In this document: piece after piece, positions 1 through 64,000 of the stretch | Numbering within the stretch: position 1 is the stretch's first letter | How the letters are laid out: each line of letters opens with the position of its first letter | Assembly: GCA_000146465.1 (NCBI GenBank) | Contig: CP001942.1 | DNA length: 64,000 nt | Strand: one strand, 5' to 3' | The notes under the pieces: model-generated | The model's input: only the letters and a program-made list of their open reading frames with translations | Told to the model about the DNA's origin: nothing | Database searches by the model: none | Program-made: the position numbers and the translations under genes

Positions 1-2490
<2,490 letters not shown>

Positions 2491-2517
2491 AAAAAAATTC
2501 CCCCCAATCTCTCAAAT
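2491..2517 (-). other. Short internal transcribed spacer between SSU and LSU (boundaries approximate).
   Basis: It sits between the SSU 3' terminus (the reverse complement of ~2521-2563 reads AAGTCGTAACATGGCTGCTGTTGGAGAACCAGCAGCAGGATC) and the start of the LSU. It has no GTTT tetranucleotide repeats. Confidence 0.5.
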
Positions 2518-3811
2518 ACTGATCCTGCTGCTGGTTCTCCAACAGCAGCCATGTTACGACTTATATCTTATCTAACACGAAGGACTCAGACCTTCCAATC
2601 TTCGTCCACTGCGTCATCTTAGATAGCGACGGGCGGTGTGTACAAAGGACAGGGACCCATTCAAAACAACTTGTTCAATCGTTATTACTAGGAATTCCAC
2701 GTTCAGAAGCCCATTACACAGCTTCATCCCTCACAGCAGGCTCCCTCGCCATCTATCGTAGTGCGCGTGCCGCCCGCTTCATCTCAGGGCATAACGGACC
2801 TGTTCTGTTCCATTCCTCCCTTGCCCCAAAGAGCACTGTCAAAGGGTCTCACATCTTACGCAACTTAATCCAAAGCTCACGCCATCCATTTCAAACGGCC
2901 ATGCACCACCGCCGCGCGCATCCCGTCCTCGTTCTCCTGCCCGCTTCAGAACCGGTAAGTTGCCCCGCGTTGAGTCAAATTAAGCCGCACACTCCACTCC
3001 TTGTGGTGTCCTTCCGTCAATCTCTTCAAGTTTCACTCTTGCGAGCATACTATCCCCAGAACCCACATACTCAAGATTTCTCATGCACAACACTATATAG
3101 TCCCGTCCAGTCGGCATCGTTTACTGCTAGAACTAAAACGGTATCTAATCGATTTCGATCCTCTAGCCTTCGTCCTTCATCGTCACATAAGTCCAAGAGC
3201 ACAGCCTTCGCTTCTGTCCGTCCAGTCAGGGTCTTCGTATTTCACCCCTCGCCCAACTATCCGGTGCCCCTCGTCCTCTGCCAAACCTCTTACATCCACA
3301 TCAGGACATAATCCCCCAAACAAAGACATACAAAAGACTACGGACTTTTTAACTGCAGCATTCACCATAGACACTATTGGAGCAGGTATTACCGCGGCTG
3401 CTGGCACCCGACTTGCCCTCCAATCAATCTCGACTCCTTTACACTCGAAAAAAACTCACTTCTCATAACCGCCTCCCCAAAGGATTAGGCAAGTTTCGCG
3501 CCTGCTGCCATCCTTGGACGTAGTAGCCATCTCTCAGGCTCCCTCTCCGGAATCAAACCCCGATCCCCCGTCTCCCGTCTCCGCCTAGTTAGGCCATTAC
3601 CCTAACTACCAGCTGATAGGCCTACAACTTACTTGGCTCGTGTCAAAAACACTCCTAGCCCCCTACCTGCAGTTTCCCGCAGTTACAGCTCTCCCGCCAA
3701 CCAAATCATCGTACTATCACTGAGCCGTCCGTCAATCCCCCACAAGGTTCATCAACATGCATGGCTTAGTCCCAGAGAATAGCATCCACGTCAGGCAGAA
3801 TCAACCTGGTG
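2518..3811 (-). rRNA. Small-subunit rRNA (16S-like, ~1.29 kb).
   Basis: The reverse complement of 3794-3811 is CACCAGGTTGATTCTGCC, the microsporidian SSU 5' end. The reverse complement of 3388-3407 is GTGCCAGCAGCCGCGGTAAT. The reverse complement of 2628-2647 is CTTTGTACACACCGCCCGTC. AAGTCGTAACA lies near the 3' end. Confidence 0.9.
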
Positions 3812-4170
3812 CTACCCCCCATCAAAAATCTCTCAGATCCCTCATCAACAAACCCCTGGCCACAGCCACATCAAATCCCAAAAAATCCTCCATCCCCACC
3901 GTCAAACACAAATCTCTCTCAGAGGAGACCAAAACTAATCCAAAACCACTCTCTTTTCTCCCCACATCCCAATCCTCCCCCTCGCTCCCCCTTCTCTCCA
4001 TAGCCCCTCCCCCCACATCCCAATCACAACATAGACCCCTCTCAAACCACCCTATGCTCTCAATCTTTTCAATCACACACTTCCTCTACAGGACATTGAA
4101 AAGCCTCTCCTTTAACTTGCTCCTCTCCTTAAATCCTCAAGTACATAAGGAACTTCCCCGCTCACCCCTA
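3812..4170 (-). promoter_or_regulatory. rDNA upstream region: candidate Pol I promoter and 5' external spacer, strongly pyrimidine-rich on the + strand.
   Basis: It lies immediately 5' of the SSU start on the transcribed strand. It is a C/T-rich tract with a repeated ccccacatcccaatc motif at ~3961 and ~4012. It has no credible coding signal except one small low-complexity ORF. Confidence 0.35.
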
Positions 4171-4504
4171 CAATGAACTCCAAGGCTTTTCTTTTCTTCT
4201 CTCTCTCACTCCTCACAGGAATTCTTGCCGAGACCGGATCGTCTTCGTCTTCTGGTAACGTAGAAGGACAAGGAAATGGAGGTGGAGGATCGGGAAATCC
4301 CGGAGGACTGGGAGATCCCTCCTGCGGTACTAATGGAGAAAACGGTGATGATGATGAGTAAAGAAACACTCAAAGGCCCATCGGCACAGACCATACAATG
4401 GCCCTGGCCCTACTCCACATCCCGGAAACAATAGAAGGGGCCCCAAAACCTCTTAATCAGACAAGACATTAAATACTTTCACTAAAGAATGCTCTGTTTA
4501 TTCC

Positions 4505-7087
4505 TCATGCTTCTTCTCGAAGCCCAGAGAGAATCTCCTCTCGGATTCCTTTCATTCTTCGTCTCCACTCAATCTCGTCCTGCACCTTCTCAATGTTCAG
4601 CTGGCTTCCAGGATGCTTGATTCCAGACAGGAACGAAACCACTCGAGACACCATCGCCTCTCCACTCACGTGCCGCAGAGACATAATGATTATGTTATAC
4701 AACATCCCGTTATCATGCACCATCGAACACAGCTCCTCCCCGTGGCTCACAACATATTCAACCATTGCGTCCCGGAACTTGTTTCCTCGGCAGATCACCG
4801 CTATCACCACTCCAATGTCCTCCACATTAAACTTCCCAAGCGAAGACAATATTTTCTCAAAGTTCTCTTGCTTCTGGATCCCTCCGAATCCAAACATCAC
4901 CTCCCGTCGCATCCCAGGCGTGTCTCCCTTCCAGTACTTCTCCATCATGTACTCCAGATTGTCGTCAACAACTCCTTCGTACACAATCCTTCGGAACTCT
5001 CCAAGCTCCTTTCCGCTTCTAAGATGCTCATTCCACATCTCCATAACCTTCTCCTTTGCCACCTTGCTGCCAACCTCAATCCCCACCGACAGTACATACT
5101 TGTCCATGCTGATCTCCTCAACTGATCCTTCCCTCTTCCAAACATCCACAGAAGAAATCCTCCTTTCAATTAGCCCAATAATCTTCTTCTCCACAAGAGA
5201 AACAACCTCCGAGTCGTCATAGAACACACTTCGGATCCGGAGAAGCTTCTCAATGGCACTTCGTCCAACATGGTACGTCTCAGAGTAATACTCTCCAACC
5301 TTTCGAAGTCCTTCCTTTAGTCCTCCATACAGCCCAAACCCAACCCCAAACACATCTTCAATCATGTTCACTCGGTCCTCGCTGCTCATCTCCCCAATCC
5401 TCTTCTCAAGACGCTTAAGCCCATCAAGTCCGTACTTCACTCGGTAAAACCCTCCATACTCCGCATTCATCTTGTATCCCTCCTTCTTCCGAGGAATCTC
5501 CATCTCCTTCCCAGAAAACGAAATACTCTCCTTCTCTCCTCCTTCCCATTCTATCACAACAGGCACCGTCCATACACTCGAATCCCCCTTTCCTATCATC
5601 GAATACCGCGACTGCTTCAGCATAAGTGAAGACTCACGTTCAGACACTTCTACCATAGGATACCCCGCCTGCGAAATCCATCCCTCAACCATCGGCAAAA
5701 TATCCTTTCCATACTCCTTTCCAATCGCCTTCCACAGACTCTCTCCATTCACATTCCCATACATATGCTCTCTTATGTATCGCCGGATCCCCAGCATAAA
5801 TACAGACTCCCCCACATATCTCTCAATCATCCTGATCACACTCGACCCCTTGCTGTAGCTTATCGTGTCAAAAATCTCTCCAATCTCCCCTGCATTCTCA
5901 ACAGCCATTTGGATCTTGTGGCTCTTTCCAAGCCCATCATCAAGCATTCCTCGGATCACATCCCAGAGCAAAAATTCTCCCCACACATCCCAGTCCACAA
6001 CATCCCCGATGTTCTCCATCCCCTTGTACGACATCCATGTTGCAAACCCCTCGTTCAGCCATAGGTCGTCCCACCACTCCATCGTCACAAGGTTCCCAAA
6101 CCACATGTGTGCTAGCTCGTGGCACACTGTCTCCGCCACATTCTTCTTGTCTTCCACACTGCTCTTCCCTGCAACATACAGAAGACTCTCCCGTCGGAAC
6201 GTAATCAGCCCCCAGTTCTCCATTGCTCCACTTCCAAAGCTCGGAATCCCTACCATGTCCACCTTTGCACTCTCCTTCCGTGGAAACTCATATCCAATCC
6301 CAAAGTACTCAGAAAAGTAGTCAATGCATCTCTTTGCAACCTCCAGTCCGTATCTTCCCCACTCCACTTCCTCTCCTTGTCCATACACTCGAAGTCGCAC
6401 TCCCCCCTTGCTCCAGTCCTCAATGTAATTAAGGTCTCCAATCACAAATGCAACAAGGTACGTCGACATCTTGCTTGTCTTCTCAAAATACGAAATCGCC
6501 CTGTCTCCATACTCCTCCCGCTTCTCTTCCTCTTCGGGGCTGTTCGAAAGAACAACAAGCCTCGAGGGCGCATCAATCGAAATCTGGAATGTTGCCTTCA
6601 TGTCCGGCTGGTCAAAACATGGAAACACCCTCCGTGCATCCGTCGGCTCAAAGTGCGTACTATATATCTCCTTCTCTTCCCCACTCTTGTAGAACCCTAC
6701 AAGTCCGTTGTTGTAGTCTCCACAGAACTTCGCCGTGATATATCCCTTCCCCGCCTCAATCTCCTTTTCAAACACAATCCGCACAATCTCGTACTCTTTC
6801 TCCTTCTCCCCCATCACTATCTCTCCAGGAACCTCGGTGTCTCCAACCCGAATCGTCGCCTCCTGAATCTCAAGTTCTTTTGCGTTCATCACTATCTCCC
6901 TTACAGGTTCCAAAATACTCACAGAGATCCCTACCTTTCCGCAGAACCCCACGTCCATCACTTTTACATGCAGGTCGTAATGCTCCGGAATCACAATCTT
7001 CTCCAGTCTTCGCCTGTACGAAGAATCCTCTTCCTGCCTACCCTCAATCATGGGTATCAATCCAATTGCCAATTCAATCCATTTCAT
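4505..7087 (-). CDS. M1-family zinc aminopeptidase (aminopeptidase N-like).
   Basis: 860 aa. It has the GAMEN exopeptidase motif (SGAMENWGLITF) and the HEXXH-(18)-E zinc-binding site (HELAHMWFGNLVTMEWWDDLWLNEGFA). Confidence 0.9.
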   Translation of the reverse strand: MKWIELAIGLIPMIEGRQEEDSSYRRRLEKIVIPEHYDLHVKVMDVGFCGKVGISVSILEPVREIVMNAKELEIQEATIRVGDTEVPGEIVMGEKEKEYEIVRIVFEKEIEAGKGYITAKFCGDYNNGLVGFYKSGEEKEIYSTHFEPTDARRVFPCFDQPDMKATFQISIDAPSRLVVLSNSPEEEEKREEYGDRAISYFEKTSKMSTYLVAFVIGDLNYIEDWSKGGVRLRVYGQGEEVEWGRYGLEVAKRCIDYFSEYFGIGYEFPRKESAKVDMVGIPSFGSGAMENWGLITFRRESLLYVAGKSSVEDKKNVAETVCHELAHMWFGNLVTMEWWDDLWLNEGFATWMSYKGMENIGDVVDWDVWGEFLLWDVIRGMLDDGLGKSHKIQMAVENAGEIGEIFDTISYSKGSSVIRMIERYVGESVFMLGIRRYIREHMYGNVNGESLWKAIGKEYGKDILPMVEGWISQAGYPMVEVSERESSLMLKQSRYSMIGKGDSSVWTVPVVIEWEGGEKESISFSGKEMEIPRKKEGYKMNAEYGGFYRVKYGLDGLKRLEKRIGEMSSEDRVNMIEDVFGVGFGLYGGLKEGLRKVGEYYSETYHVGRSAIEKLLRIRSVFYDDSEVVSLVEKKIIGLIERRISSVDVWKREGSVEEISMDKYVLSVGIEVGSKVAKEKVMEMWNEHLRSGKELGEFRRIVYEGVVDDNLEYMMEKYWKGDTPGMRREVMFGFGGIQKQENFEKILSSLGKFNVEDIGVVIAVICRGNKFRDAMVEYVVSHGEELCSMVHDNGMLYNIIIMSLRHVSGEAMVSRVVSFLSGIKHPGSQLNIEKVQDEIEWRRRMKGIREEILSGLREEA

Positions 7088-7130
7088 TCCCTTTTGTTTT
7101 CGCTTTTTTATTAATACTATTTAATAATCC
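7088..7130. promoter_or_regulatory. A 43-bp divergent promoter region shared by the aminopeptidase (-) and DHFR (+).
   Basis: It is an AT-rich core (tttattaatactatttaataat) between two divergent start codons. This is inferred from the arrangement only. Confidence 0.3.
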
Positions 7131-8659
<1,529 letters not shown>

Positions 8660-8705
8660 AAATCTTCCCTCCAACAAGTATTTAAGTTTTGGGGAAGGAC
8701 AAGCC

Positions 8706-10085
8706 ATGACAAAGGGAAGAGGAGAGGGCTTCTGGACAGGCCCGATGGAAACAGTGGATCCAGAGCTCCATGCCCTGATCTGCGGAGAGGCTGCAAGGCA
8801 GCAAAAGACAATAAATCTGATAGCCAGTGAAAACTACGTCCACCAAAGCGTGATGGAGGCCTGCGGGTCGGTCCTTACCAACAAGTATTCCGAGGGGAGA
8901 GTGGGAGAACGGTACTACGGAGGAACACAATGGATAGACAAGATCGAGACCCTTTGCCAGAAGAGGGCTCTCTCGCTCTTCGGCCTCGACCCAGCAGTCT
9001 GGGGCGTCAATGTCCAACCATACTCGGGGAGCCCAGCCAACTTTGCCGTCTATACAGCCCTCGTTCCTCCCGGAGGAAGAATCATGGGCCTCGATCTTCC
9101 ATCTGGAGGCCACCTGACACACGGATACAGGACAAAGACCAGGAAGATATCGGCCACAAGCGTTTACTTCGACTCAAGAGCCTACAGAATAGGCCCCGAC
9201 GGCTTCATCGACTACAATGCCCTCGAGGATGCCTTCAACAACTTCCAGCCTCACATCCTGATCTGCGGGTACAGCGCATACTCCAGAGACATCGACTACA
9301 AGAGGCTTTCCTCCCTGGCTGCCTCCAACAACGCCTTTCTCTTTGCCGACATCTCCCACATCTCTCCTCTGGTTGCATGTGGCCTGATGAACAGCCCCTT
9401 CAACCACTGCGACGTGGTCATGACAACAACCCAGAAAGGCCTTCGAGGCCCCCGTGGCGCCCTCATCTTCTACAGGAAAACAGTTACAAAGAACGCCGTC
9501 TCCATCGACCTGGACACAAAGATCAACTTCGCCGTCTTCCCCATGCTCCAGGGCGGCCCCCACAACCACACAATCGCTGGAATCGCTTCGGCTCTTCTCC
9601 ACGCCGCAACCCCCGAGTTTGCAGAGTACGCCAGGTGTGTCGTCGAAAACTCTAAAGCACTCTCCGCCCATCTGCTGTCCCTGGGCTTCGACATCCCCAC
9701 AGGCGGAACAGACAACCACATGTTCCTTGTAGACCTCAAGAACAAGGACGTCAACGCCACCGCTGTCGAGCATGTGTGCGACATCCTGGGAATCAGCCTC
9801 AACAGAAACACCATTGCCGGTGACTCAAGCCCCCTCAACCCATCCGGAATCCGCATAGGCACATATGCCGTCACTGCCAGGGGCCTTGGCCCACATGACA
9901 TGAGAGAGCTTGCCGCCATAATCAACGGCGTCGTCGAGCTCTGCAGAGAGACATTCCCAGGGAAGAGCATCCCAAAGGCAGAGCTCCAGAAAACAGCGTC
10001 TGCCCTCTTGTCCTCCAGCCCCGCTGCCGCCGATCTGAAGAAAAGGGTCCTTGCCCTCGTAGACGCCCATCCCATCTACAAGTAG
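8706..10085 (+). CDS. SHMT: Serine hydroxymethyltransferase.
   Basis: 459 aa. It has the LIASENYVHQSVMEACGSVLTNKYSEGRVGERYYGG motif and a PLP-lysine region with typical SHMT architecture. Confidence 0.9.
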   Translation: MTKGRGEGFWTGPMETVDPELHALICGEAARQQKTINLIASENYVHQSVMEACGSVLTNKYSEGRVGERYYGGTQWIDKIETLCQKRALSLFGLDPAVWGVNVQPYSGSPANFAVYTALVPPGGRIMGLDLPSGGHLTHGYRTKTRKISATSVYFDSRAYRIGPDGFIDYNALEDAFNNFQPHILICGYSAYSRDIDYKRLSSLAASNNAFLFADISHISPLVACGLMNSPFNHCDVVMTTTQKGLRGPRGALIFYRKTVTKNAVSIDLDTKINFAVFPMLQGGPHNHTIAGIASALLHAATPEFAEYARCVVENSKALSAHLLSLGFDIPTGGTDNHMFLVDLKNKDVNATAVEHVCDILGISLNRNTIAGDSSPLNPSGIRIGTYAVTARGLGPHDMRELAAIINGVVELCRETFPGKSIPKAELQKTASALLSSSPAAADLKKRVLALVDAHPIYK

Positions 10086-10148
10086 TTTATTAAAAACGCT
10101 TCTTGCCGCCATCTCAGACAATAAAACCCCCTCCCCTTTCCAAAGCTA

Positions 10149-11993
10149 ATGAAGAAAATAGACCGTCGAGCAATATGGAGCAGACTTGCATCCATGCTAA
10201 AGCCCACATCTCCCCACGAGGTTGCAATAGTCGTTGTAATGGCCCTCTGCATCGTCCTTGGAAAGTGGCTTGACGTTGCTTCCATCAAGAAGAGAGGCTC
10301 TATCATCGACACCATAAAGCACATCAAGGACTCCGACAATCCAGGCATGTCCTTGATCTTCCGCAAGGCAACAGCCTTCCTCGTCCTCAGAACCCTCTCC
10401 TCTCTCTTCATCGAGTCCAAGGTCGTCCTCTTCTCCATCATAACAAACAGGATTGTCGAGGACATAACCTCCCGCATTCTTTACCTTGCAATCCACGCCT
10501 CCCATGCTTGCGAAATCAAGCCCACAAGCCTCAACAGGATTGTCGAGAGGGGAAACAAGAAGATCTGCAAGGTCCTTACAAAGATCCTCACCGTCGCCGT
10601 CCCTGCATTCTTCAACCTTGTTCTTCTCCTCAGAGAGGTCTATAGGATGTTTGGCCTCAGATACCTTCTCCCCATCCTCTTCACAATCTCCATCTATGCT
10701 GTCTACACCTTTGTGACCCTGAGGATCCGTTCCTGGTACAAGGAGAGAATCAACTATGCAGACAACTCGGTCTCCAAGAAGATCCACGAGTGTGTCTCAA
10801 ACATGGATCTTGTCAAGACATGCTGCTGCGAGCAGGCCGAGGTCGACAGCCTCCAGGAGATCATAAGGGCAATGTGGACTCTCAAGCTCTCCGACAAGGG
10901 ATGTGTGGCCATAATCAACTTTGGCCAGAGGATACTCTTCACAATCCTCTTTGTCTACTCCGTCCTCAAGGGCACTCCAGATGCCTTTTCCGGCACAATG
11001 ACCATTGGAGACCTGGCAACTCTCTTTTCCTTTGTATTCTCCATCGACCTGTCCATGTGGACACTGGGTGTCATTGCAAGGGACATGGGGTTCTGGCTGA
11101 TAGACTGCGAAGATCTGCTGATCCTCCACGACCACTTGGAGAGGATGGCCAGACAGAGTCCCGCCTCCTCCCTTGCCACAGGCTTCCCGTGTCCCTCTCT
11201 GTCATCCCCCAAGTCCCAAGCCCCTCCAGCCATCGAGTTCGAGGGCGTCAGCTTCGGATATCCAAACGCCCCTCCCATCCTCAGAAACCTGTCCTTCAAG
11301 ATTGCCCGTGGCGAGCGTGTCGGAATCATCGGAAGGCCTGGAAGCGGCAAGAGCTCCATCCTAAGGCTGATCCCGATGCTCCACTCCTACACAGGCTCCA
11401 TCCGCGTCAACGGCCTCGAGCTCCGCAACACCTCCCCTGCTGCCCTCCGCGCCTCCATCGCCTGCATTCTTCAGGACATGCCTTTCTTCGACGAGACTGT
11501 CTTCCACAACATTTCATACGGCCTCCCAGCAACCAGCCTCCAGAAGATCCTCGAGGCATCCAGGAGTGCAGGCCTCGGGCCCCTGCTTGTGAGGCGAGGA
11601 CTCCACTCGGCCATGAAGATGCTGAGCGGCGGAGAGGTCCAGATGGTCTCGATTGCAAGATGCCTGCTCCAGAACAAGCCGCTGATGCTTCTCGACGAGG
11701 TCACGTCGAGGCTGGATGCAAGTGGGGAAAGGGCCATCTTCGACCTGCTGATGGGCCTTCCCGGAAAGACTGTTGTCATGGTCTTCCACGATCTGTGGAT
11801 GGCAGAGCACATGGACAGGATCATCCTGATGGACGCCGGCCGCATAGTCGAGTCTGGAAGCCATGGCGAGCTGATGGAGCTCCGCGGGGAGTACTGGCGC
11901 ATGAAGACGGGGCTAGGAAACTTCAAACCCGCTGCAGGGGACCCATTGCAAAGCCGCCATGCCCCCCTGGATGCAGGATGCAGAGATCTGTAG
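10149..11993 (+). CDS. ABC half-transporter (N-terminal membrane domain plus C-terminal nucleotide-binding domain).
   Basis: 614 aa. The N-terminal part has multiple hydrophobic helices. Walker A is GRPGSGKSS, the ABC signature is LSGGEVQ, and Walker B is LLDEVTSRLD. Confidence 0.85.
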   Translation: MKKIDRRAIWSRLASMLKPTSPHEVAIVVVMALCIVLGKWLDVASIKKRGSIIDTIKHIKDSDNPGMSLIFRKATAFLVLRTLSSLFIESKVVLFSIITNRIVEDITSRILYLAIHASHACEIKPTSLNRIVERGNKKICKVLTKILTVAVPAFFNLVLLLREVYRMFGLRYLLPILFTISIYAVYTFVTLRIRSWYKERINYADNSVSKKIHECVSNMDLVKTCCCEQAEVDSLQEIIRAMWTLKLSDKGCVAIINFGQRILFTILFVYSVLKGTPDAFSGTMTIGDLATLFSFVFSIDLSMWTLGVIARDMGFWLIDCEDLLILHDHLERMARQSPASSLATGFPCPSLSSPKSQAPPAIEFEGVSFGYPNAPPILRNLSFKIARGERVGIIGRPGSGKSSILRLIPMLHSYTGSIRVNGLELRNTSPAALRASIACILQDMPFFDETVFHNISYGLPATSLQKILEASRSAGLGPLLVRRGLHSAMKMLSGGEVQMVSIARCLLQNKPLMLLDEVTSRLDASGERAIFDLLMGLPGKTVVMVFHDLWMAEHMDRIILMDAGRIVESGSHGELMELRGEYWRMKTGLGNFKPAAGDPLQSRHAPLDAGCRDL

Positions 11994-12492
11994 GCTTCTG
12001 GACGAGATCCAGTCCGACATTGACGGGGAGCACGAGGCGTTTGCAAGGAGGGACTTTGAGTGCAAGCTGGAGCACCACAGGAACATCAAGCCTCTGCTTG
12101 GAAAGAGGGACGGGCTTGTCCGCAGGGCAGTTGAGTGCTACTGGGCCCGCGCACTTGCGAACTACAGGCCCGGGGCGGCACTGCTCCCTGTGGATGCACT
12201 CGGCAGGCCAGACACGCGATGGCTGAGATCTCTCGAGGTCGACTACCTCCCTGAATATGGATACAGGGTGCACATGGAGCTCAACGAGAACGAGTTTGTG
12301 CAGAACACTGCGCTGACGAAGAAGGCATATCTTGGGAGGAGAGATGTGGAGAGGAGCGGGGTGCGGTGGAAGGGAGACCTGAGGTGTGCTGTGCTTGGGT
12401 TTTTTGAGACAGACACCCAGGACCTGGACATCTTTGACATCCTCTACGAGCTCTATGTCAACTCAGCCTTCTATTTTTTGAAGTCTCCCTGA
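11959..12492 (+). CDS. NAP/SET-family histone chaperone-like protein. Its start overlaps the 3' end of the ABC transporter CDS by ~23-35 nt.
   Basis: 177 aa. The N-terminal helix with KPLLGKRDGLVRR...YWARALANY resembles the NAP dimerisation helix. The C-terminal VRWKGDLR...LGFFETDTQD...YELYVNSAFYF resembles SET/NAP IKWKSGKDLT...SFFTWFTD. This was recognised from memory only. Confidence 0.55.
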   Translation: MPPWMQDAEICRLLDEIQSDIDGEHEAFARRDFECKLEHHRNIKPLLGKRDGLVRRAVECYWARALANYRPGAALLPVDALGRPDTRWLRSLEVDYLPEYGYRVHMELNENEFVQNTALTKKAYLGRRDVERSGVRWKGDLRCAVLGFFETDTQDLDIFDILYELYVNSAFYFLKSP

Positions 12493-12600
12493 AAGCTTCT
12501 TTTTCAAATTAATTAAAGTCCACAGGAATCCATTCTTCTTGGTTTTATCAATATGATTTACTCCCATTTGCCGAACAAAAAACAAAAATATTTAATTTTT

Positions 12601-13329
12601 TCAATTTAAAGGACGCTGGATATCTTCTATATTATCCGGTATTTGAATCTTAAATGTATAAAAAATAAATATAGACACCAATACCGTAATAAATCTTATC
12701 CTATTATAACCAGGACTATACTTCTCTAAACGTCCCCATTTTAATATCAATAATTCTTTCCATAGTGAAAAAACTCCCATTCCAAGGCCACAAGCCAAGC
12801 AAGCATACGGTAATATGTCCTCTCTTTTCCAAATCCATGAAATAATCATGGAAACAACTAAAACTGCTTGAATAACAATATGGACCAAAATTTCGAACTC
12901 ATATTTTTTAAGCATTGATCTAGGCAAAACATCCAAAGAATTGAATATTATATATACTAAAGCTATGGAAGGACTGCTTTCACCAATGAACTTACTGGTG
13001 TTCTTTACTTTTCCCATGGCAGTAAAAAATACAAAACTTGGAACCAATAAAAAAATAAAAATTGAGCAAATATACAGAAAAACACAGTTAACAAGATATG
13101 ATATTTTCCCTTGAGATTCTGCGAGATTCTTTCTCCATATTCTTATTAGCCAGTAGCTTGATATTTCGATGATGAATGAAAGCTCCACCAACGCTTCTGC
13201 GGCATTAAGTAAATTACTCCAATCTCTTTGTATCTTACAAAATCTGAGGATTCCTGCGACGACCATAGACAGTAGATAAGTGGAGCTTATTGTTATAGAA
13301 CATCTATTTTTTAAATCACTTGCTCCCAT
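12601..13329 (-). CDS. Hypothetical polytopic membrane protein (about 7-8 predicted TM helices) encoded in a strongly AT-rich segment.
   Basis: 242-aa ORF with repeated 18-22 residue hydrophobic stretches. It has no recognisable family motif. Confidence 0.55.
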   Translation of the reverse strand: MGASDLKNRCSITISSTYLLSMVVAGILRFCKIQRDWSNLLNAAEALVELSFIIEISSYWLIRIWRKNLAESQGKISYLVNCVFLYICSIFIFLLVPSFVFFTAMGKVKNTSKFIGESSPSIALVYIIFNSLDVLPRSMLKKYEFEILVHIVIQAVLVVSMIISWIWKREDILPYACLACGLGMGVFSLWKELLILKWGRLEKYSPGYNRIRFITVLVSIFIFYTFKIQIPDNIEDIQRPLN

Positions 13330-13458
13330 TCCCTATTCCATTTTTAAAATTTTATATATCTCCTTTTTGATCCTGTCCTAAAAAGACATAATCTCACACA
13401 GACTAAAACATAAATAAAATACAGCATAACTGTAAAAATATATCTAAGAAATCTGATT

Positions 13459-14070
13459 TTATTCCTCAATGAAAAGAACACCTCTTGGATAAAGTCCGGG
13501 TATTTCGGATATCTTCTTTTTGTTTCTTTCAATGGGAGTTACATGATTCATCTTAAACAGATTAAATCTCTTCTTGTTTAACTTTGTTTCAATTTTTCGG
13601 AAAAGATCCTCGATAGTATCGTCTTTAGAAAACCCCAGTATGGAAGAGGTTCCGTCTCCAAACCACAGTTTTATTTTACAGTCTGAAATATCCTCGCTTT
13701 TCTCAATATCTGTACTTATAAGCTTTTCATCTTCCAGCCTTTCTCTTTCAAGCTTCTCTGCCATATCTGCCTTAATCTGATTTATAAGTCTCTCTTTGTA
13801 AAGTTTTTCTTTCATTATCTCCTCCTTCCTCTTCTTTTCAAGCTCTACTGCCTCTCTTGACATTTTGTTATCATATTCTTTTTTAGCCTCCTTGACACCT
13901 TTATGAGTTCTGTTTTGGCTAGAGTTTATAATAAAGTTGACTAGGGCATCGATATCCTTCGATCCTGTTTCCTTTATTGCATTCTCGATCTCTTCTTTTG
14001 TGAATCCGCTCTGGACCAGATAGTTTACCACTTCTTCCTTGCTTGTCTCGGTTTTGTTTCTTTCCTCCAT
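13459..14070 (-). CDS. UBA-UBX domain protein (p47/UBXN1-like Cdc48 cofactor).
   Basis: 203 aa. It has an N-terminal UBA-like EEVVNYLVQSGFTKEEIENAIKETG, a central charged coiled coil, and a C-terminal UBX-like KIKLWFGDGTSSILGFSKDDTIEDLF...PRGVLFIEE. Confidence 0.75.
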   Translation of the reverse strand: MEERNKTETSKEEVVNYLVQSGFTKEEIENAIKETGSKDIDALVNFIINSSQNRTHKGVKEAKKEYDNKMSREAVELEKKRKEEIMKEKLYKERLINQIKADMAEKLERERLEDEKLISTDIEKSEDISDCKIKLWFGDGTSSILGFSKDDTIEDLFRKIETKLNKKRFNLFKMNHVTPIERNKKKISEIPGLYPRGVLFIEE

Positions 14071-14162
14071 CCTGGGGATACTTCCAAGAGACCTTATTGA
14101 TTCAGGGAAATCAGTAAAGACTAAAAGTAATTAAAATAGGCCTAATTTATTTACTCTACTTC

Positions 14163-15176
14163 TTATCCTTGACCACATAGTTTTCCAAGAGCCCCCATGT
14201 GAGCCTTGTATGATGTCTCAATCAAGACTTTCTGTGCTTCTTCAATATTTGAGTCATCCCCTTTCCATGTCTTCAAAGCGTCGTCTGTTAGTGCCCTGGC
14301 AAAGCTAAAACTTAAGGACCATGTTCTACATCCCCTCTCCATGTTTATTGCATTGAGGAAGTTGATTGAATCTTCTGGGCTGTGACCTCCGCTTAGGAAA
14401 ACAATTCCCGGAATTCCACAAGGAATAGTTGACAAGAGAGCTCTGAATGTGAGGGTAGCAACCTCCTTGGGTGTGTATTCCTCGCTGCTAAGTAGACCAG
14501 ATGTAACATAGCTTGTCTTGATAAGGATTCCTGGAATATAGACAGATTCATAGTTTAAATATTTCATGAGTGTGCTTAGTATCTTTCTCAACAATTTATA
14601 CGAACTTTCTATATCGTAGTCTCCTTCCAAGAATATCTCAGGCTCTACAATTGGGACAAGGCCATTCTTCTGGCATATTATTGCATACTTTGCCAATACA
14701 GAACAGTTTTCATTGATGCAATCTTCTGAGGGAATTCCATCATAGAAGTAGAACAAAGACCTCCATTTGGCAAATGTAGCATCTTTGAATTCAGAGGACT
14801 TACATCTTAACTCCAAATCCTCGAGCCCCACAGAAATTTTCTCGTTCTCCTTATAGTCTATTAACCCTTTATCAAGTTTTACGCCTATTTCAATGCCTTT
14901 TCTCTTCAGTATTTCTGTCAGCAACACTCCCTTCCCATCGGTTTGCCCAAATGTCTCTGGATTCAGGATAACTCCACCTATGTACTTTTCTATTTCCTTA
15001 GTACTGAAGAGGATTTCCCTAAACTTTCTTCTGTTCTCTTTAGTGTTCTTGATTCCAAGCTTCTCAAGTTTCTTTCCCAATGTTTCTGGGCTCTCGTCTG
15101 CTGCAAGAATTCCTTTGTTGTTTTCAAGTATTTTTTTCGCAATCATACCTAATCTTAAAAGATGATCTGAATCCAT
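14163..15176 (-). CDS. FBA: Fructose-bisphosphate aldolase, class I.
   Basis: 337 aa. The motifs are GILAADESPETLGKKL, ENRRKFREILF, IVEPEIF, FLSGGHSPEDSINFLNAIN and LSFSFARAL. Confidence 0.9.
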   Translation of the reverse strand: MDSDHLLRLGMIAKKILENNKGILAADESPETLGKKLEKLGIKNTKENRRKFREILFSTKEIEKYIGGVILNPETFGQTDGKGVLLTEILKRKGIEIGVKLDKGLIDYKENEKISVGLEDLELRCKSSEFKDATFAKWRSLFYFYDGIPSEDCINENCSVLAKYAIICQKNGLVPIVEPEIFLEGDYDIESSYKLLRKILSTLMKYLNYESVYIPGILIKTSYVTSGLLSSEEYTPKEVATLTFRALLSTIPCGIPGIVFLSGGHSPEDSINFLNAINMERGCRTWSLSFSFARALTDDALKTWKGDDSNIEEAQKVLIETSYKAHMGALGKLCGQG

Positions 15177-15388
15177 TGCTAAGAAGTGTCTTTTTATGGC
15201 CTATAAATATAAAATTATAGTGTTTTTTTATCCAATCTTTCTTCATTTCTTTTTCCAGTCATTGGACTTACCATAGATCTTTGTCCAATGAATTATTTGA
15301 TGCATTAATTTAATAGGTTTCTTAAATTATAATTTCTGATTATAGAAACACCTGATCGGTTTTTAACCGGAGGTCTCTTTACCCTAGT

Positions 15389-15895
15389 ATGCATTTCAAT
15401 GTATTTGTAGAAGGAGAGTTTAACAATGTCAAGGGAGTTTTTATTGATCAGTCGTACCCGGTGAAGATTCGATGCACTAACTGTGGAGCACTTCATGAAA
15501 AAGCAGTTGTATTATCTGAAGACAGCATCGGAGAAGGAGATTTCAAGGACAAAGTCAACCTTAGTGTGGCCTGCAGGTCCTGTAGGAGAACTATGACACT
15601 GAAGATTTTAAAGTTGAAGGAGGCAAAGAAGCATTTGCTCCCAACCAAATTTGAGGACGAGTTTAAAGAGGTGTGGCTTACAGATATGGAGAAAAATAGG
15701 TTTTTGGTGTCTAGAGTTCAAACCAATGGAGCCGAGGTGGTGTCTATCGACTCCTGTACTCTTAATCTGGTTTCTAATCAAGACGTTCTGTTTACAAATG
15801 TGAACTTTGAAGAAAATACCGTGGCCAAATGCAGTAGCCTCAACATGATATCTTCCATTACTCTTTTTTCCCTCACAGTCGAACTTACTAAATAA
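15389..15895 (+). CDS. CXXC-motif zinc-binding protein of the DUF866/C1orf123 (CZIB) family.
   Basis: 168 aa. It has two CxxC pairs (CTNCGA...CRSCRR) in the same arrangement as C1orf123 (MKCGNCGE...CKLCAR). Confidence 0.6.
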   Translation: MHFNVFVEGEFNNVKGVFIDQSYPVKIRCTNCGALHEKAVVLSEDSIGEGDFKDKVNLSVACRSCRRTMTLKILKLKEAKKHLLPTKFEDEFKEVWLTDMEKNRFLVSRVQTNGAEVVSIDSCTLNLVSNQDVLFTNVNFEENTVAKCSSLNMISSITLFSLTVELTK

Positions 15896-15932
15896 AGTTT
15901 CTCTCCGTCTAACACCTCCATTCATCTACTTC

Positions 15933-16376
15933 CTAACTTCCTGGAATAAATATCCTAAATATAGTTATCGAATATGTACCAAATGATATCTGTGCGAAGT
16001 ACTTTTCCTCAAATGTACAGCTCCCTGCAAAGTGTCCTCCGGCAAACACACACCATCCCTTCCCAAACTTACTATCAAGCATGCTTTTCAGGGCCTCACA
16101 TATCTTTGTTGGAGGAGATTCATCGGTGAATGTGGCTAGAGAAAGTACAATCTGACCTTTTATCTGCTCGTCTAATGGTTCTCTTTGCTCAAAAACCGGC
16201 TCTACCACTTTTGGCCCGTCAATAACGTTTTTTGGCACACTCTTCTGTGAGTTTGGGGAGGAAGGCTTATCTAACTCTTTTGAACTACTCTCGCTCGTGT
16301 CTTTGTTTTTTGAATCTTTCATATCATCTATCTTCATGCTGATAGTTATGCTTATCGATGGAAATAACCAATCCAA
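15933..16376 (-). CDS. DYNLL: Dynein light chain LC8-type, with a Lys/Ser-rich N-terminal extension. The true start may be an internal Met.
   Basis: The C-terminal ~90 aa match the LC8 pattern (ICEALKSMLDSKFGKGWCVFAGGHFAGSCTFEEKYFAQISFGTYSITIF). Confidence 0.75.
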   Translation of the reverse strand: MDWLFPSISITISMKIDDMKDSKNKDTSESSSKELDKPSSPNSQKSVPKNVIDGPKVVEPVFEQREPLDEQIKGQIVLSLATFTDESPPTKICEALKSMLDSKFGKGWCVFAGGHFAGSCTFEEKYFAQISFGTYSITIFRIFIPGS

Positions 16377-16570
16377 ATAACTTTAAACCTCCAACCAATA
16401 AATACCCTGCTCTATTCCCAAGAAGACCAACCAAAGCATTGTCTCTCCTTGAAAAGGTATTTGCCAGAGTGACAATGTTTAACTAATCTTTACAGCGTGT
16501 TCTTTCGGTTCTCCTCCTTAGTGTTTCTCCTCAATTAGATTGTTTAAATAAAGCATCCAGAATATGCCCT

Positions 16571-17893
16571 ATGCTTCCAAATGAAATTGATCCATACGAA
16601 TTCAAATTCTTCATAAAAGACATGCTGCCTTTATCTGAGACATATACTCTGTTTAGAAGCTCGAAACTGTTAAAGGCAAAGGAAACCATAAAGGCCATTT
16701 CTAAAACAAATCAAGGACTAATTGTTCTAATTCATAAACCGGAAGAGACAATAGTATATACGCCAGAAAACAAAGTAACTTATTTTACAAGAAGAAAGGG
16801 AAGGGTGGCACCGAAGAATGCAGTGATCCGGTTTCTGCGGGCAAAGATGATTGATTTTGTCATTTTGAAATTCAAGACTTTCTATTGCTGTCTGTCGAGA
16901 TGGGACAAGGACGTTTGTAGCTTCTGCATTGTAGCATGCATAGGAAAAAAAGCTACTGAAAGAGCACTTCTGAATCCTTCCGAAATTCTTGGAGACGTTG
17001 AAGAGTCTCCTTTGATGGTTGAAAAAGGTATGTTTAAGTTTAAAGACTTGAATCTATTTAAGGAAGAGGGGAAGGAGTCTGAGGATCATTCATTTGAAGC
17101 TATCCACAGTCTTACATCTGGGATAAACTCTAGTACCAGTGAAGTAAAAGTGAACCCGATCGACCTCATTCGAGAAGATTGCTTGGAATATGTAAGTAAA
17201 GTCTCTTTGGAAGGCACAAATGCACTTTCCAACCAAAAGAAAGAGGAGCAAAACTGTCTTATTGAAATAGAATCGGAAAATGCCAAGAATTCTGGAAACA
17301 CTCACTCAAAGCCATATAAAGAAGTTAGAAATGATGAGGAGGGACTGATCGATTATATAATATCGAAAATCACTAAGCTTGTGTGTGAAGATATAAATAC
17401 CGGGTGTCTTCAGGAGGAAACAGAGAAAGACAAACAATCTCAGATTATAGAGGAAGAGGAGGAGAGCGATTGCTCTAGTAAGAACTATGGATATGATGTC
17501 GAAGGGAGTAATTCTCTTGGCTACATAGGGGCTTCAGGAGGGAAGGAAAGTAAGAAGGAGGATGGTACTCTTTCTCATGAAGGCTCTTCGAAATATGAAA
17601 GTACTATAAAATTTGGAGTAATAGAGCAAGGACAACTAAAATGTATCCAGAAGAACATCGGGCTTCTATCCATGGCAAAATTCGATAGACTAGAAACATT
17701 TATCACAGGAATGATGGATCATCTTAAAAAAGCTAATATCAACTATGTAGAGGTTTGTTCGGAGATAGATTTCTTTATTGTAAAGAAAAGAGACTGCACT
17801 TATCTGTACATAAGAGATTTAATACATAGAAAGGAGAGAAAATTTATGGAGAGATTTGATAGAATGTTTGAAAAGCTTGGAGCAAAGACTTGA
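16571..17893 (+). CDS. Hypothetical acidic protein.
   Basis: 440-aa ORF filling an otherwise empty 1.3 kb. No recognisable domain. Confidence 0.55.
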   Translation: MLPNEIDPYEFKFFIKDMLPLSETYTLFRSSKLLKAKETIKAISKTNQGLIVLIHKPEETIVYTPENKVTYFTRRKGRVAPKNAVIRFLRAKMIDFVILKFKTFYCCLSRWDKDVCSFCIVACIGKKATERALLNPSEILGDVEESPLMVEKGMFKFKDLNLFKEEGKESEDHSFEAIHSLTSGINSSTSEVKVNPIDLIREDCLEYVSKVSLEGTNALSNQKKEEQNCLIEIESENAKNSGNTHSKPYKEVRNDEEGLIDYIISKITKLVCEDINTGCLQEETEKDKQSQIIEEEEESDCSSKNYGYDVEGSNSLGYIGASGGKESKKEDGTLSHEGSSKYESTIKFGVIEQGQLKCIQKNIGLLSMAKFDRLETFITGMMDHLKKANINYVEVCSEIDFFIVKKRDCTYLYIRDLIHRKERKFMERFDRMFEKLGAKT

Positions 17894-17920
17894 GGGGAAA
17901 ATATTCTTTTAATAAATTTT

Positions 17921-18520
17921 CTAGGCATTTCCTTGGTTTTTCTTTTCAAATATCTTGTGTCTTAATCTATCGGCGTTGTCTTCTTCCACCATTCTGATTC
18001 TGAAGGTGGATTTGAGTTTCTCCAAATCAAAAATGGGAATTCTCTTTGTGGGTTTGAAGTTGCTTAGACGTTTAACCATTATCTTTCCCCCCTCCCTCAG
18101 GACAGAAACTCGCTTCTCAATCTTTTCAATGGCCTCCTCAACGCTCTTAAAGTTTGTTCCTTCTATTCTGAATCGGTTTTTTGCCAAATACTCTCTATAG
18201 ACCTGGCCTATTTCTTTATACTCGGCTATTTGGGAAATATAAGAATGGAAATCTGTTATAAAGTTGCTTGTGTTCCGTTCCATATTTATCTTTCGGTTTA
18301 CTTTGTATTCTGTGTCTGCCTTAGCATGGGAAGAGGTGGATGTGTGGCATTTATATGCATTCTTTGTGTTAAACTTCCTTTGGCACGGGATACAGAACAT
18401 ATTACCCCTACTAGACAGACTTAACATAATTGTATTGAAAACAAGTGGAATTTTATTTGAAGGCAGATTAGCTAGCAATGAACAACACAAAGAATAAGAA
18501 GGACAGTCCGATTCCTCCAA
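17921..18520 (-). CDS. U1/matrin-type C2H2 zinc-finger protein. The start is possibly the internal Met at ~18427, which would avoid overlap with the next gene.
   Basis: It contains CIPCQRKFNTKNAYKCHTSTSSH (a zf-U1-like finger) followed by a basic charged tail. Confidence 0.5.
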   Translation of the reverse strand: MEESDCPSYSLCCSLLANLPSNKIPLVFNTIMLSLSSRGNMFCIPCQRKFNTKNAYKCHTSTSSHAKADTEYKVNRKINMERNTSNFITDFHSYISQIAEYKEIGQVYREYLAKNRFRIEGTNFKSVEEAIEKIEKRVSVLREGGKIMVKRLSNFKPTKRIPIFDLEKLKSTFRIRMVEEDNADRLRHKIFEKKNQGNA

Positions 18521-18743
18521 GAATAAAATACAGCCATGATCGAAATCTCTTTGGATCCGACCGTCTTATGCTTTGTATGGTTGTAAATATCTTATTCAAT
18601 GAGGATTGAAAAGACGGATCCAGTTGTCTCAGCTTGATGTTCTGTGCTTCGATCTCCTTTGTTAGATCTATTGCAACGTTCCTTAGAGTTTTCAGTCTTG
18701 CTGTAAAGATTTGCCCTTCATCCTCCTCATAATCGTTTTTCAT
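18468..18743 (-). CDS. Small tail-anchored SNARE (Bet1/Sft1-like). The longer ORF to 19004 overlaps uL2 and is rejected.
   Basis: ~91 aa. It has a heptad SNARE-like segment (TLRNVAIDLTKEIEAQNIKLRQLD) followed by a C-terminal TM helix (WLYFILGGIGLSFLFFVLFIAS). Confidence 0.5.
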   Translation of the reverse strand: MKNDYEEDEGQIFTARLKTLRNVAIDLTKEIEAQNIKLRQLDPSFQSSLNKIFTTIQSIRRSDPKRFRSWLYFILGGIGLSFLFFVLFIAS

Positions 18744-18861
18744 GGATAAAGCAGGGATAAGAAAATAGACAATTAACAAGCAAGGGAGGTGTTTCTCATT
18801 CTTAAGACTTATCATATCCCGAATATCATTGACCCAACAGATCGCCGAAATAATTTTAATC

Positions 18862-19581
18862 CTAAACCTTCCTGGATCCAACCCTGTATCCAGTGCGCCT
18901 TGCTCCAACAAGACCAATCTTCTGCTCTTGGGAGATGTCTTTCTTTGAAACCGTGGAGGGCTTTCCAATATGCTGGTGGTTACCTCCTCCGTGGAGATGC
19001 TCAACGGGGTTCATAGCCACTCCTCTAACTCTTGGAAAGACATGGCCACGAGCCTTTGCCTTATAGTGTGCCACTGATGCCTTAAGGAGGGGCTTGTCGT
19101 GGATTCCTCCTCCAGCAACAACTCCCACAATGCATCTGCATTCGCTACTTACGGTTATCTTCTTTCCAGACGGTATTTTTATCACCGTTTCATTGGTTTC
19201 CTTTCTGTGGTTGACCACAAGAGAATAGCTTCCATTTACCATGGAAATAGACCCCCCGCTTCCATAGGTGGTCTCAACAGAATTCACTGCCATACCTTCT
19301 GGAACATTCTTGATCTTTGTGATGTTCCCTACGTCAACTGGTGCATTGTCTCCAATCAGAATCTTTTTTCCGGTATATATTCCCTCCGAAGCCGGAACCA
19401 TACTATCGTGCTCCTTAAAACTTATAATTGCCACCGGCGCTCCTCTGCTTCTCTCATGGACTATGTCGATCACTTCTCCTTCCTCTACCTGCGGAATAAT
19501 GGGATAGCCTAGCTTGACCTTGACAATAGGCTGCCTTTCTTTCTTCTTTACCTCCCTAGTTCTTCTTGTAATCTTACCCAT
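18862..19581 (-). CDS. RPL8: 60S ribosomal protein L8 (uL2).
   Basis: 239 aa. The motifs are GRNHQHIGKPSTV..., HLHGGGNHQHIGK and typical uL2 N- and C-terminal sequence. Confidence 0.9.
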   Translation of the reverse strand: MGKITRRTREVKKKERQPIVKVKLGYPIIPQVEEGEVIDIVHERSRGAPVAIISFKEHDSMVPASEGIYTGKKILIGDNAPVDVGNITKIKNVPEGMAVNSVETTYGSGGSISMVNGSYSLVVNHRKETNETVIKIPSGKKITVSSECRCIVGVVAGGGIHDKPLLKASVAHYKAKARGHVFPRVRGVAMNPVEHLHGGGNHQHIGKPSTVSKKDISQEQKIGLVGARRTGYRVGSRKV

Positions 19582-19598
19582 TTCAGGGCTTAAAAATC
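19582..19598. promoter_or_regulatory. A 17-bp divergent intergenic spacer between the uL2 and 19599 start codons (minimal bidirectional promoter, or transcription start sites located inside neighbouring genes).
   Basis: Seen directly: the ATG of the minus gene ends at 19581 and the ATG of the plus gene begins at 19599. Confidence 0.3.
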
Positions 19599-20075
19599 AT
19601 GGAAGTTTTAAGAGAAGAGCTAGAAAAAATTTCAAGCAAGTACGATAGCCAAGAGTTGTATGTTGAAGGATTCACACCAGAGCAAATCTATTATCAGATA
19701 GAGGAACTGTGCAATACGATTATCCAAAGGTGTGAGGACTCCATCGCCCGCCTTGATCTCAAATGTGAAAAGCCAATTCCTCAGAACGATAGAGAAATAT
19801 GCCATGAAGAGTCTTCAGGAGACGAAGAGAGGAAAGGCTTCTTCAAAGAGGACAATATTCCACCGGAGCCCTCGGGATCGAACGAGGATGGTGATGATGA
19901 AAATACAACCGAAGATGAGGGTGAGTCCATGGAATCCAAGGATTTCGATGCTTTTGCAGACAAAATCTCTCAAATGCCAGCTAGTGAAGCAATCAAGCTT
20001 CTGGAATCAAGAGTTAAGAATAATTCCGAATGGTATTCCAGTGAAGAGGAACTATCTGACGAAGATGGCGAATAA
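19599..20075 (+). CDS. Hypothetical acidic protein with a Glu/Asp/Ser-rich tail.
   Basis: 158-aa ORF tightly packed between neighbours. Confidence 0.5.
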   Translation: MEVLREELEKISSKYDSQELYVEGFTPEQIYYQIEELCNTIIQRCEDSIARLDLKCEKPIPQNDREICHEESSGDEERKGFFKEDNIPPEPSGSNEDGDDENTTEDEGESMESKDFDAFADKISQMPASEAIKLLESRVKNNSEWYSSEEELSDEDGE

Positions 20076-20170
20076 TAAAGACATTGGACTACTATAAAGC
20101 GACATAAAGCTCTTAGAAGGATACCACAAACACAATTTAATGATAAAGCCATTCGAGTCATAGCAAACTT

Positions 20171-20653
20171 CTAATTTTTCTTTAGGACTGTAACATTTCT
20201 AATTCTGTCTAGAGACTTAACTTCAAGCCTCTTTTTGGGAAGAGAAGCCTTTTCCTCCTGGACAATTTTTATCTCACAATCGGGTGTAAATCCATTATTC
20301 CCAAAGTCTACAATTTGCATGAGATCTCCTTCTATCTCATTGTAAAGAGAAAGAACATCTTTGAACTCTAAATTATCTACATCCAAGATCTCGTCGGTAA
20401 CCTCAGCCACCTTCTTGGTATTGTATTCATGATTGTCAAATGTCCCTTCTCTAATTCTTTGAAGGGTGATGCTCTCTATCTCGCTATCTTGCTTGGAAGA
20501 AAACGGGAGGAGTGGAGGGCCCTGCCTGAAGTCAATATCCTCCTCTGTTAGTAAACTGTTCTTGGGTCTTTTTCTAATATCCACTTCTCCTGCATACTTC
20601 CATTCTTTAGGCTTGACTAAAAGTTTTTCTATTTCTTCAATGTTTTCATTCAT
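20171..20653 (-). CDS. Hypothetical protein.
   Basis: 160-aa ORF. No recognised motif. Confidence 0.45.
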   Translation of the reverse strand: MNENIEEIEKLLVKPKEWKYAGEVDIRKRPKNSLLTEEDIDFRQGPPLLPFSSKQDSEIESITLQRIREGTFDNHEYNTKKVAEVTDEILDVDNLEFKDVLSLYNEIEGDLMQIVDFGNNGFTPDCEIKIVQEEKASLPKKRLEVKSLDRIRNVTVLKKN

Positions 20654-20714
20654 CCCAACGGTTCATCTCATGAACTTTTTATAGAAATTCTTTCAACTTA
20701 GACCTTCTACAACA

Positions 20715-21311
20715 TTATCTCTTTTCCTCTGCCAATATCATTCTCTTGGCAATACAATTCTCTTTACATCCAAAAAAGTCGTCTAGATGCTTGCATATAT
20801 ATTCAATTCCATAATCCTTAGCTCCAGGAATGTACTCAGGACAGCATATAAAGTTCTGAGTATAAATTGATTTATCAACACTGTCATCAACAAGAATGCA
20901 TTTCTCAACATCAATGTTATGGTTGCTTGCAACAACCTCCAAGTCCTTAACCCATCGACTGCACTTGGAATCAAGCCTCACCTTCCCAGGCTTGCAATCC
21001 GACTGAGAATACCATCCAAGAAGCCCATCAAACCCCAGATCCTCCAGATACTTGACAAGATGCATTGCATTTTGTCTCATTCCTGTGGTCCACAGGACAT
21101 ATTCAGCATCATGGGACTTAAGAAATTCCACCAACAAGTCCAAATGGGGGCGGTTGTAAATAAAGTATTCCTTGAACTTGAAGTCCGGCTCCACCCCCAT
21201 GGATGTAAGAATCCGTTGCTCACTTTTGGCTTTATGATACCTTTTTATCAAAGTTCCACTTATGTCAAAAACCACTAGAAATCTGGCCATAGGTCTAGGG
21301 TAGAAAAACAA
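20715..21311 (-). CDS. NIF/FCP1-like HAD-domain protein with a degenerate catalytic motif (possible Tim50-like or inactive CTD-phosphatase-like).
   Basis: 198 aa. It has NIF-family architecture (LVVFDISGTL...ILVDDSVDKSIYTQNFICCPEYIPG), but DISGT replaces the DxDxT phospho-acceptor motif. Confidence 0.6.
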   Translation of the reverse strand: MFFYPRPMARFLVVFDISGTLIKRYHKAKSEQRILTSMGVEPDFKFKEYFIYNRPHLDLLVEFLKSHDAEYVLWTTGMRQNAMHLVKYLEDLGFDGLLGWYSQSDCKPGKVRLDSKCSRWVKDLEVVASNHNIDVEKCILVDDSVDKSIYTQNFICCPEYIPGAKDYGIEYICKHLDDFFGCKENCIAKRMILAEEKR

Positions 21312-21371
21312 ACTATTAATAGTTTCTCCGATGTGAAATGGCCTTGAAGCTCCCTAAAAAACAATCGAAGT

Positions 21372-24300
21372 TTAATTTTGTGCAGATCTGCTGGTAGGAA
21401 ATAGAGCTTCAAACTTCTTCACTATAAACTCTTCGCTAACCCCAAACTTCTCTCCAGATGAGGAAAATCCTTTGGTTAGCAGTTCATTGCGCAGGTCTGC
21501 CAAGGTCTTAGTGCTCCAGTTCTTTGGAAGCATTCCTCTCTTGGGCTGCGGAATCTTTTCCATGGACCTCAAACTCCCAAACCAATTCATTCTATCAAAG
21601 CACTCAAGCTCGGCACTACTAAGCTTATGCCTTTTGGTTTCGCCAAGTATCCTGTTGATGGTTTCTTCAAATCCATCTATGTCTTTATCTCCCAAAAACT
21701 TAGCTATGCTTTCTCGGTTGTCATCGGTCATGCGACCAAACTCCATTATAGCTTTATGGAATAGATTATCGTCCTCACGAACCTCTTTCTTTCTGCTTAA
21801 TGTCGAAACAATCTTCCTAACCCTCTGGTTCATGTCGTCCGTACTCTTGTTCCTTATGGTCTCGGGATAACAGTCGTACCCATGTTTCAACGTCAAGTCA
21901 ACAAGTATCTTGTCATCTTCGCTGGTCCATCCCCGCACCTTCTCCACTACAAGATCTTCAGTCTTCAGTAGAGAGCTCAGAATGGCAACTACCTGGATCC
22001 GCAAAAGAAATCTTTCCCCGTATTTCTTATACACATCCTCAAACTTTGTGAATAATGAGGGATCGTAGTTGTCAACAAGAAACTCTTCTATGCCGTCGGA
22101 AAAGTCTGACCTTATCTTTGTACTTTGAAACTGATCAACAACATATTTTACAAGATATCTAAAATATGTAGCTGTGTCTTTGAAGTGTTCAGACTGAGGG
22201 AGCATATATACTTTGTTTTCTCCGTTCTTTTCCTGCTCAGGCAACTCGGGAATCTCAAGTCCAACAGATCTAGGCCCAAATCTAAGGACCCCTAAGAATA
22301 TAAGCAAGCATTGATTTTCATAAAACACGTTCTCATCTTCGCTTTCAAGCTTCATCTTCAGCAGCTCCTCGATTTCGGAAATGTTCTCCTCAGACAATCC
22401 TCCTTCTCTTGCAAGTCTTCTCATTTGCCTCTTAATTCTGCCCTCACTCTCCTCACTCTTCTTCTTGTTGAGAAGATTCTCCCAGAAGTCGGGATCATCA
22501 ATGTCTTCTTCAACCTGGAACGATGCCTTTGAAAACACATTTCCTCCGTCAGAGTGCTTCACAATCTTCGTTCTTCTTTCCAGAATTTGGTCGATATCTT
22601 CTTCACAGAACTTCCTGCTTGACGCATCATCGCTCTCCATGAGAACCCCATAAGCCCCTTTCCGAAGAAGTGTTTCTATAGCATCTTTCTTCCTTGTCTT
22701 TTCACTCTTGTGCTCTTCAAATGTCATTCTCTGTAGTACTGCTCTATCCAGCCCCAACTTCAGGCCTGCTTTATCAAACATTTCTCTTTCATATGTGTTC
22801 TCCGTCACCAGTCTGTATACCTTCACTTCGCTTGTCTGTCCGATTCTATGGCATCTGGCTTGTGCTTGGAGATCATTTTGTGGATTCCAGTCGGAGTCGA
22901 AGATAATCACAGTATCTGCCGCCGTCAGGTTTATCCCTACTCCTCCAGCACGTGTACTTAGAAGAAATACAAAAACATCGCTTGTTTTGTCGCTAAACCT
23001 ATCTATTGCTGCTTGCCTATTCTCTGTCCTGGCCCCTCCGTCAATTCTCTCGTACTTATACTTTCTATATGTAAGATATTCGGCAAGAAGATCTAAGCAC
23101 CTGGTCATCTGAGAAAATATAAGCACCTTGTGTCCATTCTTCAATTTTCCGAGAAGCTTGTCTAAAAGCACAAGTTTTCCACTGCTTTGTATAAACACCT
23201 TGTAATACTCGTCAATATCTCCTATTACCGTATTTCCATTTGCTTGCTCGTCTCCATTCGATATCTCCGAAGTTAAAGTTATATCATTTTCTGTCCCCTC
23301 TGCTTTATTTTTCTCCCTCTTCTTTTTGAGATATCCACTAAGTATCTGCTCCTCAGCCCCCTTTATAAGATATGGATGTATACAACACTTCCGAAGCTCC
23401 ATCATCACATTCAGTAGATTAGGTGCTGATTCCTTTCCCCCCTTCGTTAGAAATTCAATGTTCTTCTCAAGTATTGCCCTGTAGAACCTCTTTTGAATCA
23501 TGGTTAGTGCAACCTCAATAATGGTCTCCTCCTTTGTAGGAATAGATTTCTCCACATCCTCCTTCATTCTCCTAAGCATCAAGGGCCTCAGCAACCCTTG
23601 GAGCTTTTCGACGTCGTTGATATTCTCCATCTTGAACTCCCCGAGAAAGTGGGGAAGGCTGGAAAATCGGGTTGGATCAATGAAGTTCAGTAGAGACCAG
23701 AGCTCGGAAATGTTGTTCTGGAGAGGTGTTCCGCTCAATAGCACCTTATGGTTGAACTTCAGTGTCCTTAGAACCGTGGCTGCTTTGGATTTTGCATTCT
23801 TTAATCGATGGGCTTCGTCAAATACTCCCACTGAAAAGTGGAACTGGCTCAAACTCTCCTGTTCAGCCATAACCGTATCGTATGTCGTGATCAGCACATC
23901 AAATAATCTAATCTCAAGATTATTTTTCTTTAATACAAACTCATACTCAGCAATCAATGCTCTTCCTGGTCGATTCTCATGATACTTCAATACCCTCAGA
24001 TCAGTCCATGCTTCAAACTCTCTTTCCCAATGCGGTATAATGCTGAGAGGCGTCACAACAAGTACTGGCGCGCAGTAGTCATACTTTGTAAAGAGTGTAT
24101 TAACAAACGTTACTGTTTGCACTGTCTTACCTAATCCCATCTCGTCTGCCATAATACAGCTTTGCCTGTAGTACCATCGGTTCAGAAGCCAATTCAGTCC
24201 TTCAAGTTGATATTCTCTAAGCTTATTTCCTCCCTTGAATACAGGAGACTCCTCATACTTGATGAAATTCTCCCGAGGAGGTCTCCAGTCAATTCCTACC

Positions 24301-25118
24301 CTCATGTTCCTTATCTTCTTTCTGTCCCTGTACTTCTTGAGCTCCTCCTCAAATCCTTCGCACTTTGTCACACTCTCCGCCGTCTCAAACGTCGACAGCT
24401 CATAGGGCTGGCTCTTCCATTTCACCAAAAACACCTTCTCTCCATCATAGTCTTCATGAAGTATCCTGTCCACCTTCAAGAAGTCGGGATTGAATGGAAC
24501 CTCTGCTGCTCGGAACTTCTTCGCTTTCATTGCTCCAACCTTCGTAGCCATAATCTCCTCCTTTGTCACCCAATCGCAATGAAGATAGCTTTTGTGTTTA
24601 AACTTGACAAAATACCTTTCCCCCTCCGTATCGTACTTTAGGAGCTTCTCTATCCCATCCTCGGATTCTTCATTGTACTCGTCCTCACTACTCTCAGATT
24701 CTGGAATAGATGTCCGCTTGGCCATTGCTGCATTCCTCTTCTGTCTTCTCTCTGGAATGTAAACACTCCTCTCCTCTTGGCTCTCTCGATATCCACCAGT
24801 TTCCCGCGGTCTTGTCTCCTCTTCCTGAAGAGAAACACTTGAACCATACCCGTATCCAAGTCCCTGTCCAAAGTTGAAGGTGTTGTAGAATCCATGTTGC
24901 ACCCCAGGAATCATAGAGTGTGCAATTCCAGGTCCTATTGTTGGTGCGTATTGATATCCCAGAGGTGCTTGGTAGAGCATGGGATTAAAATGCCCTTGCG
25001 GCTGTCTATGGCTGTCGTTTTTGCGTGGCCTTCCCCTTTTTCTGGGCATGGCTTTCTTCTCACTAGATTCCTCGCTAGTAGTAATGGAACTTGCAGTACT
25101 TTCACTTTCGGAGCCCAT
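21372..25118 (-). CDS. CHD1: Chromodomain-helicase-DNA-binding protein (CHD1-like SNF2 ATPase).
   Basis: 1248 aa. It has a chromodomain (YFVKFKHKSYLHCDWVTKEEI), SNF2 helicase motifs (ILADEMGLGKTVQT, DEAHRLKN, LLSTRAGGVGINL, QAQARCHRIGQ) and a C-terminal SANT/SLIDE-like region. Confidence 0.9.
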   Translation of the reverse strand: MGSESESTASSITTSEESSEKKAMPRKRGRPRKNDSHRQPQGHFNPMLYQAPLGYQYAPTIGPGIAHSMIPGVQHGFYNTFNFGQGLGYGYGSSVSLQEEETRPRETGGYRESQEERSVYIPERRQKRNAAMAKRTSIPESESSEDEYNEESEDGIEKLLKYDTEGERYFVKFKHKSYLHCDWVTKEEIMATKVGAMKAKKFRAAEVPFNPDFLKVDRILHEDYDGEKVFLVKWKSQPYELSTFETAESVTKCEGFEEELKKYRDRKKIRNMRVGIDWRPPRENFIKYEESPVFKGGNKLREYQLEGLNWLLNRWYYRQSCIMADEMGLGKTVQTVTFVNTLFTKYDYCAPVLVVTPLSIIPHWEREFEAWTDLRVLKYHENRPGRALIAEYEFVLKKNNLEIRLFDVLITTYDTVMAEQESLSQFHFSVGVFDEAHRLKNAKSKAATVLRTLKFNHKVLLSGTPLQNNISELWSLLNFIDPTRFSSLPHFLGEFKMENINDVEKLQGLLRPLMLRRMKEDVEKSIPTKEETIIEVALTMIQKRFYRAILEKNIEFLTKGGKESAPNLLNVMMELRKCCIHPYLIKGAEEQILSGYLKKKREKNKAEGTENDITLTSEISNGDEQANGNTVIGDIDEYYKVFIQSSGKLVLLDKLLGKLKNGHKVLIFSQMTRCLDLLAEYLTYRKYKYERIDGGARTENRQAAIDRFSDKTSDVFVFLLSTRAGGVGINLTAADTVIIFDSDWNPQNDLQAQARCHRIGQTSEVKVYRLVTENTYEREMFDKAGLKLGLDRAVLQRMTFEEHKSEKTRKKDAIETLLRKGAYGVLMESDDASSRKFCEEDIDQILERRTKIVKHSDGGNVFSKASFQVEEDIDDPDFWENLLNKKKSEESEGRIKRQMRRLAREGGLSEENISEIEELLKMKLESEDENVFYENQCLLIFLGVLRFGPRSVGLEIPELPEQEKNGENKVYMLPQSEHFKDTATYFRYLVKYVVDQFQSTKIRSDFSDGIEEFLVDNYDPSLFTKFEDVYKKYGERFLLRIQVVAILSSLLKTEDLVVEKVRGWTSEDDKILVDLTLKHGYDCYPETIRNKSTDDMNQRVRKIVSTLSRKKEVREDDNLFHKAIMEFGRMTDDNRESIAKFLGDKDIDGFEETINRILGETKRHKLSSAELECFDRMNWFGSLRSMEKIPQPKRGMLPKNWSTKTLADLRNELLTKGFSSSGEKFGVSEEFIVKKFEALFPTSRSAQN

Positions 25119-25473
25119 GTTTTGGGGCCTTATTTTTTTGCTTTTAAAAAATTATCCTCCTTCCACAGAGGGCTCCCTAGCCTCCCGTCAATCTTTGCCT
25201 TGTATACTACTCTGTTCTTAGCCTTTTCTCTTTTCCCCTCCCGGGTTCTTCTTCTTTCTCAAATGCCCATTCAAAACCCCTGATTCTTAAAGAATATACC
25301 CTATTCAACCCGAATTTCCAGCATCTAGTCAAGAACTTTTATTTTAGACTTTATCCCTATGTCATTTCCGTGCCCAGCATCCAGCCGAAATTAATCGGTA
25401 AATTAAAAGCACTTCGCAAAACAGAGTCTAGAGAAACCCCAACCTATCCATCTCAAAAGTCCTTCAAAGTCTT

Positions 25474-26064
25474 TTAATTAGTATCCTCTGCTATAGAGTT
25501 ATCTTTCTTCTCCAGCTTGTACAGAATACTGCCTTCAAAACACTTCTCAAACACCTTAAGGACTTCCAAGACAAGTCTGGGCCCAATCTCCTCCAGTTCC
25601 TTCCCTATTTTGTAGCATCGGACCCAGATAACCCCATCGAGATAAAAAAAGCATAGGGCCTTGTCCTTTGTCTCATTCGATTCAAAGATATATTCTATAA
25701 CTTCTTTTGCATGTCTCAAATGCTCTATATTTTCAAACTCCTTACTGAACATCAGAACATATCCACAGTCTTTGAAAGAGTTTGCCGAAAAGTTGCAGTC
25801 TTTCACTGTAAATACGTTATGGATTCGGAACACAACAGACATCCCATTCAATATCCCTGCCCACAGACAGTCAGATCTCTTGGTCGATCTAAAGAAAAGC
25901 ATAGAATTACATTCGTTCACCTCTATAAGCTTTCGAAGCTCCTTGTAATCATTTCCCATGTCCCATTTCTGCTCCTCTTCAGCCTTCACCAGTTTTGAAA
26001 TATCCTTCATAAGATGTCTAATCTTTGCCGAAGCTCCTCTTGTACTCAGAATCACGCTAGTCAT
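25474..26064 (-). CDS. BRX1: Ribosome biogenesis protein BRX1 (Brix domain).
   Basis: 196 aa. TRGASAKIRHLMKDI aligns with SRGISFRTRHLMKDL, and the C-terminal IGPRLVLEVLKVFEKCFEGSILYK aligns with IGPRFVLNLIKIFQGSFGGPTLYE. Confidence 0.75.
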   Translation of the reverse strand: MTSVILSTRGASAKIRHLMKDISKLVKAEEEQKWDMGNDYKELRKLIEVNECNSMLFFRSTKRSDCLWAGILNGMSVVFRIHNVFTVKDCNFSANSFKDCGYVLMFSKEFENIEHLRHAKEVIEYIFESNETKDKALCFFYLDGVIWVRCYKIGKELEEIGPRLVLEVLKVFEKCFEGSILYKLEKKDNSIAEDTN

Positions 26065-26182
26065 ACCCTTAGAAGAATAAAAAACATTCTGCTTTTAAAT
26101 CTTTCCCTTCGGAACACATGCGATATAATCATGAAATCATAGGAACGCCTTTATTCGAAATAGTTCCAAATGAGTTGGGAAA

Positions 26183-27070
26183 TCATCTTCTTTCTATGGT
26201 CTGTCCCTTTTCCATTACCTCTTTGACACTGCGCCTAATCTTCGTTATCTCAAATAGTTTCTCGGTAATCACTTCCCACTTGTTCTTCTTCGACTTTCCG
26301 AACAAGGAAATCAGCCTCGATAGTGTCGAAATCTCCAAAGGAGTCCAGCTTTTTATCTTCATCATCTCCTCCATCTGCTTCTCAATACTCTTACCCACCC
26401 TAGGATCTCTTTTCTTGGCAATCTGCACAAGCCTCTTGATTCTAAGGGCATCTTGGTTCTTCAGAGCTCCTAGTTTCTCTTTGTTCTTTATAGAGTATTG
26501 CTGTCTATCGTTCTCTCCCATGTTGTAGAGCTCCTTCACTGGCTCAAAGGTTCTCCAGGACTTGAAGTTGCTCCAAAACTCATAGAACTCTTCAGTCTTT
26601 TTAGAATCCTCATTTCTATCCATCAGAGGAACAGGCTGCTTCATACTGAACTTGGCGTTTCTTTGAAAACATTCCCCAAACACATCGAAAAACTCGTCCT
26701 CCTGGTAAATCTTATCGTCTGGAATGCTTTCGTCAAAAAAACTCGAGTCGTAGAATAGCCTAAGCTTCCGGTTTCGGAAAACGTCTCCTGCTATCTTCAC
26801 CAGAAGAAATACCTCTCTACACCCCTTGGTCACATCCGGGTGATACTCATACATCTTTGCTTTCAGCACGTAATCAAGAATATGCGGAGGAATGGCCTTC
26901 TCCCTATACATGTCTAGATCAAGTAGGAGGTAAAGATCAACACATCTTCCCCAATCCTCAAGCTCCTTCTTTGTGTATAGGTTCAGAACATTTCTTCCCT
27001 TAAAATATTCCTCATGTATTCGGGCAAGGTCTCCAACCGGCTTTTCAAACTTGACTATCCAGTTTGCCAT
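26183..27070 (-). CDS. ZUO1: Zuotin/DNAJC2-like ribosome-associated J protein.
   Basis: 295 aa. It has a J domain with HPD (DLYLLLDLDMY...YEYHPDVTK), a zuotin-homology FYEFWSNFKSWRTFE, and a C-terminal SANT-like WTPLEISTLSRLISLFGKSKKNKWEVI. Confidence 0.75.
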   Translation of the reverse strand: MANWIVKFEKPVGDLARIHEEYFKGRNVLNLYTKKELEDWGRCVDLYLLLDLDMYREKAIPPHILDYVLKAKMYEYHPDVTKGCREVFLLVKIAGDVFRNRKLRLFYDSSFFDESIPDDKIYQEDEFFDVFGECFQRNAKFSMKQPVPLMDRNEDSKKTEEFYEFWSNFKSWRTFEPVKELYNMGENDRQQYSIKNKEKLGALKNQDALRIKRLVQIAKKRDPRVGKSIEKQMEEMMKIKSWTPLEISTLSRLISLFGKSKKNKWEVITEKLFEITKIRRSVKEVMEKGQTIERR

Positions 27071-27161
27071 TCAGGGGAAAAAATCCCCGGCTTTAAGATC
27101 CTTGGGAATCCCGCATAAAAAACCATTCTACACCCACCTCTTTTAATCAATTCTTATCTAT

Positions 27162-28106
27162 TCAGCATATCATCTCGGAAAACGTCTTGAACAGCTCTTT
27201 ACACTCGCTATCTGATGAAATTAACGAACTTGCTTCGTCGGTAAACAATACGTCAGGCTTTTTGGAGCTCAGAAGAGCCCTAATATGAGGCTTTGCACAG
27301 AGTCGAATATAGATCCTCAATGCCGCTTTGATCAGCCTCGTAGATCCAAGACTAACTCCTTGGGATGCCAACGAGTTGAACATCAGGTTTATTGCCGAAA
27401 ACCTGTCGAAAGTCTGGCATGCGTAGTTGAGTCCCTCATCGCTTCCTATTATTAGCCCAAAAACATTTGCCGAAAGTAGCTGGGATGCTTCAGACCCTAG
27501 GTCGATTATTTTGAGAAGGAGGGGAACAATCTCTGTTGTTTTCAGTTGCTTATGTATATACTGGTCTCCATTTTGGAGCAACGAAGCAATCACCCCCAAT
27601 GCAGATATCCGCAGCGTTTCGTATTTGGAATCCGAATCAGATATTACTAGATATCTGTATATGTAGTAGGGAAACCTGGCATCAACAAAAACCTTCTTTA
27701 TCTTAGAATCGCTGACTAGTATCTGGAGGATGTTCAAAACCGTGTATAACCTATGGCACTCGGCCTCGCCAAACTTATTTGTGTTCAAAATTGTATATGG
27801 TGTAATCACCTCTTGAAGCAGAAAAATTGGCATGGAATCGCAACTCCATACATCCTGTGCCATTCCCGGGGATTTCTTCAGTTCCTCAAACATCTCGCTT
27901 AACTTATCTGTGTCTTTTAGATTTTCGACTGTGAATCCACAAAGATCAAAAAGCCTCTGTCTCCGGGACTCGTCGCTTCTGCTCTCCTTTACAGTGTCTG
28001 ACATCCTAGGGTGGGGATAAATGAGAATTCCAATTTCCTCCTCATTGTTTCTTCTTCTTTTGCTTTGCTTCATGATATCTGATGATGAGCCATTTGAGCT
28101 TCTCAA
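27162..28106 (-). CDS. CAF40: CCR4-NOT subunit CAF40/Rcd1 (CNOT9). The likely start is an internal Met near 28004.
   Basis: 314 aa. The armadillo-like repeats match Rcd1 (RFPYYIYRYL...RISALGVIASLLQNGDQ...TEIVPLLLKIIDLGSEASQ...RLIKAALRIYIRLCAKPHIRALL). Confidence 0.8.
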   Translation of the reverse strand: MRSSNGSSSDIMKQSKRRRNNEEEIGILIYPHPRMSDTVKESRSDESRRQRLFDLCGFTVENLKDTDKLSEMFEELKKSPGMAQDVWSCDSMPIFLLQEVITPYTILNTNKFGEAECHRLYTVLNILQILVSDSKIKKVFVDARFPYYIYRYLVISDSDSKYETLRISALGVIASLLQNGDQYIHKQLKTTEIVPLLLKIIDLGSEASQLLSANVFGLIIGSDEGLNYACQTFDRFSAINLMFNSLASQGVSLGSTRLIKAALRIYIRLCAKPHIRALLSSKKPDVLFTDEASSLISSDSECKELFKTFSEMIC

Positions 28107-28449
28107 ACAAAAGCATGTTTTTCAACGTGCTGTACTTCGGACGCTTGTACATCCCTATTTCCCTTAGTGTCTTCTCGTAGTCTCGGTTCCACGTGGTTTT
28201 GTTGAACCCAAGTGATGACGCAAGAAACGCATTTGGATATACAAGCTCCTTGTTTATAAGTCTTCTTATAACTGCGGCTCTATCCTCCAAGTCGCTTATG
28301 TTATAGGTACACACCTCGTTGAAGTGGGTTGACAAAACATCATCTCTATCTCTTCTGATCGATTCTATATTGTTGAGGATTTCACAATATTTCTGTATTG
28401 TGGAACTTTCACAGAACTCATAGTCCTGGCCATTCTCCTTCTTCCCCAT
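28042..28449 (-). CDS. Hypothetical protein (135 aa).
   Basis: The ORF fills the gap between Rcd1 and the next gene, with a basic C-terminus. No motif recognised. Confidence 0.4.
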   Translation of the reverse strand: MGKKENGQDYEFCESSTIQKYCEILNNIESIRRDRDDVLSTHFNEVCTYNISDLEDRAAVIRRLINKELVYPNAFLASSLGFNKTTWNRDYEKTLREIGMYKRPKYSTLKNMLLFEKLKWLIIRYHEAKQKKKKQ

Positions 28450-28530
28450 TCTGTCGAAGGATTTGTAAGAAAGTCATTATCTTGGTGGAAATCCTGTTTA
28501 TTAATGAAGTCACTGTTTATTTGCTAAAAG

Positions 28531-29757
28531 TTAGCTGAAGAGTGCGATTTTTTCGATTAGTTCGGGCTCATTACTCCTAACCTGGTCGGGGAATTCAAGA
28601 TATGAATATATTAGAGCCAAAGTTCCAGAGGAGAACATCGAAAGAAAGCTATAGACAAAGGTGAGCAAAGGAGCACACACTATTGACATAGTGACATACG
28701 AAAGTTCGTCGGACTGGAAGCTGGGGTTTGCCCAAAACACAGTGGCATTTCCACAAGCAATGAAACAAACGAAAAAGAGGAAGCAGAAGAAGATTACTTT
28801 TCCTATGGCTGCATTACTGAGAAGGGTGACTCCTCCTCTTTCTTCAATTAAATTATACGACTTGCCTATAGACTCGGTGTATTTTGTTCCATGAAGCGTA
28901 AGGTATGGAAACACCAACTCATTCATTAGGTTGGCGAGGTCTCCGACGATACTTAAAAGGCACAAAAGGATTATATTGATGAAGTTGCCGGATCCCCTCT
29001 CTCTGTTTCTTTCTCTTTCTCTCTCTAGGAGGAGCTTTGCAGTGTTGATTGCTGCCATGATCAAGCCTGCAAAGGAAATGCTACCAAGGGCCATGAAAGC
29101 AATGTAAAAGGATTCCCTGAAAGATTCCTTTCCGTTTTTTGCATGGTTAACGACAATTGCAGATACAACAACCTGTGCAAAGTATATTGTGTTGAAGAAT
29201 GTCCAATAACTGTTCAGGATAAAAAGAACAGACATAACTCCTATGTTTGCATCGTTATTTCCTAACACCCTCAAGAATATAAAGCTTTGGATGACTTGAA
29301 GGGATACAGAGCCAAGAAGGAGGATTGTGCATCCCATAAGGTTCAAAGAAAGTATTTTTGCAGTGGTTTCCACCATAGCAGCTATTAGTGGCAGAGCAGG
29401 CTTTATGTACCAGAAATAGAACATCAGGGAAACCCCAAATGTGATTCCTGCAAAGAGAATCACAAAGGGATTTAAGGTAAGCATTGAAATAAAGAATATT
29501 ATAGCCGGAGCCACAATGTTGGCAAGAAATATGAATCCCTTCGCTGTATATCTAAGTCCTAAATATGCTACCAGCAGAAACACAAGCATCAAACCGACGT
29601 TGATAGTCAGAAGAGGAAGAAGGGCTTCTTCGTTATATTTGGGGAATTCCTTCATTTCAGAAACCATCCAACATGTTGTCAATGTTGTCAGGATGAGGTA
29701 TAAGATGAATGCCCATGCGTCATGGAAATGTCTGCTGTCTTCCCTTTTTTCCTCCAT
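28531..29757 (-). CDS. Multi-pass membrane protein, possibly of the choline-transporter-like (CTL/Pns1) family.
   Basis: 408 aa with about 10 hydrophobic helices. The family assignment is tentative and rests on topology and a conserved-looking C-terminal LALIYSYLE segment. Confidence 0.5.
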   Translation of the reverse strand: MEEKREDSRHFHDAWAFILYLILTTLTTCWMVSEMKEFPKYNEEALLPLLTINVGLMLVFLLVAYLGLRYTAKGFIFLANIVAPAIIFFISMLTLNPFVILFAGITFGVSLMFYFWYIKPALPLIAAMVETTAKILSLNLMGCTILLLGSVSLQVIQSFIFLRVLGNNDANIGVMSVLFILNSYWTFFNTIYFAQVVVSAIVVNHAKNGKESFRESFYIAFMALGSISFAGLIMAAINTAKLLLERERERNRERGSGNFINIILLCLLSIVGDLANLMNELVFPYLTLHGTKYTESIGKSYNLIEERGGVTLLSNAAIGKVIFFCFLFFVCFIACGNATVFWANPSFQSDELSYVTMSIVCAPLLTFVYSFLSMFSSGTLALIYSYLEFPDQVRSNEPELIEKIALFS

Positions 29758-29943
29758 TTTGTTGTTTGTTTTTTGTCAGAGAATTTATACGATATTTTTA
29801 GATGTTGTAAAAGATGGCCAATTATTTTCGCAACGGAAGAATTACCATTTTCTAGGAGAATTCTTATTGGATAGAATGATGTGTTCTATTGGGGAGGGCT
29901 ATTTTGATGAACGATGGATGATGTGTTCCTTTGAGCTGCCCAA

Positions 29944-30015
29944 GCGTTGTTGGTCTAGTGGATAGGATAACAGCCTTCCAAGCTGTTGGCCCGGGTTCGA
30001 TTCCCGGACATCGCA
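29944..30015 (+). tRNA. tRNA-Gly (anticodon UCC).
   Basis: It folds into a cloverleaf by hand. The acceptor is GCGTTGT/ACATCGC with one U-U mismatch at 4:69. The D-arm is TGGTCTAGTGGATAGGA (A-box). The anticodon stem is ACAGC/GCTGT with loop CTTCCAA, giving anticodon TCC at 29977-29979. The T-arm is CCGGGTTCGATTCCCGG (B-box) and the discriminator is A. It is near-identical in layout to human tRNA-Gly-TCC. Confidence 0.85.
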
Positions 30016-30019
30016 TTTT
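30016..30019 (+). terminator. Pol III terminator T-run immediately after the tRNA.
   Basis: TTTT directly follows the discriminator base. Confidence 0.4.
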
Positions 30020-30126
30020 GCTAGAGTTCCAAACACAGACTCTCTTTTCGTTCTTTTCCCGGTTATACCCTGAGCTCAATCTGCCCAAACTAAACTCCAT
30101 TCTTTACCCTAAAAGAAAATCCTTAC

Positions 30127-32142
30127 ATGGGCGACTATGATGCAATAAATGACGAAATAAAGAACTTCCTGAGCCTTACGGATAGAAGCCCACGCGAGGA
30201 TCGCCTTCCTTCCAAGGACAGAGGGACTAATGAAGAGGAAGTCTCTACTCTGATAGATCTTCTTACTGGACTGCAAAATGTGTATAGCGAGATCAACACA
30301 AATCTTGCTGCTGGAGATGGCGAAGGGCTTAAGAACATTCTTCTGAACAGCGATGTCAAGATGTCACTTGTGTGTGAGTCTTTGATGAGGGTGTTGAAGG
30401 ATGTGTCGCAGGAGAAGGTTGAGCTTGTAAGGAACGAAGAGAAGTACAAAGAAAAGATAAAGAAGTTCAGCGAGGAGAAAGAGAACCTTGAGATCAAGGT
30501 AAACAAGATGGAAAGTGACCTTGAGTTTGCCAACAGAGGGAATCAGGAGCTCAGCAGGATTATCAAGGATCAGAAGAACAAGATTCAAGGGTTTAAGGAG
30601 AAGGCAGATCTTGAAAAGAGGAACTGCGACAGCTTCAGGTCTATAAATGAGGAGCTGGAGATTCTAAGGAAGAAGGCCTTAGAAAAATGCGATGTGTACG
30701 AAAAGGAGATAGGGGTGTTGAAGGAATACATTAAGGAAAGAAGCATGGAGATAGGGAGATTGAAGGGAGAATCCAAGGAGAGCGAAGAGGAAAGAGAGGG
30801 TCTTGGAAAGAAGATAGTGGGGCTTGAGAAGATCAACGAGATGCTTCGAAAGAAGTTGGAGTTGAAGGAAAATGCCATTGGGATGTGCAACTCTGAGCTG
30901 TCGAAGTTGATTTCAAAGGAGAAAAGGATGGAAAACGAGCTTGAGAAGACAAGAGAAAGAGCATCTTATTACGAAAGGCTTTATAAGGCCACAAACAATC
31001 AGAATGAGTACCTAAATAGACAGCTTTCCAAGATGATAAAGGATACGGACAAAATCGAGGTTCCTGAATATGATCCGAACACACAGCAAGAGGTGACTGC
31101 AATGTCGGAAGGGAAGAGCAGCAAAGGGACGGAGAAAAGCGACTTGAAGAGAATAAAAAGATATAGGCGACGGATCAGTGAAGAGAAAAGGACAAACGAG
31201 AAGCAGAGGGTAGAGATGGAAGATTTGGGACGAGAGATTGAGGGGCTGAAAGGAGAGGTTTCAAGGCTCCAGGAAGAAAGAACAAAGATTGTTAGCGCAA
31301 ACAGTAAAATGATGGAGGAGCTAATGAGCAAGATAGAAAAGCTGCTTGAGAAGAATCGAGAATACCAGAATGTGATCTATGAGCTTCGAGGGAAAGGGGG
31401 AAGGGAGGAAAAAAGCCGAGTAGACTTCAACGAAAGCTTTAGGACAGTGAATGATGGAGAGAACGATCATAGAGAGAAGGAAGATCTTTTCCTCCCTCGA
31501 ATTCTTGGAAAAGACGAGTTCTGGAGAGACAGAAGTGATTTGAAGCCGCTTATTTCCGAAAAAGATTACAAAGAAAAAATAGGGGAGAATGAAGCGGGAA
31601 ATGGATTTGGAGCAAATAGGATTTATGGAGAAGGGCTCAGAAACATTCCCTCAAGGCTGAGTCATCTAAAGAAGCAGCAAGAAACGGGCATGGAGAATAG
31701 GAGTCCGATTAGACTTAATCTTCCGGATAGCTTCTTCAGTAGTCTTGCGAAACCTAAGGAAGAAGAGGGTTTGAAAGACGAAGGAGAATTAGATGAGGAC
31801 AGGGGAGAGAATCGAGAGGGGTATTATAGGGAAGCAGCATATCCCGAAGATCCATTTGGAAGCACAAGCAACAAATACCACAAAGACGTGGTGGAAAACA
31901 AAGCCGAATCGGACACTAGTGGAACATCTCCTAAGACAATTCGGACGACCTCTACTCTTCATGAGATGTTAAGGAGGACTGATGCTTTGCAAGAGAAGTT
32001 TGACAAATTAGAAGACCACCTTAATGCGATAAAGAGTAGTGATAAGGTTGATGCCGAGAAGGTGCATGACCAAATTGAAGCTTATAAGAATTATTACTAC
32101 TCTGATTACCTAGATATGTCGAACGAATCTGATGTTATTTAA
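30127..32142 (+). CDS. Large coiled-coil protein (Lys/Glu-rich).
   Basis: 671 aa, with heptad-like charged repeats throughout. No catalytic motif. Confidence 0.6.
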   Translation: MGDYDAINDEIKNFLSLTDRSPREDRLPSKDRGTNEEEVSTLIDLLTGLQNVYSEINTNLAAGDGEGLKNILLNSDVKMSLVCESLMRVLKDVSQEKVELVRNEEKYKEKIKKFSEEKENLEIKVNKMESDLEFANRGNQELSRIIKDQKNKIQGFKEKADLEKRNCDSFRSINEELEILRKKALEKCDVYEKEIGVLKEYIKERSMEIGRLKGESKESEEEREGLGKKIVGLEKINEMLRKKLELKENAIGMCNSELSKLISKEKRMENELEKTRERASYYERLYKATNNQNEYLNRQLSKMIKDTDKIEVPEYDPNTQQEVTAMSEGKSSKGTEKSDLKRIKRYRRRISEEKRTNEKQRVEMEDLGREIEGLKGEVSRLQEERTKIVSANSKMMEELMSKIEKLLEKNREYQNVIYELRGKGGREEKSRVDFNESFRTVNDGENDHREKEDLFLPRILGKDEFWRDRSDLKPLISEKDYKEKIGENEAGNGFGANRIYGEGLRNIPSRLSHLKKQQETGMENRSPIRLNLPDSFFSSLAKPKEEEGLKDEGELDEDRGENREGYYREAAYPEDPFGSTSNKYHKDVVENKAESDTSGTSPKTIRTTSTLHEMLRRTDALQEKFDKLEDHLNAIKSSDKVDAEKVHDQIEAYKNYYYSDYLDMSNESDVI

Positions 32143-32340
32143 ATACCCAGGAAAACATGGAGATAGCCTGGGATCCTGGTATTTAATTCAGCTGTAGAAT
32201 CCCCTCTTTAATCCATCCTTCGCTTGGAGGCGATTGGTATTTAATGTTTATTTGAGAGTGGTTTGGTCCAACCAAAACAAAAAGAACACCTTTCAAACCT
32301 GAAAAAAGGAGCAGAGAAATATAAAAAAACCTGAGACCTT

Positions 32341-33057
32341 GTGCCCATGGACAAGGAGACGGTGAAAGACATTCAAAGATCGATCGCGATGAAGCTTAAC
32401 AGAGTGGAGTATACCGAGGTTTCTTTGGTTGATGGGTATGAAGAAACAGAAGACTGCTACAAAAGATTTAGAGACGGTCTCAAGAAGGTTTCCGACAGTA
32501 TAACGTGGCTGATGACCTACGAGCACGGGGGGAGTAAGATGAAGTCTTTTTATTCTAAGATGAATATGATAACTTCAACATCAAGGATTGGGCAGTTTAA
32601 GAACTATGACATTTACGAAGCCAACGGGATTGTTGGGTTAGAGCTCTCAAGAATAGGACTAGCCTCGAATGTCAGTGATGCAGCAAAAAAGTATTCTAAG
32701 GCATATATGAACGTTTCACGATACAAGCTCGAGATGAACAAGAAACTTGAGCAACAGATAAAGAAAATATCGAATTTAAGGGACCATTCCAATGCAATTG
32801 ATAAGAAGAGGAAGAAAGTCTCGAACATGAGGTACGATCTGGAGATCGAAAAGAAATCCAAAGAACAAAAGACTCCCAATTCTGTATCCAAGGAAAATGA
32901 GATGGAAAAGACATTCAAAGAGATGTCTAAAGAGACTCTTAAAGAGATGGAGCAATTTATTGGAAACGATGGAGTGTGCGGAGTGCTTCAGAATGTGGCA
33001 GAAGCACACCAAGAGTTCTTGGAGAAGAGCTCCAAGGCACTGGGAGAAGTCAAATAA
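32341..33057 (+). CDS. Hypothetical helical protein (238 aa).
   Basis: The ORF fits between neighbours. A BAR-like helical composition is possible but not established. Confidence 0.45.
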   Translation: MPMDKETVKDIQRSIAMKLNRVEYTEVSLVDGYEETEDCYKRFRDGLKKVSDSITWLMTYEHGGSKMKSFYSKMNMITSTSRIGQFKNYDIYEANGIVGLELSRIGLASNVSDAAKKYSKAYMNVSRYKLEMNKKLEQQIKKISNLRDHSNAIDKKRKKVSNMRYDLEIEKKSKEQKTPNSVSKENEMEKTFKEMSKETLKEMEQFIGNDGVCGVLQNVAEAHQEFLEKSSKALGEVK

Positions 33058-33140
33058 ATGTTTATTACATTCAAATTACTCTGCAATTTTTCTCAAGAAG
33101 ACCTCTCTCTGGAATGCTTATAGGATACTGGATGGTGAAC

Positions 33141-33701
33141 CTAGGAACTAGCCAGGTTCGAAGGCTTTTGGATGATGTCAGAGCGGGATATCTCACGCCC
33201 TGGATTGATGTTGAACTTGGGATGGCCATAGTCACAAGTTGGGCCCTTTGGACAAAATCCAAGAAAGTAGTTGTAGCATAGTTTCTTTCTTACATGCTTG
33301 TTTTTGCATGAAGCTCCATTTCTGCAGAACCCACGGTTGTACCATGGGCATTCCTTTGAAGAGCTGTTTGGATCTATGTGTATGTAGTTACACTCTGGAT
33401 TCATGCATTCTCCATAGCTACTGAAGAAATAACATTCTGGCATTCTAGAGAGATCATATTCATGCATGAACTCGCATTTGATTCCCTTCTTGCACAATCC
33501 ACGGAGCCAGTGCTTGCAGACCACCGCTGTGTTTAATTTGACATGCTGTTTGGAACAATTTGGGTCTTTGCACGAGTTTGTTTGGTATGGAATACAATAA
33601 ACCTCGTCCTCTTCGCGTAGTCCCAGCTTGTCTGAAACATACCCCTCAAAGCTGAATGTGGGATCTCCCATGGTGAGGGAGTAGAAAAGAATTATATGCA
33701 T
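33141..33701 (-). CDS. YTH1: Cleavage and polyadenylation specificity factor 30 kDa subunit (CPSF4/Yth1), a CCCH zinc-finger protein.
   Basis: 186 aa. The five C3H1 fingers are collinear with CPSF30 (VVCKHWLRGLCKKGIKCEFMHEYDLSRMPECYFFSSYGECMNPECNYIHIDP...CPWYNRGFCRNGASCKNKH...CYNYFLGFCPKGPTCDYGHP). Confidence 0.9.
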   Translation of the reverse strand: MHIILFYSLTMGDPTFSFEGYVSDKLGLREEDEVYCIPYQTNSCKDPNCSKQHVKLNTAVVCKHWLRGLCKKGIKCEFMHEYDLSRMPECYFFSSYGECMNPECNYIHIDPNSSSKECPWYNRGFCRNGASCKNKHVRKKLCYNYFLGFCPKGPTCDYGHPKFNINPGREISRSDIIQKPSNLASS

Positions 33702-33748
33702 TGCACCGGAGATCGTTCAATTAAAAATAACAAAAAAATAGCCCCAAA

Positions 33749-34177
33749 ATGAGATTAGGTAGGGTAGTCGTATTGTGTTTTTCATTATCGGTAATATATG
33801 CCTCTGCAATTCCCCAGGATGTTGCTTCAAATGTGGAAACTGTGAGAAGTAAAGCTCATAAGTCGTATAAAAAGGTTATGGAGCAAGGAAAGACATGTCT
33901 GGGAAAGGTATGCGAGCTTTTTGGAAGGGGACGAGATATTCTTTGTACCAGAATCAAGAATGCTTTGTCTTCGATTAGAAGGAAAGGCGAAAAGGACGGT
34001 AAGACAGCTGGGTCTGGAGAAGGAGAGGGATCGGAAGAAGAGGCATTTGATCTTTCGCCTGAGGATATTGAGAAGCTAATTGAGGAGATCAAGAAAAAGC
34101 TATCGGGATATATGGATGTAACGGGAGAACAGCAGGAAGGAGAAGGAGAGAAAGAGGAAGAAAAAGAGGAGTTGTGA
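33749..34177 (+). CDS. Small secreted acidic protein (signal peptide plus Glu/Gly-rich tail).
   Basis: 142 aa. It has an N-terminal hydrophobic signal (MRLGRVVVLCFSLSVIYASA) and a C-terminal EGEGEKEEEKEEL. Confidence 0.5.
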   Translation: MRLGRVVVLCFSLSVIYASAIPQDVASNVETVRSKAHKSYKKVMEQGKTCLGKVCELFGRGRDILCTRIKNALSSIRRKGEKDGKTAGSGEGEGSEEEAFDLSPEDIEKLIEEIKKKLSGYMDVTGEQQEGEGEKEEEKEEL

Positions 34178-34274
34178 AGGATCTCTGTTGTTTGTTTACG
34201 TCTGAGTAGTGAATAAACGTAAGATGTTTCTTGTTTACTTTGCATAGTTAAACGTATATCTTTTGCCCTAATGA

Positions 34275-35462
34275 ATGGAGTCTGACGATAGCTGGGAGGA
34301 GGCTGTTGAAGAGAGGCTAGAACTTATGCCGAAAAAGACCTCGATCCAAAGGGCTGTGGACATCAAAATTGTGATGATCCACAAGATCATATGGTTCCTT
34401 AGAAAGATGCAGATTCCGGTGGAAAAGCCAATGATAGAAGAGAAAGTTGACTTTCATATTGATGAGAGATTGAAAGAGTATGTGAATTCCTTGAAGGACA
34501 TTGAAGAGGTGGACAGAGTGGTTATGCTGTTTAAGCTCTTGATTTTGTTTGGGATACCCAGCCGAATATACATTGTTCTTGGGGAGGAACCCAAGTGCTT
34601 TATCGAGAGCAGGCTATTGGGAAGGATTAGAGAACACCATGGTAGATATGCAGGATGTGTCTTTTCGGTTGATTCCTGTCTAAGACTTAAAGACCAGTCG
34701 TACCATTTTTCAAAGTCTACGAAGCAATTCTCGGCAGCGAGGTATGTGGCTGAGGGGCTTTCTAAGTTTGGAATGGATAGGAAGGTGTCTGGAGGAGTGG
34801 ACCATTTCTTTGATGATCTTGATAAAGAAAGAATGAGAAAGATACCTTCATCCATTGAAAAGATGAAAAGACACCCAAAGTTTGTCGTTGAGTCCATGCT
34901 AAGGCGAGATCAATGTATCTATCCAAAGAGACCGACTTTCGGGCTTTTCCGAGGGGAAATCATATATTCACGAGAAAACATAGTAAAGCTAAGAACAAAG
35001 GAACAGTTTTACAAGATGGGAAAAGACATTGGTTCATCCAAGCCTTACAGAGTGGTAAAAAAAGATGAGCAGGAGACCCGTCTGTATGCGCCATGGCAAA
35101 CATGCGACCTGGTGGTGGAGGGGTTTGGGGAGTCTATGTACCAGGACTTCTTTCATCCAAACTTCATACCGCAAGGATGTGTATACATAAACAATAAAAG
35201 TGCAAGGGATGTTGCATATCTACTTGGATTTCCATACAGAATATGCTTTCAAGGGTTTTTAAAGGGAATGCCTATCAATCGAGGGATATTTTTAGAGAAA
35301 AGAAATCTTTATGTGTTTTCGAACTTTCTATTCCAATATTGCAGGTATCTGGAGATGAAGGAGAAAAACGAGCGTGGAGCATTGGGATTCAAGAAATGGA
35401 GGTTCTTGATCAGGAATGCGGCAAAGTACTTAAAGATCAGAAGAGGCTTGGGATTAAAATGA
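34275..35462 (+). CDS. RAD4: Rad4/XPC-family DNA repair protein (reduced; BHD region conserved).
   Basis: 395 aa. [45 protein letters not shown] aligns with XPC [83 protein letters not shown] aligns with [41 protein letters not shown]. Confidence 0.8.
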   Translation: [395 protein letters not shown]

Positions 35463-35674
35463 CATTTGGTATTGTTTTGAACTCTTCTTATCAACTTCGG
35501 ATAGCCAGGTTCTAAGAAGTTAGGGCAGGGGAAAGACCTGGATGTAATGGAATGTATTGAAAAGGGGGATTCTTCCAAAGAATGGATAAGACATCTCAAA
35601 AATTCGTTTGAATATAATGGTTGTCAAATTTTTCAACAACAAAACCTACATAAAGAAAAAAAAAATACCCCCTT

Positions 35675-36802
35675 ATGTCAGAAATAGTTCAGGCACTTGT
35701 TATTGATATTGGATCTGGAGTTGTGAAATCAGGATTTGCAGGAGACGATGCACCAAGAGCTGTATTCCCTAGTATAGTGGGATTTCCCAGGCACAAGGGA
35801 GTGATGGTTGGAATGGGGCAGAAGGATGCATATGTTGGAGATGAGGCACAAACAAAGAGAGGAATCCTGCACATAAAATACCCCATTGAACATGGAATTG
35901 TAAGCAATTGGGATGATATGGAGAAGATATGGCACCATACTTTCTACAATGAACTAAGGGTTGCACCTGAGGAACACCCTGTGCTTCTTACCGAGGCTCC
36001 TCTGAACCCAAAGGCCAACAGAGAAAAGATAACCCAAATTATGTTTGAAACCTTCAATGTACCATCCTTTTATATCTCTATCCAGGCTGTTCTGTCTCTT
36101 TATGCAAGCGGAAGGACAACGGGAATAGTGTTCGATTCAGGAGATGGAGTGTCTCATGTTGTGCCCATCTACGAGGGATATTCTCTTCCTTATGCAATCA
36201 ACAGGATTGATCTTGCAGGCCGAGATCTTACAGAATACTTGCAGGTGATCCTTACCGAAGGAGGAAATACTTTTACGACAACAGCCGAAAGAGAAATTGT
36301 TAGGGACATCAAGGAGAAGCTCTGCTATGTGTCATTGAATTACGAAGAGGACATGAGGAACACCGAACACCTTGCTTCAATCACAAAGACCTACGAACTT
36401 CCCGATGGACAGGTGATCTCTATAGGTAACGAGAGGTTCCGAGCACCCGAACTATTGTTCCAGCCTAAGCTCCGTGGTCTTGAGCTGAAGGGAGTCCACC
36501 AGAACATCTACGATTCCATCATGAAATGTGATGTCGACATCAGAAAGGAGCTCTATGGAAATATTGTTCTTTCCGGCGGTACTACCATGTATCCAGGACT
36601 TGCTGAGAGAATCCTTAACGAAATCAAGGCACTAGCACCTCCAGTAATTAAGATTGGGGTAGTAGCACCCCCAGAGAGGAAATATAGCGTATGGATTGGA
36701 GGATCTATCCTGGCATCTCTTTCAACCTTCCAACAGATGTGGGTTTCTAAGGCTGAGTACCAGGAGCATGGGCCATCCATCGTTCATAGGAAGTGCTTCT
36801 AA
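35675..36802 (+). CDS. ACT: Actin.
   Basis: 375 aa. It has canonical actin sequence throughout ([26 protein letters not shown]...[14 protein letters not shown]...). Confidence 0.95.
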
Positions 36803-37005
36803 TAAGACGCTTGGCTCTATTGTCTGGCAAGAGAATGTTCCTTGCCTCATCCATTTCAAAGCGTTGTGGACCTACATTCTTAATGAATGATTTTATCGTG
36901 ATTGTTTTTAAATCTCTTTTATTATCCACGTAATCTATCCCCGTCACTCGGATGATAAATGAAATCAGCCAACTTCATTAAAACAAAACTTTTCCTTTTG
37001 TTTAT

Positions 37006-37659
37006 ATGCTTGGGAAGGAGAAGTGTGGAAATGATAAAAACGAAATCTCAAGGTGTAGAGACAATTCAAGAAAAGGCCTAGGTTATTCCTCGGAGTCGGA
37101 TATCCCCGAGCAGGGGAAAAGAGGAAGACGTCCAGGGATATCCTATGCAGATTTGATAACAGAGGCTATAGAAAGCAGCTCCGAAGGAATGCTAACACTT
37201 AAGGAAATATATTCCTACATCTCTTCAAAACACCCATACTTCTCTCTTAAGAAGACGGGGTGGCAGAACTCAATTAGACACAACCTGAGTTTGAATAAAT
37301 CTTTCTATAAGGTCCCCAGAACATCGGCAAACCCGGGAAAAGGTTCGTTCTGGAAGATAAACTATGAATTCCAGAACAGCAAGGGTTCACAAAAGACCTA
37401 CAGGTCTAGGAATAAATACTCATTCAATAGCAATCGTGATGCAGAAAAGAATGTCAACTCGATATCAGAGCTTCTTGGAGCACAGCAAGGCTTTTTCGAT
37501 AGTATCGGTGTTACAGAAGTTCCCTTCGAGCGCCACACAACAGTCTTTGATGGAAACTTGACAAGCCTCAGCGATTGTCTTGATCACAGTTACCAAAAGG
37601 AATATTTCGACCACAACGACGACCTCTCAAACACAAACTACATTTTCTCGTTCAGATGA
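37006..37659 (+). CDS. Forkhead-box transcription factor.
   Basis: 217 aa. The forkhead domain is RPGISYADLITEAIESSSEGMLTLKEIYSYISSKHPYFSLKKTGWQNSIRHNLSLNKSFYKVPRTSANPGKGSFWKIN. Confidence 0.85.
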   Translation: MLGKEKCGNDKNEISRCRDNSRKGLGYSSESDIPEQGKRGRRPGISYADLITEAIESSSEGMLTLKEIYSYISSKHPYFSLKKTGWQNSIRHNLSLNKSFYKVPRTSANPGKGSFWKINYEFQNSKGSQKTYRSRNKYSFNSNRDAEKNVNSISELLGAQQGFFDSIGVTEVPFERHTTVFDGNLTSLSDCLDHSYQKEYFDHNDDLSNTNYIFSFR

Positions 37660-37680
37660 TAGAGAATAAATTCAAATTAG

Positions 37681-38292
37681 ATGTATGTTTTTTGTGTCTT
37701 CACTTCCCGGGAAGTGGTTCGAAACCAATTCCCAATCTATCCCCCGATAATGAATGCCCCAATCACCGTCGTTTTAAAGGGCGTCAGGCCAACTTGCGAG
37801 AGCAACGAGGAGAATCCAGAGTTTGAGAGGTTTTACAGGGTTCTCAAGCTCTTGATGGACTCCCCTCTGAATAAGTCCAAGAAACTATGTGTCTACATAC
37901 ACACAACTAGGAATGTCCTTATAGAACTGAGCTATCTCCTCGAGGTTCCCGAAAATCCCATTGAACTCAGTGATGTTATGTCTTACCTATTGAAAAGACT
38001 GGTTGTTAAATCATCCGACGGAACTGTTTTAGCAAAGGTAATAAAGAATCCAATCAACAATCACTTGCCTCCGAATTCCACAAAGATCAGGCTTTCTCCA
38101 AGAGGATCTAGGGTGTCCCTAAAGGATTTGGAATCACACATTGAAAGGGGACTTGCTTTCTTCGTCGGTGTTGGAGCAGATGAAAAGAAGGAAGGAGAGT
38201 TCGATATGAAACTGTCGAACTTCAAGCTTTCCCCCGAAAACTGTTGTGCTAAGCTAACAAGCATTCTTGAAGAAATGCTAGGGATTTTTTGA
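37681..38292 (+). CDS. Hypothetical protein (203 aa).
   Basis: ORF only. Confidence 0.45.
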   Translation: MYVFCVFTSREVVRNQFPIYPPIMNAPITVVLKGVRPTCESNEENPEFERFYRVLKLLMDSPLNKSKKLCVYIHTTRNVLIELSYLLEVPENPIELSDVMSYLLKRLVVKSSDGTVLAKVIKNPINNHLPPNSTKIRLSPRGSRVSLKDLESHIERGLAFFVGVGADEKKEGEFDMKLSNFKLSPENCCAKLTSILEEMLGIF

Positions 38293-38452
38293 TTTGGGGA
38301 ACAGCCTACACTACTACAAATTCTGAAGAAATAAAAACGTGATCGATTTGAAACATACTCTTCAGAGAAGCTCTATCCAAGCTTAAAACATCGGAGGATA
38401 AAACAATTGTTTCGCCGCGAATAGGTTTTATTCCAGATAGCTTCTGCATAGA

Positions 38453-39160
38453 ATGTTTCTGAGAGGAGTGGTATCCATTGTCTTAATTCTTGAGCTTATC
38501 AAAGGATCCGACCAGCAGACGAGAATGGCTCTGCCCAACCAAGAGATGATGCTAAAAAACACCATAAATCCCAAGCCACAATGCTATCAAATATACCAAG
38601 GTCCAATGCAAACACCTGTCTGTGCAACGTTTTCTCAACCAACGGTGACAACCGGCATGGTATATCAAAAGCCAGAACAGCCAAAGCTAAGCCCTGATCT
38701 CGTAAGACTGATTCAGTCGATTCCAGGTGCCTCGGAGAAGTTGACGAGCTTCTTGGAATATAAAGGAATAACCCAGCCATGGCCTGAAATATTTGACTTT
38801 GGGTCTGACAAGAGCTATGGTTTGCCAGCGCCAGAACCTATGTTTGCAAAAATTCAGTCTCTGCTAAATGTCCTCGAGGACATAAAAGAGCTTCTATCCA
38901 ACGAACTGTTCAAAGTAGAGACATACATTAGCAGAGGAAAAGGCCATCTCTGTGAAAGCATCAAGAAGCTTAGGAGATACGATGGAATATTGAAGAAATA
39001 TCTAAAAAAGATATCGTCTGCTAAAACTACAAAGTCCAAGCACAACTACGCTACCAAGTACACAAGCTTTAGTGAAAAGGCACATGAGGAGGCAAAGTCC
39101 TATTATGAAACAAAGAAGTGGTTACAGACGATAGTAGCACTGTTTAGGTCTCTTATCTAG
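38453..39160 (+). CDS. Hypothetical protein with an N-terminal hydrophobic signal or anchor.
   Basis: 235 aa. It has an N-terminal MFLRGVVSIVLILELIKG followed by a Pro/Gln-rich segment. Confidence 0.5.
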   Translation: MFLRGVVSIVLILELIKGSDQQTRMALPNQEMMLKNTINPKPQCYQIYQGPMQTPVCATFSQPTVTTGMVYQKPEQPKLSPDLVRLIQSIPGASEKLTSFLEYKGITQPWPEIFDFGSDKSYGLPAPEPMFAKIQSLLNVLEDIKELLSNELFKVETYISRGKGHLCESIKKLRRYDGILKKYLKKISSAKTTKSKHNYATKYTSFSEKAHEEAKSYYETKKWLQTIVALFRSLI

Positions 39161-39263
39161 TAGTCTTATTCTTACACCCATGGATTCCTAAGAGGTGTAT
39201 ATGTATACAACCTAGGTTGTTTCCCAGCAGGGGATCCCAATTAAACACAACTTGATGCTATTT

Positions 39264-39836
39264 TCATGGCTCTATCTGCTCTTTTTTGAAGTCATTGAAA
39301 ATCTCCATCATGAAGCTTAGGTCCTTGCCCTCCTCCAGGTTTTTTCTAAGGTGTTTCCCTCGAGATGGATTGAATGGATTGAATCTCCTCTTTTCCATCA
39401 TCTTGTCGATAAACGAGTTCAACAGCCACATCGAGTCACTCATCCTACACCTGTAAATCGAGTAGTTTGTGGGTGCGGCATAGATGTGCCCATGGATTAT
39501 GTAGTACATCCCTAATGTCTCTGTGGTGTCTCCGTGGTTGTATGCTTTCCTGATCACAAACAGTGTTTTTTCATTGTTGCTACTTTCTGCTTCGTAGAAT
39601 ACTCCTATCATCGAGGATAGCTTAGATTTCTGGTCCAATCCTCGGAACTGGGTCTGCATCTTGAGTATTTCGTTATTGCAAGACTTATCATAGAAAGGAG
39701 AGCCCGAAAAGTACTCCAGGACATTCGCATCGTCGAGAGGTCTCGAACTAAGAAATCTTTGATCCACAAAACTTACATCCTCCTTCTCCTCCATTAAGGG
39801 AAGACATTTGTTGGCTTCTTTTACAGAAACTGCCAA
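39264..39836 (-). CDS. MED6: Mediator complex subunit MED6.
   Basis: 190 aa. [23 protein letters not shown] aligns with human MED6 [37 protein letters not shown] aligns with YYIIAGVIYQAP. Confidence 0.85.
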   Translation of the reverse strand: [190 protein letters not shown]

Positions 39837-39911
39837 AATCCAGAAAACACCAATCCAAAAAAATACTCTTTATTCTAGATGCTTTATTATTGAGAAGTAG
39901 CCCAGTTCCAT

Positions 39912-40379
39912 CTATTTTGTGCCTGGTTTGTTCTTATCAAGGAAGTCCTTGATTGCCAACTTGATGGCATCTTCGGCCAGCATCGAACAGTGGAGCTTAA
40001 TGGGAGGCAAGGAGAGCTTTTTGGCTATGTCTCTATTGGATATCTTTAGTGATTCGTCTAGGGTCTTCTTCTTGATCCATTCTGTTGCCAAACTCGAAGA
40101 GGCTATTGCAGATCCACATCCAAAAGTTTTGAATTTTGCTTCTTCAATTACATTATCTTTCCCAACCTTGATCTGGAGTTTCATCACATCTCCACAGGCC
40201 GGTGCACCAACTATCCCCGTTCCAACCCGAGGATCCGATTTGTCAAGAGAGCCTACATTTCTTGGGTTTTCAAAGTGGTCTATAACGCTTGTGTCGTACT
40301 TTCTCGTTATTCCACTCAACTCTTGAAGTACTGACATCCCAGGGTTGCAGTTCCTATTTTTAACTCTCTTATCCCTCAA
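39912..40379 (-). CDS. ISCU: Iron-sulfur cluster assembly scaffold ISCU (mitosomal).
   Basis: 155 aa. The motifs are VIDHFENPRNVGSLDKSDPRVGTGIVGAPACGDVMKLQIKV, FKTFGCGSAIASSS and LPPIKLHCSMLAEDAIKLA. The three Cys ligands and the LPPVK Hsp70-binding motif are present. Confidence 0.9.
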   Translation of the reverse strand: MRDKRVKNRNCNPGMSVLQELSGITRKYDTSVIDHFENPRNVGSLDKSDPRVGTGIVGAPACGDVMKLQIKVGKDNVIEEAKFKTFGCGSAIASSSLATEWIKKKTLDESLKISNRDIAKKLSLPPIKLHCSMLAEDAIKLAIKDFLDKNKPGTK

Positions 40380-41118
40380 AGCTTAAAACCTTTATGGAGT
40401 CTTCTGTAAGTAGAAACAGACTGTTCTCAAGTGCAACATACTGCCTTATTTCCCCCACAGGGAACACACTCTTGAAAGACCAGTCGTTACGCGACACCTC
40501 AACGCAGTTCTTCATCACCTTGATCTTTTGGGATTTGCATTCTATTGTGCTTTTTTCTTTCTTCCACAAAAAGTTTTCATCAACAAGCTGAAGCTTACTG
40601 TTGTAAACCCTTGACTCTCCGTTTCTGTATACACATGAAACCATACAATCCCCCATCCGTGCATCGACCATCCAATCTGCACACATGTAGCACATTATCT
40701 CCTTCAGCTTCATATCATATTTCTTTTCGTTGTTCTTGACAAGATGCAGCAGTATGTTGTAGAACAGTAACCTACACCTTCGGCTTATAGCTTTCTTCTT
40801 CACTAGAAATATCAAGAGATGGAAGTCCATGCTTTTTATTCTTGTGCATCTGAACTTCTCGTCATACTTGTATACTTTGATAGAATCCCCTCTGTGCAGC
40901 AAGAGATAACCTTCAATCGCGTAGAACTCGTTTCCCACAAGTTCTATAGAGAACACTCGGACTTTCTCTCCAGATAGATCGTATCGATTTAACGAAAAGA
41001 AAGGCTCTTGGGTTTTCAACCCTAGACTGTGTGTCTCCGACAGAAGATATTCTTTATATTCCTTGAAAACAGCTCTATCCACCAAATCCTCCATTGATTC
41101 TGCTACATGCTCCACCAA
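40369..41118 (-). CDS. Hypothetical protein (249 aa).
   Basis: ORF only. There is a minor 3' overlap with the ISCU 5' end unless ISCU starts at an internal Met. Confidence 0.45.
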   Translation of the reverse strand: MVEHVAESMEDLVDRAVFKEYKEYLLSETHSLGLKTQEPFFSLNRYDLSGEKVRVFSIELVGNEFYAIEGYLLLHRGDSIKVYKYDEKFRCTRIKSMDFHLLIFLVKKKAISRRCRLLFYNILLHLVKNNEKKYDMKLKEIMCYMCADWMVDARMGDCMVSCVYRNGESRVYNSKLQLVDENFLWKKEKSTIECKSQKIKVMKNCVEVSRNDWSFKSVFPVGEIRQYVALENSLFLLTEDSIKVLSFEG

Positions 41119-41221
41119 ATATTAATGAAACAAGACAAAACCTCGTCAGAAGTCTAGGAAATCCTAGGTACTTATCAGAAAACAAATAGACCATTCACAT
41201 TTATTCATGGGCCAACCGGCC

Positions 41222-41491
41222 TTATCTCACAAATCTCCCCACATAGCCGTTGTCAGAATCGATCTTTCTGATGCTTGGATTTGCCACATCCCTATTTCGG
41301 ATGAGAAAGACTATCTCCTTGTCCTCTTCGCTCAAAAATTGTCTCTTTTCCTTGGGTTCCTTCTTTCCACTGCTTACTTCAAGCTTCTTGTTTCTTCTAT
41401 CTTTGGTATAATCCCTTGTGTCGTACATATTCTTGATTCCATCAAAGAATAAGTTAGAGTCTGAATACTTTGACTGGAATTCTTCCATCAA
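41222..41491 (-). CDS. Small hypothetical basic protein (89 aa).
   Basis: The ORF fits the gap between two genes. Confidence 0.35.
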   Translation of the reverse strand: MMEEFQSKYSDSNLFFDGIKNMYDTRDYTKDRRNKKLEVSSGKKEPKEKRQFLSEEDKEIVFLIRNRDVANPSIRKIDSDNGYVGRFVR

Positions 41492-41540
41492 GGGGTTGGA
41501 AATTCAGAATAAGACAGCGGGGTTATGTAGCATAGGAGAG

Positions 41541-43154
41541 TCACAAAATTGATCCAGGATCACTGTAGGGAGGGGATCCGACATTTGCAGATTCCCGGCT
41601 GTCTTCCTCGGAATATGGGCCATTGCTTTCTAGGCCCTCCATTACTCTGAACTGGTCCAAAGACGTATAGACCTTGTCTACTCTTGGATGACTGTTGAAT
41701 ACGTCAGGTGATATTTCACTAAACTCTTCTCTTTCCTCGTTGTCTTCCGCATCATAACTTGTCTCTAAATTTGAGACTCCCGATACCTCACTACCAAATA
41801 CCGTATGTTCTTCCTGATGGCATTCAAAACACAAGGGACATTTGTTGTCTCCTTCCTGAGACGATGATACCACAGTCTTTTGAGAACTGCCAGAATCATA
41901 TCCGTTGTCAGTCCCATAAAAAGAAAGACTCAGACTTGACAAGAAGTTTCTTGCATCAAACTCGTCTTTCTGGGAATCACCCTTCTCTATGGGAAGGAAA
42001 AAGGCCTCCGATACTTCATCATTTCTTTCCCCCTCTTGCGGCATGTTTTCCGCCCTTTCTTTAGGTTCTTCTCTCTTTCCAGCTTCTTCCTTCTCCCTTT
42101 CCTTTTTCCTAGCCCCATTACTCCTCACCAGGGAAAGACTACCTTCAAAGTCAAAATTATCGTCGTTCTCATGCTCGAGAATGCTTAAAATACTCTTGGA
42201 TTTCTTACTTTCTTCTTTGTCTACCCGTCTTTGTCTGTCTATAGGGACCTCATAGGTAAGGCTCTCAGGAAGTATCACAGGAATCTCATTCGCATCCTCC
42301 ATATCCAAGAAAGGAATATCCAAGGCCTGGGAATCTCTAACTATCCCCGAAGAGACCCTTTCCGAAAGTCCTTTCTTCTTGTCCGAACTCATGAAGTCAT
42401 ATGAAGGCGTTTTTTCTTGAGCATCCCAAACATAGGTGCTCGACACAGACTCAGAAAATATTTCGTTCCCACTAACAACATCTCTTAGCCTACTGCTGAT
42501 GATATCCTTTCCACGGAGCTTCCTTCTAAGCCTCTTAACATCATTCTTGGTTATTTCACTATTGAACTCAACCATGCTTCTCCTTGGATTGAAAGGCACC
42601 TTATACAGCTCTCCTATCCCCACCTGGCATCCCAATAATATGTCCATCCCTACCTGAAGATAAACTACTCTCACATATTCAAGGTCGTTATTGTAAACAA
42701 ACAATGGAACCGTTCGTCTTCTATTCAATTCAAGAAACCTCAGCAGGTCATCTTCATCCTTTGAATATATGTTTTCTATTCCGAGAATATAGTCTCCAAC
42801 CACCATCCCTGCTTTCTCTGCTGGAGAGCCTGAATTCACTCTCAAAACCTCCATGGAAAGAAGACTGGCAATATTCTGATGGAACTTCACGCTGATTCCA
42901 AGTCTTGTTTTATCCTTCTTCGGTATCTCAAGAACAGATGTCTCCATGGTTCTCATGTCTATCAACTCCAGCTGAAGAGCTTTGCGCTCCCACTCCTTGT
43001 TCATAATCAGTGCGTCGTCCTTGCTTTCAATTGCCTTTCCATTGAAGCCAACTATTGAGTGTATGAACGGAAGAATGCCATTCTTGTGCGATACACTGCC
43101 TTCCGAAACCTTTAGTATTTGCAGCGACTTAATTGTTGATAAACACGATCCCAT
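41541..43154 (-). CDS. GRASP-family Golgi stacking protein (tandem PDZ-like GRASP domain plus a long acidic Ser-rich tail).
   Basis: 537 aa. It has an N-terminal MGSCLS (Gly2 myristoylation context). The GRASP domain signature is ILPFIHSIVGFNGKAI...LELIDMRT...VLRVNSGSPAEKAGMVVGDYILGIEN...PLFVYNNDLEYVRVV. Confidence 0.8.
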   Translation of the reverse strand: MGSCLSTIKSLQILKVSEGSVSHKNGILPFIHSIVGFNGKAIESKDDALIMNKEWERKALQLELIDMRTMETSVLEIPKKDKTRLGISVKFHQNIASLLSMEVLRVNSGSPAEKAGMVVGDYILGIENIYSKDEDDLLRFLELNRRRTVPLFVYNNDLEYVRVVYLQVGMDILLGCQVGIGELYKVPFNPRRSMVEFNSEITKNDVKRLRRKLRGKDIISSRLRDVVSGNEIFSESVSSTYVWDAQEKTPSYDFMSSDKKKGLSERVSSGIVRDSQALDIPFLDMEDANEIPVILPESLTYEVPIDRQRRVDKEESKKSKSILSILEHENDDNFDFEGSLSLVRSNGARKKEREKEEAGKREEPKERAENMPQEGERNDEVSEAFFLPIEKGDSQKDEFDARNFLSSLSLSFYGTDNGYDSGSSQKTVVSSSQEGDNKCPLCFECHQEEHTVFGSEVSGVSNLETSYDAEDNEEREEFSEISPDVFNSHPRVDKVYTSLDQFRVMEGLESNGPYSEEDSRESANVGSPPYSDPGSIL

Positions 43155-43368
43155 TTTCTTCGCAAATTACATTTTTTATTTATTCGTCTGTTGGAAAGAA
43201 GCCGCCAAATGATTGACCCCCTCTTCTCATTTGTCTACCATCCCCTGACAATGCTAGCTTGAAAAGCCAGAGAGTTTTCTGTTGAAACGGCTGGAAGGTG
43301 ATTCTAGAATGATGTAAATGTGATAATGTTTCTTACTTAATTTTTTTTCATACACACCCGTCTAACAA

Positions 43369-43674
43369 ATGGAGGAAGAAAGCGACATAGAAAGGTTTCA
43401 TCGCATGCAACAATCGTATCTAGGAAATCAGGAAAAAGCAGTTTCAAGTGTGTATGTCAAGAATCTAGACGCTTCTGTCTCCAACTCGGACATCGCTGCC
43501 CACTTCAGATCCTGTGGAAACATATCTGGAATAAATGTTATTAGCACAAAAAACTCTAAGAAGTACGCCATAATTGATTTCTCTTCCGAGAAATCTGTTG
43601 AAATGTCCCTGCTATTTAATGGATCTGTTCTGAAAGGAAAAAAGATAATTGTCCAAAGAAAGAGAGATCGATAA
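43369..43674 (+). CDS. Small RRM-domain RNA-binding protein.
   Basis: 101 aa. The RNP motifs are VYVKNLD and KYAIIDF. Confidence 0.6.
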   Translation: MEEESDIERFHRMQQSYLGNQEKAVSSVYVKNLDASVSNSDIAAHFRSCGNISGINVISTKNSKKYAIIDFSSEKSVEMSLLFNGSVLKGKKIIVQRKRDR

Positions 43675-43696
43675 AAGAAATCTGTTTATTCGTTTT

Positions 43697-43996
43697 TTAC
43701 ATCTTTGTCTTTCTCCGCTTAATTCTTCCTTCTCCTTGCTCCTTGATTTTGTTTCTTGGCCTGTCATCAATGAGCAGCGGCTTGAAGTCAATGTCGTCTC
43801 TGAACATGATGTATCGGATAGAGCTCCCTCTTACAGTGTATGTGCTTACAGGTAGCTCATCAACTATAGCATCTACCATTTCCACATTCATTGTTTTATC
43901 TATAGAAACCATCTTGCCCTCTACCTTCCTACCTTCTTTTGTTTCAATTCTAACTTTCTCGTTTTTGCATTTCCTTAGAAACCGTATGAGCTTCAT
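43697..43996 (-). CDS. SMD1: Small nuclear ribonucleoprotein Sm D1.
   Basis: 99 aa. MKLIRFLRKCKNEKVRIETKEGRKVEGKMVSIDKTMNVEM...VRGSSIRYIMFRDD aligns with human SmD1 [40 protein letters not shown]...IRGNNIRYFILPD. Confidence 0.85.
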   Translation of the reverse strand: MKLIRFLRKCKNEKVRIETKEGRKVEGKMVSIDKTMNVEMVDAIVDELPVSTYTVRGSSIRYIMFRDDIDFKPLLIDDRPRNKIKEQGEGRIKRRKTKM

Positions 43997-44097
43997 TTCG
44001 TGGGTAGTCTGCCATACCGAGTCATTACTCCCAAAACCCAGAAATCGATTAATGTTCTTTCAGTATCCGGATTAAATTTTTTAGCTTTCCACCCATA

Positions 44098-44952
44098 ATG
44101 AAGGAACTTATCGATGTTTTGTACTACGACCACATTCTGTACAAACTAGCGAACCTGTACACATTAGAAGACACTAGCAATGAAATAGCTCAGTACCAAA
44201 AGATTGCACAGAAGCTTCTGGTGAAGCTCCGCTCAGACAAGGTGGTTTTTGATGCTGAAATAGGACTGAAATTTGCATATATAAAGCTTTTCGATCTTCA
44301 CTTGTCCTTTCCAAAGTGCACAGGCAGACTCCATGTTTCTTGTTGCCAGAAGCACTACTGGCAATTTCTTAGTACCTCCTTCGACTACCTTACAAAAATA
44401 ATGGCAGAATATTCTTCTCTGAAGGAATGTAATACATTCAACCGCCTTCTCTACAGTGTAGTGGAAATGGCTTTTGCCAGCTCTCCTACGTTGGATCAGT
44501 TTGAAGCCCTAAATAGAGACGAGGGCTCTAGCCCGATGAAGCCGTATCTTACTCAGCGTGGAATTAAGGCCGAAACCGAGGAGGACTTTAGTTCCGAGAA
44601 GGAGAAGCTTCTTAAGACCCTTAAAATCAAGCCCAAGGACGAGAACGATCTTTTCAACAAGACATTTCAATGCATAATGGACGAGCTCAAGAAGACATTT
44701 CTGTCCTTCGATGTTCCCCTTCTCGAGTTCTTTGCCACTAGCGAAGTGATCCAACTAAAAGAGCTTTATCCCAATGCATTTGAAGGCTTCGAAGGTATCC
44801 CTGTATCGTCAAAGAGTTACAAGGAGGAAATATTGAAGGAGTACCTAGATTTAAGGAATTCTCTCAGCAAGACTAGAAGTGCATTCATAAATCCCAAAAA
44901 CAAAGGGGAAAAAGTAGTCTGGGGATCCGATGCAAATCCCTCCGAGAGGTAA
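44098..44952 (+). CDS. Hypothetical protein (284 aa).
   Basis: ORF only. Confidence 0.45.
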   Translation: MKELIDVLYYDHILYKLANLYTLEDTSNEIAQYQKIAQKLLVKLRSDKVVFDAEIGLKFAYIKLFDLHLSFPKCTGRLHVSCCQKHYWQFLSTSFDYLTKIMAEYSSLKECNTFNRLLYSVVEMAFASSPTLDQFEALNRDEGSSPMKPYLTQRGIKAETEEDFSSEKEKLLKTLKIKPKDENDLFNKTFQCIMDELKKTFLSFDVPLLEFFATSEVIQLKELYPNAFEGFEGIPVSSKSYKEEILKEYLDLRNSLSKTRSAFINPKNKGEKVVWGSDANPSER

Positions 44953-45266
44953 ACATCCATTCTCATTTATTGTAGAAAGAATGTGATTATTCCTAAAAGG
45001 AATTATTGTTTAAGTTATTCTCTAAAATTCATTAGTAAACCTGATACTATCTTTTTCCTTTGTATTTCCGTCTCAAACTTTCATTTCCTAATGACTGAAG
45101 ACATTTCAAATTAATGTCACTCACTTGTAACTCCCGAGCCCAGGCTTATTTCTCCATTTGTTTGTATTAGAAAGCTTTTTAATCTCCAGGCATGTCAATA
45201 AAATTAAATTAAGGATTTGTTTACATCAATCCAAAAGCTTAAATTCTTTCAGGAACTTACCCCTTA

Positions 45267-45488
45267 ATGAAAGGAATACAGAAAGTTTTCTCTCTCATGT
45301 TTTTGATCTTCGGTCTTGTGTACGCAGCAGAGGAAACCAACAAGTCGTCTAATAACGGAAATGGCGGTTCCTCTTCAGACTCTCAGAAAGAGGAGAGTAA
45401 GGAAAAGAGCACTGAAAGCTCATCCCTAAAGTTGGGAACAAGTCTGCTTGGACTTGCATCCATCCTTGCCATCTGCCTGGCCAAATAA
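45267..45488 (+). CDS. Small Ser/Gly-rich secreted or GPI-anchored-like protein.
   Basis: 73 aa. It has an N-terminal signal-like MKGIQKVFSLMFLIFGLVYA, a Ser/Asn/Gly/Glu-rich core, and a C-terminal hydrophobic LLGLASILAICLAK (GPI-signal-like). It sits in a 600-bp gap otherwise devoid of genes. Confidence 0.4.
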   Translation: MKGIQKVFSLMFLIFGLVYAAEETNKSSNNGNGGSSSDSQKEESKEKSTESSSLKLGTSLLGLASILAICLAK

Positions 45489-45559
45489 ACCTTGCTTTTG
45501 GACGTGTAATTTATTTATTTTTTAAATATACAGAGCATATAAAAATACACCTTTATTTT

Positions 45560-47407
45560 TTAAAACCTTGCTCCTATCCTCATCTCCAGCTTGGATATTG
45601 CTTCATCCTTCCTTCTAAGTTTGTCGGCCATTGCTGAATAAAGGCTTTTTATTCTTTCTTCGTTCTTACGGCACTCGTTGAATCTTTTTTCCAGCATCAT
45701 GTTGCTTGCCTTAAGAGCCTTATTCTCCTTTCCTTTCTTCTCGAGGTATTCCTTGCAGACCTCTAGATCTTTTCTAGCAATGCTGAACTCCTTGGTGAAG
45801 TCTTCCAGGAACTTCATTGTTCTTCTGTGCATCACATCTTTGTTGTTCTCGGCAAAACCCATGGCCTCGTTGGTCTCCTTGTCCATCACACGGATCTTCC
45901 TAACCAGATCCTTGTATGAGATCTTGAACCTTCTTACCATCTCGTCAACCGGAACCACTGCGTTGATTCCAAGAGTTTTCAGAAACTTTCTACTGTCTTC
46001 TGTAACTGCAACAATCTTTCTATACTCCTCCTCTTTGCTTTTGAGCTCTTTGAGTTCAAGTCGTAATGTATTTATCTCTTCTTCTGCTTTGTCTTCTAGT
46101 CCTTTCTCTCCAAGAATCTTTCTTGCCAAGCTTATCTTGGAATCTATGCTACGAGCCATTCCTTCAATCTCACCCAATTTTTTGTCACATTCCCGCCCTT
46201 TTTCTTGCAAAAGGTCCTTCAGAAACATCTCAAGCTCTCGAGATCTCTCCAGATCCGAGGTAAAGCCCAAGCATCTTTTCCGAAGTTCCTCTACCTCCTC
46301 TAAGACCACTGCTTTTTCTTTTTTTTCTTTCTCCAGCTCTGCCTTAATCTTGTAGACTTCCAAGCCTCCATATCCATCCTGGGACACTTTATATGACAGC
46401 GCCCTTTTCTCATTCTCACAAACCTCAAGTCTTTTCTTTAGCTCTCCTCGAGTGGCTTTCAAGTTCTCAACTTCTCTTTTTAGTTCTTCGTTCTTTAGTG
46501 CTAATTCTTGTTTGTCTCTGGTTTCTCGCATATAGTTCTCTCCCATCTCCTTCAGGTACAATTCATTCGACTGTCTTTGCCTGTAAATTTCCTCATATTC
46601 CTTTTCCATACTTTTGTAGTGCTCTCGAATCTGGCTTATCTCTGCTTCTTTGAGATTCATCTTTTCTTCAAAAGACCTCACAATACTTTGAAGTTGAGAA
46701 ATCTTGTTGTTGTATTCATTTCTTTCTCGATCTCGTTCATACATTATCTGGTCTTTTTCTTTATTGCTATTCAGAAGAGCATTCTTGTAGGACATCAGTT
46801 CCTTTTCAATTTGGACCCTTTCTTCCTTTTCATATGCCATCTTTTCAATCAAGTTCTTCTGCTCATCAATCGCACTCTTACTTCTGTTGAAACACTCTCC
46901 CAGCATCCCATTCTCCTCTCTCAGCTTGGTATTGATTCCATTGACACTCTCTAGATGCTTGAGAAGCCTGTTGTTTTCCTCTTCAAGCATCGATATCCTA
47001 TTAAGATGTTCCTGCAAACCATTCTTCAGCCGGTCCTCCGCATCCTCTTTCTCCATCCTCATCTTCTTGATCATTTCGTCCATTCCCTCAATTCTTTTGC
47101 TGAGCTCCTCGTTCTCTCCCTCAAGAATGTCTATCGATCTCTTACTATCAAGAAGAAGCTTCTGAATGTCTTCCTGGATGTTGACCCCCGAACTTGCTTT
47201 ATAATGAGAAAGTTGATGCTTGATCTCAAAGTTTTCGTTTCGAAGCTCCTCGATCTCCCTCTCATAATCCTTAACTGTCTTAATCCTCTGCAAAGGATTG
47301 AACTGAAGCGAAAATGAGTGTTCTTCCATCACACAGTAAGGGTTACCACCCTCAACAAAAATCCTGGGAATTCCAAAAGAGGAGAGACCGTCCTTTACAA
47401 ATATCAC
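45560..47407 (-). CDS. Large coiled-coil protein.
   Basis: 615 aa of Lys/Glu-rich heptad-like sequence. Confidence 0.6.
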   Translation of the reverse strand: MIFVKDGLSSFGIPRIFVEGGNPYCVMEEHSFSLQFNPLQRIKTVKDYEREIEELRNENFEIKHQLSHYKASSGVNIQEDIQKLLLDSKRSIDILEGENEELSKRIEGMDEMIKKMRMEKEDAEDRLKNGLQEHLNRISMLEEENNRLLKHLESVNGINTKLREENGMLGECFNRSKSAIDEQKNLIEKMAYEKEERVQIEKELMSYKNALLNSNKEKDQIMYERDRERNEYNNKISQLQSIVRSFEEKMNLKEAEISQIREHYKSMEKEYEEIYRQRQSNELYLKEMGENYMRETRDKQELALKNEELKREVENLKATRGELKKRLEVCENEKRALSYKVSQDGYGGLEVYKIKAELEKEKKEKAVVLEEVEELRKRCLGFTSDLERSRELEMFLKDLLQEKGRECDKKLGEIEGMARSIDSKISLARKILGEKGLEDKAEEEINTLRLELKELKSKEEEYRKIVAVTEDSRKFLKTLGINAVVPVDEMVRRFKISYKDLVRKIRVMDKETNEAMGFAENNKDVMHRRTMKFLEDFTKEFSIARKDLEVCKEYLEKKGKENKALKASNMMLEKRFNECRKNEERIKSLYSAMADKLRRKDEAISKLEMRIGARF

Positions 47408-47461
47408 TACCTAGTGGATTGGCTGTGATTTCAATTTCCTCCAAGTTACCCCACCATACTG

Positions 47462-48367
47462 ATGGGAAACCGCCATTCTCAGATAAAGAAATCTCCTTAC
47501 GAGATTTTGGATCTATCCCCAATATCCACAAAGAGAGAGATCAAGGACCGCTACAAAACCCTTATTCTCGAGGTTCATCCAGATGTGCAAAAGGTTCATT
47601 CTTCTCAAGCATCCAAGGAGGCGGTTGAAATAATGGAAGCATACAGATCTATTATGAAGTCCCCTCCGAGGTTTGAGTTCTACAATGAGGAACTTTTTAG
47701 GAAAGACCTCAGAAAATACGCCGAGGATTTCTTTGAAAGAGTGAGTGACTACTGTGGAATACCAAGTGCTCCGAAGTTCGGTGATCCAGACTTTGAAAGA
47801 TTCTACCAGGTATTTAGCAACTTTCGAACACAAAAAACATTTGAGACCGAAGAGGAGAAAAGCGAGTTCTGCAGAAATGTTAGGAGAATAGCGAGGGTCG
47901 TCAGGAGTCTGGATAAGAGAGCGAATGTCGAGAGTCTCTCTATTGAGGTCTATCAACCCTCTCCTAAAGCAAAGGAAAAGAAGATAAAGACCTATCCGTT
48001 CAGCTGTAGTCATTGTGATAAAGGATTCCATTCTCGGAACCAGGTTATAAACCATTTTCGAAGTAAAAAGCATTTTGAAAAGGTGAGCCTGGTTTCCGAA
48101 ACACCCAAGGAATATGTAGAAAATCAAATACAAGAAATTGCAGAGGAAGACTTCTCCGAACCAGTCTGTGAGCCCTGTGTAGACCAAATTCCAGAGAATG
48201 CCGAAAGACACTGCGCTGAGGAGCAGGAAACTCCCAAAAAGCCCACGGGAAGGCAAGAACCTGTTCCCTTTAGAACATGTGCAGAATGTAAAATTGTGTT
48301 CGGAGGGAGGGCCGAGTTGCTCATGCATCTAAAAACTGCACACAAGAATCCTGAGAATAGAATTTAA
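47462..48367 (+). CDS. JJJ1: J-domain protein with C2H2 zinc fingers (Jjj1/DNAJC21-like, ribosome biogenesis).
   Basis: 301 aa. The J domain is SPYEILDLSPISTKREIKDRYKTLILEVHPD. It has a zuotin-homology-like FERFYQVFSNF and two C2H2-like fingers (CSHCDKGFHSRNQVINHFRSKKH and CAECKIVFGGRAELLMHLKTAH). Confidence 0.7.
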   Translation: MGNRHSQIKKSPYEILDLSPISTKREIKDRYKTLILEVHPDVQKVHSSQASKEAVEIMEAYRSIMKSPPRFEFYNEELFRKDLRKYAEDFFERVSDYCGIPSAPKFGDPDFERFYQVFSNFRTQKTFETEEEKSEFCRNVRRIARVVRSLDKRANVESLSIEVYQPSPKAKEKKIKTYPFSCSHCDKGFHSRNQVINHFRSKKHFEKVSLVSETPKEYVENQIQEIAEEDFSEPVCEPCVDQIPENAERHCAEEQETPKKPTGRQEPVPFRTCAECKIVFGGRAELLMHLKTAHKNPENRI

Positions 48368-48393
48368 TATTAAAATAAATATGCTATGAAAAA

Positions 48394-49005
48394 CTAGTAG
48401 TCCCATCTGTAAAACAATCCATCTTTCATCTTTACAGCTCCTACAAACACCAAGCTCTTCAAGTGTCTATCGAAGTCTTCATTCAAAGCTTCCTCCGTAT
48501 CTGTCCCACGTCCTATTGCATCGGCAGCTAGTCTTTTCAGTTCTTCATAGTTGAATTTCTTGGTAAGCAGTTTGTAGATGATGGTGCTTGGATTTTCTTT
48601 GGATAAATACAACTCCGGGCTGAGTAAGGAAGATCTTATAGAAGCAAACACATCCGGCATAAATGAAAGCTCTACACCCCTGTTGCTGTATTCTCCCGCC
48701 AGCCTCCTCTCTATGTCTTTATAGTTCTCGATTCTTTCGCTCTTTTCTTCATCCGAACACATCACAAACTCAAATCTGTAGTGCTTGAACATTCTCATCT
48801 TGTAGAAGAAAAACTCAAAATTCACCACATAAAACAAGATCTCTTTTCCAAGTAGAAAAAGCTCTTTGAAGGCCTTCAGCGTAACATCTCCACTGGTAAA
48901 TTTCAAGACATACTTCTTTTCCGGACATATCACATAGGTTCTCTGCAGATCAGAAATAACCTCTGCATCGGGAACATTCACTGTTGAAACTATCTTTATG
49001 ATCAT
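48394..49005 (-). CDS. Hypothetical protein (203 aa).
   Basis: ORF only. Confidence 0.45.
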   Translation of the reverse strand: MIIKIVSTVNVPDAEVISDLQRTYVICPEKKYVLKFTSGDVTLKAFKELFLLGKEILFYVVNFEFFFYKMRMFKHYRFEFVMCSDEEKSERIENYKDIERRLAGEYSNRGVELSFMPDVFASIRSSLLSPELYLSKENPSTIIYKLLTKKFNYEELKRLAADAIGRGTDTEEALNEDFDRHLKSLVFVGAVKMKDGLFYRWDY

Positions 49006-49122
49006 CTGAAGGGATTATCAAAGTAAAGGATAAGATCCAGAAATATACACAAAGCTTGAAGCAAGCCGGAATTTATTCCATACCATATCTTTGGAGACAC
49101 ATAACCTGTAGAAAAAAGATTC

Positions 49123-49635
49123 CTACTCCTCTAGTCGATTACATATCCAATTTATTCCTTTGTGGACACCTAGGAATGACCTTGACTCCTCGTAAAGAAT
49201 AAACTCGATCTTTCCATGGCTTATCTCGTCGCAGGTCCTCTTAAGCTCTTGCACAGACTCGTTTCCATAGATGTTCGACTTGCATAGTACAACAATAACA
49301 TCTTTTGTCTTTGTGGCATCTTCTCCAATAAGCGTAATACACTTCTCGACAGAGGTTTTGTTGTCTGCATCCACAGCAAAGACGACTGCAGCAGAAAGGC
49401 CCATGTGGATCCCTCTTATCTCATAAAGGTCTGCATTGTCATCCAATGACTGGAAAATGAGCTCCATTCCATTTGCAATGCATGTGTCTTCTGAAAATGG
49501 CCGGAGAGATTTGTCTTCCTTGTAGTTCGAGACAGAGTGCTTCAGAACATGTCTCTGGTCTTCCTCCAGCCCCAGAAGAGCAACAACATACTTCTTTCTT
49601 GTGGCTCCACAGCATAGGGAAAGGACCCAATCCAT
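49123..49635 (-). CDS. Arf-like small-GTPase-fold protein with degenerate nucleotide-binding motifs (candidate pseudo-GTPase).
   Basis: 170 aa. It is collinear with Arf: KKYVVALLGLEEDQRHVL aligns with KEMRILMVGLDAAGKTTIL (P-loop lost), VVFAVDADNK with LIFVVDSNDR, VIVVLCKSNI with LLVFANKQDL (NKxD lost), and GINWICNRLE with GLDWLSNQL. Confidence 0.45.
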   Translation of the reverse strand: MDWVLSLCCGATRKKYVVALLGLEEDQRHVLKHSVSNYKEDKSLRPFSEDTCIANGMELIFQSLDDNADLYEIRGIHMGLSAAVVFAVDADNKTSVEKCITLIGEDATKTKDVIVVLCKSNIYGNESVQELKRTCDEISHGKIEFILYEESRSFLGVHKGINWICNRLEE

Positions 49636-49705
49636 TATTTTATGGGCAAAAAATTGACAACAAATACCTTCTTACCTACCAAAACTCTCCATTTAATAAA
49701 AGTAT

Positions 49706-50623
49706 TTATTGCTCCAGAAGATAACCCACTTCCTCTTTCAGAGTTCTACTCTTTTCTATAAGTATGGAAACCGCCTTCCTTAACAGGTACAGGGGATCCA
49801 GAAATACGCTGTTGATTGTAAAAAGAAAATGGTCCGACTTTCTTCCAATGAATACCTTGTCCTTAAACTCCTCATGCCTGAGTGCTTCCCTGCTCATGGT
49901 GTCCAGACGGGGATTACTTACATAAGCCTTCATTCTCCCATCGCTTTGCTTTACTTCTATGACTCCTTCTGAAAAGCATTTTTGAATCCTAAAGGCATCC
50001 TCATCAAAGAAGTCTCCTATCTCAATCAGCGGGAGAAGTCTGTACGTTGCAGGGCATACAGGACTCCATTTTGCATGTGTTTTTCCTGTATTCTTGGTGC
50101 AGACAACCTCGGCACTTATTTTCTGCCCATGGGCTAGCTTGAACATGAGTACTCTGCTGCTGAACTTGGCATTCTTTATCATTTCCCTCTGATTTCCTAA
50201 TGGAATCCATTTGATATCATCAGAGTACACATTCAGAACATCCTTATTTTCATTCTTAACATCAAGAGAAAACTTGAGGGAGTTCCTCTCGTTCATCTCC
50301 CCCTCCACAAACTCAAACATCTCGGGATCCACTTCCAGTGGAATTAGCCCTAGTCTATGTGCTATGAATTCATCCGGAAATACACTCTCGTTTTCCTTCA
50401 GAAAGACATCCTTGATGGCCATAGTCGGAACATCGTTGCAGAGTATGCGTCGAAGTGCATTGGCAAAGGAGCAGTCGACATTAATAAGATCAAACTCTAG
50501 CTTCTCCTTAGAGTACTCTGTTATCCTCAGCTCAACCTCCTCCACCATCTGCTCAAACGACTTTGTCTCTCCGCAATATAAGTCTGTGATTGTCTCCCTT
50601 CCCAACTTGTATATCTTCGACAT
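49706..50623 (-). CDS. RPC40: DNA-directed RNA polymerases I and III subunit RPAC1 (AC40).
   Basis: 305 aa. [27 protein letters not shown] aligns with [43 protein letters not shown] aligns with [37 protein letters not shown] aligns with [21 protein letters not shown]. Confidence 0.85.
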   Translation of the reverse strand: [305 protein letters not shown]

Positions 50624-50654
50624 CCTTGCAGGGCAAATTTTTCCAAATCGTTAT

Positions 50655-52619
50655 TCATGTTCTCTCCTCCATCGGTCCCATGGTAAACACCTTGACCATT
50701 CCGTCGGCTCCTCCAGTGGCATACTTACTTCCATCCTCATCAAAAGATATCCTATTGACCCGCTTACTATGCTCCTTACTTCTTGTCCTAATGGTAAACT
50801 CTCCTCCTTGGAGATCTGCAGTTAACACCTCCCCAGATTCAAGTCCTATCAGGAGAAGATACTTCTTAGGTGAAAAGCTTAAGGACGTCACCTCGTACTC
50901 AAATCTAGACTCCCATTTCATTCCAAATTCAGGACCTTCATATACAAATATACTTCTGTCTCGAGAACACGTGGCGAGATATTTTGAATCATGGCTGAAG
51001 CTACAATCCCACACAACTCTCTTATGGTCCCTTAGTCTTTGAAAGAACTTAATGCTTTTGCTAACATTATAGATTGACACACTCTTGTCTTTGGAGGCTG
51101 CTGCCAGGTACTTTCCATCCCGTGAAAATACCAACCTTTCGATCCCATAGTCGTGTACTTCTATGTAATCCATCAGCTCAAAGTTTCTGTTCCATACAAA
51201 AATCCCTGAGAATTTCTTCAGCGACGACTTGTTACAGGAAACAATGAAATCCTTAGACACGGCAACATCAGATACATCAAAGTAGTGTCCATAGACCTTT
51301 CTTATCTCGTTGAAGGTGGCCACAGACAATAGCTGCTCATTGAGTGATTCAAAAGTAAAGTCTTCCAGAACTACGTTTGTTAAAGACAGTTCGGCACAAA
51401 CAGCTGCAAACTTCAAACTGTCGATATCACAAAAGAAGTCGTGTATAGACCTTCTCTGCCGGGAAATACCCATTTCCTCCAATGACTTACTCACGTCTTT
51501 TTCCTTATTTTCCACACTCAAGCATGTCATATAAAACACCTGTGTAGGCTCATAGATTCTTAAAATTGTTTCCTGTGCAGAGCTTATGAATTGAAGGTTC
51601 TCGGTATTGAGAAACCTTGCCGAGGTTAGCCCATATCCATGCTTCTGTGGCCTACCTACCTCATGCCCCTTGTAGAATATCCGGGACGTCATATCAAGCG
51701 AGGCCGTTAGGAGAAACTCATCTCTCCAGTCGATAGACCTCACTTCGTCGATATGGCCCGAAATAAAATTCTCCAGAACATCTCCAAACTTGTAAAACCC
51801 TCCAGAATTCGATTGTCCTACAATATAGTCTCCAGTCATTAGAACGTTAAAGAAGGCTCCTTCTCCGCCCAGTCTCATCACATCTTCCCACCTTCCAGAC
51901 TTCTTCTTCCAGTGGATTATCGACCCATCTCCAGATGAGCTAAGTAGATCTCCCTCTCTTGTCCACCACAGTCCGTAAACCCAGTCTGTGTGCCCATTAA
52001 GGGTTTGAATATGCTCAATCCATCCTTCTCCTTCAATAACTCTCCATATCTTTATGGTTTCGTCCTGTGACGCCGTGGCAATGTAAGCCTCTCCATCAAT
52101 GGAAACAGACTTGATGTCTTGGATGCTGTCTCTGTGCCCTTCAACTTCATCCCACAAAACACAACTGCCTTTTCCCCATAGCACATAAACACTCCCCTTT
52201 CTGCTCCCAATAAATGTTCTGTCACAAATCGTTGTTAAACACGTAGGAATCCATGTATTTTCGACTTCTCCCGTAATCACATTTCTGTCCATGTCATATA
52301 CGAAGGTTCTATCCATCGTACAGAACGCAGCACATGATTCCCTCATAAAACCAACCGCTTCAATACATCCTTCAAAGTCATGCTTCCTAACATCTCCGTT
52401 TCTTATTATATATCCCCTCCCATTCACATCTCCTGCCACTATCGTTCCATGGCTACATTCGACCGCATTCACATCGCCGTCCATACAAACTACAGAAAGA
52501 ACCTTTCTTTCGTCAGTTATGACTACATTCGACCTAGACCCATAGGCCATTCCATTCCCAAATGCTGCAGAGACCTTTGGCTTTCGTGTGCAGCCGGCAG
52601 ATATGAAAACAGAGTCCAT
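50655..52619 (-). CDS. ELP2: WD40-repeat protein, probably Elongator subunit ELP2.
   Basis: 654 aa with multiple WD repeats. The N-terminal VFISAGCTRKPKVSAAFGNGMAYGSRSNVVI aligns with yeast Elp2 IFIGANKQTQVSD...IVAFGAGKTIALW. Confidence 0.65.
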   Translation of the reverse strand: MDSVFISAGCTRKPKVSAAFGNGMAYGSRSNVVITDERKVLSVVCMDGDVNAVECSHGTIVAGDVNGRGYIIRNGDVRKHDFEGCIEAVGFMRESCAAFCTMDRTFVYDMDRNVITGEVENTWIPTCLTTICDRTFIGSRKGSVYVLWGKGSCVLWDEVEGHRDSIQDIKSVSIDGEAYIATASQDETIKIWRVIEGEGWIEHIQTLNGHTDWVYGLWWTREGDLLSSSGDGSIIHWKKKSGRWEDVMRLGGEGAFFNVLMTGDYIVGQSNSGGFYKFGDVLENFISGHIDEVRSIDWRDEFLLTASLDMTSRIFYKGHEVGRPQKHGYGLTSARFLNTENLQFISSAQETILRIYEPTQVFYMTCLSVENKEKDVSKSLEEMGISRQRRSIHDFFCDIDSLKFAAVCAELSLTNVVLEDFTFESLNEQLLSVATFNEIRKVYGHYFDVSDVAVSKDFIVSCNKSSLKKFSGIFVWNRNFELMDYIEVHDYGIERLVFSRDGKYLAAASKDKSVSIYNVSKSIKFFQRLRDHKRVVWDCSFSHDSKYLATCSRDRSIFVYEGPEFGMKWESRFEYEVTSLSFSPKKYLLLIGLESGEVLTADLQGGEFTIRTRSKEHSKRVNRISFDEDGSKYATGGADGMVKVFTMGPMEERT

Positions 52620-52697
52620 AGATGCTAAAGGGATAAAAAATTGGTTCCAAAAACTTCTTCGATCTCTATTTATTCCAAAAACATCCAGTAGCTCGCT

Positions 52698-53264
52698 TCA
52701 GCTCTGCTTCGAACTCTCGCGGACCTTGGCTAGGGCATCTTCCAGTACGATAGACAGTTTGGATTTGTCATTGAACGACTTCTCAATGTTCCGTATTAGC
52801 TCGCCCAGGTTAATTCCATGACTCTCCATCACCATGACACTCCTTTGGATCCATACCTTCTCAAGCTCACAGTACTTCCTGTAAAGAGAAGGATTCTTCA
52901 TGGCCATCTTCTTTGTTTCTTCAAACACTTGGTTTACTGCCTTCTTAAGCAGAATCTTCAACTCGATGGAATCCGGGTCTACATCCCTCGTGGTCTGAAC
53001 CACTTCGTTTGCAAGATATAATAGATTCAGCCTATGGTATGTACTGGATCTGTTATAGACAAACATCCATCCGTCCACTATTTCCTTGTAATCTTTTTTG
53101 AAGGTCCTTATAAACAGTCCGGCAGTCTTCATCTGCTCCTCGGTTGGAAGTAGGTTTATCAGTGACTTCAGGAGATACTCCTTCGATAACGAAGCCATAT
53201 TCGAGGGGCTGTTCCTCTGGTATTTGTCAATGCCTCGATTGGGAGGAGTCGGAAACAAAGCCAA
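52698..53264 (-). CDS. CID (RPR) domain protein, Rtt103/RPRD1-like regulator of Pol II CTD.
   Basis: 188 aa. The CID signature is YHRLNLLYLANEVVQ, followed by a coiled-coil tail. Confidence 0.65.
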   Translation of the reverse strand: MALFPTPPNRGIDKYQRNSPSNMASLSKEYLLKSLINLLPTEEQMKTAGLFIRTFKKDYKEIVDGWMFVYNRSSTYHRLNLLYLANEVVQTTRDVDPDSIELKILLKKAVNQVFEETKKMAMKNPSLYRKYCELEKVWIQRSVMVMESHGINLGELIRNIEKSFNDKSKLSIVLEDALAKVRESSKQS

Positions 53265-53287
53265 AATGAGAAAAATGGAATCCCCGC

Positions 53288-54706
53288 ATGTCTACCAAGG
53301 TCGAGCCATACATGGAGGTTGGAACAGTGATAGCCGATCCCGAGTACCACACAAGGTACATGTTGAAGAAGCTCCTTGGAAGAGGAGCATATGCACAATG
53401 CTATCTAGCAGAGATAGAAAATGGCGAACAGTATGCAATGAAGGTTGTTAGGTTAAAGGACATTAAGAGCCGGAAAGTCCATGAGAAGCTTGAGTCCGAG
53501 ATAGCAATACACTCGAGGCTGGACAATCCCAATATTGTCAAGATGTATAGGTCGTTTAGAAACGAAGAATATGTCTTTATGGTTCTCGAGCTCTGTGAGA
53601 GAGGGGCTTTGGATATACTCCTAAAGAGAAATGGAAAGCTGAAAGAAAGACATGTAGCGAAGTTTGTCAAGCAGACGGTCGAGGGACTTGTATATCTTCA
53701 CAACACCGTTAGTGTTGTGCACAGAGATCTGAAGCTTGGGAATCTGTTTCTAGATTCGAAGTTTAATGTGAAGATAGGAGACTTTGGCCTGAGTGCGGTG
53801 ATAAAAGACGGAGAAAAAAAGATCACCATGTGCGGAACACCGAACTATATAGCACCGGAGGTATTGTTTGGAAAGGCAAGTGGACACTCCTTTGAGGCAG
53901 ATGTATGGTCTCTTGGAGTGATCATCTACACATTGCTTGTTGGAGTTCCTCCGTTCCAGAAGAAGAATGTAGAAGATATATACAAGATGATAAAGCTTAA
54001 CAAATACATCTTTCCAGAGAACTGCGACCTTTCAAGCGAAGCCATTGATCTGATAACCCAGATTCTGAACACAAATCCTCTAGAAAGGCCGACGTTGGAA
54101 CATATTCTCAACCACAGGTTCTTGTCGAGAAAGGAGCATTTTCTGATGAGAATATACAAGAATCTGGTGGTCAACAGGACACAAGAGGGTGTTATCGACA
54201 CGGACTATGTTCTCTTCAGCATTCCTGTGACAAGGCTAAGGGGAATTGGATATGTGCTGAAGTCTGGGGTTTATGGAATATACTTCAGTGACCACAGAAA
54301 TCTAATGCTAAAGCCAAACAAGAAGAGCGTCATCTATCTGAATTCGACGATCGAGGGGGGAAAGAGGGTATTTTACAAGGAGGAGCATCTAGTTGAAAAA
54401 ATACCTGGGGAGATTCTTGAATCGTACAAGGCCCTGGAGTATTTTATCAGGACATTTGATAATGGATTTAGCTTTTTGGATGTTGAACCATGCTTTATTG
54501 TGAAGATAAGGAAGATAGAATGTGGATTTCTGTTTGTGATGGCCGATAGCACCATTGTGTTTGACTTTTCGGATGGATGGAGAGTGGTGGTGTCTAGGTA
54601 TGGAGAAAGAGTATCGTGCTACAATGGACTTGGGCTTGCCTCGTTTAACTCAGAGATAAGAAAGAAGTGCATAGAGATTTTGAAGAACTGTCTTGGGTGT
54701 GGATAA
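53288..54706 (+). CDS. PLK: Polo-like serine/threonine kinase.
   Basis: 472 aa. The kinase domain is collinear with PLK1 (LGRGAYAQCYLAE...HRDLKLGNLFLDSKFNVKIGDFGLSAVIKDGEKKITMCGTPNYIAPEVL). It has a C-terminal polo-box-like YVLKSGVYGIYFSDHRNLMLKPN. Confidence 0.85.
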   Translation: MSTKVEPYMEVGTVIADPEYHTRYMLKKLLGRGAYAQCYLAEIENGEQYAMKVVRLKDIKSRKVHEKLESEIAIHSRLDNPNIVKMYRSFRNEEYVFMVLELCERGALDILLKRNGKLKERHVAKFVKQTVEGLVYLHNTVSVVHRDLKLGNLFLDSKFNVKIGDFGLSAVIKDGEKKITMCGTPNYIAPEVLFGKASGHSFEADVWSLGVIIYTLLVGVPPFQKKNVEDIYKMIKLNKYIFPENCDLSSEAIDLITQILNTNPLERPTLEHILNHRFLSRKEHFLMRIYKNLVVNRTQEGVIDTDYVLFSIPVTRLRGIGYVLKSGVYGIYFSDHRNLMLKPNKKSVIYLNSTIEGGKRVFYKEEHLVEKIPGEILESYKALEYFIRTFDNGFSFLDVEPCFIVKIRKIECGFLFVMADSTIVFDFSDGWRVVVSRYGERVSCYNGLGLASFNSEIRKKCIEILKNCLGCG

Positions 54707-54812
54707 GGTATCCTTGGATCCTTAATGATACAGAAGTTTTGAATGGGATGGGGAGAGTTGTTTTGGACTTGTGTCAAAACTAATCAATAAAAGGACATAG
54801 ACGCAAGCGTGG

Positions 54813-56186
54813 ATGGAAGATGTGGAGAACATAAGGACTTCATATAAAGTGCTGAAATGTAAGTGTGTCTACCTGAAAAGCTATCTGGAGCATATTGTTA
54901 CTGTGGCGAAAAGATCCTCCGACCTTCTTTTTCGCGCTCTTCAGATTCCAAGAGATATTGAATGGAACGACCTACTACTTACGCATTGCATAGAAATGAG
55001 CGAGAGGCAAAGGGCTGTGTTTGATGAGGCAGGGGTATTTTATGGAGAAACCTTGTTTAAGGAGCTTGATGGGCTGATTGCGACTATAGTCAATGATATG
55101 AAGATGATTGACGAGGAGGTAAAGGCCATTTCTGAGAGGCCAGCAGAAGGCCTGAAGGAACTGAGGATAGCCCGAAACAGACACATGGAGGCTTGGACAC
55201 ATGGAAAGCATGACCCGTGGTTGACAGAGCTCGGCCTGAAAAAGGCAGTTAAGAAGGTTCTCCTTATGGATGACGAGGCGAACAATGTGATGTATGGAAA
55301 GGTTGGGGGATTTAATATGTCCTTACAGAGTGCAGCAGACAGGTTTAAAGAAACCCTCCTGAGTCTTATGAGGATTCAGAAGCAGAAGTACCAAAAGCTT
55401 CGGGACTCTGTAGATATGGAAACCAAGAGATGTGAGGAGATGGATAGGTTTTTTGACACCATCTCCGAATCACCAAAAGAGGTTAGAGGGGAAGCAAAGA
55501 AGGACGAGAAACTCAAAGAGAAGGTTGATGCCTCGTTTGAGACATTTGTAGAGGAGATAAGCAAGGAGCTGTCAGGAAAGGGTATAACAGTTAGAAAGAA
55601 TCTGGAAATTGTAAAGTCCTCTATATGCAAAGTGAAAAAGGGATATACAGGGGATTGGATAGTGGCATATCTAGGGGTCACGTCCACGGGATATGCACAC
55701 TTCTTTGATGTCTCGGGGTTGTTGAACGAAGCAGAAGGTCTCAAGAACATCATTAATAATTTAAACAATAGCACGAGCAAAGGCTTTATATCCATGTTTG
55801 ATGGAAGCAAGCCCAGAAAGGAATCTGGGGAGGACAGAATGATTTTTGAGATAAATACCAGGATCGGCGAGACGGTCGAGACTCTTTCAAGTCCGGTGGT
55901 TTCGATTAATCTAAATGATAACACCTACGAGCTCGATAGAGAGAGAAAACAAATCTCGGTAAGTAGTAAGCACCAGAACGGGTTTGCAAGTTTCTTTGGG
56001 GTATGTGAGGTGAAGATCAAGCTCTTCTCTCTTTCAAATGCAATAGAGATATTCCATACACTCAAAAATAGGAACAAACTTGAGGAAAGTATAGACAACT
56101 TTGCCGAAGGTCCCAGGAAAGAAGTCAATGAAGGAGTTGGGCTTAAGGTTCTGCTACAAGAGGAGAATCCCTGGGTTGAAGGATGA
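54813..56186 (+). CDS. Hypothetical protein (457 aa).
   Basis: ORF only. Confidence 0.5.
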   Translation: MEDVENIRTSYKVLKCKCVYLKSYLEHIVTVAKRSSDLLFRALQIPRDIEWNDLLLTHCIEMSERQRAVFDEAGVFYGETLFKELDGLIATIVNDMKMIDEEVKAISERPAEGLKELRIARNRHMEAWTHGKHDPWLTELGLKKAVKKVLLMDDEANNVMYGKVGGFNMSLQSAADRFKETLLSLMRIQKQKYQKLRDSVDMETKRCEEMDRFFDTISESPKEVRGEAKKDEKLKEKVDASFETFVEEISKELSGKGITVRKNLEIVKSSICKVKKGYTGDWIVAYLGVTSTGYAHFFDVSGLLNEAEGLKNIINNLNNSTSKGFISMFDGSKPRKESGEDRMIFEINTRIGETVETLSSPVVSINLNDNTYELDRERKQISVSSKHQNGFASFFGVCEVKIKLFSLSNAIEIFHTLKNRNKLEESIDNFAEGPRKEVNEGVGLKVLLQEENPWVEG

Positions 56187-56465
56187 CTTCCAAGCTTCAC
56201 TCTCTGGAGCTATGTCTAAGCCGATTAAAGATAATGATTTGTTTACGTTCTACTGCATTACATTTTATTTGAGTGTAGGATCTTGATGTGCTTTTTAAAA
56301 TCGAAAGTTGTAATTGGTTAGGAGACACTTCTGATTTGGCTTCCTCTGGGTTTAATAAAGGGATAGGTCAGACTGTCATTTTGGAAAACAATTGGACGAA
56401 TAGAATGGGACTAGAAATTAAAACAAATAAATAAAAGTGTTTACACATATCCTACACATATTCCG

Positions 56466-58058
56466 ATGGACAACGTTTTAATATCTGATGAGAACCTTAA
56501 AAAACCTTCAAAGCCTGCCTACTACGGAACAGCCGGATACAGATCAAAAACATCTGATCTAAACAATATCCTGTGCCGAGGATCCCTGATAGCCTACTTG
56601 CGATCGACAACGTTTGCAGGAAAGATCATTGGGGTGATGATTACAGCAAGCCACAACCCTGTGGAGTACAACGGGATCAAGATAATTGATCATAACGGAG
56701 ACATGCTTGACGAGACATGGGAAGAGTATAGCGATAGAATTGTGAATTGTGATGATGACAAACTTCCTCGCGAGATGAAAAGGATTCTAAGATCCTGCAG
56801 TAACCAAAGCGAGCTTGGGGAGGGGGTGCAGGGACATGTAGTTTTGGGCAGAGACACCAGAGACAGTGGGAAAAAACTATGCGATAACATAAGGTCTGTG
56901 CTAAGCAAACTGAATTGCACTGTGGACGATTATGGAGTAGTGACAACCCCTGAACTTCATTTTCTTGTAAGGAGGTGCAATGTAGAGAACAAAGTGGTTG
57001 ACAAGACAGAGTATCTAAAGAACATTGTCTCTAACTTCTCGAGGCTGTCTTCTTTGACAAAAGGGAACTTCAAGACAATGGTAGATACTGCAAATGGAGT
57101 GGCAGGAATGAAACTCAAGGAACTGGACGAAATGCTGGAGGGTAGGCTGAACTATGGGATTCTGAACGATCCAAAGGGAATTCTGAATCTGGACTGTGGA
57201 GCAGACTTTGTTAAAACAAAAAAGATGGCACCAAAGTTGGAGGTGTTTAATTCGAGCGAGTTCTCCCCACCATCAAATGGGATATGTGCCTCGTTTGATG
57301 GAGATGTGGATAGACTCATATTCTTCACAGGACCCAAGAACACAGAGATATTTGATGGGGACTCCCAGGCAGTCTTCTTAGCTCTTTACATAAGATCCCT
57401 TCTTGATAAGATCGGATCACGTCTTAGCATTGGAGTAGTGCTCTCCTACTACTCAAACAATGCGGCTGTTGATGCTCTTCCTCCGAAGTTGTTCAAGGTT
57501 GTGATGGCCCAAACAGGAGTCAAGAACTTTGTGAGTGCAGCAAGGAACTTCGACATTGGGGTGTATTTTGAGCCCAACGGGCACGGAAGTGTGTGCTTTT
57601 CGCAGGCCTGCATAGACGAAATAGAAAGGGGAAGCAGCAAACATCATACAATTCTCAAGTCCTTGGTGAATCTATTTGATCCATGCATTGGAGATGCACT
57701 GGGCAACTTTATGATATTCAAGGCGCTTATGGCTGATGCAGATGACCTTAGGAAGTTCCGGGAAAATCCCAGTAGACTCCTCACTGTTAAGATAGAGGAC
57801 AAGAACAGTATTAAGGTTGACCATAAGAATCAGGTTATTGAGCCGAAAGAACTCCAGGACAAGATTGACGAGGAAGCTTTGAGCCTTGGAGGGAGGTCGT
57901 TTGTCAGACCCTCGGGAACTGAAGATGTTGTAAGAGTATATGCCGAGTGCCCGACAGAGGCTGATGCAGATCTTCTTTGCCTAAAGGTTGCACAGCATGT
58001 CTATGATATGTGCAGAGGTGTTGGAGACCATCCAGAAATCGACTACACAAATAAATAA
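56466..58058 (+). CDS. AGM1: Phosphoacetylglucosamine mutase (AGM1/PGM3), in the UDP-GlcNAc and chitin precursor pathway.
   Basis: 530 aa. The phosphoserine loop is GVMITASHNPVEYNGIKIIDHNGDML, the metal loop is DGDVDR and the sugar loop is RPSGTEDVVRVYAE. Confidence 0.85.
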   Translation: MDNVLISDENLKKPSKPAYYGTAGYRSKTSDLNNILCRGSLIAYLRSTTFAGKIIGVMITASHNPVEYNGIKIIDHNGDMLDETWEEYSDRIVNCDDDKLPREMKRILRSCSNQSELGEGVQGHVVLGRDTRDSGKKLCDNIRSVLSKLNCTVDDYGVVTTPELHFLVRRCNVENKVVDKTEYLKNIVSNFSRLSSLTKGNFKTMVDTANGVAGMKLKELDEMLEGRLNYGILNDPKGILNLDCGADFVKTKKMAPKLEVFNSSEFSPPSNGICASFDGDVDRLIFFTGPKNTEIFDGDSQAVFLALYIRSLLDKIGSRLSIGVVLSYYSNNAAVDALPPKLFKVVMAQTGVKNFVSAARNFDIGVYFEPNGHGSVCFSQACIDEIERGSSKHHTILKSLVNLFDPCIGDALGNFMIFKALMADADDLRKFRENPSRLLTVKIEDKNSIKVDHKNQVIEPKELQDKIDEEALSLGGRSFVRPSGTEDVVRVYAECPTEADADLLCLKVAQHVYDMCRGVGDHPEIDYTNK

Positions 58059-58128
58059 GGTCTCTGTTATGTTACTTGCATTAAAATATCATTGGTCACT
58101 TGCTTCTTACAACGAAAATCTATTTGGT

Positions 58129-58761
58129 TTAATCTATCTGGTCTTTATTCTGTAAAGAGGGAACATACATTTCTTCCAGTTTTTTTTTCCCGATTTCTTC
58201 ATGGTAGAATTCCCCATTGCGGAATCCAAGCCTTATAGTATGTACAAAGGTTTTCTTGGAGTAAACAGAATTCCGCAACAGTCTTACTGTTACAACGTCG
58301 TCATGTCTCTTTATCACTTTAGTTGCAATTGCCCTTGAGACCACACGTTTCTGGCCGTAGTAGAAGACAGGTGTCCCATCTGCCTGCTTGATGATGTTGT
58401 GGCCTTCATCTAGAAGAAAGTAGCCTTTGTAGTTGTTGGACAGCATTGACTTGTATTTACCATCAACAGTTAGAACTCTCTTTCCCAACTCATACTTTTT
58501 TTTATCCATGAGAAACACCTTCTTGAACTTCTGTCTTGCCCTCTTTCCCGGAAAATCCTTTCCATGGAACATCATGAAACTACAAGCAGCGATATCGATA
58601 TACTTTTGCTTGATCCGGTTCTTGGTATTTGGATTCGTTGTCTTTTTTTCGGAGCTCATGATTCTGCAGGCCAGGATAATGATGGGTTCCATAAAGAGCA
58701 TCAGTTTTAGACCCTTTAGAGACCATGGAAAATGAAGTCTCACAAGCCTGGCCATATCCAA
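58129..58761 (-). CDS. Hypothetical basic protein. The true start is probably the internal Met at ~58659, which would avoid a 5' overlap with TFB2.
   Basis: ORF only. Confidence 0.4.
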   Translation of the reverse strand: MDMARLVRLHFPWSLKGLKLMLFMEPIIILACRIMSSEKKTTNPNTKNRIKQKYIDIAACSFMMFHGKDFPGKRARQKFKKVFLMDKKKYELGKRVLTVDGKYKSMLSNNYKGYFLLDEGHNIIKQADGTPVFYYGQKRVVSRAIATKVIKRHDDVVTVRLLRNSVYSKKTFVHTIRLGFRNGEFYHEEIGKKKLEEMYVPSLQNKDQID

Positions 58762-59969
58762 TAGACATCATAGAGTATTTTGGTATGCTTCCCGAACACT
58801 CGAAGAAGCGGCTGTATAGGGCTCCTGTGTTTGCAGTATCTTTCCTGAAGATCTTTGACGAAAAGACCACACGATTTATCTTTGATCTATTGCTGAAATC
58901 CCACTCCATAAGTTCTCTGAGAGAGATCAAAGGGATTAAGGAAGTCCTGAAAACACTACTGAGGATCCAGATGATCGAGAAAAAAGGAGATAACATTTAC
59001 TTAGAGGAAGACTTCAGGAGATCGCTGATGGAAGGGTTTTGCATGCTTACGATAGAAAAGCACTATAGAAGTGCAGGAGAAGAGACGGAAACCGATGAAG
59101 AGGAGAGTAATAGAAGGTTTGAAACTATTCTAAGGTCGATTGTCAATAAGGAGAGCAAGATCAGGGAATTTGGAGTCAGGGAAGTCCTTATGTTTGGAGG
59201 GCTCCTTGGCAGGGATGAGAACATCACAAACAGAGGGTTTGAATTTCTTCTCAAAACAAAGAAAGAGCAACTGTGGTGTCTTGTGTTACTGTCCTTGAAG
59301 TATTTTCTCAAATCTGTGGAGGAAGAAGTTTCCACGTTGGAAGCTATATTTGAGCTGAGTACAAAGAATGTTGGAACAGTATACCGCCATTCCAGTTCAA
59401 TGGATAAAAGACTGCTCAAATATCTGGAGGTACTGGGGATCTTGAAGCTCTATGGAGAAAACCTTGCGATTAGGAGGTCCTTTGTACAGCTGTTTGAGGC
59501 GTCTGAACGCAACAGAAGAGAGTTTATAATTGTGGAAACAAACAACAAGATATATGCATACACAAATTCCGAGTATGAAAAGTCTGTGATACATCTGTTC
59601 TGCAACGTGTCTTTCAACCTTCCTAACCTTACAAAGGGAAGTATAACAGAGGAGAGTGTGAATGCTGCATTTGACAAAGGAATAACAGGAAGACAAATAA
59701 TACACTTTCTGGAGGCAAGTTCCAAACCCGGAAGCCTTCCTCCGGCGATCATCAACCAGATAATTATATGGGAGTCCAAGAGAAACAGGATCTTCATGGC
59801 TCCTGGATATCTTTACTCGAACTTCCTGAATTTGTCTGACTATCAGAAGGTACTGGAGTTCTGCAGCGAAAGAAACTATCTTATAGAATCCGACATCGAC
59901 AGGAGGATGATAGTTGTGAATCCAAAAGGTCATGTGTTTGTTAAGGAGTTCATAAAGACAATACTCTAA
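58725..59969 (+). CDS. TFB2: TFIIH subunit p52/Tfb2.
   Basis: 414 aa. The N-terminal IEYFGMLPEHSKKRLYRAPVFAVSF matches the Tfb2 pattern (LLEFL..LP...LDRLY..P...LAVFR). The C-terminal PPAIINQIIIWESKRNR matches the p52 C-terminal PPTVVDQIRLWE. Confidence 0.7.
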   Translation: MENEVSQAWPYPIDIIEYFGMLPEHSKKRLYRAPVFAVSFLKIFDEKTTRFIFDLLLKSHSISSLREIKGIKEVLKTLLRIQMIEKKGDNIYLEEDFRRSLMEGFCMLTIEKHYRSAGEETETDEEESNRRFETILRSIVNKESKIREFGVREVLMFGGLLGRDENITNRGFEFLLKTKKEQLWCLVLLSLKYFLKSVEEEVSTLEAIFELSTKNVGTVYRHSSSMDKRLLKYLEVLGILKLYGENLAIRRSFVQLFEASERNRREFIIVETNNKIYAYTNSEYEKSVIHLFCNVSFNLPNLTKGSITEESVNAAFDKGITGRQIIHFLEASSKPGSLPPAIINQIIIWESKRNRIFMAPGYLYSNFLNLSDYQKVLEFCSERNYLIESDIDRRMIVVNPKGHVFVKEFIKTIL

Positions 59970-60031
59970 AGTGGTCTTTAGAAGAAAGGAAAGATAGAAG
60001 ACAGATGTTTAATTAAAAGAATTGGATAACG

Positions 60032-60538
60032 TTATTTTATGGAATTTATGAACTCCTTTACATCGAATGATATCTTACACCCGGCACCTGCAAGGATTAT
60101 GGCTTCTCTGTAAGGTACCTTGTCGTTTACATAAAATACACCTCTGTTTCCTAGCAAGGGACGGTATCTTCCTTCCAAGGCCCTAGAGTCGATGACCAGA
60201 GATCTTGTCTTGTGCAGCCCAGCATTTGTTTTGATTGCAAAGTAATCATCTTCCCTCAATATTTCCACGACTTCCTCTTCCAGAACTTCAATTCCCATGT
60301 TTCTGGCCTGGCTCTCTACTAAAGAAATAAACTCCTTGGGTTCCTGGACGTCCTTAACGCCTACAACATTTTCTGCTCCAGAAAAGTCCATCTCCTCTTC
60401 CCCGGGCACTTTGAGTATAAGTGGAGACAGATTGGCTGTGTGGATATATATTCCACACATGTAGGTGCCTGGGCCTTGGCCTATGATAATGACACTCCTC
60501 ATTCCCAGGGGATTAAAAATTTTGTAAATCCCCTCCAA
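60032..60538 (-). CDS. Thioredoxin-reductase-like FAD-domain protein with an internal deletion (the NADPH domain and redox CxxC are absent).
   Basis: 168 aa. RSVIIIGQGPGTYMCGIYIHTANLSPLILK aligns with TrxR [29 protein letters not shown]. The C-terminal GVFYVNDKVPYREAIILAGAGC aligns with the TrxR C-terminal [24 protein letters not shown]. The ~150 residues that carry CAVC and the NADPH GxGxxA are missing. Confidence 0.55.
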   Translation of the reverse strand: MEGIYKIFNPLGMRSVIIIGQGPGTYMCGIYIHTANLSPLILKVPGEEEMDFSGAENVVGVKDVQEPKEFISLVESQARNMGIEVLEEEVVEILREDDYFAIKTNAGLHKTRSLVIDSRALEGRYRPLLGNRGVFYVNDKVPYREAIILAGAGCKISFDVKEFINSIK

Positions 60539-60648
60539 AAGTACCTAGCACAGGTAATATAGATTTCTTTTATTAAAGCTTTCGAATTTGGTGATATATT
60601 TGTTTTGATCACCAAATAGGGAAACTCTTAATACATAGATCTTGTTCC

Positions 60649-61092
60649 ATGGTAGGGAAAGCCCTAATGTTTACCAACACAGATGATATAAAGCTGTCTG
60701 ATATACTATTTGGGAGTGATGTCGAGACCATCCGTTGCGAAAAAGCCTCTGGAAGAAAGGAGGACGAGAAAAACATATGGAAGAGGAATGTCAAGCACTA
60801 CAAGATCCTCTCGATCGATCAAATATCTGCGCTAGAGGACTTCTTCATTAGTAGGCAGCAGCCTATAACAAAAACTAATATAAAACATGCATCAAAGATT
60901 CTAAGGATCCCCTACCAACGATCTGTAAACTATCTCTATAACAAATACAAGAGGGCCCAGGAGAGTGCCGATGATTTCTATCAAAAGTGCATTCACGAGT
61001 TTGGCTTGATAATGCAGAATATAGACAAGTCCTGGGACTCGTACCTCCGAGGATGCCGGGTGTACAACACACCTCGAGACAACAGGAATTAA
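60649..61092 (+). CDS. Hypothetical protein with a divergent homeodomain-like segment.
   Basis: 147 aa. YKILSIDQISALEDFFISRQQPITKTNIKHASKILRIPYQRSVNYLYNKYKRAQ has homeodomain spacing (L..LE.FF...Q.P......I...L.I....V...Y.N...R). Confidence 0.45.
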   Translation: MVGKALMFTNTDDIKLSDILFGSDVETIRCEKASGRKEDEKNIWKRNVKHYKILSIDQISALEDFFISRQQPITKTNIKHASKILRIPYQRSVNYLYNKYKRAQESADDFYQKCIHEFGLIMQNIDKSWDSYLRGCRVYNTPRDNRN

Positions 61093-61187
61093 AGTAGAAG
61101 AGTATTTGTATGTGCCTTTGGAAGGAGAAGCAGGCCTTCTGGAAAATTTTTCTTGTGAAAGTAAGACAATTTTCGCCTCCCTAAAAG

Positions 61188-62492
61188 ATGAAGGATGTCT
61201 CTGAGATCATGAAGAAGCAGGCCACCCTCAATATCGGGACTATTGGGCATGTTGCACATGGCAAGTCCACTATTGTAAAGGCAATAAGCGGAATAAGCAC
61301 AATAAAGTTCAAGGCTGAACTTGAACGTAACATTACGATAAAGTTAGGGTATGCCAATGCCAAGATATACAAGTGTGACTCCAAATGCATCAGACCAAAC
61401 TGCTACCAGTCTTTTGGGAGTTCAAGCCCGGACCAGCTTCCTTGCAAGAAGTGTGGAGGCACCTTGAACCTGGTAAGGCATGTGTCTTTTGTGGACTGTC
61501 CTGGGCACGATGTTCTGATGGCCACGATGCTGAATGGAACAGCCATAATGGACTCAGTACTGCTTCTGATAGCAGCCAACGAACCCTGTCCACAGCCCCA
61601 GACCACTGAACATCTGTTTGCAGTGGAGATTATGAATCTCAAAAAGGTTCTTGTTGTACAGAATAAGATCGACCTTGTCTCGAGGGAGCAGGCACTGGAG
61701 CAGCATGATCAAATCCAGAAGTTCCTGAAGACTTCGAATGTTTCGGGGCCTGTAGTTCCAACGGCAGCCCAACTTGGAGTCAACATCCCAGCACTTCTGG
61801 ACTTCATTGTCAATTACATCCCAGAACCATCAAGGGACTCTGCAGCACATCCAAAGATGGTTGTCATCAGAAGTTTTGATGTCAACAGGCCTGGAACCAA
61901 GGTGAGTGATATGTCTGGAGGGGTGATTGGGGGAAGTCTTGTCACAGGAATGCTAAAGGTTGGAGACAAAATTGAGATAAGACCGGGACTGGTGACAAAG
62001 AAAAATAACAAGTTTGTATGCCGGCCTTTTGTCTCTGAGATTGTTTCTTTGAAAGCAGAAAACACAGATCTTGATGAAGCATATCCTGGAGGACTAATAG
62101 GTGTTGGAACAACAATGGATCCCTCGTTTTGTAAGGCAGACAAGCTGGTTGGGCAGGTGATGGGGAAGTTTGGGTTTCTCCCCTCAATATTCCACAGGAT
62201 AACTGTCGAGTACAGTCTTTTCCCAAAAACGACAGTCCAAGGGAACTTCAAGCTGAAGGAGGGAGAGCATGTGCTGTTGAACATAGGAAGCACAACAACA
62301 GGGAGTGTGATAGGGAAGATCGGAGAGACCATTGGGGAATTTGATCTTGTGAAGCCTGCATGCTGTGAGATTGGAGAAAGAATAGCGATATCAAGGAAGA
62401 TTAACAACCACTGGAGACTGATAGGCCACGGGGAGATCAAGAGTGGGATATGTGTTGAGCCGGAGTACAGTGTCGAAATAGATTCCAAGTAA
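61188..62492 (+). CDS. GCD11: Translation initiation factor eIF2 gamma subunit.
   Basis: 434 aa. The G motifs are IGTIGHVAHGKST, DCPGHD and NKID. The zinc ribbon is CxxC...CxxC (CDSKCIRPNCYQ...CKKCGG). It is collinear with eIF2-gamma. Confidence 0.9.
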   Translation: MKDVSEIMKKQATLNIGTIGHVAHGKSTIVKAISGISTIKFKAELERNITIKLGYANAKIYKCDSKCIRPNCYQSFGSSSPDQLPCKKCGGTLNLVRHVSFVDCPGHDVLMATMLNGTAIMDSVLLLIAANEPCPQPQTTEHLFAVEIMNLKKVLVVQNKIDLVSREQALEQHDQIQKFLKTSNVSGPVVPTAAQLGVNIPALLDFIVNYIPEPSRDSAAHPKMVVIRSFDVNRPGTKVSDMSGGVIGGSLVTGMLKVGDKIEIRPGLVTKKNNKFVCRPFVSEIVSLKAENTDLDEAYPGGLIGVGTTMDPSFCKADKLVGQVMGKFGFLPSIFHRITVEYSLFPKTTVQGNFKLKEGEHVLLNIGSTTTGSVIGKIGETIGEFDLVKPACCEIGERIAISRKINNHWRLIGHGEIKSGICVEPEYSVEIDSK

Positions 62493-62572
62493 CAATAAAA
62501 GGCTTGGGAAAGTACGAATAGCTATCGAAATAAAGATTATCTGTCCTTCAACATTTTAATCGGGTTCTTAAA

Positions 62573-63376
62573 TCACCTCTGAAGACATATCCGGTCCCCT
62601 GACCTGTCGAATACAATTATCCCCTTACTCAGAAGCCCATAAACTATTCTCAAGAGTGTTGCTCTGTCCATCCCCACCATCTTTCCTAGACGATCTAACT
62701 CAATGGATTCTTCAAGCACCAGATGCTTACAAATAATCTTGTTGTGAGAATCTGACAAATTCTCAATCTCCTCAATCACAAGCATCTTCTCGATGGTGCA
62801 AGAGTATTCTCTGCTTTCCTTAATATATGAAAGGGAACTGATGACATCCTCATCCGGAAGGCTTCCTTCCTCTAAAAACCTCCAAACCTTGGAAAGGAGG
62901 CTTGCATGCAGCTTCTCATATTCCATGTCATTAAACATCTTCCGAAGATCTTCAAGCCTGCTCTTCAGGTCTTCTATATCGTATTGGCTATATCTCTTCA
63001 TTTCCTCGTATTTCTGCTTCATGTTGGCTAGTTCCACTTCCAGGATGTCGCATTCCTTTTCATACTCATTGCAGAGAGATATCTTCTCTTGTTTTTTTCT
63101 CAGCTCCTCTAGCTCTGAGGAAATCTCCAATCCATATCTATCATACTCGATGCTCAGGTTGTTTAAAACATCTATCAAGGCCATGTGATCTTCAAGCATC
63201 CTTTCTTCAATTGTAGGAAACTCCATTTCTCTATACATTGTGTTTAGGTCGTCTAGTGATCTTATGGATGCTGTCCTGGGGATTTCCAGCCCCGATACTG
63301 TTTCCAGAGAAGGAAATCTCCTTGGCTCTGTGGTAGTTATTGAAGCCTCCCTTATTATGTCCTCTGGACTGCACAT
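62573..63376 (-). CDS. Hypothetical coiled-coil protein with a C-terminal winged-helix-like segment.
   Basis: 267 aa. The C-terminal motif is LGKMVGMDRATLLRIVYGLLSKGIIVFDRSGD. Confidence 0.45.
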   Translation of the reverse strand: MCSPEDIIREASITTTEPRRFPSLETVSGLEIPRTASIRSLDDLNTMYREMEFPTIEERMLEDHMALIDVLNNLSIEYDRYGLEISSELEELRKKQEKISLCNEYEKECDILEVELANMKQKYEEMKRYSQYDIEDLKSRLEDLRKMFNDMEYEKLHASLLSKVWRFLEEGSLPDEDVISSLSYIKESREYSCTIEKMLVIEEIENLSDSHNKIICKHLVLEESIELDRLGKMVGMDRATLLRIVYGLLSKGIIVFDRSGDRICLQR

Positions 63377-63433
63377 CTAGGGGATCGACCGTCTGTAAGT
63401 TCTATTGGCTTAAGCAAAAAATCTTAGAGTCCC

Positions 63434-63877
63434 ATGCCTTATGGCCAAGAAGACATTGGGATTCCAAGGGATGGCGAGGCTTTCATGAGATACCGAGAAA
63501 AAAGAATCCAAGAGCTAAGCGGAAATGTAGAGGACATCACATCCGAGAGGGAGTTGATAGAGAAGACCAAGTCACTGAAAATGATAGTCCATTTCTACAA
63601 GCCAGAGTTTGGCCGCTGCCAGACGATGGACAAGAGGGTAAGAGAGATAAAGAATTGCTTTCCAGAAATTAGATTCTATAGAGTAAATGCCGAGATATGT
63701 CCGGTTGTAACAAGAAAGCTTGAGATAAGAGTTTTGCCATTTCTGGGATTCTTCAAGGACGGATACTTTGTGGACCAGGTTGTTGGCTTTGAGAAGCTTG
63801 GAGATAATCTGGACCTGGAAGCTCTTAAGAAAAGGATTTCAGACAGCAACATATTTAAACCTATATCCAGCATATGA
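63434..63877 (+). CDS. Phosducin-like / thioredoxin-domain-containing protein 9 (Plp1-like).
   Basis: 147 aa. It has a thioredoxin-fold pattern without CxxC (MIVHFYKPEFGRCQTMDKRV...FYRVNAEICPVVTRKLEIRVLPFLGFFKDGYFVDQVVGFEKLG), typical of phosducin-like proteins. Confidence 0.6.
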   Translation: MPYGQEDIGIPRDGEAFMRYREKRIQELSGNVEDITSERELIEKTKSLKMIVHFYKPEFGRCQTMDKRVREIKNCFPEIRFYRVNAEICPVVTRKLEIRVLPFLGFFKDGYFVDQVVGFEKLGDNLDLEALKKRISDSNIFKPISSI

Positions 63878-64000
63878 TTAAATGGAATTTCTCCGAGATT
63901 TTTCTACAAAAGGGCGATGGAAACTATCCCCATCCGATGACATCTGAGCGTTGCAATCAGGATGTGCAATGCGACAGTGATTCTAAAAGGATAGAAGGTA

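Follow-up and report, generated by a model that had tools for sequence, protein, structure and literature searches.

Eint_010470 of Encephalitozoon intestinalis is very likely an ArlEM protein, an Arf-derived pseudo-GTPase with a putative lipid anchor

Introduction

Can a small protein that runs parallel to Arf GTPases from end to end, and that has had its nucleotide-binding motifs rewritten, still be a GTPase, and if not, to which family does it belong? This question is raised by an open reading frame (ORF) in a 64,000-nucleotide stretch of DNA (the window) from chromosome I of Encephalitozoon intestinalis ATCC 50506. In a sequence search, the protein encoded at 49123..49635 was 100% identical to Eint_010470 of this strain, which is annotated in public records only as 'uncharacterized'. 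A preliminary description, made from the DNA alone, had called the product an Arf-like pseudo-GTPase that could not be placed in a known family from sequence alone. Here, we investigated the origin of this protein, the state of its nucleotide-binding boxes, its conservation and the family to which it belongs.

The Arf family of Microsporidia was described in May 2026 by Vargova, Majnusova and Elias (BMC Biol 2026, PMC13393502). According to this study, Eumicrosporea have six Arf-family groups, which are Arf1, Arl1, Arl2, Arl8, Sar1 and a 'truly enigmatic' group named ArlEM ('Arl specific for Eumicrosporea') that was recovered from every eumicrosporean examined but from none of the relatives of Eumicrosporea. 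All ArlEM proteins have an N-terminal extension with one to three Cys residues that are predicted to be palmitoylated, and in Nematocida, Anncaliia, Vairimorpha and Nosema, Gly2 is also a site of myristoylation. The G boxes are disrupted, and ArlEM was proposed to be a new, probable class i pseudo-GTPase which is highly expressed. Its origin was left undecided, since Arl13 was considered and was not supported by the HHsearch results of the authors (PMC13393502).

Results

Eint_010470 is a complete gene with orthologues in other Microsporidia

The features of the gene are listed in Table 1. Orthologues of Eint_010470 were found in E. romaleae, E. cuniculi (ECU01_0590), Ordospora, Nosema granulosis, Vairimorpha ceranae, V. 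necatrix and V. apis, and the V. necatrix orthologue is already labelled 'ADP-ribosylation factor-like protein' in its record. The order of genes at the locus (CID, WD-repeat, RPAC40, Eint_010470, a 203-aa ORF and DnaJ/zinc-finger) is the same in E. cuniculi and in Ordospora. This order was not found at the V. necatrix locus, and thus outside the Encephalitozoon/Ordospora clade the context offers no clue to function. The neighbors themselves, an RNA polymerase AC40-like subunit, a WD-repeat protein and a DnaJ/zinc-finger protein, suggest no functional link. In the intergenic region upstream, GCCC is found about 10 nt ahead of the ATG, which may be a CCC-like transcription signal of Encephalitozoon. 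The papers covered by our literature search contained no mention of ECU01_0590, Eint_010470 or Q8SWM8.

Table 1. Features of Eint_010470 and its upstream region (positions are those of the whole window; relics are given with the Arf1 motif to which they correspond)
Feature	Position	Strand	Basis
Complete ORF, 170-aa Arf-like pseudo-GTPase (ArlEM-type, Eint_010470; assignment very likely)	49123..49635	minus	ATG start; ORF list
N-terminal extension MDWVLSLCC (residues 1-9), putative S-palmitoylation site C8/C9	49609..49635	minus	conservation
G1 box/P-loop relic GLEEDQRH (residues 22-29), Arf1 GLDAAGKT	49549..49572	minus	MAFFT; DNA translated by hand
G3 box/switch II relic QSLDDN (residues 62-67), Arf1 WDVGGQ	49435..49452	minus	MAFFT; DNA translated by hand
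G4 box relic CKSNI (residues 118-122), Arf1 A-NKQD	49270..49284	minus	MAFFT; DNA translated by hand
G5 box relic EESR (residues 149-152), Arf1 TCAT	49180..49191	minus	MAFFT
C-terminal helix motif GINWICNRL (residues 160-168)	49132..49158	minus	alignments
Upstream intergenic region, 70 bp, between the RPAC40-like gene and Eint_010470	49636..49705	minus	sequence

The nucleotide-binding boxes are degenerate in all family members examined

Using MAFFT, we aligned human ARF1, mouse ARL3 and human ARL2 to the members of the family. Eint_010470 is collinear with these three proteins over its entire length, with small indels only, in agreement with the earlier claim of collinearity at both termini and in the beta-strand core. 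In strand beta4, FAVDADN (in the context VFAVDADN) is aligned to FVVDSND of Arf1, and the C-terminal helix motif is the best-preserved Arf-family signature of the protein (compare GLDWLSNQL in Arf1 and GMNWVCKNV in Arl3). The alignment and the translated DNA also reproduced the substitutions that the preliminary description had named at the P-loop and at switch II. At the G4 box, the description had paired NKQD with CKSN; the loss of the motif stands, and its pairing differs from that of MAFFT, which sets A-NKQD against C-KSNI. The register is ambiguous by one residue here, and the shift is immaterial because the Asn and the Asp of NKxD are absent from Eint_010470 in both possible registers. 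A functional Arf GTPase requires intact G1 (GxxxxGK[ST]), G3 (DxxGQ) and G4 (NKxD) boxes, and Eint_010470 has none of them. Judged by these motifs, Eint_010470 is an Arf-family homologue that would fall outside the functional GTPases.

A Walker A motif (GxxxxGK[ST]) was present in none of the 17 homologues, nor did any of the 17 have NKxD at the G4 position. Since the Walker A motif is missing from all 17 relatives, its loss is no sequencing artefact; the comparison of microsporidian orthologues that the preliminary description had proposed thus gave the same motif loss throughout and no orthologue with intact motifs. Furthermore, the family has a conserved motif of its own in place of the P-loop, G-L-(E/Q)-(E/D)-D-x-(K/R), whose net charge lies between 0 and -3 in every member except one. 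The position of the P-loop Lys is still basic, with R28 in Eint_010470 and K in Nosema, Vairimorpha and P0012, a metagenomic protein described below.

Family profiles and predicted structures connect Eint_010470 to Arf

The single sequence of Eint_010470 gave no Pfam and no NCBIfam matches at E<=10, and a phmmer search with it against the PDB returned nothing relevant. The Arf signal is statistically undetectable in the single sequence, and it took family profiles and the predicted structure to make the collinearity significant. For the profile searches, we used an alignment of 17 sequences including the Encephalitozoon/Ordospora members, P0012 and the Nosema/Vairimorpha members. The best 60 matches of this profile in the PDB were all Arf-family chains, mostly over the full length, with E=1.2e-5 for Arf1. 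The scores for Arf1, Arl1, Arl6, Arl13B, Arl8 and Arl3 were between 17 and 28 bits, and no paralogue stands out. When the profile was compared to ARF1/ARL3/ARL2 with hhalign, the probability was 93.5% (E=2e-7 over residues 13-169).

The strength of this link depends on the sequences included. Without P0012, the hhalign link to ARF1/ARL3/ARL2 was weak (E=1e-3, 21% probability). The Encephalitozoon/Ordospora profile alone aligned to Arf at E=1e-4 in the C-terminal half only, and the Nosema-clade profile alone gave no match to ARF1/ARL3/ARL2. With an alignment of eight sequences, hhalign gave only 3% probability against single ARF1, and in the PDB the sole Arf match of the eight-sequence profile (2x77) was insignificant (E=0.75) and ranked under a chance match to a CRISPR protein. 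Hence, profile similarity to the Arf family (Pfam PF00025) was found with the family profile and with P0012, and not with the single sequence.

Two AlphaFold2 (AF2) models were produced, one from the eight close orthologues (pLDDT 71.7, pTM 0.76) and one from the 17 family members (pLDDT 90.2, pTM 0.87). Both models have the canonical small-GTPase topology b1-a1-b2-b3-a2-b4-a3-b5-a4-b6-a5, that is, the six-stranded beta-sheet and five helices of the Ras superfamily in that order. In Foldseek searches against the PDB, the first ranks for both models were Arf1, Arl1, Arl6 and Sar1. E was about 1e-6 with the first model; with the second, it reached 7.6e-9 at TM-scores of 0.69-0.70, and Arf1 and Arl1 were the best matches. 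Structure prediction and Foldseek had been suggested as a check on the pseudo-GTPase reading, and they returned a small-GTPase fold closest to Arf1 and Arl1 and no placement in a non-GTPase fold. In superpositions, the second model fitted the GTP-bound or nucleotide-free forms of Arf1 and Arl1 slightly better (TM 0.68-0.70) than their GDP forms (TM 0.59-0.65). Taken together with the Pfam match of P0012 reported below, the topology, the Foldseek ranks and the profile matches bear out the Arf-like origin, and we consider it very probable that Eint_010470 is derived from Arf.

A metagenomic relative retains more of Arf

We searched 1.84 billion representative sequences exhaustively with the Encephalitozoon/Ordospora profile using HMMER with a cut-off of E<=1e-3. 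Only eight proteins were found at this cut-off, and there was no canonical Arf among them. One of the proteins found, P0012, is a metagenomic protein of 176 aa from JGI 3300042655 that matched over its full length (E=9e-7). P0012 passes the Pfam Arf model PF00025 (E=1e-21, 77.6 bits versus a cutoff of 22.3), and in the PDB it is most similar to Arl3 and Arf1 (about E=4e-12), with scores of 49.9 bits for Arl3, 49.4 bits for Arf1 and 48.5 bits for Arf6-type chains. At the same time, it has an ArlEM-like N-terminus (MGAVLSFC), P-loop (GIDEENKR), G4 box (VLCNSD) and C-terminus (GINWMCERI), while its switch II, VSGGEH, still has the GG and represents an intermediate state. P0012 may be a less-derived ArlEM member, of a kind not described in the main text of PMC13393502, and it may be a 'missing link' that is able to resolve the ancestry of ArlEM. 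The contig that encodes it is 2.3 kb long with a single gene and 36-40% GC. Two weak matches of the same search, P0011 and P0013, were set aside as spurious, as these are long repeat proteins in which short segments of the profile were matched. A third, word-indexed homologue search with the 17 sequences added no further species, and the ArlEM proteins of S. lophii, T. hominis, V. corneae and Nematocida were not reached by the representative-profile search or by the word-indexed searches.

Eint_010470 is under purifying selection

Residue conservation was compared over four clades, which are Encephalitozoon/Ordospora, P0009, Nosema/Vairimorpha and P0012. Eight residues are identical in all four clades (M1, S6, C8, G22, L31, E49, A83 and C118), and seven more are common to three of the four (K15, D26, E58, S95, H140, I164 and L168). 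Between Eint_010470 and its E. cuniculi orthologue, pN was 0.08 and pS was 0.66, with a dN/dS of 0.054 that is approximate because dS is close to saturation. For the adjoining gene for the RNA polymerase I/III subunit RPAC40, dN/dS was higher (0.086). In addition, an intact ORF of 168-176 aa is retained in 16 of the 17 family sequences examined. These results show that Eint_010470 is under strong purifying selection, as expected of a functional pseudo-enzyme.

The N-terminus carries a putative lipid anchor

The N-terminus of Eint_010470 is a relic of an N-myristoylation motif in which S6 is kept and G2 is lost. Gly2 is lost in the Encephalitozoon and Ordospora members, and these have Cys-Cys at positions 8-9. 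The Nosema and Vairimorpha relatives start with MGNICSC, MGGICSC or MGSFCSC (MGxxCSC), and together with P0012 they begin with MG-x-x-x-S and have a Cys close by; we take this start to match the N-myristoylation consensus. Of the eight residues that are identical in all four clades, two (S6 and C8) are in this N-terminal acylation motif. In the AF2 models, the N-terminal extension ahead of beta1 is only about 13-15 residues long. With a Kyte-Doolittle window of 19 residues, no transmembrane-grade segment was found in Eint_010470 (0.57 at the N-terminus and a maximum of 1.33 in the core), and it has no C-terminal CaaX box. Hence, the predicted modification is lipidation of an Arf-type N-terminal extension instead of C-terminal prenylation, and these sequence features suggest that Eint_010470 is probably lipid-anchored.

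Eint_010470 matches the published description of ArlEM

We compared Eint_010470 and its relatives with the published features of ArlEM. The family is without a recognizable orthologue outside Microsporidia; it is not assignable to Arf1, Arl1, Arl2, Arl8 or Sar1 and is about equally similar to the paralogues; it has one to three N-terminal Cys residues, with Gly2 in the Nosema/Vairimorpha members; and its G1-G5 boxes are disrupted. All of the defining features given in PMC13393502 were present, and no difference was found. By this matching and by elimination, membership of Eint_010470 in ArlEM is very likely, and we are nearly as confident in the fuller reading, which is that Eint_010470 is the ArlEM of E. 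intestinalis, is restricted to Eumicrosporea, and has kept the GTPase fold while its five nucleotide-binding boxes were replaced. The preliminary view that no known family could be named is thereby superseded.

Discussion

Our results support the pseudo-GTPase interpretation of Eint_010470, which was described for ArlEM months earlier. As a family, therefore, the finding is already known, since PMC13393502 reaches essentially the same conclusion. Like Arf1, Arl1 and Arl2/3, Eint_010470 has the topology and the length of an Arf protein, and like canonical Arf and Arl proteins it keeps the beta4 motif xVDxxD, the C-terminal helix motif G-x-(D/N)-W-(L/I) and an N-terminal extension that is putatively lipid-modified. 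Unlike them, it shares only 10-16% identity with the Arf-family Foldseek matches, it lacks the G5 box along with the other three motifs, and it has no N-terminal amphipathic helix of the length found in Arf. [quoted passage not shown] As for the paralogue of origin, the Arl3-like C-terminal motif (GMNWVCKNV versus GINWICNRL) is a lead only. We set aside an ancestry from Arl13: the Arl13B match covers only profile positions 14-105, in the N-terminal half, with a score under those of Arf1, Arl1 and Arl6; there is no Arl13 chain among the best 60 PDB matches of P0012; and unlike Arl13, Eint_010470 ends right after alpha5 (residue 170) with no coiled-coil or Pro-rich C-terminal extension. To our knowledge, Microsporidia have no cilia.

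Other explanations of the same protein were weighed. Because every catalytic motif is lost and the public annotation is only 'uncharacterized', Eint_010470 could be seen as a degenerating pseudogene or as a functionless chance ORF; this reading is effectively refuted by a dN/dS of 0.054, below that of the adjacent RNA polymerase subunit, and we give it almost no credence. The ORF is intact in 16 of the 17 sequences and its gene order is conserved, and the expression of ArlEM members is above the median in N. bombycis and T. hominis (PMC13393502) and very high in S. lophii, in which SLOPH_2328 accounts for 3.1% of the transcriptome of germinated spores. If the protein is functional, the likeness to Arf could still be convergent or an artefact of alignment, with the true origin in Rab, Ras or another Ras-superfamily GTPase. 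We think this very improbable, as the searches that use sequence information pick out Arf throughout. Arf1 and Arl1 hold the first Foldseek ranks, the best 60 PDB matches of the 17-sequence profile are all Arf-family, and the C-terminal half of the Encephalitozoon/Ordospora-only profile aligns to Arf. Moreover, the pairings VFAVDADN/FVVDSND and GINWICNRL/GLDWLSNQL and the N-terminal lipidation-type extension without a CaaX box are Arf-specific, and P0012 is over the Pfam Arf threshold.

A closer rival is the beta subunit of the SRP receptor (SRbeta), which tethers SRalpha to the ER membrane and is a distant relative of the Arf family. P0012 has a sub-threshold match to Pfam SRPRB (E=3e-4, 20.5 bits versus a cutoff of 25), and microsporidian SRbeta is extremely divergent, with G1-G5 lost in most Microsporidia (PMC13393502), so that a membrane-attached protein with an Arf-related small-GTPase fold and lost G1-G5 boxes would describe it as well. 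However, microsporidian SRbeta always keeps the N-terminal transmembrane helix by which it is anchored (PMC13393502), whereas Eint_010470 has no such helix by Kyte-Doolittle analysis and has Cys-based lipidation motifs; in addition, a separate SRbeta gene with a transmembrane helix elsewhere in the E. intestinalis genome is implied by PMC13393502. We consider it highly improbable that Eint_010470 is a divergent SRbeta. It is also improbable, if somewhat less so, that Eint_010470 binds a nucleotide or another small ligand via a non-canonical pocket, as a class ii-iv pseudo-GTPase or an atypical GTPase. The basic residue (R28 or K) at the position of the P-loop Lys in most members fits such binding, and the conserved replacement motifs that line the pocket, GL(E/Q)(E/D)D and VLC(K/R)(S/G), suggest that the pocket region still matters. 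Against this, the P-loop has lost its Gly and Ser/Thr, DxxG its Asp and Gly, and NKxD its Asn and Asp; the G5 box is replaced as well, the phosphate-binding position is taken by two to three acidic residues, and in the AlphaFold 3 model of T. hominis ArlEM with GTP/Mg, the ligand stays outside the pocket (PMC13393502).

The most likely reading of the sequence is that Eint_010470 is a palmitoyl-anchored, nucleotide-independent membrane adaptor. In such a mechanism, palmitoylation of Cys8/Cys9 would anchor the protein to a membrane, and in the Nosema/Vairimorpha relatives N-myristoylation of Gly2 would add to the palmitoyl anchoring. The former nucleotide pocket would be unable to hold GTP or GDP, given that the P-loop is without its Gly and Ser/Thr and that neither DxxG in switch II nor NKxD nor the G5 box is left. 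No canonical ligand of the nucleotide or of Mg is retained, and the acidic residues E24, E25, D26, D65 and D66 are at the phosphate/Mg site. On the basis of this motif loss, Eint_010470 is likely to have no canonical nucleotide binding, a claim that we hold a little more firmly than that of the lipid anchor. With a pocket unable to hold GTP or GDP, the domain would no longer cycle; it would present one fixed surface and would serve one or more partners constitutively as an adaptor on the membrane. GEFs and GAPs would not regulate it, and any regulation would be via the expression level or reversible palmitoylation. For the adaptor role itself, we see the chances as even.

The slightly better superposition on the GTP-bound or nucleotide-free forms of Arf1 and Arl1 than on their GDP forms is a weak hint in the predicted model of a fixed, active-like shape. 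One speculative explanation, which we think rather unlikely, is that the acidic P-loop relic and D65/D66 are a built-in phosphate mimic that pairs with the basic residue and locks the core in a GTP-like state. If this is true, ArlEM would be a constitutively 'on', effector-competent and palmitoyl-anchored recruiter on a microsporidian membrane. Among pseudo-GTPases, the class i members CENP-M and p190RhoGAP pG1/pG2 (Stiegler and Boggon 2020, cited in PMC13393502) are from superfamily lineages unrelated to ArlEM; they are soluble or embedded in a larger protein as domains, whereas Eint_010470 is stand-alone and putatively lipid-anchored.

To the published description of ArlEM, this study adds a high-confidence model of an Encephalitozoon member, a quantification of the purifying selection on it, and the finding that the very few positions invariant throughout the family include those of the acylation site and of the acidic P-loop relic. 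It also adds the less-derived relative P0012, which may help to settle the origin of ArlEM. The most reduced eukaryotic genomes keep only about 12-15 genes of the Ras superfamily; ArlEM is among them, and it appears to have given up nucleotide switching altogether. Since the host has no ArlEM orthologue, ArlEM is a possible selective target. Its membrane and partners, once found, would reveal parasite-specific membrane biology and would give a clean natural case of an Arf-derived, lipid-anchored pseudo-GTPase.

Genes flanking Eint_010470

The gene Eint_010470 is preceded by a very short spacer (Table), which reads TTTGCCCATAAAATA-ATG and in which GCCC lies approximately 10 nt ahead of the start codon. 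A CCC-like transcription signal has been reported for Encephalitozoon genes, and judging by its sequence the GCCC before the Eint_010470 ATG resembles this signal. Further upstream, in the gene calls of the E. cuniculi record the WD-repeat gene and RPAC40 share a 41-nt overlap, whereas in the window 31 nt lie between the end of the WD-repeat ORF, as read from the first ATG, and the start of RPAC40. This reflects either differing gene models or a genuine difference in genome compaction. On the downstream side, the position of the 203-aa ORF is kept in E. cuniculi and Ordospora, and the ORF is under purifying selection (dN/dS = 0.11). It had no Pfam matches at E<=1e-3 and is an uncharacterised protein, probably specific to microsporidia.

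Coordinates of genes and the Eint_010470 upstream spacer in the window and in related records
Feature	Location	Strand	Remark
tRNA-Gly(TCC)	window 29944-30015	+	sole tRNA gene in the 64 kb
203-aa ORF	window 48394-49005	-	adjoins Eint_010470 downstream
203-aa ORF counterpart, E. cuniculi	L002 4626-5234		
203-aa ORF counterpart, Ordospora	L003 4642-5256		
Intergenic spacer, RPAC40-like gene to Eint_010470	window 49636-49705	-	70 bp only
RPAC40	window 49706-50623	-	
WD-repeat gene	window 50655-52619	-	654 aa from first ATG
WD-repeat gene, E. cuniculi	L002 1013-3055		680 aa
RPAC40, E. cuniculi	L002 3015-3932		
P0012 gene	L001 1491-2021		JGI metagenome 3300042655, contig Ga0466727_247496

Homologues of Eint_010470

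Short segments of the family profile, built from the Encephalitozoon and Ordospora relatives, also gave weak matches to P0011 (769 aa, E=9e-8) and P0013 (1197 aa, E=3e-5), both of which are long and highly repetitive. P0011 had 13 matching stretches, one for each repeat of approximately 55 residues ('RLYVRATVVFSDKEQAQKRVERC...'). These two proteins were judged to be chance matches inflated by repeats rather than homologues and were set aside.

Two homologues from Logan assemblies have unusual lengths. P0014 (143 aa) has neither beta6 nor alpha5, its sequence stopping after the alpha4 region. Either its gene model is truncated or it belongs to the ArlEM variants with internal or terminal deletions that are mentioned for V. 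corneae (PMC13393502). P0004 (202 aa), an Encephalitozoon-like orthologue with 79% identity, is the only homologue with a 32-residue N-terminal extension. Since the conserved MxW(V/I)LSLCC starts at residue 33, the start codon of P0004 was probably mis-called.

The contig that encodes the metagenomic relative P0012 (176 aa) is 2.3 kb long, with a GC content of 36-40%. No other gene was called on it, and the approximately 1 kb upstream of the P0012 gene is poor in ORFs. Its N-terminus, P-loop relic and G4 relic are all ArlEM-like. Because its switch II keeps GG and it passes the Pfam Arf model (E=1e-21), P0012 could represent either an ArlEM that is less derived or a precursor.

Follow-up and report, generated by a model that had tools for sequence, protein, structure and literature searches.

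A conserved, domain-deleted and probably non-catalytic thioredoxin reductase paralogue in Microsporidia

The locus described here raises the question of what a gene annotated as "thioredoxin reductase" (TrxR) can be when its product is only 156 residues long and has neither the NADPH domain nor the CxxC redox centre of that enzyme. The first-pass annotation of the window, by which we mean the whole 64-kb stretch of DNA that was analysed, had described an internally deleted TrxR-like gene with the two halves of the FAD domain fused, and had offered a decaying paralogue or a repurposed FAD-binding module as possible readings. The gene, here called mini-TrxR, lies among the following features.

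60032..60502, minus strand: complete mini-TrxR coding sequence, 156 codons plus a TAA stop at 60032-60034, with the ATG at 60500-60502.
60503..60523, minus strand: upstream sequence AAAATTTTTAATCCCCTGGGA, an AT-rich element and a CCC motif abutting the ATG.
58725-59969, plus strand: Tfb2, 62 bp past the mini-TrxR stop.
60649-61092, plus strand: unannotated conserved open reading frame of 147 aa, 146 bp upstream of mini-TrxR.
61188-62492: eIF2-gamma, beyond the 147-aa open reading frame.

We place the true start at the ATG at 60500-60502 (156 aa, N-terminus MRSVIIIGQGPGT / MRSVIIIGQGPGTYMCGIY), because the 156-aa product is, in a protein search, 100% identical to the Encephalitozoon intestinalis ATCC 50506 protein that bears the name "thioredoxin reductase", because every orthologue begins with M-R or M-K at this point, and because a conserved CCC motif abuts the ATG in seven species. 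In the alignment of close orthologues, the proteins of 156-159 aa share the same start Met, and the CCC motif stands no more than about 10 nt from the ATG in E. intestinalis, E. cuniculi, E. romaleae, E. hellem, both Ordospora species and N. ceranae. We take this motif to be a candidate microsporidian CCC-like transcription signal, of the kind reportedly described by Peyretaillade and colleagues in 2009. The mechanical list of open reading frames, which follows bacterial start rules, begins instead at a TTG at 60538 and yields 168 aa; the extent of 60032-60538 first given to the gene was thus correct in its stop and intact frame and 36 nt too long at its 5' end.

The neighbouring genes leave no space around mini-TrxR in which further exons or remains of a lost domain could hide. 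The continuous reading frame and spacers of just 62 and 146 bp argue against an assembly or annotation artefact, in which a full-length TrxR gene would have suffered a collapsed deletion, and so does the recurrence of a gene of 156-159 aa in independent assemblies of E. cuniculi, E. romaleae, E. hellem, Ordospora colligata, O. pajunii and two further relatives. Such a collapse had been named at the outset as a possible undoing of the deletion, and with the same short gene in seven independent assemblies of close relatives, and nothing found that speaks in its favour, we regard it as vanishingly improbable.

The protein itself is built of two segments of the low-molecular-weight (low-Mr) TrxR FAD domain joined by a short linker, and the parts lie as follows.

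60185..60502, minus strand: first segment of the TrxR FAD domain, residues 1-106, aligning with TrxR ~5-122.
60464..60481, minus strand: GQGPGT, residues 8-13, a GxGxxG-like motif whose sixth residue is Thr, read from the sequence.
60143..60184, minus strand: short, helical linker, residues 107-120 (RALEGRYRPLLGNR), placed by the alignment gap and the AlphaFold2 model.
60035..60142, minus strand: last strand GVFYVND, at the position of the GD motif, and C-terminal helix (REAIILAGAGCKISFDVKEFINSIK), residues 121-156, aligning with TrxR ~273-316.

The first segment spans beta1-alphaA-beta2 through the beta-meander to the ...SLVIDS strand, which stands in place of the IIATGASA (ATG) motif. A phmmer search of all PDB sequences returned thioredoxin reductases only (best E 6e-8), with query residues 3-106/118 matching TrxR ~5-122 and residues 120-154 matching TrxR ~270-314, and a profile of 31 family members matched TrxR 6bwt at E 1.7e-23 in two stretches (9-137 and 273-316). 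The overall correspondence is of residues 1-~118 with low-Mr TrxR 1-~121 and of residues 120-156 with ~280-316, so that both the N- and the C-terminal segments of the FAD-domain fold are present in mini-TrxR. NCBIfam TIGR01292 matched at E 2.5e-11, locally only (query 3-104 to profile 2-106), and its score of 42.9 bits lies below the equivalog cut-off for membership, 343.45. Pfam PF07992 (Pyr_redox_2) scored 16.5 bits (E 0.006), under its gathering threshold of 26.1 bits, and was found at E <= 0.01 in 15 of the 31 family members. The HMM comparison proposed for this gene thus favours the TrxR match through TIGR01292 and the family profile, but not through PF07992, which stays sub-threshold. 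The two FAD-domain segments of the first-pass annotation are nevertheless borne out by phmmer, TIGR01292 and the 31-member profile, and its two motifs are in place, the dinucleotide-fold motif GxGxxG/A as GQGPGT and the C-terminal AGAGC at residues 138-142.

The missing part is equally well delimited. In the joint alignment with canonical enzymes, the gap corresponds to TrxR ~118-270, and the stretch absent runs from ...LVIDS (the IIATGASA position) to GVFYVND (the GLFACGD position). Neither CAxC, GGGDSAMEE nor HRRxxFR was found in the 156 aa by motif reading in that alignment, nor does any CxxC occur there, the only cysteines being C16 and C142, 126 residues apart. When full-length TrxRs were compared with the 64-kb window by tblastn, the sole matches were the two segments inside the mini-TrxR open reading frame; the whole window held no NADPH-domain remnant and no stand-alone NADPH/CxxC domain. 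The proposed loss of the NADPH domain and of the CxxC centre is therefore confirmed by alignment gap, motif absence and tblastn alike. Linker residues 107-120 occupy the place of ~160 TrxR residues, which comprise the NADPH domain and the return hairpin. In deeper members of the family (P0017, P0021, P0024, P0028, P0032) the linker is longer and aligns with the TrxR return hairpin; because of this, the alignment fits an ancestor in which the NADPH domain was cleanly excised, with further trimming in the Encephalitozoon lineage.

The remaining part is predicted to fold as a stand-alone TrxR FAD-domain Rossmann core. AlphaFold2, run on a family alignment of 31 sequences, gave a compact Rossmann core with pLDDT 95.9 and pTM 0.90, comprising a strand at residues 2-8, a helix at 11-22, a strand at 27-31, a helix at 55-68, the beta-meander and a parallel strand at 72-105, the linker helix at 107-117, a strand at 122-124 and a long C-terminal helix at 134-155. 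The elements of the first segment (2-8, 11-22, 27-31, 55-68 and 72-105) all had pLDDT >88. This run supersedes one based on eight close orthologues, in which residues 120-156 had pLDDT <50.

To assess the distribution of the gene, we compared a profile of the eight close orthologues (A1) with 1.84 billion representative proteins, obtaining 773 matches at E <= 0.001. The top ~35 of these are nearly all 141-208 aa long and match end to end, with one full-length TrxR (P0025) among them. The architecture of 141-208 aa occurs in at least 39 sequence clusters, and those members that carry a species name all belong to Microsporidia, in 11 genera. Close to E. intestinalis they include Encephalitozoon (four species) and Ordospora (two), with orthologues of 156-159 aa in E. 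cuniculi, E. romaleae, E. hellem, O. colligata, O. pajunii and two further relatives; the comparison of orthologous loci that had been suggested thus recovered the same short gene throughout these relatives. The other named members are three of Vairimorpha/Nosema (Vairimorpha bombi, V. ceranae with the 176-aa NCER_100933, and Nosema granulosis), Glugoides intestinalis, Hamiltosporidium tvaerminnensis, H. magnivora, Astathelohania contejeani, Pancytospora epiphaga, Nucleospora cyclopteri, Enteropsectra breve and Enterospora canceri. The E. intestinalis protein has what defines the family, namely an end-to-end profile match, the invariant residues G8, Y19, Q65 and G141, and C142, which is present in 38 of 39 members.

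The position of the gene is also conserved. At five related loci (L001-L005), the order Tfb2, mini-TrxR, a 141-aa gene, eIF2-gamma, a 267-aa gene and a thioredoxin-fold gene is that of the window. Mini-TrxR has eIF2-gamma on one side and Tfb2 on the other in Encephalitozoon, Ordospora, Glugoides and Pancytospora (L001-L005, L087, L089) and adjoins Tfb2 in N. ceranae (L006); the gene context differs in the large Hamiltosporidium genome. Nei-Gojobori dN/dS is 0.133 between E. romaleae and E. hellem and 0.134 between O. colligata and O. pajunii, the two pairs to which the estimate is confined because synonymous sites are saturated in more distant ones. For six neighbour genes in the same pairs the ratio is 0.04-0.13, and mini-TrxR is the fastest of the seven. 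The gene is clearly under purifying selection.

These data bear directly on whether mini-TrxR is a decaying paralogue or pseudogene that keeps its open frame by chance. Its rank as the fastest gene of the block, with an omega of 0.13 against 0.04-0.13, and the erosion of its catalytic motifs would be in keeping with decay, but an omega so far under 1 in two independent pairs, intact open reading frames of the same architecture in at least 39 clusters from distant microsporidian lineages, and the conservation of both the locus and the upstream CCC motif all point the other way. Microsporidian genomes are, moreover, extremely compact and purge dead genes, which also counts against decay. The "decaying paralog" reading of the first-pass annotation is thus refuted by conservation, synteny and selection, and as an explanation it is exceedingly unlikely. 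The sequence relationships instead indicate an ancient, selectively maintained family that occurs across Microsporidia and derives from low-molecular-weight thioredoxin reductase.

Whether this family still handles a flavin was judged from the motifs through which TrxR contacts FAD, which are GxGxxG, the GGQLTTT loop, the flavin Asn, ATG, GD and RQA, the GGQLTTT loop covering the pyrophosphate and flavin. These motifs and the best-conserved helix residues were tallied in 39 mini proteins and, for comparison, in 12 full-length TrxRs, with the following outcome for the mini proteins.

GxGxxG, first Gly (G8): kept in 39 of 39.
GxGxxG, Pro (P11): kept in 33 of 39.
GxGxxG, second Gly: kept in 17 of 39; T, S or N in the other 22, including E. 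hellem.
GGQLTTT loop: deleted in 39 of 39.
Flavin-contact Asn after the GGQLTTT loop: kept in 5 of 39; variable within Encephalitozoon (EN, EK, GN, KS).
ATG motif: replaced by [VI][DE] in 33 of 39.
GD motif: Gly kept in 15 of 39; Asp at or beside the position in about one third, where the alignment is ambiguous.
RQA motif: changed to xEA, with Gln to Glu in 35 of 39.
Helix-2 Gln (Gln65): kept in 39 of 39.
C-terminal helix G-C pair: Gly141 in 39 of 39, Cys142 in 38 of 39.

The best-conserved elements are therefore the helix at 55-68 with Gln65 and the C-terminal helix with Gly141 and Cys142. Two new acidic residues have become fixed at the old flavin site, one through the change of ATG to [VI][DE] and one through that of RQA to xEA. 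The residues of the tight packing between alphaA and the C-helix are conserved family-wide, together with the first Gly and the Pro of GxGxxG, a pattern that would also be expected if the ADP portion of a dinucleotide were still bound. The E. intestinalis protein is one of those that have eroded least: GQGPGT, E-N and N-D are kept, the GGQLTTT loop and the ATG motif are gone, REA stands for RQA, and the GD position is occupied by Asp127, a residue common to all Encephalitozoon and Ordospora sequences. Residual dinucleotide binding may thus persist in this species.

An alternative consistent with part of this pattern is a stand-alone mini-flavoprotein, still binding FAD or a dinucleotide with an exposed flavin face and serving as a small electron-transfer or oxidase module with another partner or donor. 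Such a protein would have analogues in the TrxR-like enzymes that have abandoned NADPH (FFTR, DTR, DDOR) and in Thermus TTHA0370, its closest structural neighbour and a stand-alone domain from a flavoprotein family. The FAD-domain fold is modelled at very high confidence, G8, P11, Gly141 and Cys142 are retained in 39, 33, 39 and 38 of the 39 proteins, and G-Q-G-P-[GA] is found in six of eight Encephalitozoon/Ordospora sequences, among which Asp127 is invariant. On the other side stand the universal loss of the GGQLTTT loop, the flavin Asn kept in only five members, the second Gly replaced in 22, the lost ATG and, in most members, a missing GD Asp, at positions expected to be constrained if FAD were essential to a shared function. 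We regard a flavoprotein of this kind as possible, with a limited though appreciable chance of being correct. Because the FAD positions are unconstrained where a central role of FAD in a shared function would be expected to constrain them, we lean towards the view that canonical flavin chemistry has been lost in mini-TrxR. Of the phrase "repurposed FAD-binding module" in the first-pass annotation, the first word agrees with the conservation and selection described above, but the FAD binding is not established, given a loop lost in all 39 proteins, a second Gly kept in 17, an Asn kept in five and an ATG replaced in nearly all.

A further part of the question is whether the same genomes also encode a canonical TrxR. 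A chimeric 292-aa query recovered, in a protein search, full-length enzymes including P0203, that of V. necatrix (P0204), that of Pancytospora (P0208) and several relatives. The N. ceranae gene used as TrxR target for RNAi, AAJ76_5800012528, is not the mini gene, since its primers and dsRNA encode GGDSAMEE...HRRNEFR (PMC10199888); it corresponds to P0203, of 308 aa, with CAVC, GGGDSAMEE and HRRNEFR. N. ceranae accordingly has the 308-aa P0203 in addition to a 176-aa mini protein, and Pancytospora epiphaga has the full-length P0208 in addition to the mini protein P0023, so that coexistence with a canonical TrxR is established in at least Nosema/Vairimorpha and Pancytospora. With both genes present in these genomes, mini-TrxR is an ancient paralogue and not a replacement. 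Moreover, canonical microsporidian TrxRs score 61-79 bits against the mini profile, less than the 85-96 bits of many bacterial TrxRs, and in the IYAARANL region they have lost two residues where the mini proteins show no deletion; the low scores and this difference imply that the paralogues are old and divergent. A TrxR of 317 aa was found in Trachipleistophora hominis spores (Heinz et al., 2012, Table S19).

For Encephalitozoon and Ordospora the record is less direct. No full-length TrxR named for either genus was among the best 120 matches to the chimeric query (above ~205 bits), and none of these genera was among the 80 metagenome loci listed as carrying TrxR patterns, where identities were <=47%. 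A 96-aa N. ceranae TrxR fragment rebuilt from the dsRNA sequence matched short metagenomic fragments only. The search that began from mini-TrxR listed proteins of 156-201 aa, and in none of these three protein searches was a match longer than about 1.75 times its query, a range in which a full-length TrxR would apparently have been missed by so short a query. To the protein cluster for TrxR, N. ceranae, E. bieneusi, E. cuniculi and E. intestinalis each contribute a single protein, mini and full-length forms not being distinguished (Heinz et al., 2012), and neither E. cuniculi nor E. intestinalis contributes any to the glutathione reductase cluster (Heinz et al., 2012, Table S19). TrxR is counted among the core families of Microsporidia, with at least 9 of 11 genomes having it, again with the two forms undistinguished (Nakjang et al., 2013, Table S4).

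It could be argued from these observations that Encephalitozoon has no canonical TrxR and that mini-TrxR is part of a split, or the sole, thioredoxin-reducing system, acting in trans together with a second protein or with reductant supplied by the host. The lack of an Encephalitozoon or Ordospora full-length TrxR among the best 120 matches or the 80 loci listed and the empty glutathione reductase cluster in both species would agree with this, but lists of that size are no evidence of absence, the TrxR cluster does have a member in E. cuniculi and in E. intestinalis, the family is core in at least nine of eleven genomes, Nosema and Pancytospora carry both genes, and no stand-alone NADPH/CxxC domain lies within the 64-kb window. 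We therefore hold a sole or split system to be very unlikely and, on grounds of parsimony and physiology, think it likely that a canonical TrxR is encoded elsewhere in the E. intestinalis genome.

The explanation that we favour, and consider reasonably probable as a whole, is that mini-TrxR is a maintained, domain-deleted TrxR paralogue that probably acts as a non-catalytic scaffold. The whole NADPH-binding domain and the CAxC redox centre have been excised from a low-Mr TrxR, with a helix of ~14 residues taking their place, and in Encephalitozoon the return hairpin has been lost too. Such a protein is unable to run the relay from NADPH through FAD and CxxC to thioredoxin, because it has no pyridine-nucleotide site and no redox-active disulfide, which makes the database name "thioredoxin reductase" wrong. 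Mini-TrxR would then be a pseudoenzyme working through protein-protein contacts, and the new acidic residues may, speculatively, fill or re-purpose the empty flavin cleft.

Which contacts these might be is suggested by the helix at 55-68 and the C-terminal helix, which we take, from the E. coli TrxR structure, to be the dimer-interface helices of low-Mr TrxR. Because the best-conserved helices of the family would be the ones of that homodimer interface, mini-TrxR might pair with itself or with canonical TrxR, the most specific of our guesses and one that we offer as doubtful. A bolder proposal, to be treated as a long shot, is that mini-TrxR is a phylum-wide essential subunit, without cofactor or with an altered one, that pairs with canonical TrxR or another redox protein via the old FAD-domain dimer surface and so adds a regulatory layer to the thioredoxin system; in its radical version, Encephalitozoon would have neither canonical TrxR nor glutathione reductase, and mini-TrxR would be part of a new route to host reducing power.

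To our knowledge, mini-TrxR works like nothing characterised. Our literature search turned up neither experiments nor expression data on this gene and no papers on a microsporidian truncated TrxR, on this family or on the function of TTHA0370, and the text of the E. cuniculi RNA-seq supplements contained no thioredoxin entries. The gene models have been public since 2001 under a misleading name, the label "thioredoxin reductase" being attached to the mini gene in E. cuniculi, E. intestinalis, E. romaleae, Ordospora, V. ceranae, Hamiltosporidium and Astathelohania. What is new here is probably the recognition of a conserved, domain-deleted and probably non-catalytic TrxR paralogue of Microsporidia. 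The wrong label feeds microsporidian metabolic reconstructions and drug-target lists, and, as thioredoxin reductase has been pursued as an RNAi target in Nosema (PMC10199888), separating the mini gene from the true TrxR prevents mis-targeting. The family also provides a natural example of a two-domain flavoenzyme cut to one domain and then maintained by purifying selection throughout a phylum of parasites with exceptionally few genes, and such domain reduction together with phylum-wide selection implies an unrecognised function.

Among known systems, the nearest by descent is low-Mr TrxR (TrxB/Trr1; TIGR01292; EC 1.8.1.9), from which mini-TrxR descends while showing none of the features on which catalysis depends: it is without the NADPH domain and the GGQLTTT loop and, in Encephalitozoon, without the return hairpin as well. 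Similarly, the canonical microsporidian TrxRs (P0203, P0204, P0208 and T. hominis orf_1656) belong to the same ancestral family, and in N. ceranae and Pancytospora share genomes with mini-TrxR, but at 308-346 aa they retain all of the catalytic motifs that it is without.

The window also contains a gene at 63434-63877, plus strand, with a "Thioredoxin" Pfam assignment, whose product matches phosducin weakly and reads FGRCQ at the position of CxxC. A thioredoxin-fold gene is linked to mini-TrxR in Encephalitozoon, Ordospora, Nosema (where it is adjacent) and Pancytospora. From its sequence, the product of 63434-63877 looks like a phosducin-like protein 3/TXNDC9-like chaperone cofactor; as a redox partner of mini-TrxR it was ruled out by FGRCQ instead of CxxC, and the linkage is ordinary synteny.

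The enzymes that have given up NADPH offer a looser parallel, as the ferredoxin-dependent FFTR (6gna), Gloeobacter DTR (5j60) and cyanobacterial DDOR (5jri) all keep FAD and the second domain, and FFTR and DTR also keep CxxC, whereas mini-TrxR has lost both the second domain and CxxC. The closest likeness in architecture is TTHA0370 of Thermus thermophilus HB8 (PDB 2cvj/2ywl, 180 aa), a structural-genomics entry named "thioredoxin reductase-related protein" that is likewise a single domain of ~150-180 aa and superposes on the FAD domain of TrxR. Against the family profile, TTHA0370 (2cvj) reaches only E 1.3e-8, at rank 45 and over the N-terminal part alone, compared with 1.7e-23 for TrxRs, and transfer from a TTHA0370-like bacterial gene was ruled out by the far closer sequences of ordinary TrxRs. 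TTHA0370 and mini-TrxR are best read as the products of independent domain losses, one bacterial and one microsporidian, which would make them convergent analogues and give the orphan Thermus structure a eukaryotic counterpart.

The thioredoxin reductase paralogues that lack the NADPH domain (mini-TrxR) differ from the full-length canonical microsporidian enzymes (P0203-P0208) in the IYAARANL region, where a joint alignment of the two groups places a deletion of two residues in the canonical proteins (IY--TKKFNP) and the ancestral T-A-N-L in the mini proteins. Moreover, many bacterial TrxRs outscore the canonical microsporidian ones against a profile built from mini-TrxR family members. Because the canonical enzymes carry this specific deletion and score below many bacterial TrxRs, the sequence comparisons indicate that the divergence of the two microsporidian paralogues is old. 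No match from our protein homologue searches differs in length from its query by more than about 1.75-fold, so that full-length relatives are not retrievable with a short query, nor short ones with a long query, and this restriction bears on conclusions about canonical TrxR in Encephalitozoon.

Outside the window, one family member from a JGI metagenome (P0039, 295 aa) has a low-complexity N-terminal extension of ~85 aa and a Glu/Lys-rich repeat insertion of ~75 aa lying exactly at the former NADPH-domain junction. Judging from this protein, large insertions can evidently be tolerated at the old domain boundary.

The mini-TrxR gene is accompanied by an upstream motif and three neighboring genes:

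60503..60523, minus strand, CCC motif region 5' of the mini-TrxR start codon, with equivalents in L001-L006 (relatives' loci)
60649..61092, plus strand, ORF of 147 aa with positional counterparts in relatives
62573..63376, minus strand, predicted coiled-coil protein of 267 aa, with weak, uniformly sub-threshold Pfam matches
63434..63877, plus strand, thioredoxin-fold protein of 147 aa (Pfam Thioredoxin, E 1.6e-9; Phosducin, weak)

In each of the seven species compared (the window and L001-L006), the CCC motif precedes the start codon by at most ~10 nt, and in E. intestinalis and E. hellem a AAAATTTT element lies on its 5' side.

The product of the 147-aa ORF at 60649..61092 has no match in Pfam, and the ORF itself is conserved in Encephalitozoon and Ordospora as a positionally equivalent gene of 141-142 aa. 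Since its dN/dS is 0.05-0.11, this ORF is a genuine gene. Across Encephalitozoon, Ordospora, Nosema and Pancytospora, the gene for the predicted coiled-coil protein (dN/dS ~0.09-0.10) has kept its length and its place.

Linkage of the thioredoxin-fold gene with mini-TrxR is likewise kept in Encephalitozoon, Ordospora, N. ceranae and Pancytospora (L089), and in N. ceranae (L006) it lies immediately upstream of mini-TrxR. In its product FGRCQ replaces the CxxC of redox thioredoxins, and the protein looks less like one of these than like phosducin-like protein 3/TXNDC9.
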